Shown: piece after piece, positions 1 to 34,362 of the stretch
Position numbering within the stretch: position 1 is the first letter of the stretch
Layout of the letters: each line of letters starts with the position of its first letter
DNA from: a virus
Lineage: Duplodnaviria; Caudoviricetes
DNA: 34,362 nt
Strand: one strand, 5' to 3'
Virus record (IMG/VR): IMGVR_UViG_3300025356_000005
Coordinates: 1-34,362 of that record
The notes under the pieces: model-generated
What the model saw: the letters and a program-made list of their open reading frames with translations, nothing else
What the model was told of the DNA's origin: nothing
The model's database searches: none
Translations under genes and position numbers: made by a program

Positions 1-419
1 GTAGTGAGAGCAGGATTTACTTTCCCAGCAATATTACCAGCAAGGTTAGCGGCAGTAGGGTTGTAATAGCCAGCAGCGGCTCCAAGATTGGAAAGCTGAT
101 TCTTCTGCGCGGCTCCAATGTCATAAACACCGCCTGTAGCGGCAGATCCAACTCCAGAGTAAGCTGCTTGCTGTGCAGCAAGGGATGCGGCATCCTTGGC
201 CTGCTGGTACTGATTAGCTAATCCAAGCTGTTGTTGGGCCTGCTGGGAGCCAGTATAGCCTGCTTGGTTAGCGGCTTGAACTTGAGTGTTGTAGATGGAT
301 CGATCTTGAGCCTCTTGAGCTGCTTTTGCGGCGGCGGCTTGTTGTTCTCCTTGCTGCTTAATCATAGCAAGCATTGCGGTGTTATCTTCTGGTGCTGGTG
401 ATGGTGCGCTTCCTCCCAT
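1..419 (-). CDS. Gln/Ala-rich putative internal virion (ejection) protein, 3' end runs off the window
   Basis: Not in the ORF track. ATG at 419 translates MGGSAPSPAPEDNTAMLAMIKQQGEQQAAAAKAAQEAQ... with no stop before base 1. Composition and position match the neighbouring ejection-like proteins. Confidence 0.75.
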   Translation of the reverse strand, partial: MGGSAPSPAPEDNTAMLAMIKQQGEQQAAAAKAAQEAQDRSIYNTQVQAANQAGYTGSQQAQQQLGLANQYQQAKDAASLAAQQAAYSGVGSAATGGVYDIGAAQKNQLSNLGAAAGYYNPTAANLAGNIAGKVNPALT

Positions 420-446
420 AGTAGTAGTGTGTTAGTTATTAGGTTT

Positions 447-812
447 TTAGTATTGGTTAAATTTGAATGCAGTTGGATATTCAGTATCCATAAAATTACT
501 CAAACTTGGATCTGCCATGTATTTCTTAATAGAAGCTACTTGTGGGGTATTGGACATATCTGCAACAGGGCCAGTTTTCCCTGCGCTGGCAGCTTGCGAT
601 GTTGCGTCTTTTCCCAATCCTCCAGCACCTCCGTATGCTGCTGTAACGCCTCCTGCAAGATTACTAACTCCTTGAGCAATCCCATTCCAAAGAGCTTCAG
701 GATGGCTGCTTTGAATATCCCATTTTTGTTGTGGGGCAAATTGTATAGAAGACTCCTGTCCTTTGCCCATTTGCAAAGGTGTAATAGAATTTGTATCAGG
801 TGCGCCGCCCAT
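447..812 (-). CDS. Putative internal virion protein (MGG start, Gly/Ala-rich central segment)
   Basis: 121 aa, MGGAPD..., glycine-zipper-like GIAQGVSNLAGGVTAAYGGAGG; lies in the ejection module. Confidence 0.6.
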   Translation of the reverse strand: MGGAPDTNSITPLQMGKGQESSIQFAPQQKWDIQSSHPEALWNGIAQGVSNLAGGVTAAYGGAGGLGKDATSQAASAGKTGPVADMSNTPQVASIKKYMADPSLSNFMDTEYPTAFKFNQY

Positions 813-820
813 AACTTTGG

Positions 821-849
821 AATCTATGTTTTTTATTTAATTATGGCAA
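821..849 (-). promoter_or_regulatory. Candidate sigma70-type promoter just upstream of the 812 start
   Basis: Minus strand TTGCCA (849-844), 17-nt spacer, TAGATT (826-821). ATG at 812, so the transcript would be nearly leaderless. Confidence 0.45.
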
Positions 850-851
850 CA

Positions 852-1058
852 TTATTTAGATCGCTTTTTTTCAATGTCCCAAGTTCCATTTGACCACATT
901 TGAATCTGATCACTTCTAAAATGTCTAATGTCTCCTCCTTTTCGTAGGACTACGGTATAAATATCATTCCCCCAAGTTCCTCCAGATTGCATATAAAACA
1001 AGTACCCGTCACCTAAAGGTGTAACTACTTCTATTGGGGTTTTGAACTCATGTATCAT
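852..1058 (-). CDS. Small hypothetical protein, paralogue of 33913..34122
   Basis: 68 aa; shares PI..TP.GDG...Y..SGT..ND...V.L..G..RHFRSDQI.M..N.T.DI-like pattern with the ORF at 33913..34122. Confidence 0.75.
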   Translation of the reverse strand: MIHEFKTPIEVVTPLGDGYLFYMQSGGTWGNDIYTVVLRKGGDIRHFRSDQIQMWSNGTWDIEKKRSK

Positions 1059-1888
1059 TATTTACTCCATATTGGTTTGAAACCAAGATCATCAAACACC
1101 ATGTCTTCATAAGGTGCTTTATCGGACATATTGGAGATTGTTGCCTTTAGCTTTGGACAATATGCAAATTTATCGCCATGCCTATCAATGCAATTTAAGC
1201 AGGTTGGGATGTAATCGGCATTTTTTGACTTATCTTTCTTGTGATCCCACTTTCCATTTATTTTTTCGTATCTATCCTGATCCGGCATTAATCCATTTTC
1301 TTCAAGATACTGATAAATGTCATCATCTGTCCAATCTTTCATCAAGTATAAGCTGATTGGAGATCCTTCAGCATACCTAATATCCATAGACAATGGAACA
1401 TGGCCTTTTATCGGGTCTGTATCGCAGTACTTTGTTCCAATATAAACAGAAGTCCAAGGCCAATTGAATGAGCCTGTCGGACGCGCAAGGAAATCAATAC
1501 CACAAAGGAACTTTTCGTCTCCAATTGGCCTTTCTGTTCCAAGTGATAGTACAATAGCTTTGCTTCCCCATTGAAAATACTTGAGTAAATCAAACCGCAT
1601 CTCTCCTGTGTTAACATCAGGGCCATCGGCTAGTGCAACCTTGCTAGGAGGATAATCGTATACCTCAAGATCCCATCTCTTGATCAGCTTGTCGCTGTAT
1701 TCATATCTTTCCCTAAAATTAGGCTCCCTAAATTGTATGACAGGAAGATCAATATCACATTGGAACCTTAAAAAATGAAGCAACGCAGTTGAATCTTTTC
1801 CTCCGCTCCAAAGGATTACTGATTTTGGCCACCGTTTGTTCCACTCTTTTGCTTTTTCTTTAGTTTTATTTATTAATATATTATTCAT
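1058..1888 (-). CDS. PAPS-reductase-family (PP-loop adenine nucleotide alpha-hydrolase) protein
   Basis: ILWSGGKDSTALL PP-loop and W(T)DDDIYQYL..NGL motif. Start moved to ATG 1888 (or GTG 1891), just after the upstream stop. No C-terminal ECGLH motif. Confidence 0.8.
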   Translation of the reverse strand: MNNILINKTKEKAKEWNKRWPKSVILWSGGKDSTALLHFLRFQCDIDLPVIQFREPNFRERYEYSDKLIKRWDLEVYDYPPSKVALADGPDVNTGEMRFDLLKYFQWGSKAIVLSLGTERPIGDEKFLCGIDFLARPTGSFNWPWTSVYIGTKYCDTDPIKGHVPLSMDIRYAEGSPISLYLMKDWTDDDIYQYLEENGLMPDQDRYEKINGKWDHKKDKSKNADYIPTCLNCIDRHGDKFAYCPKLKATISNMSDKAPYEDMVFDDLGFKPIWSK

Positions 1889-1892
1889 CACT

Positions 1893-2420
1893 CTAAATAA
1901 TAATAGCCGCTCCCAAAGCAGCACCACCTGCCGCAGCACCAGATCCCATCATTGAATTTTTGCTTACTTGGTTTTGAGCCGATGCACTCATCATTGCTTG
2001 CTGATAATTCTGCCAATCTTGTTGTTCTTTATTAACCGCTTGAGAAGTGGTTCCCATCATCTGGTTAATCCAATCAGTAGTTGACTGGAGATTTCCCTGC
2101 GCTGTTTGATAGCCGCCTTTACGGGCTGCATTGCGTTGTGCCAAAGCATTTGCCTGTGCTTGTTGAGATGCGGCAACGGCGGCTGCCGGATCAATTCCAG
2201 CAACAGGAGCAGCTCCAATAGCTTGTGCGGCCTGTGCCAGATTCTGCGCCCTTAAAGCCTGTGCTTGTTGGGTTGCTTGATCAAAAAATCCAGACTTTCC
2301 AATCGTGCTATCTTGCAATCCAGTACCTAGATAATTCTGTAAGCCTTGAGTTTTAGTCCATTGACCTAATTCATTCTGCCAAGAAAATGGATTAACTTGA
2401 TTTGCAGTAGTTCCATCCAT
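1893..2420 (-). CDS. Putative ejection/DNA-transfer protein
   Basis: Q/A-rich helical protein ending in hydrophobic glycine zipper GSGAAAGGAALGAAIII, as in podovirus ejection (pilot) proteins. Confidence 0.6.
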   Translation of the reverse strand: MDGTTANQVNPFSWQNELGQWTKTQGLQNYLGTGLQDSTIGKSGFFDQATQQAQALRAQNLAQAAQAIGAAPVAGIDPAAAVAASQQAQANALAQRNAARKGGYQTAQGNLQSTTDWINQMMGTTSQAVNKEQQDWQNYQQAMMSASAQNQVSKNSMMGSGAAAGGAALGAAIII

Positions 2421-2422
2421 AA

Positions 2423-2779
2423 TTAGAGTCCTGCGCTTTTACCCCATTGTTGCATCGTATTCTGCCAGTATTGAGGAGCAAGTCCGGCGGAAGATTGCTG
2501 TTGAATCTGCTCACGGGCAGCAGCTCCGGCAGGATTAGTCATCTTCTCTAGTTCTTTGCTCTTGTACGCATTAATAGCAGCTTGCTGGCTTGCTTGATTC
2601 AGCGCACCTTGCGGCCCATAAATATCAGTAACTTGTGACTCAATTGGTTGAGAAGATCGAGCAATATCAAGTGCGTTCTGCCTAGCTAGTGCCTGTTGAC
2701 CCGCTTGCTGTTGCAGGCCAAGCATTGCAACATCAAGCGTGTGATCAGGTGGTGGAGGTGTAGGTACTGAGCCGCCCAT
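2423..2779 (-). CDS. Putative internal virion protein
   Basis: MGGSVPTPPPPD N-terminus typical of podovirus ejection proteins; Q/A-rich. Confidence 0.6.
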   Translation of the reverse strand: MGGSVPTPPPPDHTLDVAMLGLQQQAGQQALARQNALDIARSSQPIESQVTDIYGPQGALNQASQQAAINAYKSKELEKMTNPAGAAAREQIQQQSSAGLAPQYWQNTMQQWGKSAGL

Positions 2780-2781
2780 AA

Positions 2782-3168
2782 TTAAGCAGGAGAATATACT
2801 TCTCTTTTTAACCTGACAAGCCCTAACTTATTCATTGTTTCCTCTGGGAAGTTCATACGATGCGTATCCGTTTCTAATGGTACTCCAATATAACTAACCC
2901 TTCCAGAAAGCTGTGTGTGGGTTCTCCAATCATTCATAACTTGAATTACATCCCTTGGCCTTGTTAATGCCGGATGGAAGGCTGGATAAATGGTTGGAAT
3001 ATGGACGTGATCGCTGTATCCAAAGCAAATATCATCCCGATAGTGTGCGTAAACATTAATATTGGGATTTGCAATTATTTCATGATCAAATGACTTAGCA
3101 AATGTCTGTAGTTGTTGAAACTCTTGTGTATTTGGTGCGATGTATTTGTAATTAATGGATGAACGCAT
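2782..3168 (-). CDS. Possible GNAT-fold protein (T7 gp13-like position)
   Basis: 128 aa alpha/beta pattern ending MNKLGLVRL, resembling the GNAT terminal xxLGF motif. Sits between the nozzle and ejection genes, where T7-like phages encode gp13. Confidence 0.4.
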   Translation of the reverse strand: MRSSINYKYIAPNTQEFQQLQTFAKSFDHEIIANPNINVYAHYRDDICFGYSDHVHIPTIYPAFHPALTRPRDVIQVMNDWRTHTQLSGRVSYIGVPLETDTHRMNFPEETMNKLGLVRLKREVYSPA

Positions 3169-3171
3169 AGA

Positions 3172-3417
3172 TTATGTTCCTATAGCGACATTTACCCCAT
3201 TGGCAAGCAATGATTGGTTAGTATTTGCTTGTTGCGAGATAATTTGTTGCCGGACAGATGAATTCCCACACACAACGCATGGTAAGCAGTCGCCGCTAGT
3301 GTTGGAATCAATTGGAATGCTGGAATAAAGAGGAATAACGCCATCATTTCCAAACGGAGACATATACAGGTTTGGAAAGTCTGTTACAGGAGTAGCGGCT
3401 TGGGAAATAGTAGGCAT
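3172..3417 (-). CDS. Small hypothetical virion-associated protein with CLPCVVC motif
   Basis: 81 aa ORF coupled (TAATATG) to the nozzle gene. Confidence 0.6.
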   Translation of the reverse strand: MPTISQAATPVTDFPNLYMSPFGNDGVIPLYSSIPIDSNTSGDCLPCVVCGNSSVRQQIISQQANTNQSLLANGVNVAIGT

Positions 3418-3418
3418 A

Positions 3419-5545
3419 TTAACAGGAAGATGCGTATTGTGTAGCTGCTGCTGTGGCTTGTTGCGAGGCTAGTGTGGCGGCTTGTGTGTTTGCATCGATT
3501 TGAGACACATAACTCGTAAAGGATGCCGTAGCAGTAGCAGAAACCTTGGTTGCGGAGTTGGCACAGGTTAGCGTAACGGTCTGCGTCTGTTGGCTAAACC
3601 ATGAATTAATTGCATTTCCTTGGGATTCTTGTGGAGCCGGAGCAAGATTGACAGAGATTGTAGAACCATTCTCACCAACAACACACCCTTGCGTCTCGTT
3701 AGTGTTTGGATTTCCAACAGATTGCTCTGTCCAAGGATCTTGGTACATCCTGATGACTTCAACACCCATTGCGCCACACCATTCGACTAGGAAGCTGAAT
3801 GCCTTGTCCACATCTAGCGTGTATTGTGATTCACAAGATATATCACTCGTTGTTCTTTGGACATTCTCCGTAATAAGCCTGCGGTATTGAGTTTGTAGGA
3901 TGCCAAGATCACCAATAGCTGCCGCGCTTGGGCTTGTGGCATATTGATACTCGTCTGTAACAGCCAATATGCGCTTGTTAAGGATGGTCTGATACGCCCC
4001 TTTGCTGCCCCTATAGGAGACTTTTACATCAACGGTTCCGGCTATTTGCGAACAATCCAAGTCTCCATAAATCAATTGTTTTAACGATGCCTCGTCTCCA
4101 AGCAATGCCGTCTCTAACTGGCAATAGATTCGATTGATATGCTGCTCAGTAGTTCCATCTTGATTAATATACAGATAGGTATCGTATCGCTCTGGTACAA
4201 ATGCTTGCCACAAGTGATTGAATGAACCATCGCTAGTTGCTGAATAATCAACGCTAAATGCAAAGCATTGAGGTGATCCATTGATGACATTCGTTGACCA
4301 GTTTACTGGGCGAATTCCATTCCAAACACCTGCCCATGCCGGAGTACGGGCTTGATTCCATTCGGACGCTGCGGCGTAATCCAAAACCATCGTCGCACTA
4401 TTAAGTGTTTCTAAGTATGGAATCGAATAAAGCAAGTAGTTCTCAAAGCTAGTCGCGCAGATGTTGGTATAATTGCCAGCCATCAACCGCTTGGCCTTTG
4501 CCATCTCGACATCTTTGTACAATACCTGACTAGAAAGGTAGCTTGATGAGGCAACGTCAACACTTACAAGACCGCCCTGCGTGTACCACCACATCAACCC
4601 GTTCTGGAATGCAATGCTACGACCAGCAACGCATCCAATGTTTGGGAATAATGTCTGCTGAAAGTTTGGAGTTGTTGACCATTGAGTACGATCTATTACT
4701 CCAGATGCAATCGTGTAGGTTGACTGATCGGTAAAGACATACAAGCGAGTGTCATTGTTCTGACCAATGTAATCGGTCATTCCAGTAACAGGGCGAGGAA
4801 CACTAAAATCTCCTCGTGTTGCTCCAGTTTCACGCTCTGCCCATCCAATCGGGTTCGCTAGATCTGATGCGCTGATGATATTGCCATTTGCAACCCACAG
4901 GCGGCTGCCAGAGAACGCCATCCAGTAACCAACAGGCATTGCTGTTGCTTGCTGTCCTGTCTTATCAGAACCATCCCAATAGCATGGTGTATTGATTCCA
5001 TCTTGGAAAACAACCATGCGATGCGAAGGAACAATCGTAGTTCCTCCAGAGGTATTTGTAGATGCCGCTTGGGTTGCAATTACAATGTTAATGTTGCTTA
5101 CGTTTGGATCTAGCTGGATATTGGGGAGGAGATAATCAGACCAGTTTTTAGGCTGGGTAAGAGGGAATGGAGAATAGTAAGACCTACCATCAACAACAAA
5201 AATTGCATAAGGAAGCTCGGAAGCTGCAATGTCTGTGCCATCCGGCTTAAAGATTGTCTTTTGCTGTACAATCCTAACTCCCGAAAGATTTGTAGTCGTA
5301 GAAGCAGCCTTACTTTGCTTGTTGGCGTTAAAAATAATGCCGCCTTGGAAGTTTCCCTTTGGAAGAGATAGCTGCATCTTAAATCCATTGCGTGTCTGCG
5401 CTATGCCACCACGAAGGTTTACATTAACTGCAAACTTAACTTGATCCTCTGGCAATGCCCAAGGATTACGGACAGAATTAACGCCATGAATCCATGCCGC
5501 AGTCGTCTTTACTTGGCGACCTGAAGTAATGTTCTGGCTTTTCAT
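3419..5545 (-). CDS. Tail nozzle / tail tubular protein B (P22 gp10 / T7 gp12-like beta-propeller)
   Basis: 708 aa, beta-rich; N-terminal G.N....P.ALP.DQ....NV....GG...TR.G and internal IGCVA.RSI motifs typical of podovirus nozzle proteins; follows the adaptor gene. Confidence 0.7.
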   Translation of the reverse strand: MKSQNITSGRQVKTTAAWIHGVNSVRNPWALPEDQVKFAVNVNLRGGIAQTRNGFKMQLSLPKGNFQGGIIFNANKQSKAASTTTNLSGVRIVQQKTIFKPDGTDIAASELPYAIFVVDGRSYYSPFPLTQPKNWSDYLLPNIQLDPNVSNINIVIATQAASTNTSGGTTIVPSHRMVVFQDGINTPCYWDGSDKTGQQATAMPVGYWMAFSGSRLWVANGNIISASDLANPIGWAERETGATRGDFSVPRPVTGMTDYIGQNNDTRLYVFTDQSTYTIASGVIDRTQWSTTPNFQQTLFPNIGCVAGRSIAFQNGLMWWYTQGGLVSVDVASSSYLSSQVLYKDVEMAKAKRLMAGNYTNICATSFENYLLYSIPYLETLNSATMVLDYAAASEWNQARTPAWAGVWNGIRPVNWSTNVINGSPQCFAFSVDYSATSDGSFNHLWQAFVPERYDTYLYINQDGTTEQHINRIYCQLETALLGDEASLKQLIYGDLDCSQIAGTVDVKVSYRGSKGAYQTILNKRILAVTDEYQYATSPSAAAIGDLGILQTQYRRLITENVQRTTSDISCESQYTLDVDKAFSFLVEWCGAMGVEVIRMYQDPWTEQSVGNPNTNETQGCVVGENGSTISVNLAPAPQESQGNAINSWFSQQTQTVTLTCANSATKVSATATASFTSYVSQIDANTQAATLASQQATAAATQYASSC

Positions 5546-8500
5546 TAATATCCTCCGTAATAACCCCAGTTGGAATCGATTACGGGGTCGGTGTAGTCAC
5601 CATATACCAGATTGTCCACCTGAATCGGCTCAAGAGCGTGACCAGTCATGCTTTCATGTTGGCTACGGAGATAGGTAAGAGCCTTTGCCCAATACTTGTT
5701 GCTCTGTTCCTCAAAATCCTTGTTTTCTAAATCAACAGCATGGACTGCCGCCATGATAGCGCGAGTATTCTCAATGGGAATATAATCGTAAACGCTCGTA
5801 ATATTTGGATGAGCCATACGATAGATAATCCTAGCCCATGAACATTGCTTACCAATTCGGATGCGGCGGTACTTAGGATTAACTTCGGCAGGATGGTACT
5901 GACCGATTAGTGCCATGTCGTTGCTGCGACCATAATCGTAAGCATATAGGCTGACATACCCGATAGTTTCCGGCTTCTCAATGTGGAGTACGCTCTTAAC
6001 AAAGGTTGGAGGCAATACTGAATCAATGAAGAATGTGCTAGAGATGGTGTTTCCAGTAGTAAGATAACTTACGCGACCAGTATGCGATGTTGTGTTGATC
6101 GCATTAGCCTCTGTGTCGTAAAGCTCAATCTTATTTGCACTAATCGTCCTAGCGTAATAATTTCCTGCCGTAAGACCGCTTGGAAGGGAATCTCCAGCAC
6201 TTGCTCTTACAATCACTTGATCTCCTGCTTCAAAAATTGATCCGTTTGCTATAATGCTTGTTGAAGATACTGGAGTAAATGTCCTAGCAATGTTCATGGA
6301 CATCTGACCTACAGGCAGCGTAGGTACACCTGCGTTCGCAAATACAATTGGTGTTCCTGAAGTGTTTGTCAGGGAAACATTATTGCCGGATATGGTGATC
6401 AAATAATCTGTATCTACATTTAATGGATAAGGAAGAGATCCCGTAGATGAGAATTGAACGCGATCTCCATTAGCAAGATATTCAATAGAACTAGGTACAA
6501 TTAAGTTATTAAATGCTTTGGCATAAGATGCGATACGAATGGCAAAATAGGATTGTCCAACTCCTAAAGCTGTTGGCGTGATAAGACCAGTTGTTGCTGG
6601 CGATCCATTCGCGTGTGATTGGGAATCATAAACTTGTGCCGTTCCTGAATTCAATACGCGCAGGTAGTATTCAGTTGTTGAATCAACACCAGTAGGAAGC
6701 AGGTAATCAGATGCAAGATAAACACCTTGACCAGTAACTACTCCATTAAAGTTTCCTGCCCAATTTCCATTAAATCCAATTCCAAAAGCCCTTGTAAGAG
6801 CCACATAAAAATTACCACTTGGTGATCCAGTAACATTAATTGGCGTGTAGTCTGCGTTTGTTATTGTATATGTTCCTGTAGAAGTATTTAACGGAGACTC
6901 AATTCGATATGCCGTTCCTGCTGTAAGAGGAGTCGGCATTGTCCCAGTAGTTGAGAACTCAACAAACACTCCAGTAGAAGGAACAAATATAATTGCAGGC
7001 GCAGATGTATATCCAGTCCCTTGAGTAACAACGCTGACAGATGTCACAACTCCTCCAGACACTTGTGCCGTAGCAGTAGCTCCCGTTCCTCCTCCACCAT
7101 TAATCTGAACGATTGGAGCGTTGTCATACCCAGATCCACCAGCTCCTGAAGGGATTACAATATTTGAAACAAAAGATGTTTCAAGATTGGCAATTGCCTT
7201 TGCTTGGTTGGCAGATGCAACAGAGACTGCGACCAATGCAACTCCAGTTGCGGTAGCTGTAGCAGCATTACTTAACACAACATTTGTTGCAGAAACGCTA
7301 ACGATAGTTGTATTGTCTGGTATGTTTAATCCATAAACGGCTAATCCAGAAACAAGTCCAGTTGTAGGAGAAACAGAAGTAATTGTATTGCTATTATTTT
7401 GTGTGTTAGCAGTAAAATTAAGATTTACTGGAGGAGGATCAATAGTTACCGCAGGAGCAGAAGTATATCCCTGCCCAGATGATGTAATAACAATAGATCC
7501 AACAGAATATGTGGTAGAAACAACAGCGTCTGGAACCATAACTGCATATCCAGTTGCAGTTGAAAATGATTGAGCTGAATTTGCCGGAATAGTTGGCTGA
7601 ACTACAAAAGAAACTCCAGTTGCAGTAGCTGTAGCATTATTGCTTATCGTAATTGTTGTTGATCCAACAGCCGTAACTATTGTGCCATTTGGGATTCCAG
7701 ATCCTGCAATTGTTTGTCCAATTACAATATGTATAACATTTGAAACATTTTTGATTATTTTTGGATCAACTGATGTGCTTGTATCTCCTGTAAAAGAATA
7801 TGATTTTTGCGGGTTATCAAAGGTAACAACAGGTGCAGAGGTGTATTTAGAACCACCTGATGTTATTTTAACGCTAGTTATTGACCCAGAAACTGTTGCA
7901 ATTGCGTTTGCTGCGGTTGTACTTGTAGGTGTTGGGATTTTTAGTCCAGCCGCAATAATCTGATTTGTTGTTCCAGCAGATGTCGTTGCAGGAATCAGCT
8001 TAACCAATGAGTTTGTTCCAGTTCCAGCGTCAGTAAGAACAATAGGATTATTTCCAGAAGACGCATCAGCAGCATTTGTATGAATTGACAGCGTGTAGTC
8101 ATCGATTACATGAACAAAGTAGTTTTGACCTGCAAGTAATGGTGTTGGAAGTGTTCCACCAGATGTAAACGCCTGAACTTCATCAACATTTTGATAATAA
8201 TGCTTAACTGCAAATGTTAATGTTGTTTGTGGTGCAATCTGCTTACGGATGTCTGTATTGAATTTTCCGCTATTGCCAGTAAGCAGGACTGGATTTGTTC
8301 CGTTTTGGGCATCGGTAATTGTGCTGTAAATTTGAAGGTCAGTCGTATCAAGAGACTGAGCAAAATAGGTTGTGTTTGCAGCCAGAGGAGATGGCAATGA
8401 ACCGGTTGCTGCGCTAAATACAACAGAGGGAGCAGAAGTGTATCCAGATCCCCCAGAAAGACCCGTAAAGCCAGTAACTACGCCATTTGAGACAACGGCA

Positions 8501-9519
8501 GTAACAGATGCATTTGATCCTCCTCCACCAATAAATTCCACGGTTGGAGCAGTAAGGTATCCAGTTCCTCCAGTAACAAGATTTACATTAGAAACAGCAT
8601 TTCCAGAGATAGTAGCCGTAGCAATAGCTCCACCAACAGAGAATGTAACCTCATTTGGCGAATCAACAGCAATTACAGGCGTGCTTTGAAGGTTGATTGC
8701 CGTAAGCAAATTGCTCGGCCTTGAGTCAGTTAGCTTAATCGTTCCAGTATTAAGGATACTTTGCAGAAAGATTGGATTTGTTCCAGCCTTGGCATCAAGA
8801 GAAGTCTGGTAAAGCTGGATCGTATTAGCGTCATCAACCCCAATGTAGTAGGTTTGACCAGCATATAAGAACTTAGGCATCGTGCCGGACACAAGAGAAA
8901 GAACAGCAGATTGTCCTGACTGAAGCTGATGGTTCGTGCTAGTGAATTGTGAGATTGGAGAGATGGCAACATCTCTAGTCTGGATTGTTACTTGATCAGG
9001 AATGATTGTTCCATAGGGGAAGTCGGATTGAGCATGGATAGGAACCAAAAGCCCATCAGCAGTTGTGCCGTCTGGAAATTGCGTGCGAAGCTCGCGATTG
9101 TTACCATCTGTTCCAACTACACGAATTTGTAGTCCTGCATCTGCGCTATGCTCGGATACAGCAATAAGCTGAGATGGCTGGCGAATGTCCATCTGGGTTG
9201 CCACAAATCCTCTGTCATCCCATGCCCAACCAACAGGGTTATACATTCCTCCCTTGTTGACATTGTATTGGAACAGACGGCCTCGGAAATATGTCGGAGA
9301 GCCGTCAATATTGACTGCCAGCGGAACCTCAATGCCGCGAGGAAGGGTGATCGTCTGACCATCCCACCCCGTGCAGACATCTACTTCCTGATTGGTATGG
9401 AAGTAGTGTCCAGACTCCATGAGAATCTGGACTGCCTGCGTAAGCGTTCTAAAAACCTTGTTCTGATCAGTCGTTGCAAGGATTTCAGAGGCTTCGTCAA
9501 TGATTTCGCTGACGAACAT
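5545..9519 (-). CDS. Tail adaptor (tubular protein A-like) with ~1000-aa insertion of beta-repeat modules
   Basis: Helical N-terminus (MFVSEIIDEASEIL) and C-terminus (YIPIENTRAIMAAVHA...YWAKALTYL) fit a head-tail adaptor. The middle holds ~7 LPxPL...YY repeats, 6 GxxYxxAPxV repeats and 2 GIPxxTxV repeats. Confidence 0.6.
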   Translation of the reverse strand: MFVSEIIDEASEILATTDQNKVFRTLTQAVQILMESGHYFHTNQEVDVCTGWDGQTITLPRGIEVPLAVNIDGSPTYFRGRLFQYNVNKGGMYNPVGWAWDDRGFVATQMDIRQPSQLIAVSEHSADAGLQIRVVGTDGNNRELRTQFPDGTTADGLLVPIHAQSDFPYGTIIPDQVTIQTRDVAISPISQFTSTNHQLQSGQSAVLSLVSGTMPKFLYAGQTYYIGVDDANTIQLYQTSLDAKAGTNPIFLQSILNTGTIKLTDSRPSNLLTAINLQSTPVIAVDSPNEVTFSVGGAIATATISGNAVSNVNLVTGGTGYLTAPTVEFIGGGGSNASVTAVVSNGVVTGFTGLSGGSGYTSAPSVVFSAATGSLPSPLAANTTYFAQSLDTTDLQIYSTITDAQNGTNPVLLTGNSGKFNTDIRKQIAPQTTLTFAVKHYYQNVDEVQAFTSGGTLPTPLLAGQNYFVHVIDDYTLSIHTNAADASSGNNPIVLTDAGTGTNSLVKLIPATTSAGTTNQIIAAGLKIPTPTSTTAANAIATVSGSITSVKITSGGSKYTSAPVVTFDNPQKSYSFTGDTSTSVDPKIIKNVSNVIHIVIGQTIAGSGIPNGTIVTAVGSTTITISNNATATATGVSFVVQPTIPANSAQSFSTATGYAVMVPDAVVSTTYSVGSIVITSSGQGYTSAPAVTIDPPPVNLNFTANTQNNSNTITSVSPTTGLVSGLAVYGLNIPDNTTIVSVSATNVVLSNAATATATGVALVAVSVASANQAKAIANLETSFVSNIVIPSGAGGSGYDNAPIVQINGGGGTGATATAQVSGGVVTSVSVVTQGTGYTSAPAIIFVPSTGVFVEFSTTGTMPTPLTAGTAYRIESPLNTSTGTYTITNADYTPINVTGSPSGNFYVALTRAFGIGFNGNWAGNFNGVVTGQGVYLASDYLLPTGVDSTTEYYLRVLNSGTAQVYDSQSHANGSPATTGLITPTALGVGQSYFAIRIASYAKAFNNLIVPSSIEYLANGDRVQFSSTGSLPYPLNVDTDYLITISGNNVSLTNTSGTPIVFANAGVPTLPVGQMSMNIARTFTPVSSTSIIANGSIFEAGDQVIVRASAGDSLPSGLTAGNYYARTISANKIELYDTEANAINTTSHTGRVSYLTTGNTISSTFFIDSVLPPTFVKSVLHIEKPETIGYVSLYAYDYGRSNDMALIGQYHPAEVNPKYRRIRIGKQCSWARIIYRMAHPNITSVYDYIPIENTRAIMAAVHAVDLENKDFEEQSNKYWAKALTYLRSQHESMTGHALEPIQVDNLVYGDYTDPVIDSNWGYYGGY

Positions 9520-9529
9520 TTAGCGTGTG

Positions 9530-9874
9530 TTATTTTTGGCTTCCTTCAGCAGCCATACCTTTAAGGAAATCTTCATCAGATCCTCCGGCTCCACCTTGTC
9601 CGCCAGTAGGAGCGGCAGGAGGCATTTCGGCAGGAGGTTCACCAGCACCAGCAGCCTGTTGCTCAACACCCTGCTTGAGTTGGTCGAGACCAGTCGCCAA
9701 TTGCGTCACAAGGGCGTGAATCGCGTCAAATGCGACCTTTGGCATAGTTACCATTACGGAGCCATCTCCTCCTCCTTGAGGGGCAGGAGGGGCCATGTCG
9801 CCAGCAGGAGCTGGGCCAGTTCCAGATGATGGAGCGTCAGGTTGTTCGGTAGGGGGCATAGTTTTGTCAGCCAT
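9530..9874 (-). CDS. Pro/Gly/Ala-rich hypothetical protein with a central helix
   Basis: 114 aa, co-oriented, good start context. Confidence 0.65.
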   Translation of the reverse strand: MADKTMPPTEQPDAPSSGTGPAPAGDMAPPAPQGGGDGSVMVTMPKVAFDAIHALVTQLATGLDQLKQGVEQQAAGAGEPPAEMPPAAPTGGQGGAGGSDEDFLKGMAAEGSQK

Positions 9875-9878
9875 AATA

Positions 9879-10271
9879 TTAGTCTTTGTCGGTTGTTGAT
9901 TCTGATGCGGCTTTTAGCCCCATGTCGATGGCATCTTCATCGTTAGGCTCGTTGGATTTATTTTCCTCAGATTCTGTAGATTCTCCGGCCTTGATGCCGT
10001 GGATCTCAAGCTCAGTCGTGTAGCGGTTCTCTTCCTTGCCGTTGATCGTGATCTTTTCCTCACGCTCCATTACTTTCTTGTAATGGATGATTGCTGTCCC
10101 TTCCTTGGGGAGATCTTTCAACTCAGCTTTATTATGGAACCAGAGACAAGGGTAATGAATGTGCGTGTCAGCCTCTGTCTCAACTTTCTCAATGTGTCCT
10201 TGTCCCTTTTGAGAAAGGTCTTCTCCAAGGTCGTGAAAGCCTTCAGGAATATGGATTTTATCGGATTTCAT
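9879..10271 (-). CDS. Acidic hypothetical protein with scaffold-like C-terminal motif DAIDMGL
   Basis: 130 aa, TAATTATG start context. Confidence 0.7.
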   Translation of the reverse strand: MKSDKIHIPEGFHDLGEDLSQKGQGHIEKVETEADTHIHYPCLWFHNKAELKDLPKEGTAIIHYKKVMEREEKITINGKEENRYTTELEIHGIKAGESTESEENKSNEPNDEDAIDMGLKAASESTTDKD

Positions 10272-10276
10272 AATTA

Positions 10277-10438
10277 TTAGATAGAAGATGGAGTTGGTGT
10301 AGGTGCAGGAAGAGGAATATTTCCTTCAGCCAACCATGCAAGATAGGCTTGATAATCTATATTTTGGTGGTCAAAGGGGATAAATGCATTGTCTGAAATG
10401 CGAATTACCGTAGAATGATAAGGAACAAGTTGGTACAT
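10277..10438 (-). CDS. Tail fibre assembly chaperone-like small protein (53 aa)
   Basis: Below the ORF-track size cut-off. Translates MYQLVPYHSTVIRISDNAFIPFDHQNIDYQAYLAWLAEGNIPLPAPTPTPSSI; the IP.D..N.DYQ.YL.W...GN motif is typical of genes directly downstream of tail fibres. Confidence 0.8.
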   Translation of the reverse strand: MYQLVPYHSTVIRISDNAFIPFDHQNIDYQAYLAWLAEGNIPLPAPTPTPSSI

Positions 10439-10441
10439 AAA

Positions 10442-12205
10442 TTATAGCTCTGCTGAGAAGGTAGCTAGATTACCTGTAAAATTTGTTTCAAGGGTTGAAT
10501 ATGCTGGGCTAAAACTAGCTGCTCCATTTGTGTAAAAAATTATTTGATTAGATTGTAGAATCTGACCTGTATACCAAGTTATTGTTCCTGTTTTTGTTGA
10601 ATATCCAACTCCATAATCAGCAAACGTCCATTTATTAATAGAAGGTGTTCCAGTAACATAATTTGCATTTGTCAAACTACTATTTAATATAATTGTAGGA
10701 GTTGCCCTCATAGTTACTGGTAGAGTAACTACAAAGTTTGGTGCTGTACCACCACCTTGAGTTGAGCTACTTAACGTATTAACATACCAATAATATCTTT
10801 TGCATAACAAATCAATTTGTTGATAAGGCAATCGTTCAAATGGTGTCACTACTGTTCCTAGTTCAAGTTGAGGATTTGATACTGTTCCATTTGTAAATAT
10901 TATCGTAGCATTTGTATTTGAAGGAAGAGTGATTGTTCCTCCGTTTAATACTGCCGCTCCATTGATTGTTGCTGTAGCAGTTCCCAGCCATGAAAGAACG
11001 TAAGTTCCTCCCTCCATGTTTACTCCTTCAACTACTTGAGCAATGCCTCCTACTGGTGCTGTAATTATTTTGTCAATTCCGTTTTGTGTCCATGAAACAG
11101 ATTGTCCAGAAACAATTACATTCCAACGATCAAGCGTGTATTGATTGGCTGCCGTTGTAGCAGTTCCTGACACATAACCTCTTTGGTTAACAATAAAAGA
11201 TCCGTTTATTAGACGATTTCTATTAGCAAGAGGAGTTGCGTTGGATAGTCCTCCACTAAGAGTAATTGAAGTTCCAGTAACATTGCCAGTAACATTTCCA
11301 ACAAGATTGCCAGTTACATTTCCGACAACCTGACCAGTAAATTGGTTCGCAGTTACATTTCCAGCAACAGAAAGACCGCCAGAAAGAGTTCCATCTGTTC
11401 CATTGATAGTCCCTCCAGAAAGATTGGTTGCAGTTGTTGCAGTTAATGCATTTCCAGAGAACGAGCTTGTCCAGCTGGGCGCAGTTCCATCTGTTTGAAG
11501 GATTTGTCCATTAGTTCCTGCCGCCAGCATGGTTGTTGTATCTACTGCTGTTTGATAAGGAATGCTTCCGGCTGCTCCTCCACCAATGTTTCCTGCTGTA
11601 GATGTTGCGGTAGGAGTTACCCATTGAGGTGCAGATGTGCCATTAGATTGCAGTACATATCCGACTGTTCCAGCAGGCAATTTTGCAGTTACTCCAGCAG
11701 CAGATTGATAAAGAAGCTGACCAGATCCTCCTCCAGTAATGTTATTTGCAGAAGCTGCTGTAACTCCTGAGAAGTTTCCTCCAACAATGGTGGATGTACC
11801 AAAATTAACTGTCCCATTAATTACAGGCGATACTAATGTCTTGTTGGTAAGTGTCTGAATACCATTAAGAGTTACTGTGTCAACAACTCCAGTTTGATTA
11901 AGAACTCTAAGAATGTAGCAAAGAAGACCCTCTCCAGCGTTGCGAGGAATGCCATAAACATTTGCTGTATTATTAGGATCACACGCGATATTCCAGACAA
12001 CTTTTCCGTTTACAACAGACCTTGTGTTGTAAGGGACAGGAATAGTAGGAGTTGGCGTAAAGGTTCCGTAGAGAGCCGTTACAAGGTTATCAATCAGGCT
12101 AGGAACAGATTCATGCGAAATGCTAGGATAAGGAATGTCTGCTCGGCAGACGCTTCCATATGTTGAATCTCCAACGCCGTTATTATTATTGCATCCACAA
12201 GACAT
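10442..12205 (-). CDS. Tail fibre protein
   Basis: QTLTNKTL, tandem GG..G..PYQ...T..L.AGT.G..L repeats, GNVTG repeats, RNRLINGSF.VNQRG...YTLDRW, QLELG...TPFE.......L.CKRYY and terminal FSAEL motifs. Confidence 0.85.
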   Translation of the reverse strand: MSCGCNNNNGVGDSTYGSVCRADIPYPSISHESVPSLIDNLVTALYGTFTPTPTIPVPYNTRSVVNGKVVWNIACDPNNTANVYGIPRNAGEGLLCYILRVLNQTGVVDTVTLNGIQTLTNKTLVSPVINGTVNFGTSTIVGGNFSGVTAASANNITGGGSGQLLYQSAAGVTAKLPAGTVGYVLQSNGTSAPQWVTPTATSTAGNIGGGAAGSIPYQTAVDTTTMLAAGTNGQILQTDGTAPSWTSSFSGNALTATTATNLSGGTINGTDGTLSGGLSVAGNVTANQFTGQVVGNVTGNLVGNVTGNVTGTSITLSGGLSNATPLANRNRLINGSFIVNQRGYVSGTATTAANQYTLDRWNVIVSGQSVSWTQNGIDKIITAPVGGIAQVVEGVNMEGGTYVLSWLGTATATINGAAVLNGGTITLPSNTNATIIFTNGTVSNPQLELGTVVTPFERLPYQQIDLLCKRYYWYVNTLSSSTQGGGTAPNFVVTLPVTMRATPTIILNSSLTNANYVTGTPSINKWTFADYGVGYSTKTGTITWYTGQILQSNQIIFYTNGAASFSPAYSTLETNFTGNLATFSAEL

Positions 12206-12249
12206 AATCGTGAGTTTTATCTTTTAACTAATGATTGTAAAGTAGATTT

Positions 12250-12504
12250 CTACTTTTTGTGATAATGCCATACTTCTGAAACACATCTCCCTGTAACTAT
12301 GCGAAATTTCTTTCTCTGAATTAATCCAAGTTTCATTAGCTTTGACATACGGGAATTCGTTGTTGTCATAGGAAGCTGAAATTTCTCTGCCATATCGGTA
12401 AGAGTTACCCATCCATCCGGCACTTCATCAACTCTTCCTGTGCAGTATTTTGAATCCATTAATTTGGTTAACCAATCATTTGCTGTCTTAGTATTTTTTT
12501 TCAT
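12250..12504 (-). CDS. Small winged-HTH-like protein
   Basis: VPDGWVTLTDMAEKFQLPMTTTNSRMSKLMKLGLI resembles a wHTH. Confidence 0.55.
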   Translation of the reverse strand: MKKNTKTANDWLTKLMDSKYCTGRVDEVPDGWVTLTDMAEKFQLPMTTTNSRMSKLMKLGLIQRKKFRIVTGRCVSEVWHYHKK

Positions 12505-12508
12505 GTGT

Positions 12509-13276
12509 TTATACGGTTAATCTATTTCCTTTTTTTATGTTTTCAGCAGCCCATAGAGGCTGAAAATTTGTGTAATGATTAAGTCTAATTGTTTCTTCTT
12601 CTGTTTTTGCTGAAGAGATTGGAATGATATGATCAAGATGCCATGCAGTTCTATTTTCCCATGTCATACCATTCTTGAATCTTTGCTCAATATAGTTTTT
12701 AAAAAATTCTATTGAACAACCAAGTATTTGTGTGGTTCTAGAGTTTTTATTATACCCATTATTTTTAAAACAACCTCCAATCAGAGAAACAAGATTCCTT
12801 CTCAATTTAAAAACTGGGTCTTTTTTTGTTTTTTCGGCTATATACAAAGATTGCCTAGCGTTTCTTTTCTCTTTGTTGTTTTGTTTCCACAATCTAGAGG
12901 CTTGCTTGTATTGTTCTGGTTTTCTATCTCTGCATCTTTTTTCTGTGACTTTTAGTTTTTCAGAATTATTTTCTCTGTAAATTCTTTTTACCTCTTTTAT
13001 TTTTTCTTTGTTTTTCTGTGCGTAGTCTTTTGACCTTTTTTTGTATTTTTCTGGGTTTTTTAAATACATTTCCCTTGCTGATGCGTTATATTTTTCTGGG
13101 TTTGAATGATATTTTTTTGATTGAGCATCTGTTGCGTTTCTTTTGTATTTTTCAAGTTGTTCTTTTGTTATCCAATATTCTCCGTTTTTCGCGTTTGCAG
13201 CGTATTTATAAAACACCATTCCATCATCTCTGATGTCTCCTCGCTTGTGTTTTTTTGTTAAATAGGAAGTCTCCAT
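12509..13276 (-). CDS. Free-standing HNH homing endonuclease
   Basis: C-terminal WHLDHIIP...LNHYTNFQPLWAAENIKKGN, Lys-rich repeats, N-terminal KRGDIRDDGMVF. Visibly AT-richer than neighbours. Start placed at ATG 13276, overlapping the upstream gene end. Confidence 0.85.
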   Translation of the reverse strand: METSYLTKKHKRGDIRDDGMVFYKYAANAKNGEYWITKEQLEKYKRNATDAQSKKYHSNPEKYNASAREMYLKNPEKYKKRSKDYAQKNKEKIKEVKRIYRENNSEKLKVTEKRCRDRKPEQYKQASRLWKQNNKEKRNARQSLYIAEKTKKDPVFKLRRNLVSLIGGCFKNNGYNKNSRTTQILGCSIEFFKNYIEQRFKNGMTWENRTAWHLDHIIPISSAKTEEETIRLNHYTNFQPLWAAENIKKGNRLTV

Positions 13277-14022
13277 ACTTCGTCTTTTGATCGTTGGATT
13301 ATTTGTAGAGAAGATTGATTCAGGGTCTCGCAGTACTCGCCATAAAGTATTCCTTGTGACCACGAATGAGTCGCCCTTCGATTCTTTGCGTACTCTAGCG
13401 ACCCTCGTTGCGTCAATGTACCAATATTATAGGATGTTCCTCCATGAAGAGTTCTTGCGCTTGCAATTGCTACTCGATGCGTATGACCAAAGCATACTCG
13501 CCTTCGTTTACCATTACAATATTGTTCTGCCATGTCTCTAGCAGCAGATTCACCATAGCAAGTACCATGTGTGAATCCTGTATCCGCGATGTCAACCATC
13601 TGCTCAATTCCAGTATAAGGTATCAAGCGGGCCTTTAGGTCTTTTGCCGTGTCTTCGATGGAGTTGATAATTTTATGAGCGCAGTATGCGGTAACAGAGT
13701 TCTTGCTGTGTGTTAATTTCCACGCCCTGTCCTCATGGTTTCCGCATAGAATGTACGGATCTTTACATCCTGCCATAAGCTGCCGGAGGTGTACTAAGCC
13801 AGTATCAATATCCGGCGTTACCTCGTCCCCATCGCTTCCAGATCCTGCTCCATTTGCCATCAGCGCAGAAAGGTCAATAAAATCACCTAAATGCAAAATG
13901 CTATCCGGTTTGAATTTGTCTTTGAAGCTCAAGACATGATTCCATGCATCTTTATCAATATATTTTGCGTGACTACAGGAAACAGCCAATAGCTTCTTCC
14001 ATTTGTGATTTATGTTTGCCAT
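13258..14022 (-). CDS. Calcineurin-like metallophosphoesterase
   Basis: LGDFID, GNHE, HG and GHTH motifs; first motif is CSH instead of DxH. Confidence 0.85.
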   Translation of the reverse strand: MANINHKWKKLLAVSCSHAKYIDKDAWNHVLSFKDKFKPDSILHLGDFIDLSALMANGAGSGSDGDEVTPDIDTGLVHLRQLMAGCKDPYILCGNHEDRAWKLTHSKNSVTAYCAHKIINSIEDTAKDLKARLIPYTGIEQMVDIADTGFTHGTCYGESAARDMAEQYCNGKRRRVCFGHTHRVAIASARTLHGGTSYNIGTLTQRGSLEYAKNRRATHSWSQGILYGEYCETLNQSSLQIIQRSKDEVWRLPI

Positions 14023-14265
14023 TTATTTATACTCCTTTTCTTGTTCGTCATCTGGATCGAAGTCTCCATCAACCCATTTTCCAACATGATTCTGGATAGC
14101 AAACTTATTTCCCTGCAATATGTGGGCGTGTTGTGTCTCGCCATCCTCGTCAACCCAGTTAATAAATACCGCTAGGTTTGGAAAGTGTTCAGTAATAATA
14201 CCGATAGCTTTCTGGAGATTATTCCATTCGCATTCGGTAATGGTTTCTGGCCTTGGAGGAATCAC
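14023..14265 (-). CDS. Hypothetical protein
   Basis: 80 aa, ATGA-coupled to the endolysin gene. Confidence 0.65.
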   Translation of the reverse strand: MIPPRPETITECEWNNLQKAIGIITEHFPNLAVFINWVDEDGETQHAHILQGNKFAIQNHVGKWVDGDFDPDDEQEKEYK

Positions 14266-14753
14266 AAGGTCTTGAGATGCACGAAACTTGCGAGGTCGTC
14301 CAGTCTATTATTCCATCCGGCTAAGAATTTTTGATCATAAGGATGAGCCTTAACTATCAAATCATTTACTCTTCGCTGATCATTGATGAATGCAGCGGCA
14401 TCGTGTCGTGTCCTATTCAGGATTAAGTTGGCCTGCTTTACTCCACTTACAATTTTACAATTGAACCATACTTCACCTAGAGGATACTCCATATCTTCCA
14501 CATGGAACCTATTCCAGTTTCTCCAGTACAAATTAGTTGCACCATCCATCGTGAGATTGCGTATGTTGTCAGCACTAAGATTAAACGGACTCTCACCGAA
14601 TTCACGCAGGTCGCATCCCCACTTGGTGATCCCGCCGTCATCCCCTTTCACTTCCTCCGCGACTACGAAGTTGTAGTCCCCGTAGTGGCCTTTAGCGAAG
14701 ACACACTCATGGCTAAAAATAAATGGAAGGAAATTCCTAAAACGCTGTGTCAT
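14262..14753 (-). CDS. Endolysin, glycoside hydrolase family 108-like
   Basis: HE...D.GG.TKWG catalytic-region motif, IRNLT...A..LY...W, C-terminal KFL.GW.NR peptidoglycan-binding motif. Confidence 0.85.
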   Translation of the reverse strand: MTQRFRNFLPFIFSHECVFAKGHYGDYNFVVAEEVKGDDGGITKWGCDLREFGESPFNLSADNIRNLTMDGATNLYWRNWNRFHVEDMEYPLGEVWFNCKIVSGVKQANLILNRTRHDAAAFINDQRRVNDLIVKAHPYDQKFLAGWNNRLDDLASFVHLKTL

Positions 14754-15153
14754 GTGTCAGCAGATAGTCTTTGGGATCTCTGCGAAGCTCTGTAATGTGA
14801 GTCTCAGACTCCGGCAACTCTTGGTTGGATTCTATGCGTTGATCTTCGTCTAGGTGCTGAAGGACACTCATGCCCTTAAAATCAACTACTGCTTGACCAG
14901 TTAAAATTGTAGTGGTGATAGCGGCAAAAAACATGATCACAAGATTTGCCAATTCTGTTATTTCTTTGGCTTGCTCGGCATGGAAAAGAATCAATCCAGC
15001 CGAAATGCCAAAAACCAACAAAACGCATCCAGCTCCAGCCATTGCATAAATAGCTTTTTTTGAATCAAGAGGACGCTGTTTTAGCTTGTCCTCAATGATT
15101 GATTGTTTGGAATTTTTCAACAGATTAATGTCCCCTCTTTTGAACTTGTTCAC
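14737..15153 (-). CDS. Two-TM membrane protein, holin candidate
   Basis: Hydrophobic segments AIYAMAGAGCVLLVFGISAGLILF and LANLVIMFFAAITTTILTG; adjacent to the endolysin. Start placed at GTG 15153 (GTGA overlap). Confidence 0.55.
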   Translation of the reverse strand: MNKFKRGDINLLKNSKQSIIEDKLKQRPLDSKKAIYAMAGAGCVLLVFGISAGLILFHAEQAKEITELANLVIMFFAAITTTILTGQAVVDFKGMSVLQHLDEDQRIESNQELPESETHITELRRDPKDYLLTHDTAF

Positions 15154-15512
15154 AGGGCGAATCGCCAAGCTGTTTTAATCCCGATATATCCCACAACGCA
15201 CAGGATGGAGACAATAGCAATTCCCCTCCAGAACCAGAGTTCTTTCAGAGCCTTCTCTTGCTTGCTGTGCCAATAGACAACATCGTTTTGAGCCTTGGCT
15301 AAATCCTTTGCTTGTTGGTCAACTTGTACCTCGTATGCCGTAATAGCCGACTCTAAATTGCTGATAGCTTTCTGTCCCTCTGGCTTCACCAATGGCTTGA
15401 GCTTCTCAACCGAAGTGCGAACTGCCACAACAGATGGAGCAATGTATGTAGTTTTCTCAGGATGAGCGCATCCGGCAATTAGCAATGCCGCCAGCAGGAG
15501 AAGTTTCTTCAT
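15150..15512 (-). CDS. Lipoprotein with C-terminal TM helix; unimolecular-spanin-like
   Basis: MKKLLLLAALLIAG-C lipobox, coiled-coil middle, C-terminal TM WFWRGIAIVSILCVVGYIGI; lies in the lysis cassette. Confidence 0.65.
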   Translation of the reverse strand: MKKLLLLAALLIAGCAHPEKTTYIAPSVVAVRTSVEKLKPLVKPEGQKAISNLESAITAYEVQVDQQAKDLAKAQNDVVYWHSKQEKALKELWFWRGIAIVSILCVVGYIGIKTAWRFAL

Positions 15513-15709
15513 TTGTTCCTGTTTTTGTGATCGGCGTAAAGGTCGTAAGCGAGTTTGGCAAAGGAAGCGAGTCCCACAAGGATTCCGATAACCATGCTTG
15601 CAAGACGAAGCTCAAGATCAAGCATTGGGTCAAGACTGATAGCCGCCGCCGCAAGGGGGGCAGTCATTCCAATTGCTCCAGTAGCGGCAGTATCAAAGTG
15701 GTGCATCAT
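15509..15709 (-). CDS. Small holin-like membrane protein
   Basis: 66 aa, two hydrophobic segments, basic C-terminus HKNRNK. Confidence 0.55.
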   Translation of the reverse strand: MMHHFDTAATGAIGMTAPLAAAAISLDPMLDLELRLASMVIGILVGLASFAKLAYDLYADHKNRNK

Positions 15710-15711
15710 TA

Positions 15712-16032
15712 CTATTCCGCTTTAGCGGGGGTTGGGTAGAGTGCTAGGATAGCGGCTTCAATAGCAGAGTTCCCCTTACTCACATTAAGAAGGGAGGATA
15801 GGCGAGCATCCGTGTCGGAATCCGAAAACTGACCCACCGAAGAATAAGGAGGCGTAGTGTGCTGGTTCCAAAGGACAAGATTAACATTCACCCCCTTGAG
15901 ACGAGCAATGGCCTGTTGCTGTGAGTTATCATAACTCACGCTGTAGTCAATACTGGTAAGCGTAGTGGGCTGGATAGGCTTCCCGTGAACAGGCTTGGGG
16001 GAGATTGTGATTGGTGAGGTTAGTGCGATCAT
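15712..16032 (-). CDS. Hypothetical protein (possible fibre assembly partner)
   Basis: Start moved to ATG 16032 (MIALTSP), just after the upstream stop. Confidence 0.6.
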   Translation of the reverse strand: MIALTSPITISPKPVHGKPIQPTTLTSIDYSVSYDNSQQQAIARLKGVNVNLVLWNQHTTPPYSSVGQFSDSDTDARLSSLLNVSKGNSAIEAAILALYPTPAKAE

Positions 16033-16036
16033 AATT

Positions 16037-18361
16037 TTAGAACCTAATATACCAAGGGAAGCCAAGCAAGGTAGAAAGGAATCCTTTGTTTGAATTTCCA
16101 GTTGGAATGTTAACCTCAAATGAGGTTGATCCATTATACATTCCAGCATTTACATTTCCAAGTGAGTTTTGATACCATGAGTTTTGCAGGGATGCCGCAG
16201 ATTTGTAAGTTGCCTTTCCTTGGATAACAGCATGATCGTTATACGCCGTGTCTTGGAAAACAACATTACCATACAAGACTGCATTTTCTACACCTTGATT
16301 TCCTGAGAATAAGAAACCATTGGTTGCTGTAATAGAGATGTTTTGGATATTTGAATTATTTGCAGTAACGCTGTTTATGGTCGGATTAGCGGTTCCGCTA
16401 TTTGTCGTAATGCCAATAGTTGGAGCAATAAACACATCTGTAGAGGCATCTGGAAGCTCTTGCGTACCCTCTGCATTAATTGGGCGAGTGGTGAAAGTGT
16501 TGTCAGTCCACCAGTTTGAAGTGTTGCTGAAATCGCCATTACCAGCACCACCAAGAGAAACAGTATCATTGAACCATTGAGGGCTTACGGCGGGCCAACC
16601 AAGATAGGTTACGCTTCCAGCAACAGTCCCACCAATTGGGAATTGACCATTTCCTCCATCGTAATAAATCGTGGCATTACCAAGAATAGATCCAAATGCC
16701 CTAGAGCTATCTCGCATCGTCACATTGCCATCAACAACAGAAGTTAAAGCAAGTTGTGAAGAATCGTGCATTGAAACTCCATCTGTCGTGGCTCCTGCCA
16801 TCACAGAAGATCCCTGCATATTTACTACGCCAGTTGATTGAAGCGTCAGTCCTGCTCCAAAATCAGCAGACCAGAAATTCGCATCATGGCAAAAGCATTG
16901 ATTAGCCCCTTGTGTGTTCTGCGTTACTGGGCCATAAAGATTAACAATATGTGTGCTATCTGGAAGTGCCGTAGCTTGGATAGTAAATCCAGCATCTTGC
17001 CACCAGTTTAGAAGATTACCCCAATCTCCATCTTCTTGAGCATTGTTGTAATACAGCTTATTAAAAGGATATGTTAATCCAGATCCATTATTATAAAGAT
17101 ATGTTATTTCTTGATCTGAAAGAACACGACTCCACACTCCAACTTCGTCTATTTGTGCTGGGTTTGTAACGAAATCTCCACCATTGCCAATTAAGAAATT
17201 AGTGCCAACAGCCGTAGAGTTGTCAGCTACAGAAGTAATTAAAGAACCATCTACATAAAGAGATATATTTGAACCATCAGCAACTCCAACGCAAAAATGC
17301 CAATTCCCATCATTATATGATGCACCAGTTGTATTTGCAGTTGTTGCAGAAGGGGCTTGAAAATAAATATCTCCGTTAATTCCAATTAACCTAAATCCAC
17401 CCGAACTGCCCACAGAATTTGCAATCCCTCCCCAAGGTCCAGAAGATGTAGTGTTTATCCATCCCGAAAAAGAGATCGGAGTATTTGCGGAAAATACTGA
17501 AGAAGTTTGAAGATAATTACTGCCATTAAAAACAGCATCTCCTGCAATAATGCCTGTTCCTAAAGTAACATTATTATTGTTTGTAAGAGTATATCCATTC
17601 CCCGTTGAATCAACAAGGCTAACACCTCCAGAACCATTATCATTAAGATTCCAGTAGGATTTGCATCCAGCCGTTAGTGGAACAGGAAGTGGGTTTGTGA
17701 AAGGATAGGTGTTTCCTAAACCTCCATAGTAAAGATCATATACTTCGGTTGAAGATAATGCACGACTCCAAACTCCAATTTCGTCTATTGTTCCGTAATA
17801 TACCCCATCATTAGAAGCACTATTACCAATCGTAAATAGCCCATTATTCCAAAGTCCATTTGAACTATAGTTAAATATATTTCCAGATTGAACACCATTT
17901 ATATATACAGAAATTGTATTAGTTGACGCATCTCTTATACAGCCAACAAAATTCCATTGATTTAATGTTAATGGAGATGCGGATACTGCTGACGGAAATC
18001 CTGCTCCATCATAAATTATAGTTATTAAATATCCATTTTCATCAATACGAAGTTCTTGACCAACTGTTGAATCTCCATAAAAAATATCATTTATATTATT
18101 TGGGCCTCCACCAAATTGAGTAGGGTAAACCCAACAAAAATACGAAAAAGAACCATTTGGATCATAAGTAAGACCTGTTGAAAAACTATCAGATCCATTA
18201 AAAACAGCACCTCCTCCAATAATTCCAGTTCCTAGCGTAACTCCATTATTGTTTGTTAGTGTATATCCATTCCCCGTTGAATCAACAAGGCTAACACCTC
18301 CAGAACCATCATCATTAAGATTCCAGTAGGCTAAAATGTCAACTAACAGGGGTGATGACAT
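16037..18361 (-). CDS. Virion adhesin/decoration protein with two LamG (concanavalin-A-like) domains and a beta-helical C-terminal part
   Basis: Two YWNLND...IDE[IV]GVWSR.LS..E LamG units, two GD[WF]....NWW.D...LPD repeats, hydrophobic C-terminal tail FLSTLLGFPWYIRF. Confidence 0.8.
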   Translation of the reverse strand: MSSPLLVDILAYWNLNDDGSGGVSLVDSTGNGYTLTNNNGVTLGTGIIGGGAVFNGSDSFSTGLTYDPNGSFSYFCWVYPTQFGGGPNNINDIFYGDSTVGQELRIDENGYLITIIYDGAGFPSAVSASPLTLNQWNFVGCIRDASTNTISVYINGVQSGNIFNYSSNGLWNNGLFTIGNSASNDGVYYGTIDEIGVWSRALSSTEVYDLYYGGLGNTYPFTNPLPVPLTAGCKSYWNLNDNGSGGVSLVDSTGNGYTLTNNNNVTLGTGIIAGDAVFNGSNYLQTSSVFSANTPISFSGWINTTSSGPWGGIANSVGSSGGFRLIGINGDIYFQAPSATTANTTGASYNDGNWHFCVGVADGSNISLYVDGSLITSVADNSTAVGTNFLIGNGGDFVTNPAQIDEVGVWSRVLSDQEITYLYNNGSGLTYPFNKLYYNNAQEDGDWGNLLNWWQDAGFTIQATALPDSTHIVNLYGPVTQNTQGANQCFCHDANFWSADFGAGLTLQSTGVVNMQGSSVMAGATTDGVSMHDSSQLALTSVVDGNVTMRDSSRAFGSILGNATIYYDGGNGQFPIGGTVAGSVTYLGWPAVSPQWFNDTVSLGGAGNGDFSNTSNWWTDNTFTTRPINAEGTQELPDASTDVFIAPTIGITTNSGTANPTINSVTANNSNIQNISITATNGFLFSGNQGVENAVLYGNVVFQDTAYNDHAVIQGKATYKSAASLQNSWYQNSLGNVNAGMYNGSTSFEVNIPTGNSNKGFLSTLLGFPWYIRF
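17589..18330. repeat. 70-bp direct repeat (17589-17658 and 18261-18330) at the start of each LamG module
   Basis: gtatatccattccccgttgaatcaacaaggctaacacctccagaaccat[t/c]atcattaagattccagtagg, 69/70 identical, 672 bp apart. Confidence 0.95.
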
Positions 18362-18363
18362 AA

Positions 18364-18597
18364 TTAGCTAGTTACAATAGAAGTTAGATTGTTTGAACCA
18401 TCGTAGGAAAGCGTTAGTGTAGCTACCGTTGCTGATCCATTTTTCAACACAATCGTCTGAGGCTTATCTGCGGCAACATAATTAGAAAGTTGAACGCCTG
18501 TGTATGGAGGAAGGTTGAGTCCGGCAATACTTTCTACTTTTTCAAGTACTAGATGCCGGAACTTTGCTGTGTCGAGTGTGGAAGGAATATCAGACAT
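18364..18597 (-). CDS. Small structural/decoration-like protein
   Basis: Start moved to ATG 18597 (MSDIPS); ends VATLTLSYDGSNNLTSIVTS; follows the capsid gene. Confidence 0.65.
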   Translation of the reverse strand: MSDIPSTLDTAKFRHLVLEKVESIAGLNLPPYTGVQLSNYVAADKPQTIVLKNGSATVATLTLSYDGSNNLTSIVTS

Positions 18598-18628
18598 AAA
18601 ATTGTTTTGGTAGTTAATAATCAGTTGA

Positions 18629-18664
18629 GGTAGCTGGTGCAAGTATTAACTCACACCAGCCACC
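18629..18664 (-). terminator. Long hairpin after the capsid gene (terminator or processing/stabilising stem)
   Basis: GGTGGCTGGTGTGAGT-TAAT-ACTTGCACCAGCTACC, 16-bp stem with G-U pairs; no strong U tract follows. Confidence 0.55.
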
Positions 18665-18676
18665 GATAACTAACTA

Positions 18677-19885
18677 TTACAGACCAGTCGAACTAGTGCT
18701 GCAAGGGAGCGGCGCACCATCAAATGGGCAACGCTTGAACAGAACAGGAACCACATTCTGCGGGCGAATCGGTTGGATCGCACGCTGGATCTGGTAGATG
18801 TGCTGTCCGAAGTCACCATAGAGGTTACAATCGTTGTCGCGGAAGTAAGTCCACTCCAGCTCACCCATAGCGAGTTGAGGAGCAAAGCGGAACGTACCCT
18901 CACCGACATAACTCTCAGGAATCAGACGCTTGAAAGCCTCGCCAGCGATGACGAAACCAACCTCGTAAGGAGCATTGACCCATGCAGGGTTACGGCGTTG
19001 AGCAAAACCGTTTGTGACGGCGGTGCTGACGATAGGATTCACAAGGACGAGATTGCCGGAGCCATCGAATCCAGTAGCGCGAAGGGGCTGCTGATCGATA
19101 CCGAAGGCAAAGCCACGATAACCTTGGAACTGATAACCAGCGATGCTGTCCTCACCGAGCTTGAAGCTACCAGCGGTGAGATAGAGCAGGTCTTCCTTAA
19201 CGTCCGCATCATTACGGATGTTTTCGATAGCGTCTGCGCCGAGCATCACTTGGAAGAACTCGCCTTCCTTAGAAGCAAAAGGCTCTGCAAGCATCTCTTC
19301 ACGAAGGAAGGTTCCGATGCGATACAGGGTCTTGAAGTTCAGAGGGCCATCTGGAAGGATAGCGGCGAACTTGGTGTTGATCTGCTGCATATCACCCGTG
19401 AGGTTGCTGTTGAAGCTCTGGGTGGTATTGACAACATACTTAACGCCGGACTGGATCAGGTACTGATAACGAATATCAGCATTGATGAGCTGGAGGATGG
19501 TCTTCTCAAGCGAAACCTGCGCTTGGAGGTACGAACCCTTGAAAGCGGTACGAGCCTGCTTCACGCAGACGCGAGGGCCAGCTCCACGAAGGGTCTGAAG
19601 GTTGAACTGATACTCCGTGCTACCCACAACGTCAGGAGTCGCGCCAACGCCGCAAAGCGTGGTGTCGTCAACGAACGTAGGAGCTGCAAGCGAAGCAGCA
19701 GGAACAGCCATTTCCTCAACGATGCTACGAACCGTGTCAGAGACATTCGGAAGCGTGCCACCATCGATGGAGTTAATATAAGGAGACTTGCGAGCAAGAA
19801 CCTTTGCGATCTGACCAATGATGCGGTTAACATCCTTGGAGGCAAAGTTCTGGATTGTGGCAAGTGGGATGCAATTATTCGACAT
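18677..19885 (-). CDS. Major capsid protein
   Basis: 402 aa with strongly biased, high-expression codon usage. Downstream of scaffold, preceded by a long leader and followed by a hairpin. Assignment rests on size, position and codon bias. Confidence 0.8.
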   Translation of the reverse strand: MSNNCIPLATIQNFASKDVNRIIGQIAKVLARKSPYINSIDGGTLPNVSDTVRSIVEEMAVPAASLAAPTFVDDTTLCGVGATPDVVGSTEYQFNLQTLRGAGPRVCVKQARTAFKGSYLQAQVSLEKTILQLINADIRYQYLIQSGVKYVVNTTQSFNSNLTGDMQQINTKFAAILPDGPLNFKTLYRIGTFLREEMLAEPFASKEGEFFQVMLGADAIENIRNDADVKEDLLYLTAGSFKLGEDSIAGYQFQGYRGFAFGIDQQPLRATGFDGSGNLVLVNPIVSTAVTNGFAQRRNPAWVNAPYEVGFVIAGEAFKRLIPESYVGEGTFRFAPQLAMGELEWTYFRDNDCNLYGDFGQHIYQIQRAIQPIRPQNVVPVLFKRCPFDGAPLPCSTSSTGL

Positions 19886-20094
19886 TTTGAGTTTTGGTTA
19901 GTTTCCCTGTATCCATCACAACCATTTGGAGGTGACAAACACAGGAGTACGGCAGTCGCGTGCGACTACGATACGAAGTTTGGGTTTGGTCACTCTCCGG
20001 CACGCTGAGAGCTTTGTTTGCGGCCTGTGCGGTGGATCTTGCGGCTCCCACCAGAGCCACCTTCATACGGAGAAGGCACACCGAGTTATGCGAA
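19886..20094 (-). promoter_or_regulatory. Structured ~200-nt 5' leader of the capsid gene
   Basis: Consecutive minus-strand hairpins (GCCTTC/GAAGGT, GGCTC/GAGCC, CTCTC/GAGAG, AGTCGC/GCGACT, 14-bp CCTGTGTTTGTCAC/GTGATGGATACAGG). Candidate promoter TTGACC-17-TAATAG at 20123-20095. Confidence 0.5.
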
Positions 20095-20097
20095 CTA

Positions 20098-20778
20098 TTA
20101 GCAATTACCTAATTGGTGGTCAACATTATTTTTAACATTAAGAAGATTTTCTTTCATTATCTTAATACGATATTCATTTGGAATTGTTGTCAGGTGAGCC
20201 AAAAAACAATTCTCATTCCAAGGAACAGCTATTTCACGCTCTTCGTTTACCCTGTATTTCTTTGCTATCTCTGGAACTGAATTAAGATAATTCCTTGGAA
20301 GCACATGAATAAGCTCAGGGTTGGAATCTAGTATAAAGTTTAATGTCCTCTGCTCTTGCTCTGAATGATCAAGGAACATCTTTGATCCAAACTGGACAAA
20401 CTCTTCATAGAGATCCTTTAGCTTGCTTGTATTGTATAAAACAAAGTTTCCGGCAGAGATTGTCGTGCAATCTATCCAGTCCAGAGATGCGCTGAACGGC
20501 TTGTCTGAGTCCCTGAAGTCATCGATCTCATAATTGAAATTGGTAATGAAAGCGTCTGCATCTATCCACATTACGGCATCGTAATCCCCGACATGATCAA
20601 ATGCGGCTATTGCCCTTTCAAATCCTAATCTCCTTCCAAACAATTGATGGTCATATCCAAGAGGGATAGATTTCAATTCGTACCCATGATATTTGCAGTA
20701 CGCAACTTTTGAAGGCATGGATGCACTTAGAACACTATACATTTCAGCACTAGATCCTGTAAGTAAAAGCGTTTTCAT
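20098..20778 (-). CDS. Glycosyltransferase, GT34 (GMA12/MNN10)-like
   Basis: K..YC..HGY, YDAVMWIDAD (DxD), ISAGNFV, EQ..L and FLAH motifs. Confidence 0.75.
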   Translation of the reverse strand: MKTLLLTGSSAEMYSVLSASMPSKVAYCKYHGYELKSIPLGYDHQLFGRRLGFERAIAAFDHVGDYDAVMWIDADAFITNFNYEIDDFRDSDKPFSASLDWIDCTTISAGNFVLYNTSKLKDLYEEFVQFGSKMFLDHSEQEQRTLNFILDSNPELIHVLPRNYLNSVPEIAKKYRVNEEREIAVPWNENCFLAHLTTIPNEYRIKIMKENLLNVKNNVDHQLGNC

Positions 20779-21497
20779 TTTGGAAGTTCTCCATTAAAGC
20801 TATACCAAGCACCTTCGTATTCAACAATGCTATTGGGAGCCGGAGTGAATACCTCTTGTATTAGAGGTTTTCTGAGTGCTGCGGCTATCCAAAACGAGCT
20901 AGATTGATTGCCAACAAATAGATCCGCACCTTGGATTGCCTTTGCAACATCTAGGCAGCTTTCTGTTGGGTAATACTCAATGTTTCCAATCTTTTCACAA
21001 AAGTCTTCGTACTCTTGTTTTGTCCCGCAAAACAAACTTTGCTTTCTATAGCGATCTAAAACCTTATCCCAACGGAAATTATGGTTTCTGTAGCGAGGTG
21101 TCCTGTTAAAAATAACACGCCCTTTTGTTAACACATCCGGCTCAACCTTTATCCAAGGCTCTGTTATCTCAAGATGTCCAGTTTTTCTCTGTACAATGTT
21201 AAGATACCTAGCTTGTGCATCAAGCAATGAAACATTATCTTCATAGCACTCGCGCCAAGGAGACATATCACAATCAATAGGCCCAACAGAGCAATCAAAA
21301 CATACATTAATCCCTTGGCTCTTGAGTAGCGGCTCAATGGAATCATATTTGAAACCCCGCATAGGAGCCATCCATGACTCGTCTTGTATTAGCAGCTTTG
21401 TGCCTCCTAGCCTCTGGTATGAAGGCAAGAAGGCAATGATGTCACCAATATGACCAGTATGCCTAAATACTTTTCCCTTCTGGAATGGATTTGTCAT
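20775..21497 (-). CDS. Glycosyltransferase, GT9 (heptosyltransferase RfaF/WaaF)-like GT-B fold
   Basis: G.IGD...LP N-terminus and L.....I..ADLFVGNQSS...IAAAL..P C-terminal motif. Confidence 0.75.
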   Translation of the reverse strand: MTNPFQKGKVFRHTGHIGDIIAFLPSYQRLGGTKLLIQDESWMAPMRGFKYDSIEPLLKSQGINVCFDCSVGPIDCDMSPWRECYEDNVSLLDAQARYLNIVQRKTGHLEITEPWIKVEPDVLTKGRVIFNRTPRYRNHNFRWDKVLDRYRKQSLFCGTKQEYEDFCEKIGNIEYYPTESCLDVAKAIQGADLFVGNQSSSFWIAAALRKPLIQEVFTPAPNSIVEYEGAWYSFNGELPK

Positions 21498-22086
21498 CCT
21501 TTGGTGTTACCAGATCCCTCATGATGTCGGAACGCTTTTCTTCTGGAGAAGATTTGGCGTGATGTAGCAAAGGTAGGACTGGATACAGGTCGCTATTCAC
21601 TCCAAGAATAGTAGCTTCTTCACGCACATGATCTCCATCAAGCAGGTCATCCTGAATGAATTTCTTGATCACATTAACGCAATGATCCTGAGTGGCGTAG
21701 AAGACATAAGCAGGGACGCTGGCGTTGATTTGGAGAGTCGCATCTTTCTCGTATTCAGTTGCCTGTTCAGGTTTGAAATCAAGATTGGCGACATCGTAAT
21801 CAGACATCCATCCGCCTCCGGCGGCGTGCAAGGCACACCAGCGTGAGAAACGGGATGTGATCCATTGAACCCTAGACCTGAGAGTTTCAGGAATTCCTAG
21901 TGCCTGCTTGGTGAGTTTTGCCTGCAATTTCAAGTACAGCGGACTGCCTTGAGCGTGTGAGCGGTTAAGCATGACAGGCTCCCATCCATTGGCAGTCCAG
22001 CTATGCTTCCAGTAGTTGGCGCAATTAAACTCCTCCGGCTGGTTGGCTAGAGGGATTGATTCGTAATATGCGTATATTTTTTTCAT
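21463..22086 (-). CDS. Glycosyltransferase, GT32/OCH1-like DxD family
   Basis: SW...GW and R..AL...GG.WMSDYD motif, matching the R...L...GG.Y.DxD signature. Confidence 0.6.
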   Translation of the reverse strand: MKKIYAYYESIPLANQPEEFNCANYWKHSWTANGWEPVMLNRSHAQGSPLYLKLQAKLTKQALGIPETLRSRVQWITSRFSRWCALHAAGGGWMSDYDVANLDFKPEQATEYEKDATLQINASVPAYVFYATQDHCVNVIKKFIQDDLLDGDHVREEATILGVNSDLYPVLPLLHHAKSSPEEKRSDIMRDLVTPKDDKSIPEGKSI

Positions 22087-23156
22087 TAGTATGTTTTGTA
22101 TCCAACGTGGAAGACTGGCAGTCCCAAGTCTAGGTGTGACTGGTGTCCGGCTTCCTTTGCACGTTTGCAGAAAGAAACATCTTCCCCGTGTGCGCTGTCA
22201 AATGGCCTAAAGTAATCGTAGTCGTAGTCAGGCACATCAATTTTTAGCGAGTCACCAAACTTGGCGCGGATGTCCTCAAACACCTTGCGGTGGATTAGGA
22301 TGCAACCTGTTCCTACCCAATCGACCTCAACAACCTTGTCCTCATACGCACGGGCGCGAGGAGCTAGTGTCTGATCGCTTGCCATCAATGCTCCTCCTTC
22401 CTGCCTACCGAAGTAGGAAGCTCCTACAAGCGTTTTTCCTGCTCCAACTAGGCGATGAAGCACATGACGCTGGAGAGGAAGGTCTGCGAGGCTCCTAGCG
22501 GCCTGTACCCAGTACCTAAACCATGCTGGTCGTCCGATACATGGAATAATGTCGTCATCGATCATCATCAGCCACTTGGCATTGGTTTCAAGGAACTTGT
22601 GTGCCAGCCTGTTACGAGCGTGTTCAATCTTGCTGTCTCCGATAGCCATGTCGAAGCGGATCTTATCCCGCCCGAAATCTAATGCCATAGCGACCTGACA
22701 AGCCGCTGTGACAGGATTGCTAGACTTGTACCAAGGCCAGCCAACAAAGATGTCGCGACCAGCAAACTCACAGCGATATGAAGGAAGCCCTTCAGTTGAT
22801 CTACTCTCATGGATTGGATTTTCAAATACTGGTGCTGGAGTTTCTGCAAGTGCCTTGGGTTTTCTTCCGCGCTTTGGCTTTTCTCCATACTGCTTGTCTT
22901 CCTCTCGCAAATTATCCAAAACCTTATCCAGTACCTTATTTTCTTCAGGAGTAGTTTCACGAATTTGAATTTCTGGTTCTGGCTCTGGTTTTAATTCCTG
23001 TGAATTCGCGGGAATTACAAGCCCAACGACAGGCTGAACAGGCTTTCCATCAAGTCGTTTTGGAGGAGGGATAGGTGTCTGGAATGGATCAAATGATTCC
23101 AGAGCGCGGTTTGTCCTCTCCACCATCGGAGTGCTAATCGGATCTTGTGGAGTCAT
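22086..23156 (-). CDS. Glycosyltransferase, GT2-like (GT-A) with ~125-aa disordered N-terminal extension
   Basis: ARN.L...FL, WLMMIDDD, VGTGCILIHR.VF and GEDVSFC.RA...G motifs. Confidence 0.8.
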   Translation of the reverse strand: MTPQDPISTPMVERTNRALESFDPFQTPIPPPKRLDGKPVQPVVGLVIPANSQELKPEPEPEIQIRETTPEENKVLDKVLDNLREEDKQYGEKPKRGRKPKALAETPAPVFENPIHESRSTEGLPSYRCEFAGRDIFVGWPWYKSSNPVTAACQVAMALDFGRDKIRFDMAIGDSKIEHARNRLAHKFLETNAKWLMMIDDDIIPCIGRPAWFRYWVQAARSLADLPLQRHVLHRLVGAGKTLVGASYFGRQEGGALMASDQTLAPRARAYEDKVVEVDWVGTGCILIHRKVFEDIRAKFGDSLKIDVPDYDYDYFRPFDSAHGEDVSFCKRAKEAGHQSHLDLGLPVFHVGYKTY

Positions 23157-23158
23157 GG

Positions 23159-24469
23159 TTATTCTCCGGCCTCGTCCAGACCAAGATCAATGGCATCGCT
23201 GGCAGACATCTTGATTCGGGAGTTAAGATCGTTGTTCTTGATAGAAGACGGTGTACTGACGTTCTGCTTTGGCATCTTGCCGGATGCTTTCAGCTTGCTG
23301 TTCTCGTTAGCTAGTCGCTCCAATTCAGCCTGTAGCTGTGCCTTGGCCTGCTGTTCATGCCTTAGTTGACCAGTAAGCTGATGACTAAGTACGGCAGCGG
23401 CGGCTACGGCGGCACGATCCTCGGCAGTCTGGGGCCAGAGTGCGCTGTTAAACTTCTGTTGGAGATCAGCAACTACATTGTTGTGTTCCTTGATCCTATC
23501 AATCTGTTCAGGAGTCTCATCACCCTTGAACTGCTGGTATCTTGCCCAAGGGACTTCCTTGGTGATGTTTTCCACATAGTCATGAATCTGTGTGGTTTCT
23601 TTCTGATACCATTCTTGTGACTGGTTCTGACGCTGTGCAAGGATCTCCTCTGCGTGTTCAGCGGCATGAGCGATCTCTCCCTCCTGCTTTTCTTTAAGGT
23701 CGGTGACATCAATCAATCCGCGCTTAATACGCTCCTGATCGGTCATGGGTAGCTTAGAAAGAGTTTGCTGCCACCACTTGTCGTCAATCTTGTCCGGCCC
23801 TCCAGCCTTTTCAATGGATGAGATTACCTCATCTGTAGCACCATGCTTTTTCATGGTGTTGTAGATCGTCTGCTTCGCGCTTTCGATTGGCTGAGTGTAC
23901 TTGCTCTGGAACTCAGGATCGTTCTTGATGTCAAAGATCTGCTTGAACTTCTTCAGCTCCTCGTAGTCTTGAGGAGTCTGTGCCGGACGCTGTTCGGCCT
24001 CGGCAAGCCTCTGCTTTAGGACTTCGGCTTCTGCCGCTTGCTTTTTGTAGAGGGAGGCAGTTTCTTGGAGTTTTTTCCAGTTGTTTTGGTTTTTCTCTGA
24101 GAGGTTCCTCGGCTGTTCGATGGCGAGGATTTCTGGGTCGATTTCGACTTCGGGCTTACGAACGCTTTCGGTGTTTGTAGAGGAGGCAGGGTCTGCGGAA
24201 GCAGGTTCGGCAGCACGTTCGCTGGATGATTCCACAGGTGCTTGCGGAGTTTCGTCGCCAAGGTTTTCAAGAGTTGAATTATCTTCATGTGTTTGTGTTG
24301 GTTCGGGTGTCGGTTCGGTTGATACACCAGTCTCGCGTTCCGCTTCATCAAGGAGCGAATCGATTGACTCGTGTGTTGCTGGGCTGATCGGGTCAGCGTT
24401 TAGGTTTTCTGCTCCACCATCTGGGTTAGCAGCGGTGATTTCGGGTACTTGGTTTTCTGTGTCTTCCAT
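23159..24469 (-). CDS. Capsid scaffolding protein
   Basis: Acidic disordered N-terminus, coiled coils, position between portal and capsid genes. Confidence 0.65.
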   Translation of the reverse strand: MEDTENQVPEITAANPDGGAENLNADPISPATHESIDSLLDEAERETGVSTEPTPEPTQTHEDNSTLENLGDETPQAPVESSSERAAEPASADPASSTNTESVRKPEVEIDPEILAIEQPRNLSEKNQNNWKKLQETASLYKKQAAEAEVLKQRLAEAEQRPAQTPQDYEELKKFKQIFDIKNDPEFQSKYTQPIESAKQTIYNTMKKHGATDEVISSIEKAGGPDKIDDKWWQQTLSKLPMTDQERIKRGLIDVTDLKEKQEGEIAHAAEHAEEILAQRQNQSQEWYQKETTQIHDYVENITKEVPWARYQQFKGDETPEQIDRIKEHNNVVADLQQKFNSALWPQTAEDRAAVAAAAVLSHQLTGQLRHEQQAKAQLQAELERLANENSKLKASGKMPKQNVSTPSSIKNNDLNSRIKMSASDAIDLGLDEAGE

Positions 24470-24472
24470 AGA

Positions 24473-24712
24473 TTACATCGATGCGAACGAACCACTTGAC
24501 GCATCGTCGGCCTTGTTATCATCTGCGAGAATGTCGTCAATCTGACGCAGCACAAACTCACAGCCTTCCTTAAATTTTGCTTCAAGAGCAACGCTCTCGA
24601 TTGTCTTTCCTGTTGTATTAGGAACTTGAGCCTTCAAAAAGGCCAATAGCTTACCTCCACTCTTTTGGTGGTACTCGCGAAAACGCGACGAATCAGATTG
24701 TTCCCATTTCAT
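24473..24712 (-). CDS. Small conserved head-module protein (Bbp19-like position)
   Basis: Start moved to ATG 24712 (MKWEQ); GGKLL..L...A.FKEG...V...I pattern typical of the gene between portal and scaffold. Confidence 0.55.
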   Translation of the reverse strand: MKWEQSDSSRFREYHQKSGGKLLAFLKAQVPNTTGKTIESVALEAKFKEGCEFVLRQIDDILADDNKADDASSGSFASM

Positions 24713-24718
24713 AATTAA

Positions 24719-24772
24719 TGATTTATATGTAAAGACTTTGCCGATAATTCGGAAAGTTGATTTATATGTCAA
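24719..24772. repeat. Pair of 15-bp direct repeats enclosing an imperfect palindrome
   Basis: TGATTTATATGT[A/C]AA at 24719-24733 and 24758-24772; ACTTT(G)CCGA-TAAT-TCGGAAAGT at 24735-24757. Confidence 0.8.
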
Positions 24773-24786
24773 TAGTTAATTAATCA

Positions 24787-25143
24787 TTACCTAAGTCCTG
24801 ACTCAATAGCTTGCTGAGATGAAAGCAATGATGTGCTTGCATCACGACCAAAAGCATTAGGGTTCATAGCAGATGAGATTTTGTTCTTTGCCATGTTAAA
24901 CAACTCTTTGCCTGCACCAATGATTTCTTGGTCAATGTCATCCGACATTCCCTGTTTCTCAAGGCGAGCATAAGTTGCGGCCTCCTGTGCTTTTTCGGCT
25001 GGAGTCAGAGGAGCTGGAATTTTTTCCTTGTATGCTGGAAAATATGTTTCTTTCTTCAACTCAGGAAGATTAAGAGGTTCCACACGCTTCATCATGGTAG
25101 CGGTTTCGTAGCGAGGCTCGGTTTGTGTAGGTGATCCACCCAT
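24787..25143 (-). CDS. Hypothetical, probably virion-associated protein (MGGSP start, AIESGLR end)
   Basis: 118 aa directly after the portal gene. Confidence 0.65.
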   Translation of the reverse strand: MGGSPTQTEPRYETATMMKRVEPLNLPELKKETYFPAYKEKIPAPLTPAEKAQEAATYARLEKQGMSDDIDQEIIGAGKELFNMAKNKISSAMNPNAFGRDASTSLLSSQQAIESGLR

Positions 25144-25162
25144 AATAGTAGTTGGTTGTTTG

Positions 25163-27571
25163 TTAGGCTGCGGTTATTGGACGAGGAGGGTTAGCGATTG
25201 AGCTAACTGATCCAGATTGGTCTGGAGTTGTTGCGGCGTACTGTTGCTGAATTAGCTTTTGCTGTGCAACGCTAGGAGCGCGATGGCCTCCGGCATGGTG
25301 AGCATGAGCTGCGGCAGGTGCAATCTCTGGAGGAGGTGGCGTTCCATGTCCCGCAGTAAGGTGTGCGTGTGCGTCTCTATAAGCCTTCTTAAACGGCTCT
25401 AGCTGCTTCGGATTCGCGCCTTTCTTGCCTGCCGCATCAATGTGACCAGCGAAGTGCTGCATGGCCTTTGCAAGCGGTGCTGCGCCCTCTGGAGGCAGTC
25501 CTCCAGCCGGAATAGCCTGCACTACTGGCATTAGCTTCTGAACCATCGTCTGCAAGTGAATCATGTCATTGTCGCGTGCCGATACAGGAACCTCCTGACC
25601 AGCCATGATACTCTGAAGCTCAATGATCTGCTGGCGGGTAGCCTCAACAGCAAGTGCCTCAACCTGATCTTTCGGAAGAATGACACTATTGGCTACGTTC
25701 TCACCTAGCTTCTTACTCCAGTCCAATTTGATCAGCTCGTCCTGATTGATGTTCGGGTTGCCCGTATAACGCATGATCAGGTTATCAAGGATCATGTCAT
25801 CCTGCGGAGTTGTATCCTGCAAGAGTTGGCTTGCTGGGCTATATGCCATGAGAAGGATGTCGGAAGGAGGGCAGTTGCGCTCCATCATGTTCAAGCAGGC
25901 TGATACTGCGTCCTCATCCAAGTGAGGAGGGATCTCAAATGGAACCATGAATGCCGGAAGCTCCATGCTAGAACGATCAAATGCATCGACAACTTCGGCC
26001 TTCGCCCAGACTGCATTAGGCTCCTGCTGACGAACAATATCCAACTTCATCTTGAGAGTAGACGCTGCCTTGATGTGTTCAGGGTGGCAGATACCACGTT
26101 GCATACGCTCTACGGCCTGTGAAAACTGCCGTGAGAACCGCATAAGAATTCCCTCGCGTAGCTGATTTTCGATTGCAGCCACACGATTGACCTCACTTGC
26201 TGTCTTCTTTCCAGAGGATTGAAGCGGCGCGGTAGGAAGGAATGTTCCAACCTGTACCTCAGCCAGTTGGCTAATGAATTGATCAAGCTGGAGAAAGTCT
26301 TGGACATCGGCAGGTAGCTGTTGTGGGATGACTTCATAGCCTTCGGAAACGTAGCACACGGGGTGCGTCACGGTCAGCGGTGCAACTCCCACCTTTGCAT
26401 TCGGCCCCTTCTTTAGCAAAAGCATTCCCTTTAGGTAGGTATTATCGATAACAAGGTTACGAGCCTTCTCTACGGCAACGTGCGTATTATACAGATCGCG
26501 TCCTGCTCCACGGCTGGACATCAGATTGCCAGATCCAATCTCTACGGAGAACAATGCCAAGCACTCGGTCATCTTATTGTAGCGATCCACCTGCGTGCAG
26601 ATCTCTTCGCCGGACTTGTCGTCAAACAAGAACCTGCTAATCTTTCCATGTGGCTCTCTCACTAGGATCTCGCCTAGTTCGACGTATTTCGCGTCATTTT
26701 CGTAGCTGGCTCCATAGCTTCCTTCCCGAATCCAGTCTTCATATCGCCTTGCGTCATCGTCGGCATCAAGAGTCCTGCCAGCCGGAATAGCCGCATTGAT
26801 GCTCTTGACGAGGTTATTGATATGCCATCCGGCAGCGGCAGAAAGATCAGGAGTCTCTAATACTGGTAGAAGCTCTGCTATCTGATACCTACGCTTCCTC
26901 GCCCAGATAGGAGTCTGGTCAGTCACCTGCGGGGTTTCGATGCTGAAAAAGGTATAGTCTTGGCGAAGGAATTCAGGCTTCCAGTCGCGCAAGTCATCCC
27001 AAGTCAATCCGCAGAATCCAAAGGTAGTATTCTCATGGACTACTTGAGCAACAAGATCATCAAATCCCTTCCAGCCTCGGATGCACTTGGTAATCTCCTC
27101 GCGGAAGATCTTTGTCTTGTTGTCGGCATCTAGGCTTTCAATAGGGTAGGCGGCGAAAGTAAGCGTAGGAGAATTCTCTATAACCTGCCGGAAAGGTGGC
27201 TGGATACGGCTGATCATCGTGCTAATGAATCCCGTAGGGCGATTAGAACGCCAGCTCTGACCCATGCTCTCTAGTTTTTTGTTCTGATAGGGAGGCTCGT
27301 TGTTGAGCTTCTTCTGGATAAGCTGATTTTTCTTGTTGCGCTCGACATTCTGCTGCTTGAGGCGGCGGTATGCTGCGTGTGCCTGCGTAGCGTCCTTGAA
27401 TGTCCTGCGTACTTGAAGCGTATCCTTGTTAACCGTGTCCAAGCTCCCGTTGTCAGGGTTGACCACATCCAGTTCCAAGATCCTCGGCTTGTCATGTGCG
27501 TCAGCAACGCGAGGTGCGTGAGGCGCGAATGTGTCTGTGATCCTTGGAGGTAGTGGTTTTAGGTTTGCCAT
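25163..27571 (-). CDS. Portal (head-tail connector) protein
   Basis: 802 aa downstream of the terminase; KKTASEV.....motif and long helical C-terminal region with D....H motif, as in P22/N4-like portals. Confidence 0.75.
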   Translation of the reverse strand: MANLKPLPPRITDTFAPHAPRVADAHDKPRILELDVVNPDNGSLDTVNKDTLQVRRTFKDATQAHAAYRRLKQQNVERNKKNQLIQKKLNNEPPYQNKKLESMGQSWRSNRPTGFISTMISRIQPPFRQVIENSPTLTFAAYPIESLDADNKTKIFREEITKCIRGWKGFDDLVAQVVHENTTFGFCGLTWDDLRDWKPEFLRQDYTFFSIETPQVTDQTPIWARKRRYQIAELLPVLETPDLSAAAGWHINNLVKSINAAIPAGRTLDADDDARRYEDWIREGSYGASYENDAKYVELGEILVREPHGKISRFLFDDKSGEEICTQVDRYNKMTECLALFSVEIGSGNLMSSRGAGRDLYNTHVAVEKARNLVIDNTYLKGMLLLKKGPNAKVGVAPLTVTHPVCYVSEGYEVIPQQLPADVQDFLQLDQFISQLAEVQVGTFLPTAPLQSSGKKTASEVNRVAAIENQLREGILMRFSRQFSQAVERMQRGICHPEHIKAASTLKMKLDIVRQQEPNAVWAKAEVVDAFDRSSMELPAFMVPFEIPPHLDEDAVSACLNMMERNCPPSDILLMAYSPASQLLQDTTPQDDMILDNLIMRYTGNPNINQDELIKLDWSKKLGENVANSVILPKDQVEALAVEATRQQIIELQSIMAGQEVPVSARDNDMIHLQTMVQKLMPVVQAIPAGGLPPEGAAPLAKAMQHFAGHIDAAGKKGANPKQLEPFKKAYRDAHAHLTAGHGTPPPPEIAPAAAHAHHAGGHRAPSVAQQKLIQQQYAATTPDQSGSVSSIANPPRPITAA

Positions 27572-27572
27572 A

Positions 27573-28142
27573 TTATATGTTTACCCAGCAGTTTGCCGGA
27601 AGGTTGCTTGATTTTTGAAGCTCATCGCGATCAAGGAAGATCGCAGTCCTATTATCGTGACGCATGAGAGAACATCCTCCCAGTACCGCGCTTGATTCCG
27701 TATCGCGTCCCTGCCGGACACTAGCGGAAAGCCTATCAGTAGCATTAATGCAAGAAGAACACCCTCCGCGCCAGTTGACATTATTAGGGCAGGATCGGCA
27801 GATCTTGGCACGTTGCTCTGCCAGATCATCCGTAACGTACTGGATGTGATCCCTGCTGTTTTGGATATTCTTCGCCCAAGTCTGGATATCGTTAAGCAGG
27901 TCGCCGGATGGGTTAATGCTGGTAATCGAAACCATGTCAACGCCGTGACAAAAGTTAGGCCAGTTAGAACAGATATAGCTATTAACATCTCCCTCGACAT
28001 CACCAATAGGGATATGGTTCTCGGCACGATATGCCTCAACAACTTCAATAAGGTTGTTGTAATTATGCCCAGTCAGTCTGGCATCGCCATCATAGTAATG
28101 CCACCCGCTAGGCGGAATTATGCCAATGATCGGCTTCGCCAT
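27573..28142 (-). CDS. Cys-rich hypothetical protein (CxxC motifs), N-terminal domain shared with 29478..31406
   Basis: RAKICRSCP, GCSSC, GGC, NCW; start moved to ATG 28142. Confidence 0.7.
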   Translation of the reverse strand: MAKPIIGIIPPSGWHYYDGDARLTGHNYNNLIEVVEAYRAENHIPIGDVEGDVNSYICSNWPNFCHGVDMVSITSINPSGDLLNDIQTWAKNIQNSRDHIQYVTDDLAEQRAKICRSCPNNVNWRGGCSSCINATDRLSASVRQGRDTESSAVLGGCSLMRHDNRTAIFLDRDELQKSSNLPANCWVNI

Positions 28143-28184
28143 TGAGTTGTCGTATATTATTTGAAAGCCCAACGCAAGTATTAG

Positions 28185-28673
28185 TTAAGGCTGAAACGTC
28201 CAGTTACATTTTGGGCAGGTGCATGATTTCTTGTCAGAAATTAGCTTTTCATCCTCGTTTACATCAATTTCATTAGGAGAACCTATCAATTCTGCCAATT
28301 CTTGATTAGTAAACCCGATTACAGAAACATCATATTTACATTCGTTTAGCTCATCAACTTCTACTGATAACATATCGAAATCCCACGTTGCAAGATTAGA
28401 CATATTGTTAACTGTAATTCTGAAAGCCTTTATCTGATGATCGGTCATGTCATCAGCCAACATTACTGGGACTGTTTTTAATCCTAGCTTTTTAGCCGCC
28501 TTAAATCTCAAATGACCATCAACAATTAAACCATCGCTTTTCGCTATGATTGGAACCCTAAATCCAAATTCTTTTATTGCTGCGGCTATCTTGTCAACAG
28601 CGTGATCGTTTTTTCGTGGGTTTCTTGCGTATTGAATAAATTTATCTAGAGGCCAGTTTTCTATTTTTTGCAT
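28185..28673 (-). CDS. ParB/Sulfiredoxin N-terminal domain protein with C-terminal Zn ribbon
   Basis: YARNPRKND.AV..I..FGFRVPI....IVDGHLR..AA..LG; ends CTCPKC. Confidence 0.85.
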   Translation of the reverse strand: MQKIENWPLDKFIQYARNPRKNDHAVDKIAAAIKEFGFRVPIIAKSDGLIVDGHLRFKAAKKLGLKTVPVMLADDMTDHQIKAFRITVNNMSNLATWDFDMLSVEVDELNECKYDVSVIGFTNQELAELIGSPNEIDVNEDEKLISDKKSCTCPKCNWTFQP

Positions 28674-28963
28674 ATAATTCTTTTAATACATATTTCGTAG
28701 TTTGCTGTCTTGTTCTCAAAACATTGTTCCAAAATAAGAAATTTATATCAACTGGAATAAACTCTGTATTCTGCCCCCGTGATAATTCTGGTAACAGGGG
28801 TAAAAAGGAATGTCGATTTGTCCCTCTGGTAGTAGATGACCCCGCCCCCTATCTCGCAGGAAGTCCCGATTGGGGACTTGTCAGGGGCGAGGAACCTTTG
28901 AAGAAACCCAAGTGCCGATCCTCCTTGTTTCTGCGACTCAAGGGGAGAAGGCGGTCGAGGGTA

Positions 28964-28989
28964 TAAAAGAAACCCCCAGAGGGGATTCC
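28964..28989 (-). terminator. Intrinsic terminator-like hairpin for a short leftward transcript
   Basis: GGAATCCCC-TCT-GGGGGTTTC-TTTTA on the minus strand, about 30-55 nt below the leftward promoter. Confidence 0.45.
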
Positions 28990-29024
28990 CAACTCCTTCC
29001 ACGCTTGGTGGATGAGATAATGAA

Positions 29025-29062
29025 AATATATTGTTGACACTTTGATGCGTCAATAGCATATT
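29025..29062. promoter_or_regulatory. Overlapping divergent sigma70-type promoters
   Basis: Plus: TTGACA (29034-39)-17-CATATT (29057-62). Minus: TTGACG (29053-48)-17-TATATT (29030-25). The two -35 boxes form a TTGAC...GTCAA inverted repeat. Confidence 0.65.
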
Positions 29063-29068
29063 CACCGC

Positions 29069-29300
29069 ATCTGAATGATTGCGCCATTCTGATCCCATAA
29101 TTTTCCCCAAAGAAACAAAGGGCCGTCGAGTGGCGCATCACTTGGCGGCCCTTGCCCGTTATAGCAAGTGAGGCTAGTCGTGAATGCGTACCACGAAAGC
29201 CAACAACAACGGCTTTGGAGAATCAAAACTCCTTACCCGATGAGAGAGAAGGGAAACACCCTGCATCCATTTCGGGGTGCAGTAGTTTCTTTTCTTTTCT
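29069..29300 (+). ncRNA. Putative structured non-coding RNA (~230 nt)
   Basis: Follows the plus-strand promoter. Hairpins at 29069-29093 and 29118-29153 have complementary loops, further hairpins follow, and it ends in a CTGCATCC/GGGTGCAG stem plus T-rich run. G-T pairs favour the plus strand. Confidence 0.55.
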
Positions 29301-29405
29301 GACAGGCTTTCCTACTTGAGTGGTGGGGGGATCAGGGGGGAATTTGCTTTACTCTTTTGTATTTCTTTACTGCTGGTGCGGCTGGTAAAGAATACATCCA
29401 TGTAC

Positions 29406-29475
29406 TTCAATTGAAATTATACCCAATAAGGTATATACAGGTGTATAATTAGGTATAAACACCCTATCGGGTGTA
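29406..29475. repeat. Cluster of short palindromes
   Basis: TTCAATTGAA (29406-15), TATACC-CAATAA-GGTATA (29418-35), TATAC-AGGT-GTATA (29434-47), ACACCC-TATC-GGGTGT (29459-74). Confidence 0.75.
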
Positions 29476-29477
29476 AA

Positions 29478-31406
29478 TCAGCAACCGCATCCAAACGGCG
29501 ATCTTCCAGCGTACTTGTATGGAAATCCATGACCTATTGCATCTGGCAATCCGGCAAGGTAAGTATCAACATCGTATATCCAGTTTCCAACATCGATTCC
29601 ATTATCCTGCCTATAGGCCGCAACAGCGCGATACAAGTCCTCAAGGTCAACGCCAGTTATCCTGACGTTTCCCTCACAGTAATTCCACCCGCTGACAGGT
29701 ATGTTCGTGCCATTAAGGTTCTGCGCCCACAAAAACGAGTCCACATCGGTCTGGACATATCCGGCAGGGATTAGCAGGGCATTGACACGAAACTCAGCTA
29801 CAGCGGCGTATAGATCCTCCCTAGTGCCAGCGCAGATGCGGTATGCGTTTCTTGACATTCCTTCAATGTATGGAGATGGCTGCATATAGAACCAAGGGCA
29901 GATCGGTTGATCGTCTGGAGGGTTGGTAGGTGGAACATAGGGAGGCGATGGCGGAGCCGGAGGAGGCACAGGAGGCTGACATCCGTATGCCGGACGCTTC
30001 TTGTTCTGGAATATATCCATGATCTCTTGATCGCTCAATGCACGCTGAAAAATTCCAACCTCATCGATTGACCCAGAGAATGCCGTCTCAAATGTGTCAG
30101 ACTTACCAATGGAAAGCGTCTTGCGACCAGAATCCGAAATTGCAGTAGATATGTCTTGTATGGCTCTCTGACCATCAACATAAAACCTTACTTTCCTATC
30201 CTCATAAGCATCACAAACACCGCATACAAAATGCCAGTCAGTTGGATTTGATATATTGGATATGGATAATCCAGCTCCATTTTCAACCCCTAATGCAAAT
30301 TCTCCTGATCCATAGACAAACAAGTAATTCCATCCAATGTTTGCTTCCCTAGTAAGAATGACTGATCCAACATCTGTTGACATCTTCATCCAGAAATAAA
30401 TCGTAAACTGCTTTAGGGTTGGAAAGTTGTTGAAAATCAGCCCTTGATATGGAGGGTTTGCTGGATTGGAAAAGACCGCTGCGTTGTTTATTATGCCTTC
30501 GCCTGATGCAATAGGCCCATTAAACTCGGTAAGATTAAAAACTCCAGTAATGTCATTCCTACTGCCGGATGTCTCGTCCATCGTGTAGTAGGCATAGATC
30601 CCATTCGTGCAGTCAGTATAAACAGCCACATTCTTACTAACAGATGGTTGAGTGTAATTCGTATCTGTTATTGTTGCCGTAACAACATAGTTTCCAATCT
30701 GGTGGATTGGTGTCGTGCTGCTGTTGTATCTCAATTGATACGATACTCCTGCCGGAATTGTTGTTACAATAGGAGTTACTTGCTTGTTGTTGAAGTAATA
30801 CCTGTCAGGGATGTCTATGCTGATAGATGCTTCTGCTTGTACTATAGAAGCATCACAAGAAGATTTAATCGTTGGGTAAAGATTAAGTGTGGCTACAACA
30901 TGATACTTACCAACATTAGTAGGAGGAGTTGTGCTACCATTGTATGTTACTAAATAATCTAAACCATCAGGATTAGTAGTTACTGAAATAGCAAGAGGGT
31001 TCCCTGTCCATGTCTGAATACTATTTGCAGTTACTAAAATTGACCACGATAATGGCGATGAATTAAGAGGAATATCTGATGTTAAAGTTGCAGTAATACC
31101 ACCATTATTTCCTCCATTGCTTGCTGCATAAACATTAAAAGTTTCACCAGTACCAAGTGATGTTGAATATGAAAAGTTATGCGACCCATTACGCCTTCCA
31201 ACTGGGTTGTCATACTCTGGTGGAACAAAAAATGGAAATTCATCTGCTTGGTATGCTGTAGATCCATCAAATGAAACATCATCATCTACAATCCCAGAAA
31301 TATTTATATTTGCACTTACTGCTGTGTAGTTTGTAAATGAACTAATCAAACTGAATGGGCCATATGCACCTGCATATGAAGCTGAAATTGGATAAGAGAA
31401 GGCCAT
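29478..31406 (-). CDS. Multidomain adhesin-like protein: 2 MBG-type domains, LamG, Pro-rich linker, duplicated C-terminal domain
   Basis: TYNGSTTPPTNVG.Y.V.AT MBG-type repeats; FSGSIDEVGIF.RALS..EI LamG end; PPVPPPAPPSPP linker. Confidence 0.75.
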   Translation of the reverse strand: MAFSYPISASYAGAYGPFSLISSFTNYTAVSANINISGIVDDDVSFDGSTAYQADEFPFFVPPEYDNPVGRRNGSHNFSYSTSLGTGETFNVYAASNGGNNGGITATLTSDIPLNSSPLSWSILVTANSIQTWTGNPLAISVTTNPDGLDYLVTYNGSTTPPTNVGKYHVVATLNLYPTIKSSCDASIVQAEASISIDIPDRYYFNNKQVTPIVTTIPAGVSYQLRYNSSTTPIHQIGNYVVTATITDTNYTQPSVSKNVAVYTDCTNGIYAYYTMDETSGSRNDITGVFNLTEFNGPIASGEGIINNAAVFSNPANPPYQGLIFNNFPTLKQFTIYFWMKMSTDVGSVILTREANIGWNYLFVYGSGEFALGVENGAGLSISNISNPTDWHFVCGVCDAYEDRKVRFYVDGQRAIQDISTAISDSGRKTLSIGKSDTFETAFSGSIDEVGIFQRALSDQEIMDIFQNKKRPAYGCQPPVPPPAPPSPPYVPPTNPPDDQPICPWFYMQPSPYIEGMSRNAYRICAGTREDLYAAVAEFRVNALLIPAGYVQTDVDSFLWAQNLNGTNIPVSGWNYCEGNVRITGVDLEDLYRAVAAYRQDNGIDVGNWIYDVDTYLAGLPDAIGHGFPYKYAGRSPFGCGC

Positions 31407-31450
31407 TTGCTAATACATAAACCTTATTAGCTATCAAATGTCAATTTGAT

Positions 31451-31526
31451 TGGCTACGGAGGTAGGGATCGAACCTACAACCAGCAGATCCAAATTCTGC
31501 TGCGCTACCAATTGCGCCACTCCGTA
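31451..31526 (-). tRNA. tRNA-Gln (anticodon UUG), CCA encoded
   Basis: TACGGAG TG GCGC AATTGGTA GCGC A GCAGA ATTTGGA TCTGC TGGTT GTAGG TTCGATC CCTAC CTCCGTA G CCA: 76-nt cloverleaf with U1-A72 and G73. Confidence 0.93.
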
Positions 31527-31584
31527 ATGTAAAGAACGATGGGCATCATCCTTTTCCCCACCTTTCGGTTGAATCTTCAGATGC

Positions 31585-33477
31585 CTAGCTTTCAGAAAAG
31601 TCCATAAACTCCATCTTGTCAACGAGGCTCTGGATCTCCCTACGATTATGCGTAGGTTCCGGCTTGACTTCATTCATCGTCGCAATAGCACCACCGCGCT
31701 GCCGCATCAGGTAGACTAGCATGGACAGGGAATCCAGCTCATCCGGCGACTTGCTCCTAGTACGCTTGCAGTACTCACCCTTGCTCTCCACACGCACCAT
31801 GCCCTTGCCCTTCTGCTTGTAGCGACGAGCGGTAGCCTGCCGTACCAGCTCCTCGTTCCTGAACGATGGCGAGATCTTCAGGTACTCAAACTCAAGATAC
31901 TTTGCCAGACCAAAGATCAGCTCGGTAACTACGCCATTATACAGCTCGTTGGCACGCTGTGAATCGTCACCAAGGATGTGCGTCTCACTTGCAGCCCATG
32001 AGTAGTTCACTCCCATGACCTCACGACCAAACAACGAACACAAGCTATCGTGGATACCCGCGCCGTTTCCTGTACGATCCACGCATAGCCAGTTGGCTCC
32101 AATCTTCATGACCTTGGCAAAGTTGATAATTGCCTGCGTTTGCTCCAGCGTTGCCTTCTTAGGGAATGGAATCTGGGAGTCGAGCTGTAGCACGACTCTG
32201 GGAGCCTTGAAGCTGATGAACTGACCGCTTTGCGGTGTCCACCCATCACACAGGCCAAAACGCCCGTAGGAACACATGACCTGATCGTTACCCTCCAGAG
32301 CCAAGTCAAACGCTGCCAGCGGCACTACAGGCCCGATAAAACGCACCGTCCCTATGGCGTTGTCCATCATCGCCGGAGTGATAATCCCCATCGCCTGCCC
32401 CTCCTCTGGGAACCACCCACGAGCCATCGTCATTGCCTCCGCTGTCCGGCCCCTACTCATGTACCCCATGAATCCCTGATACGTCTGCAATCCGGCGTAC
32501 ACGATACGTTTTTCAATCACGTTCTCGCATCTTGCCGCATCTAGCCGCAAAACGTGATAGCCTTCCCGCGACTCCCACTCAAAGTCATCCTCGCAGTCAA
32601 TCGATCCCCAGCCGTCAACAGGCTCACACCTCTGACCAAATGCGCTAGTCCTGTCCTTAGGGTTACTAGCTCCAAAGATCTTAATGTGTCCTGCATATTG
32701 CTTGCTATCGGAAGTAGACAAGATGTTGTTGATGCCCTCCCAGACTCCAGACGGGATCTCTTCGGCTTCGTCCAGTACGACATGGGTACGCGATAGCCTT
32801 CCCCACAAATGATGCTCCTGACCATATCGAGGTGTCGGGTGATAGCCTCGGAGTGTACCATGTCCAGATTCTCCCTTTGGTATAGCCACAAGCTGGATTC
32901 CGTTCTTGCTGTCGCTATTCACCTGAATGCTAGTCGCTTTGTCTGTCTGATCTGTCAGCGGACGCACCAGAGCCGTACGATGGAATGTCTTAATGTTGGC
33001 GAAGATATTCCTCTCAGCGTGTTCACGGGTGAGCGATATGACTTTGATGCTGGTGTACGCCGGATCTCTCCACCAATCCAAGTAGAACCATGCACCGCCA
33101 GAAAACGATTTGCCGCAGGCTCCAGCTCCCATAACCATTAGCTGGTCATGCTCAAATAAGCATCTCCATGTGTCTCTTCCAAACCTCGGCCTCCAGTCGT
33201 AGACCGCACTACCCCAGAGGACGGTGGCTCCGGCCTCAAACTGATTATTGTCTAGCAGGTGTTGGACATACTGCCGGACGATTGATTCAGCTATCGGTAC
33301 ATTCAGCTCAGAGATCTGGATCTGATTGTTGATCGTGATTGTCTTGAGAATGTACTCGGCAGCGTACAGGATGCCCTTCTCCTCATCGCGATCTGCCGCC
33401 TCTCGGATGTTTAAGGCGTGCTGATGGAAAATCTTCTGACTTAATGGTGGCGTGATTCGATAGCCGGATTCATTCAT
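31585..33477 (-). CDS. terL: Terminase large subunit
   Basis: Walker A GAGACGKS, Walker B VVLDEAE, ASNP coupling motif, RNase H-like nuclease AFDLA..G.D and SPD.LD. Confidence 0.92.
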   Translation of the reverse strand: MNESGYRITPPLSQKIFHQHALNIREAADRDEEKGILYAAEYILKTITINNQIQISELNVPIAESIVRQYVQHLLDNNQFEAGATVLWGSAVYDWRPRFGRDTWRCLFEHDQLMVMGAGACGKSFSGGAWFYLDWWRDPAYTSIKVISLTREHAERNIFANIKTFHRTALVRPLTDQTDKATSIQVNSDSKNGIQLVAIPKGESGHGTLRGYHPTPRYGQEHHLWGRLSRTHVVLDEAEEIPSGVWEGINNILSTSDSKQYAGHIKIFGASNPKDRTSAFGQRCEPVDGWGSIDCEDDFEWESREGYHVLRLDAARCENVIEKRIVYAGLQTYQGFMGYMSRGRTAEAMTMARGWFPEEGQAMGIITPAMMDNAIGTVRFIGPVVPLAAFDLALEGNDQVMCSYGRFGLCDGWTPQSGQFISFKAPRVVLQLDSQIPFPKKATLEQTQAIINFAKVMKIGANWLCVDRTGNGAGIHDSLCSLFGREVMGVNYSWAASETHILGDDSQRANELYNGVVTELIFGLAKYLEFEYLKISPSFRNEELVRQATARRYKQKGKGMVRVESKGEYCKRTRSKSPDELDSLSMLVYLMRQRGGAIATMNEVKPEPTHNRREIQSLVDKMEFMDFSES

Positions 33478-33517
33478 AGCTGGTAATCGTTAACTAATCT
33501 GATAATCAATTGCAACC

Positions 33518-33742
33518 ATGTATAACCAATACGATCAGCTCCAAAGTCATACCTACGTTGAGGCTACCAAGCTCGCAGCCGCCGGAGAGGAGTTCTCTCA
33601 CCTTATTAAGTTAATGACTCCAGACTATGCGATGCGATTAAAGATCTTTGTACAAAGCCTGCCGGAGTCAATTCAGTCGAAGACGATCTATGGTAGGGCG
33701 CACGCAAGGGCGCAGGCCAAGCCAGCGAAGTCTAAACGTTAA
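33518..33742 (+). CDS. Hypothetical protein, the only credible plus-strand gene
   Basis: 74 aa, fills the gap divergently from terL, ACCATG start, basic C-terminus. Confidence 0.6.
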   Translation: MYNQYDQLQSHTYVEATKLAAAGEEFSHLIKLMTPDYAMRLKIFVQSLPESIQSKTIYGRAHARAQAKPAKSKR

Positions 33743-33751
33743 GCCCTGAAG

Positions 33752-33890
33752 ATAGGCGCACCAGAGAACCTACCGCGAGGATACACAAAGTTACCAAGTT
33801 GATCGCGATAGACTCGCAGGCGATGAACTACGCTACTGAGCTTCGTGGTTCGGGATCAGGCTGCTCATTACCTGAAGATCGTGCGCCTAT
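33752..33890. other. Intergenic element closed by a 10-bp perfect inverted repeat
   Basis: ATAGGCGCAC (33752-61) and GTGCGCCTAT (33881-90) enclose ~120 nt with internal hairpins; no convincing ORF. Confidence 0.45.
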
Positions 33891-33912
33891 GAACAATGCG
33901 CTCCCATGGCAC

Positions 33913-34122
33913 TCACGACTTACCTCCCAAATTTATATCAAATGTTGAATTCTTCTCCATAGAAATCTGATCGCTCCTGAAGTGCCGGACACGACCATCA
34001 TGCAATGCTACTGCCCAGACATCATTGGCGAATGTCCCTGAGTTGGTAACATAGATAGCCATGCCGTCACCCATAGGTGTCTTCAATGGTATCGGTCGAT
34101 CAAACTGGAGCATATTACTCAT
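33913..34122 (-). CDS. Small hypothetical protein, paralogue of 852..1058
   Basis: TPMGDG...SGTFANDVW...RHFRSDQI. Confidence 0.75.
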   Translation of the reverse strand: MSNMLQFDRPIPLKTPMGDGMAIYVTNSGTFANDVWAVALHDGRVRHFRSDQISMEKNSTFDINLGGKS

Positions 34123-34127
34123 TCCTG

Positions 34128-34322
34128 TTACTTCATTTCATATTCCCTTAGTTTCTTGTAATCGCTAATAGCCTGTTCAGCTTGAAACCTTCCAATAAAA
34201 TAACCAATTGAGCAATTAACTTTCTCTAATACTCCATCTGAAAGAACTTCATACGATTCTACGGCACAATATTTACATGGTTTTGCTGCTTCAACTTATT
34301 GGATTAAATATTGGTAATTCAT
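34128..34322 (-). pseudogene. 64-codon ORF interrupted by an in-frame TAA at codon 9 (pseudogene or base-call error)
   Basis: TAATG-coupled start: MNYQYLIQ*VEAAKPCKYCAVESYEVLSDGVLEKVNCSIGYFIGRFQAEQAISDYKKLREYEMK*; internal stop at 34298-34296. Confidence 0.5.
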
Positions 34323-34362
34323 TAGTCTTGTTCATCGATGATTTCCTTCAAGCTGTACAAGG
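34322..34362 (-). CDS. 3' end of an upstream gene (partial)
   Basis: ...LYSLKEIIDEQD* with TAA overlapping the next ATG. Confidence 0.35.
   Translation of the reverse strand, partial: LYSLKEIIDEQD

Follow-up and report, generated by a model that had tools for sequence, protein, structure and literature searches.

Among the tailed phages, the accessible parts of the literature name a few mycobacteriophages as those for which virion glycosylation has been shown. The original study of the Che8-type virion O-glycosylation of mycobacteriophages is said to be that of Freeman et al. (2023). According to the accessible portions of the published accounts, the O-glycosylation systems of mycobacteriophage virions include those of the Corndog (gp35-38) and Che8 types (PMC4351075, PMC11600133, PMC12619734, PMC11256854, PMC13445384). 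The same portions place a methyltransferase and three glycosyltransferases (GTs) of the cluster O phages between the genes for portal and protease (PMC4351075), report that capsid and tail tube are modified by them (PMC11600133), and locate mycobacteriophage glycans at C-termini (PMC12619734).

The locus presented here resembles that of the cluster O phages in that phage-encoded GTs and, in the lineage, methyltransferases lie inside a run of head genes. It lies in a stretch of viral DNA of 34,362 nucleotides (IMG/VR record IMGVR_UViG_3300025356_000005), here called the window, from a virus record that is only about 55% complete, with 45% of the genome unseen. We propose, with a probability of about 0.68, that late in infection a cassette of soluble GTs attaches O-linked sugars to the C-terminal tail, rich in Ser/Thr, of what is likely the major capsid protein. 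A literature search covering few subscription papers found none on this lineage or its cassette.

The cassette and its surroundings

Four successive open reading frames on the minus strand, encoding proteins of 356, 207, 240 and 226 aa, overlap by 1, 35 and 4 nt in gene order. The cassette begins 2 nt past the gene of a 436-aa scaffold-like protein and ends 212 nt before that of a 402-aa capsid-like protein, and the run of overlapping GT-like genes described in a first-pass annotation of this DNA is present as reported. The features are as follows.

18677..19885, minus strand: likely major capsid protein, 402 aa (position, strong conservation, Atlas features)
18680..18700, minus strand: capsid C-terminal tail S396-T-S-S-T-G-L402, after C395; proposed O-glycan acceptor (sequence, covariation)
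20098..20778, minus strand: 226-aa GT34 glycosyltransferase with D73-A-D75, encoded by a rare accessory gene of the slot (PF05637 above cut-off)
20775..21497, minus strand: 240-aa protein with a compact GT-B fold resembling the GT9/TibC heptosyltransferases, encoded by an accessory gene of the slot (profile, structure model)
21463..22086, minus strand: GT-A-fold protein of an unnamed family (glycogenin/GT8/GT32/GT44-like), 207 aa, D96-Y-D98 (structure model; 109/114 loci)
22086..23156, minus strand: GT2-like glycosyltransferase, 356 aa, candidate priming enzyme (weak profile matches; 114/114 loci; motif decay with tail loss)
22179..22187, minus strand: GT2-like xED motif G324-E325-D326
22551..22559, minus strand: GT2-like DxD motif D200-D201-D202
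23159..24469, minus strand: scaffold-like protein, 436 aa (lies between the portal-like gene and the capsid-like one; ends conserved; no family match)

As had been noted from the sequence, the four proteins are without a transmembrane segment (best 19-residue hydropathy 0.73-0.95 across all four), and sugar-synthesis and base-modifying families are absent from the 32 open reading frames scanned, with the exception of one with a PAPS-reductase domain at 1058-1939. A promoter and terminator scan of positions 18300-25200 gave chance-level results (9 vs 8.9 and 9 vs 6.7), and the Rfam scan returned nothing but one tRNA. Several window proteins have a Ser+Thr content of 17-23%, and the Ser/Thr-rich proteins of the window include fibre, LamG and tail proteins.

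The labels of capsid, scaffold, portal and terminase derive from where the genes lie, how conserved they are and what their Atlas features show; Pfam, PHROG and NCBIfam gave no match naming any of them, and the capsid profile found no relative among PDB sequences. The 402-aa protein, with an Atlas value of 0.97 to clusters in which 18% of the members carry PF13252, is likely to be the major capsid protein. The scaffold-like protein is acidic and has a conserved C-terminal motif, SASDAIDLGLDEAG, which in a motif scan recurs at the ends of small proteins neighbouring its gene. Packaging of the GTs as cargo through such a scaffold-type motif was considered and rejected, the motif being absent from every GT protein.

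Assignment of the four enzymes

The 356-aa protein has a variable, low-complexity N-terminal arm of ~125 aa, which includes a short conserved motif, followed by the catalytic domain. Its sequence weakly suggests a GT2-like glycosyltransferase. The spacing of the DxD and xED motifs, which we take to be the GT2 catalytic motifs, resembles that of GT2. The Pfam GT2 scores fall short, with PF13641 at E 0.002 and 18.4 bits against a cut-off of 27. PF13641 is matched by 3 of 44 aligned members, the PHROG glycosyltransferase profile gives E 0.002, and PF00535, present on 14% of the members of the Atlas neighbours, has no match in the 23 virus records searched. Prediction of a complex between the capsid and GT2-like proteins gave a score of 0.01 against a mark of 0.32 and, lacking folded controls, is given no weight in either direction.

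The 207-aa protein has no match in Pfam (at E 0.1), PHROG or NCBIfam, and a profile comparison with the GT2-like protein finds no similarity between the two. Its AlphaFold model (pLDDT 95.3) has a GT-A fold, and D96-Y-D98 is conserved at 90% or more. Glycogenin leads the VIA list (Z 11.0, rmsd 3.3, 164 aligned), the nucleotidyltransferases MobA and IspD reach Z 7-9, and the A64R-type GT of chlorovirus PBCV-1, at Z 8.8, is not above other GT-A folds. In Foldseek, SetA is best at E 5e-3 and Och1 second at E 6.5e-3. With several neighbours tied, 'GT32/OCH1-like' is not an assignment: the GT-A fold and the DxD hold, but Och1 is one of the tied neighbours and no Pfam match appears on the 120 listed of 382 homologues.

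The 240-aa protein was named GT9-like. Its score against PF01075 (E 0.003, 17.3 bits) is under the gathering cut-off of 22 and NCBIfam gives only E 0.05, but the model (pLDDT 94.8) has a GT-B fold that is closest to GT9/TibC. The best Foldseek match is TibC (E 3.5e-7), and a Veillonella GT9 and WaaC are also matched; the VIA Z scores are 14.7, 14.2, 14.0 and 13.4, with rmsd 3.5-4.3 over ~215 residues, and the next unrelated fold is at 8.3. TibC is a protein heptosyltransferase acting on beta-rich adhesins, and the heptosyltransferases of the LPS core are without transmembrane helices. Based on the modelled fold, the enzyme may use ADP-heptose of the host LPS pathway. PDB-sequence profile searches with the GT2, second-GT and GT9 alignments gave nothing useful. 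The GT34 label of the 226-aa protein is borne out by PF05637 (E 1.1e-7, 32.4 bits against a gathering cut-off of 23), found on 31 of its 32 homologues, and by the DxD motif in its sequence.

The cassette in relatives

The GT2-like gene directly follows the scaffold gene in all 114 loci with both flanks, and the 207-aa gene comes next in 109 of them. The slot behind this front pair shows 18 layouts and contains genes for GT9-like and GT34 enzymes, FkbM, MT11, MT23 and MT24 methyltransferases, a DUF6492 protein, an FGE-sulfatase-domain protein and four families without a Pfam match. The recurrence of GT genes with variable composition, which had been put forward as a check, is thus found: the front stays constant, the back is swappable, and the cassette is a fixed feature of the lineage. 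The scaffold and capsid genes, assumed to be normally adjacent, are adjacent at 0 of the 114 loci. A recent insertion of the cassette was rejected, as 0 of 114 slots are empty. Of the 20 near-complete relatives, 12 have one copy of the GT9-like gene, and neither an integrase nor a thymidylate-synthase-like or NAD-epimerase gene was found in any of the 20. A search of the slot found no membrane or GtrA-type gene. One relative (G001) has GT4 and FkbM genes among its tail genes.

The capsid, portal-like and GT9-like proteins have no tblastn match in cultured phages, and a tblastn search of 50,697 phage records with the GT9-like protein and with the GT2 domain gave no mycobacteriophage match at E 1e-3. 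The terminase has two marginal matches and the GT2-like protein two weak ones in cultured phages; one of the latter is in Microcystis phage Mel-JY34, where it lies directly behind the capsid gene, and the capsid of this phage has no comparable Ser/Thr tail. Protein names within the clusters do not indicate the host, which is probably diderm.

Covariation of the capsid tail with the cassette

The tail was scored in 128 of 152 distinct capsids. At least four tail Ser/Thr, a cut chosen after inspection of the data, are present in 67 of the 68 rows that have a back-slot GT and in 8 of the 60 that lack one. Where the tail has at least two Ser/Thr, the DxD of the GT2-like enzyme is intact in 85/85 rows; where it has one or none, the motif is broken in 20 of 29, and a DNN variant occurs naturally in a tail-less relative. 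The enzyme's xED is kept in 87/87 rows, compared with 1 of 25 rows with no tail Ser/Thr. The 207-aa enzyme keeps its DxD (DYD) in 28 of 30 rows with one tail Ser/Thr or none. In the largest tail-less clade, the fraction of conserved columns kept is 0.76 for GT2, 0.97 for the second GT, 0.98 for the scaffold and 0.99 for the capsid; in a separate tail-less clade it is 0.70 for GT2 (one sequence) against 0.93-1.00 for the other proteins. GT2 divergence is matched by that of the scaffold in the L363/L365 clade (0.88 vs 0.84) and in the STAAT clade (0.83 vs 0.85).

A tree from which the tail was left out shows about 10 erosions to fewer than four Ser/Thr, of which ~0.9 fall on branches keeping back-slot GTs, these being 60% of the tree length (rough binomial p 0.002). 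In a control with 40 Ser/Thr columns taken from the body of the capsid, Ser/Thr loss is proportional to length (47 vs 97 vs 4); tail Ser/Thr decreases of any size show no asymmetry (4.8 vs 9.4 vs 5.3). There are few independent events: a single clade supplies 22 of the 29 rows that were scored for GT2 and have one tail Ser/Thr or none, and the DxD state changes four times on the tree. An independent-pairs test has three pairs on well-supported branches (median p 1, none opposite), which puts significance out of reach. Part of the covariation can come from linkage within one operon, and capsid and GT2 pairwise distances correlate weakly (rho 0.28, 46 loci).

Exceptions are found on both sides. 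One relative (L047) has back-slot GTs and no tail, eight rows retain a full tail without back-slot GTs, and L043, L046 and L024 have intact GT2 motifs although a single Thr is all that remains of the tail Ser/Thr. The GT2-like protein of tail-less phages is still conserved (~51% identity), which points to some other role or an altered specificity.

Proposed function and alternative explanations

Among relatives, the tail, the back-slot enzymes and the GT2 motifs are lost together: loss of the tail coincides with missing extra enzymes and often with a broken GT2 motif, which suggests that the cassette builds a variable glycan at this site. The GT2-like enzyme would attach the first sugar to a tail Ser or Thr from a host nucleotide sugar, and the GT9-like and GT34 enzymes would extend, branch or cap the chain; in relatives, different GTs and SAM methyltransferases would take over these steps, so that every capsid subunit would bear a glycan that differs from phage to phage. 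The 207-aa GT-A enzyme is likely to modify another acceptor, probably a different virion protein, because it stays intact after tail loss. For the same reason, the single four-enzyme linear pathway of the first-pass annotation is improbable, whereas its proposal of virion glycosylation by soluble phage GTs with host donors is supported and its target narrowed to the capsid tail. We can only guess at the benefit, for which the first-pass annotation put forward a glycan shield or mimic; it might be protection against proteases, against grazers or against binding to host surfaces, or else particle stability.

We consider it unlikely that the cassette instead glycosylates other virion proteins, such as the Ser/Thr-rich fibre, LamG and tail proteins, with the capsid-tail covariation hitch-hiking in the operon. 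The Ser+Thr content of these proteins, the DYD retained by the second GT, the GT4 and FkbM genes among the G001 tail genes and the protein-modifying role of TibC, top Foldseek match of the GT9-like model, are all in keeping with such targets; however, capsid-body Ser/Thr do not track the slot, and the decay in two tail-less clades is specific to GT2, with conservation maintained in the scaffold, the second GT and the capsid. A role of the core pair in head assembly that is mainly non-catalytic or concerns small molecules, with the back-slot genes as the only true GTs, would account for the 20 rows in which GT2 persists with a broken DxD and for the conserved motif on its N-terminal arm, and GT-A folds are shared with nucleotidyltransferases such as MobA and IspD. 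This is hardly credible given that DxD and xED are strictly retained wherever the tail has at least two Ser/Thr, and the C-terminal motif of the scaffold type is absent from all GT proteins.

Remodelling of the host LPS or of a different envelope glycan from the cytoplasmic side, late in infection, could block superinfection or the binding of progeny to cell debris. A host-envelope role has been published for pelagimyophage and cyanophage GT islands (accessible parts of PMC7029224 and PMC12801897), the GT9 fold is that of the LPS core heptosyltransferases, and a swappable cassette fits a receptor arms race. Nevertheless, with an integrase in 0/20 relatives, a slot without membrane or GtrA-type genes, and the joint decay of capsid tail and GT2 motifs left unexplained, we regard this as quite improbable. 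The covariation is equally unexplained if the enzymes hypermodify phage DNA, adding sugars to hydroxymethylated bases near packaging time, which appears very improbable. Phage DNA GTs do resemble LPS enzymes, can add heptose and lie near structural genes (accessible part of bioRxiv 10.1101/2023.12.21.572611), Tet/JBP is found in 2/20 and TAGT in 6/20 relatives, and 45% of this genome is unseen; a Tet match is absent in five of the six TAGT genomes, so marker searches overlook some partners. Yet the core pair is present in 20/20 relatives, 11 of which show no TS-like, Tet, TAGT or C5-methylase gene, and neither TAGT nor Tet genes, where examined, fall within the slot between scaffold and capsid. 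The slot itself contains no C5-MT, 5mYOX/TET or TS-like hydroxymethylase, and genome-wide counts are 2/20 for C5-MT, 2/20 for TET and 0/20 for TS-like genes, with the proviso that diverged oxygenases could escape detection.

A bolder version of capsid-tail glycosylation is a capsid 'serotype' system, in which a new cytoplasmic peptide O-glycosyltransferase would prime a seven-residue tag at the capsid C-terminus and the freely swapped slot would add heptose-containing methylated chains drawn from the LPS pathway of the host; we hold this to be possible but doubtful. It is similarly tentative that the system would belong to a large uncultured podovirus-like lineage with diderm hosts such as Verrucomicrobiota and share its slot with unrelated phages. 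If true, it would provide a portable minimal tag-enzyme pair and O-antigen-like diversity on phage heads.

Comparison with known systems

If capsid-tail glycosylation is correct, an abundant uncultured lineage would have virion glycosylation as a fixed trait, with enzyme families beyond the known cases, and head-operon GTs should be labelled host-modifying auxiliary genes only with caution. In contrast to most such cassettes, the comparison of relatives yields a candidate acceptor (the seven-residue capsid tail), a candidate for the priming enzyme and loss-of-function variants that occur in nature. The question can therefore be put to the test with a single peptide and a single soluble enzyme, and no phage culture.

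The Gtr operons of serotype conversion (GtrA/GtrB/GtrX) are likewise phage GT clusters with a constant and a variable part and include a GT2; in contrast, the present cassette is without membrane proteins or integrase and occupies a late head-operon position. The phage GTs of DNA hypermodification clusters (C5-MT with 5mYOX/TET and GT; TAGT) are related to LPS enzymes; here, TAGT and Tet are patchy in the lineage and separate from the cassette. The 240-aa protein has the fold of the TibC/AAH protein heptosyltransferases and of the GT9 enzymes WaaC and WaaF, but is ~100 residues shorter than these, with 12-16% identity, and its TibC and WaaC scores are nearly tied. In chlorovirus PBCV-1 (A64R-type GT, PDB 2p6w/2p72/2p73), virus-encoded cytoplasmic GTs act on the major capsid protein, as is proposed here; this is a eukaryotic virus, with Asn-linked capsid glycans. 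The mycobacteriophage system differs from the one proposed here, which has a podovirus-like gene set, a probable diderm host, enzymes of GT9/TibC-fold, GT34 and an unnamed GT-A family, and a fixed front pair with a hypervariable back slot. The two have in common soluble enzymes, host donors (here predicted) and a proposed acceptor at the capsid C-terminus, here the predicted STSSTGL.

Gene organization, particle type and host

The record spans 34,362 nt and is approximately 55% complete. Its genes run on the minus strand, and the first three entries below follow their order.

Features of the window
33477, minus strand: terminase-like gene, followed by genes for a LamG/MBG protein, ParB, a Cys-rich 199-aa protein, a portal-like protein (802 aa), two small genes and a scaffold-like protein (436 aa)
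20098-23156, minus strand: four glycosyltransferase (GT) genes, encoding in order a GT2-like protein (356 aa), a second GT (207 aa), a GT9-like protein (240 aa) and a GT34 protein (226 aa)
18677-19885, minus strand: capsid-like protein (402 aa), followed by LamG and fibre proteins, lysis genes and tail-tubular-like genes
15150-15512: candidate one-piece spanin with a lipoprotein-like N-terminus and a C-terminal hydrophobic stretch/helix; its neighbours are a GH108 lysin gene and a holin-like gene
23159-23200, 24787-24830, 9879-9940: scaffold C-terminal motif S..DAID.GL, also at many other loci
23030-23156: short conserved motif SPxE..T..AL.S.NPF, opening the otherwise variable arm of the GT2-like protein
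31451-31526: tRNA-Gln(TTG), shortly past the terminase-like gene
1058-1939: protein with a PAPS-reductase domain, encoded amid the tail genes; the relative G016 also has a match

The 402-aa protein is likely to be the capsid, judging from its position, its high conservation and Atlas features near Phage_capsid_3/4 clusters, in which only a minority of members carry those families. The genomes of 20 near-complete relatives measure 57-71 kb, ten of them with direct terminal repeats. A protein of 2,300-3,700 aa follows the tail genes in each of five fully read relatives and, together with weak PHROG matches in the window to internal-virion and head-closure families, suggests a podovirus-like particle. 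In one relative (G011:C1:60435-61355) a C5-methylase domain is embedded in an open frame of 2,388 aa that probably encodes this large protein of the virion interior.

The ORF at 15150-15512, which we take to resemble a one-piece spanin, points to a diderm host. The sole GTDB match, a 13-kb contig binned into a Chthoniobacter MAG, could reflect a binning error; this MAG contains four GT9 genes.

The cassette enzymes

All four cassette proteins are soluble, in agreement with the first-pass annotation, which had seen no obvious TM segment in them. Its family labels fare unequally. The last gene is indeed a GT34 by Pfam match, and the third is borne out as GT9-like by a predicted compact GT-B fold, nearest to TibC, a Veillonella GT9, WaaC and WaaF. 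The profile of the GT9-like protein retrieves 2,789 clusters (50% identity), and many of these consist of longer proteins; among 16 that were scanned, several are fusions with further GT or methyltransferase domains. The GT32/OCH1-like label of the second gene is one candidate among several: the protein has a confident GT-A fold prediction with a conserved DYD, its nearest structures are glycogenin, LtpM, SetA and Och1 with no clear front-runner, and no family match was found. The best 120 of its 382 homologues are all named no further than 'hypothetical'. The first protein consists of a variable N-terminal arm and a domain bearing DDD and GED motifs, tentatively classed as GT2-like from weak profile matches and Atlas neighbours.

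Conservation of the cassette

Searches starting from the capsid and from the GTs yielded about 400 loci, which collapse to 152 distinct capsids; layouts were counted in the 114 loci, the window included, that show both scaffold and capsid. The GT2-like gene follows the scaffold in all 114 and the second GT is present in 109, the remaining five being distant or reduced loci. The cassette is real, and it is a lineage trait. The slot between scaffold and capsid is never empty (0/114), which for this lineage contradicts the earlier view of these genes as normally adjacent and rules out the cassette as an insertion. The occurrence of 18 layouts confirms that GT genes recur at this locus with variable composition.

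The variation lies in the back slot, between the first two GT genes and the capsid gene. Its occupants include the GT9-like gene and GT34, methyltransferases belonging to four Pfam types, a DUF6492 protein, an FGE-sulfatase-domain protein and four families without assignment; in some loci it is vacant. Of the 20 near-complete genomes, 12 have one copy of the GT9-like gene and eight have none. Back-slot families also cluster beside terminase-/portal-like genes in three unrelated phage contigs (L244, L246, L250) and in a fourth, L252, with no marker gene in view; gene labels in these contigs were assigned by size and position. The families found there are the GT9-like and GT34 ones, methyltransferases and unassigned families, in some cases as fusions.

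With a length of roughly 330 aa, the lectin-like protein with the FGE-sulfatase domain occupies the slot of L002, L011-L013, L016-L018, L021, L082 and others. It is found almost only where back-slot GTs are absent, both occurring in one layout, and is perhaps a protein decoration replacing a glycan. Elsewhere, a second cluster, GT4-GT4-FkbM, lies among the tail genes of G001 (L096:3875-6498), and G016 has a related GT4 beside the terminase region.

The capsid tail as candidate acceptor

The capsid ends in an invariant Cys395 followed by STSSTGL, here called the tail. It was scored in 128 of the 152 capsids, excluding 17 with the slot out of view, six truncated at the end of a contig, and the frameshifted L229, in which STSSTGL is readable in another frame. 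Of 68 rows that have a back-slot GT, 67 carry at least four tail Ser/Thr, a cut-off selected after the data were seen, versus 8 of 60 without; no hidden unassigned GT-sized genes were found in the 'without' slots. One row, L047, genuinely breaks the pattern. When the tail is left out of the FastTree tree, each trait changes 10 times on it, and an independent-pairs test gives three pairs on supported branches and none opposite, which is not significant. By parsimony, about 10 erosions to fewer than four Ser/Thr are placed, of which about 0.9 fall on branches keeping back-slot GTs (60% of tree length); 40 Ser/Thr columns of the capsid body, used as a control, change proportionally to branch length. 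When every decrease is counted, whatever its size, the branch classes do not differ. In one clade (L068-L073) the capsids carry a 30-55-residue Ser/Thr/Asn-rich insertion after approximately residue 79, a possible second acceptor loop.

The GT2 motifs also largely follow the tail, which marks the GT2-like protein as the candidate priming enzyme. Among 117 GT2 domains, 114 scorable at DxD (DDD in the window), this motif is intact in 85/85 rows with at least two tail Ser/Thr and broken (DNN, AND, GND) in 20/29 with at most one; xED (GED in the window) is retained in 87/87 versus 1/25 with no tail Ser/Thr. DDD occurs in none of 24 domains from rows with no tail Ser/Thr, and three rows with a single remaining tail Thr retain the motifs. 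In the largest tail-less clade the retained share of conserved columns is 0.76 for the GT2 and 0.97-0.99 for the second GT, scaffold and capsid; in a separate tail-less clade, represented by one sequence, the GT2 keeps 0.70. These are two clear independent cases tying GT2 catalysis to the tail; GT2-specific decay was not found in two other clades. The GT2 is still about 51% identical in tail-less phages and so retains some role there. The second GT keeps its DYD in 28 of 30 rows with at most one tail Ser/Thr and probably acts on another acceptor, likely other virion proteins.

O-glycosylation of the capsid tail by the cassette is the best reading, at a probability of roughly two in three. The proposal of virion glycosylation is thereby narrowed to the capsid tail, where tail covariation and GT2 decay point; the second GT does not track the tail. 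If the enzymes instead modified DNA, they would have precedent, since phage DNA GTs can be LPS-enzyme-like and near structural genes (bioRxiv 10.1101/2023.12.21.572611), and marker searches can miss partners, as five TAGT genomes without a Tet match illustrate. However, the first two GT genes are present in all 20 near-complete relatives, 11 of which have no marker at all (TS-like 0, Tet/JBP 2, TAGT 6, C5-methylase 2). TAGT and Tet/JBP occur mostly in different genomes (G008-G010, G012, G013, G015; G006) and make up a DNA-modification module of their own, patchy in distribution, to which oxygenases that escape recognition perhaps belong. Action on the host envelope, as proposed for other phage GT islands in PMC7029224 and PMC12801897, would leave the tail covariation without reason; moreover, the cassette has no membrane component and none of the 20 relatives has an integrase.

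The sugar donors are probably supplied by the host, since no NAD-dependent epimerase was found in any of the 20 relatives; other sugar-synthesis families were checked by Pfam scan in the window and in five genomes, where the scan covered 117 of 226 protein clusters.

Other virion features

The motif S..DAID.GL is also C-terminal in small unrelated proteins, including window ORFs of 118 and 130 aa, with 92 (redundant) non-scaffold ORF matches across loci versus 0 of 13,875 reversed ORFs. By analogy with encapsulins, it may possibly be a capsid-cargo targeting signal. An Erv1/Alr-family sulfhydryl oxidase domain is present in eight of 20 relatives (G001, G002, G004, G005, G006, G012, G018, G020) versus 0 of 14 control genomes; together with six conserved Cys in the capsid and several Cys-rich virion genes, this suggests that the phages themselves drive the formation of disulfides in the cytoplasm.

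Comparison with known systems

A literature search found no publication on this lineage. The closest parallel is in cluster O mycobacteriophages, where, according to PMC4351075, an O-methyltransferase and three GTs lie between the genes for portal and protease and are expressed, yet were not detected in virions. PMC11600133, PMC13445384, PMC12619734 and PMC11256854 report that capsid and tail tube are modified by these enzymes, O-linked, at C-termini. A tblastn search of 50,697 phage records with the GT2 domain and the GT9-like protein of the window found no homology to them at E 1e-3; the window's cassette would work in the same way. A weak GT2-like homologue (26%, E 6e-4), annotated hypothetical, directly follows the capsid gene in the cultured Microcystis phage Mel-JY34 (PP438425.1, L405:5896-6591), a possible culturable test case. 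Virion glycosylation is of a known and recurrent kind; this locus singles out a candidate acceptor, a candidate priming enzyme and candidate null variants that occur naturally, and so lends itself to an easy direct test.

Follow-up and report, generated by a model that had tools for sequence, protein, structure and literature searches.

A putative mobile non-coding RNA cassette with covarying kissing loops beside the large terminase gene of two phage groups

In the case of the P4 CI and P1 c4 RNAs, the regulator and its complementary target are found in one promoter-proximal transcript, and in the phi29 pRNA the complementary loops belong to one three-way-junction domain closed by a 5′/3′ helix. 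In the guanidine-IV riboswitch (GGAM-1/mepA), the loop of a 5′ hairpin kisses the loop of a terminator hairpin, and this kiss competes with the completion of the terminator stem during transcription (PMC7736828, PMC11611296). In the zipper-type attenuator cATT of plasmid pLS20, the 3′ strand of an upstream hairpin anneals to the 5′ stem as well as the loop of a terminator (PMC13401043). ColE1 RNA II and the mitochondrial CSBII RNA form R-loops through a G tract, the RNA being kept hybridised to the template (PMC6317783), and abiF-motif RNA neutralises the AbiF toxin in trans (PMC12373285).

The window analysed, a stretch of 34,362 nucleotides, corresponds to a whole linear virus record derived from freshwater metagenomes, a truncated contig with a CheckV completeness of 55% and with nearly all genes on the − strand. 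The RNA element, present as a single copy, is located in an 800-nt gap between a LamG/MBG-domain gene (29478–31406, − strand), which converges on the RNA 3′ end and is part of a variable context, and a ParB N-terminal-domain gene (28185–28673, − strand). This gap lies between the large terminase gene (31585–33477, − strand) and a gene of 802 aa, taken as the portal gene from its position and size, for which the family search returned no match. The large terminase had no family match of its own, only a weak one (E 0.22), and was named as such on the basis of the Walker A/B motifs and the acidic motifs of nuclease type that its alignment shows, which we take to be a large-terminase signature, and of its 20% identity to a PHROG-confirmed large terminase. 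A tRNA with anticodon UUG (Gln; 31454–31526, − strand) is found directly behind the terminase gene. Additionally, a 74-aa ORF that runs against the late genes (33518–33742, + strand) is kept between the terminase genes in both phage groups considered below and lies directly behind the RNA in L100. A second, hairpin-rich non-coding block (28830–28965, − strand) follows a divergent promoter; it is absent in L004, is present in L103, L120, L148 and abundant sister contigs with compensatory hairpin changes, and bears a sub-threshold resemblance to DUF3800-IX (20 bits versus a cut-off of 36.8). Four metagenome DNA runs showed only the co-occurrence of sister variants.

A first-pass annotation had proposed, at 29069–29300, a structured RNA with two kissing hairpins, and both hairpins were found where it had placed them. 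Hairpin 1 (29073–29089) carries the loop AUUGCGC (29078–29084), hairpin 2 (29118–29153) has 15 bp and the loop GCGCAU (29133–29138), and the two loops are complementary through five Watson–Crick pairs. The extension that had also been suggested exists as complementarity of 7–10 bp (29080–29089 with 29128–29137), but not as a longer kiss, since it needs stem bases and is thus an alternative fold. The orientation opposite to the late operon was supported, the RNA gene being on the + strand and antisense to the portal operon. The + strand is favoured as the RNA strand by folding z-scores and G-U pairs: the region 29060–29310 folds with a z-score of −4.46 on this strand, the two-hairpin part reaches −3.39 on the + strand versus −0.63 on the − strand, and many G-U pairs are found on the + strand of the 40-row alignment. 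As for the promoter and the terminator-like end announced for the locus, the scans alone did not exceed chance (three promoters found versus 2.0 expected, two terminators versus 1.1 expected), but conserved boxes in the homologues, namely TTGAC and a −10 box separated by a freely varying spacer, support the promoter. This sigma-70-type promoter-like site (TTGACA, 17 nt, CATATT; 29034–29062, + strand; 10/12 consensus match) predicts a start near 29068–29069, and the RNA is likely transcribed from it. An overlapping divergent promoter-like site (29025–29053, − strand) faces the second hairpin block, the ParB-N gene and the portal operon, and a similar palindromic TTGAC..GTCAA divergent site is present in L009, L010, L011 and L014.

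The conserved unit, about 29034–29370, is larger than the interval annotated before, and all of its predicted hairpins are on the + strand. Behind the promoter come a kissing head that some copies lack (P1/P2), a core that also covaries (P3/P4), hairpins that vary, and a G6-N-G6 tract that is almost invariant and flanked by pyrimidines. P1 (29070–29092) has a near-invariant stem and a variable loop 1, with 98% of cells paired, and the terminator-shaped P2, which spans hairpin 2, shows two-sided change in 6/11 lower-stem pairs. Between them lies a linker of roughly 25–50 nt, rich in A, C and U and with at most a small optional hairpin, which is long enough for an intramolecular kiss. P3 (29172–29201) contains an internal loop and a conserved apical loop for which a UNCG-like reading is possible, with 99.6% of cells paired and two-sided change in 8/10 pairs, and P4 (29210–29239) is built of 3 bp, a 4x4 internal loop, 4 bp and a conserved AAYCAAAA loop. 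They are followed by P5 (29246–29299), a variable hairpin with a purine-rich 5′ arm and a U-rich, terminator-like 3′ arm, and by a segment (29308–29370) with the P6 hairpin, the G6-ATCA-G6 tract (29325–29340), whose G runs are invariant or nearly so, and a pyrimidine-rich tail.

Homologues were collected with a pattern of the 3′ core that is blind to the loops, which returned 103 viral loci; 99 were kept, L166 being a chance match and L113, L116 and L128 being missed by the regex. The kissing head was found in 85 of these 99 loci and was missing in 14, one of them cut off, leaving 13 full-length core-bearing loci without it. A separate terminase search yielded 80 group-1 loci, with the full element in eight non-identical ones. 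In 40 aligned non-redundant homologues, all six pairs of the loop–loop helix showed two-sided change, in agreement with the kissing contact proposed previously, and 92.5% of its cells were paired compared with 38–44% in slid controls. The whole-structure score was reached by none of 500 shuffles, a test that can be inflated by relatedness; a single inherited change, however, cannot give rise to 15 different complementary codes. The 40 rows comprise 16 distinct loop pairs, 15 of which are complementary, one of these being misaligned in the alignment (A2). When distinct loop pairs were picked automatically, 15/17 had at least 5 bp, whereas permutation gave a mean of 2.7 and a maximum of 11 in 10,000; the two exceptions were a mis-picked loop (L155) and a real mismatch (L147, equal to L009), the one natural copy with mismatched loops. 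Loop entropy reached 0.7–1.6 bits per column, and the closing stems are fixed. In the core, 99.7% of P3/P4 cells were paired and 12/17 pairs changed on both sides, although the P4 upper stem, and not the lower one, had been part of the search pattern.

A metagenome scan gave 73 matches, 49 of them model-confirmed and with the same loop pairs, many being contigs of the viral set. A pattern with unspecified loops gave mostly chance matches: 80 of its 120 loci were searched with model R2, which confirmed 18, all of types already known. A generic kissing scan, which found 1–5 mostly chance matches per genome and missed G001 with its mismatched loops, was not used as a count. No conserved reading frame was found in the cassette on either strand (spacings 27/24/23 over three frames), and a small peptide or toxin mRNA was rejected on this ground. 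Sequence comparison shows the folds P1–P4, the loop–loop contact, the + strand, the modular build and the near-invariant, core-tied G tract.

Two phage groups, with terminases that are 20–31% identical, carry the element, and in both it adjoins the large terminase gene at its 3′ end. In group 2, with genomes of 51–55 kb, most flanked core loci lie directly behind the terminase gene and in the same direction as the gene, and in group 1 the element is turned the opposite way; in mapped records of both kinds, the RNA points away from or against the portal operon. The group-2 large terminase gene itself runs opposite to the genes for the small terminase and the portal (G051, 36712–38637). A terminase-anchored group-2 search found the core in 58/80 loci and the head in 46/80, many misses being cut contigs. 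Seven group-2 loci with at least 1.9 kb downstream had no core in the slot: in four a promoter stood directly before the next gene, and in three a different RNA cassette was present. A whole-record search of 20 group-2 fragments, all 8–35% complete, detected no core elsewhere. In group 1, the core was present in 3/50 whole records (plus one weak match, E 0.04), and among complete records the core was found in 0/12 and the head in 3/12. The exact core pattern had no match in 185,579 prokaryotic genomes (GTDB), which is a strict and weak test, and the terminase relatives in three short MAG contigs, which belong to three different phyla, are not usable as host evidence.

The window copy is 88–94% identical to those of L082–L085, which follow a group-2-type terminase end, and L004 carries a different loop code despite a terminase 100% identical to that of the window, which indicates that the cassette moves and is replaced. 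The head was also detected in seven distant group-1 loci (L054, L056, L060, L069, L073, L318, L319), where the loops covary over 6–7 bp, P2 is followed by a canonical U run and another body lies downstream; in three complete group-1 records this distant head lies beside the capsid gene. Where present, the head is always first after the promoter and is exchanged between bodies, and the core also occurs without a head, in which case it stands directly behind the promoter. At least 15 near and five far loop codes were counted, and the same codes recur in both phage groups. Taken by its sequence, the cassette is a mobile, optional non-coding unit that spans about 300 nt next to the large terminase gene and has a covarying loop–loop pair in its 5′ head.

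Further arrangements were observed. In L554 (around 1140–1380), the core and G tract stand under a different, single-hairpin head with a minimal P5. Two further structured bodies of 400 nt occur under the same head (G035 50950–51480, G040 2740–3300, G030 59930–60450), and in these regions the opposite strand carries a conserved structured leader that precedes the capsid gene. Alternative cassettes in the terminase 3′ slot (L016:12230–12600, L024, L025, L476, L501, L519–L521, L534) have divergent promoters flanked by an 11–14 nt direct repeat whose sequence differs from phage to phage, such that the 5′ hairpin of a long structured RNA would be paired by a small antisense RNA, and the 3′ end of the L016-type cassette is a T-rich/G6/T-rich tract. 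Intergenic abiF RNA motifs above the Rfam cut-off are found at L026:3426–3462, L318:888–924, L319:2027–2063 and L363:11547–11583; that of L026 lies directly behind a promoter-like site, and they are possible antitoxin decoys.

The RNA had been put forward as novel, and no match of the element to a known Rfam family, c4-type models included, was found. Over the whole window only a tRNA reached the gathering score, within 28600–29550 three sub-threshold matches (E up to 5) fell outside the hairpins, and the homologues likewise gave no match to the element. GenBank phages returned one chance match of 32 nt. No description of this RNA was found in the literature searched, and an IMG/VR candidate catalogue (PMC10690425) could hold parts of it unnamed; the portion of its files that was compared had no match to the RNA motifs or to four record numbers. 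Overall, this is a real, uncatalogued and modular phage ncRNA family, predicted to be transcribed, with a well-supported structure and an inferred function.

Among described RNAs, the guanidine-IV riboswitch shares with this one the pairing of loop 1 with the loop of a terminator-shaped hairpin, which is followed by a U run in 11/40 near rows and in 7/7 distant loci. However, the guanidine-IV loops are highly conserved and bind guanidine, while the loops here vary freely, and guanidine-IV precedes exporter genes, while here a non-coding body of about 200 nt follows, the U run is missing from most near copies, and the genes of group 1 converge on the element. Beyond the body, group 2 often has a DDAH-like gene, but TTGAC follows the tract in 18/30 distinct tails. 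The pairing that defines cATT is for the present RNA a computed one; moreover, cATT zips from a long central stem, whereas in the present RNA most of the linker is unpaired and the pairing would begin between the two loops, and in group 1 no operon lies downstream. With the P4 CI and P1 c4 RNAs there is neither an Rfam match nor a cloverleaf, nor a downstream antirepressor or replication operon. The T4 species 1 RNA (rnaC, AF158101 70908–71046) has complementary loops of 6 nt that differ at one position from a pair frequent in this RNA, but its body is tRNA-like with a T-arm, it is processed from a tRNA cluster, and model R2 does not match it. Like ColE1 RNA II and CSBII, the cassette would be a promoter-driven, structured non-coding transcript that has a G-rich tract, flanked by T-rich sequence, at its end, its promoter being predicted; unlike them, it shows no sequence or model match and no RNA I-type antisense was found for it, and these phages have initiator genes (compared with PMC6317783). 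The RNA would work most like a kissing-loop attenuator, but it belongs to none of the guanidine-IV, cATT, c4/CI and pRNA families.

We consider that the head likely acts as a co-transcriptional, ligand-free kissing-loop attenuator with guanidine-IV/cATT geometry, at a probability of about 0.55. As P2 emerges, loop 1 would capture loop 2 and could zip into the P2 5′ arm, delaying or blocking P2, which would be completed only upon failed or displaced capture; the loop pair would thereby set the amount of polymerase read-through into the body. In computed folds, transcripts ending 0–9 nt past loop 2 formed the loop1:loop2 duplex in 38–39/40 rows compared with 4–6/40 for full transcripts, and a swapped control with loop 2 from another row formed it in 41–71/200. 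Cross-pairing was favoured until about 12 nt past loop 2, after which the two-hairpin state took over; such truncated-transcript folding is a thermodynamic snapshot whose outcome follows partly from the complementarity itself. Additionally, the P1 3′ arm can pair with the P2 5′ arm in 91.7% of cells, with no covariation in stems that hardly vary, and the mirror pairing of the arms meets a fixed mismatch in 39/40 rows. A plain terminator switch is weakened by the scarcity of the U run in near rows, a run of at least four U being missing in 29/40, the window copy included; in the latter, the effect might be on pausing or folding more than on termination. In G030 (upstream of 19296, − strand) and G040 (upstream of 24847, − strand), a separate kissing/terminator leader stands directly before a replication initiator gene, with loops that covary between the two.

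Beyond 29300, the conserved tract reads G6-N(2-6)-G5-8 with pyrimidine flanks and was detected by regex in 72/74 distinct core contexts, the two misses being an empty record and a 6-nt-spacer variant. Of 71 viral matches to the tract pattern, 69 had the core upstream and the other two were cut off, and no tract apart from the core was found among them. A reading of the tract as part of initiator genes was rejected with 0/71 matches. By analogy with G-tract primers, and in view of the short group-2 initiators, we weakly favour a G-rich 3′ body that may form an R-loop and prime auxiliary DNA replication: read-through RNA carrying the G6-N-G6 tract would stay hybridised to the template, giving a primer or an opened origin. 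In 6/6 near-complete group-2 records (91–100% for those used), the initiator-like protein is short (128–165 aa), and the G051 copy (20696–21184; homologues in G052–G056) matches only the C-terminal part of initiator profiles. Among the subset of G051 proteins scanned, no helicase, primase or polymerase was seen. However, in G001 the cassette is accompanied by a full DUF1376 initiator and a DnaC-like loader, and full initiators of this kind occur in group-1 phages whether or not they carry the cassette. The cassette is also located next to the terminase and remote from the replication genes, the G tract is absent from the other bodies that this head precedes, part of the tract can base-pair within P6, and GC skew, dominated by gene strand and uninformative, shows no switch at the element. 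The whole chain, a head switch gating a G-rich body that primes replication through an R-loop, is held tentatively, with the odds against it. A long shot beyond this is that RNA-only replication-control cassettes use a phage-specific code of 6–7 nt to gate the primer RNA in cis and between co-infecting genomes, opening a second origin via the G-tract R-loop; if true, this would be a protein-free, plasmid-like copy-control and incompatibility system traded between unrelated phages.

For the body, an anti-defence decoy role, rather unlikely in itself, is nearly as likely as the primer role and is its main rival. Here, early RNAs would mimic host antitoxin or defence ncRNAs and sequester the proteins that bind these, with head and body as separate mimics on one promoter. 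The slot or its neighbourhood holds tRNA genes and the stand-alone abiF motifs, the divergent block of the window has its DUF3800-IX resemblance, the conserved P3/P4 loops may resemble protein-binding sites, and the cassette is dispensable, swappable and modular, as counter-defence genes typically are. Nevertheless, this reading leaves the terminator shape of P2 and the G tract unexplained, the prokaryotic genomes yielded no host-encoded copy of the one exact core pattern, and neither tandem repeats as in type III antitoxins nor an Rfam match to a known antitoxin was found. A fixed tertiary contact, in which the kiss compacts and protects a stable RNA without switching, as in the T4 species 1 RNA, and the RNA acts in trans via a protein partner, would agree with the scarce U runs of near copies, the neighbouring T4 loop pair, and variable loops on fixed stems; we regard it as rather unlikely given a head that is always promoter-proximal, optional and exchanged between bodies, a P2 that is a canonical terminator in seven distant loci, and the failure of model R2 to detect rnaC. 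The variety of loop codes, their recurrence across both phage groups and the different code of L004 would suit a self/non-self code, in which head RNAs, short and terminated, would work in trans on the nascent transcripts of sibling or superinfecting genomes that have the same loops, following the logic of P4 CI, P1 c4 and plasmid incompatibility. The alternative slot cassettes, in which a small, divergently transcribed RNA is complementary to the long RNA's 5′ hairpin and the 11–14 nt that the two share change between phages, point the same way, but an intramolecular kiss would hide both loops and no Rfam c4/CI match was obtained; this idea is improbable.

The more speculative proposal of the first-pass annotation, a multimerising packaging RNA acting on the procapsid like phi29 pRNA, was not supported and is very improbable. 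The complementary and covarying loops, the position near the terminase 3′ end in mapped group-1 and group-2 loci and the orientation against the portal operon do recall phi29 pRNA, which also has complementary loops and a gene against the late genes, but the latter accompanies the gp16 ATPase, and this pRNA was predicted in every phage of that kind except one (PMC6266182), and here a two-subunit terminase and an optional RNA are found. The annotation's statement that no small terminase is recognisable holds for the window only, since the contig is truncated: L002 shares the window's large terminase at 100% identity and has, 400 nt upstream of it, a small terminase of 199 aa, in a region beyond the window, and small terminase (TerS) matches were also obtained in L004, G001, G051 and G040, besides the nuclease-type motifs in the large terminase alignment. 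The small terminase in L002, the absence from complete group-1 records (core in 12/12, head in 9/12) and the optional head, missing in the 13 core-bearing loci, leave little room for a pRNA role. Alignment A2 shows tandem hairpins with a variable linker and no conserved closing helix, and an Rfam pRNA match is absent. Inverted DNA sites, such as recombination or operator sites with matching 6-bp cores and no RNA, are scarcely credible: P1 and the P2 tip are near reverse complements as DNA, but the stems are G-U-rich and covary on one strand only, the linker is not inverted in any of 40 rows (by eye), and the upstream promoter is conserved. The annotation's other option, a pseudoknotted regulator or primer RNA, fared better: a structured + strand RNA gene with a covarying loop contact stands, and a regulator or primer role appears plausible.

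The kissing-loop attenuator remains the preferred reading of the head. An uncatalogued ncRNA family of about 100 viral loci with unusually clean tertiary covariation offers a fold that is testable at once, and its roughly 20 natural orthogonal loop pairs could be used directly in building RNA switches. One ligand-driven riboswitch is known in which a 5′ loop kisses the loop of a terminator, and a ligand-free, code-varying and body-swapped form would widen this mechanism. Should the body prime replication or act as a decoy for host defence, an RNA-only tool would be added to phage biology.
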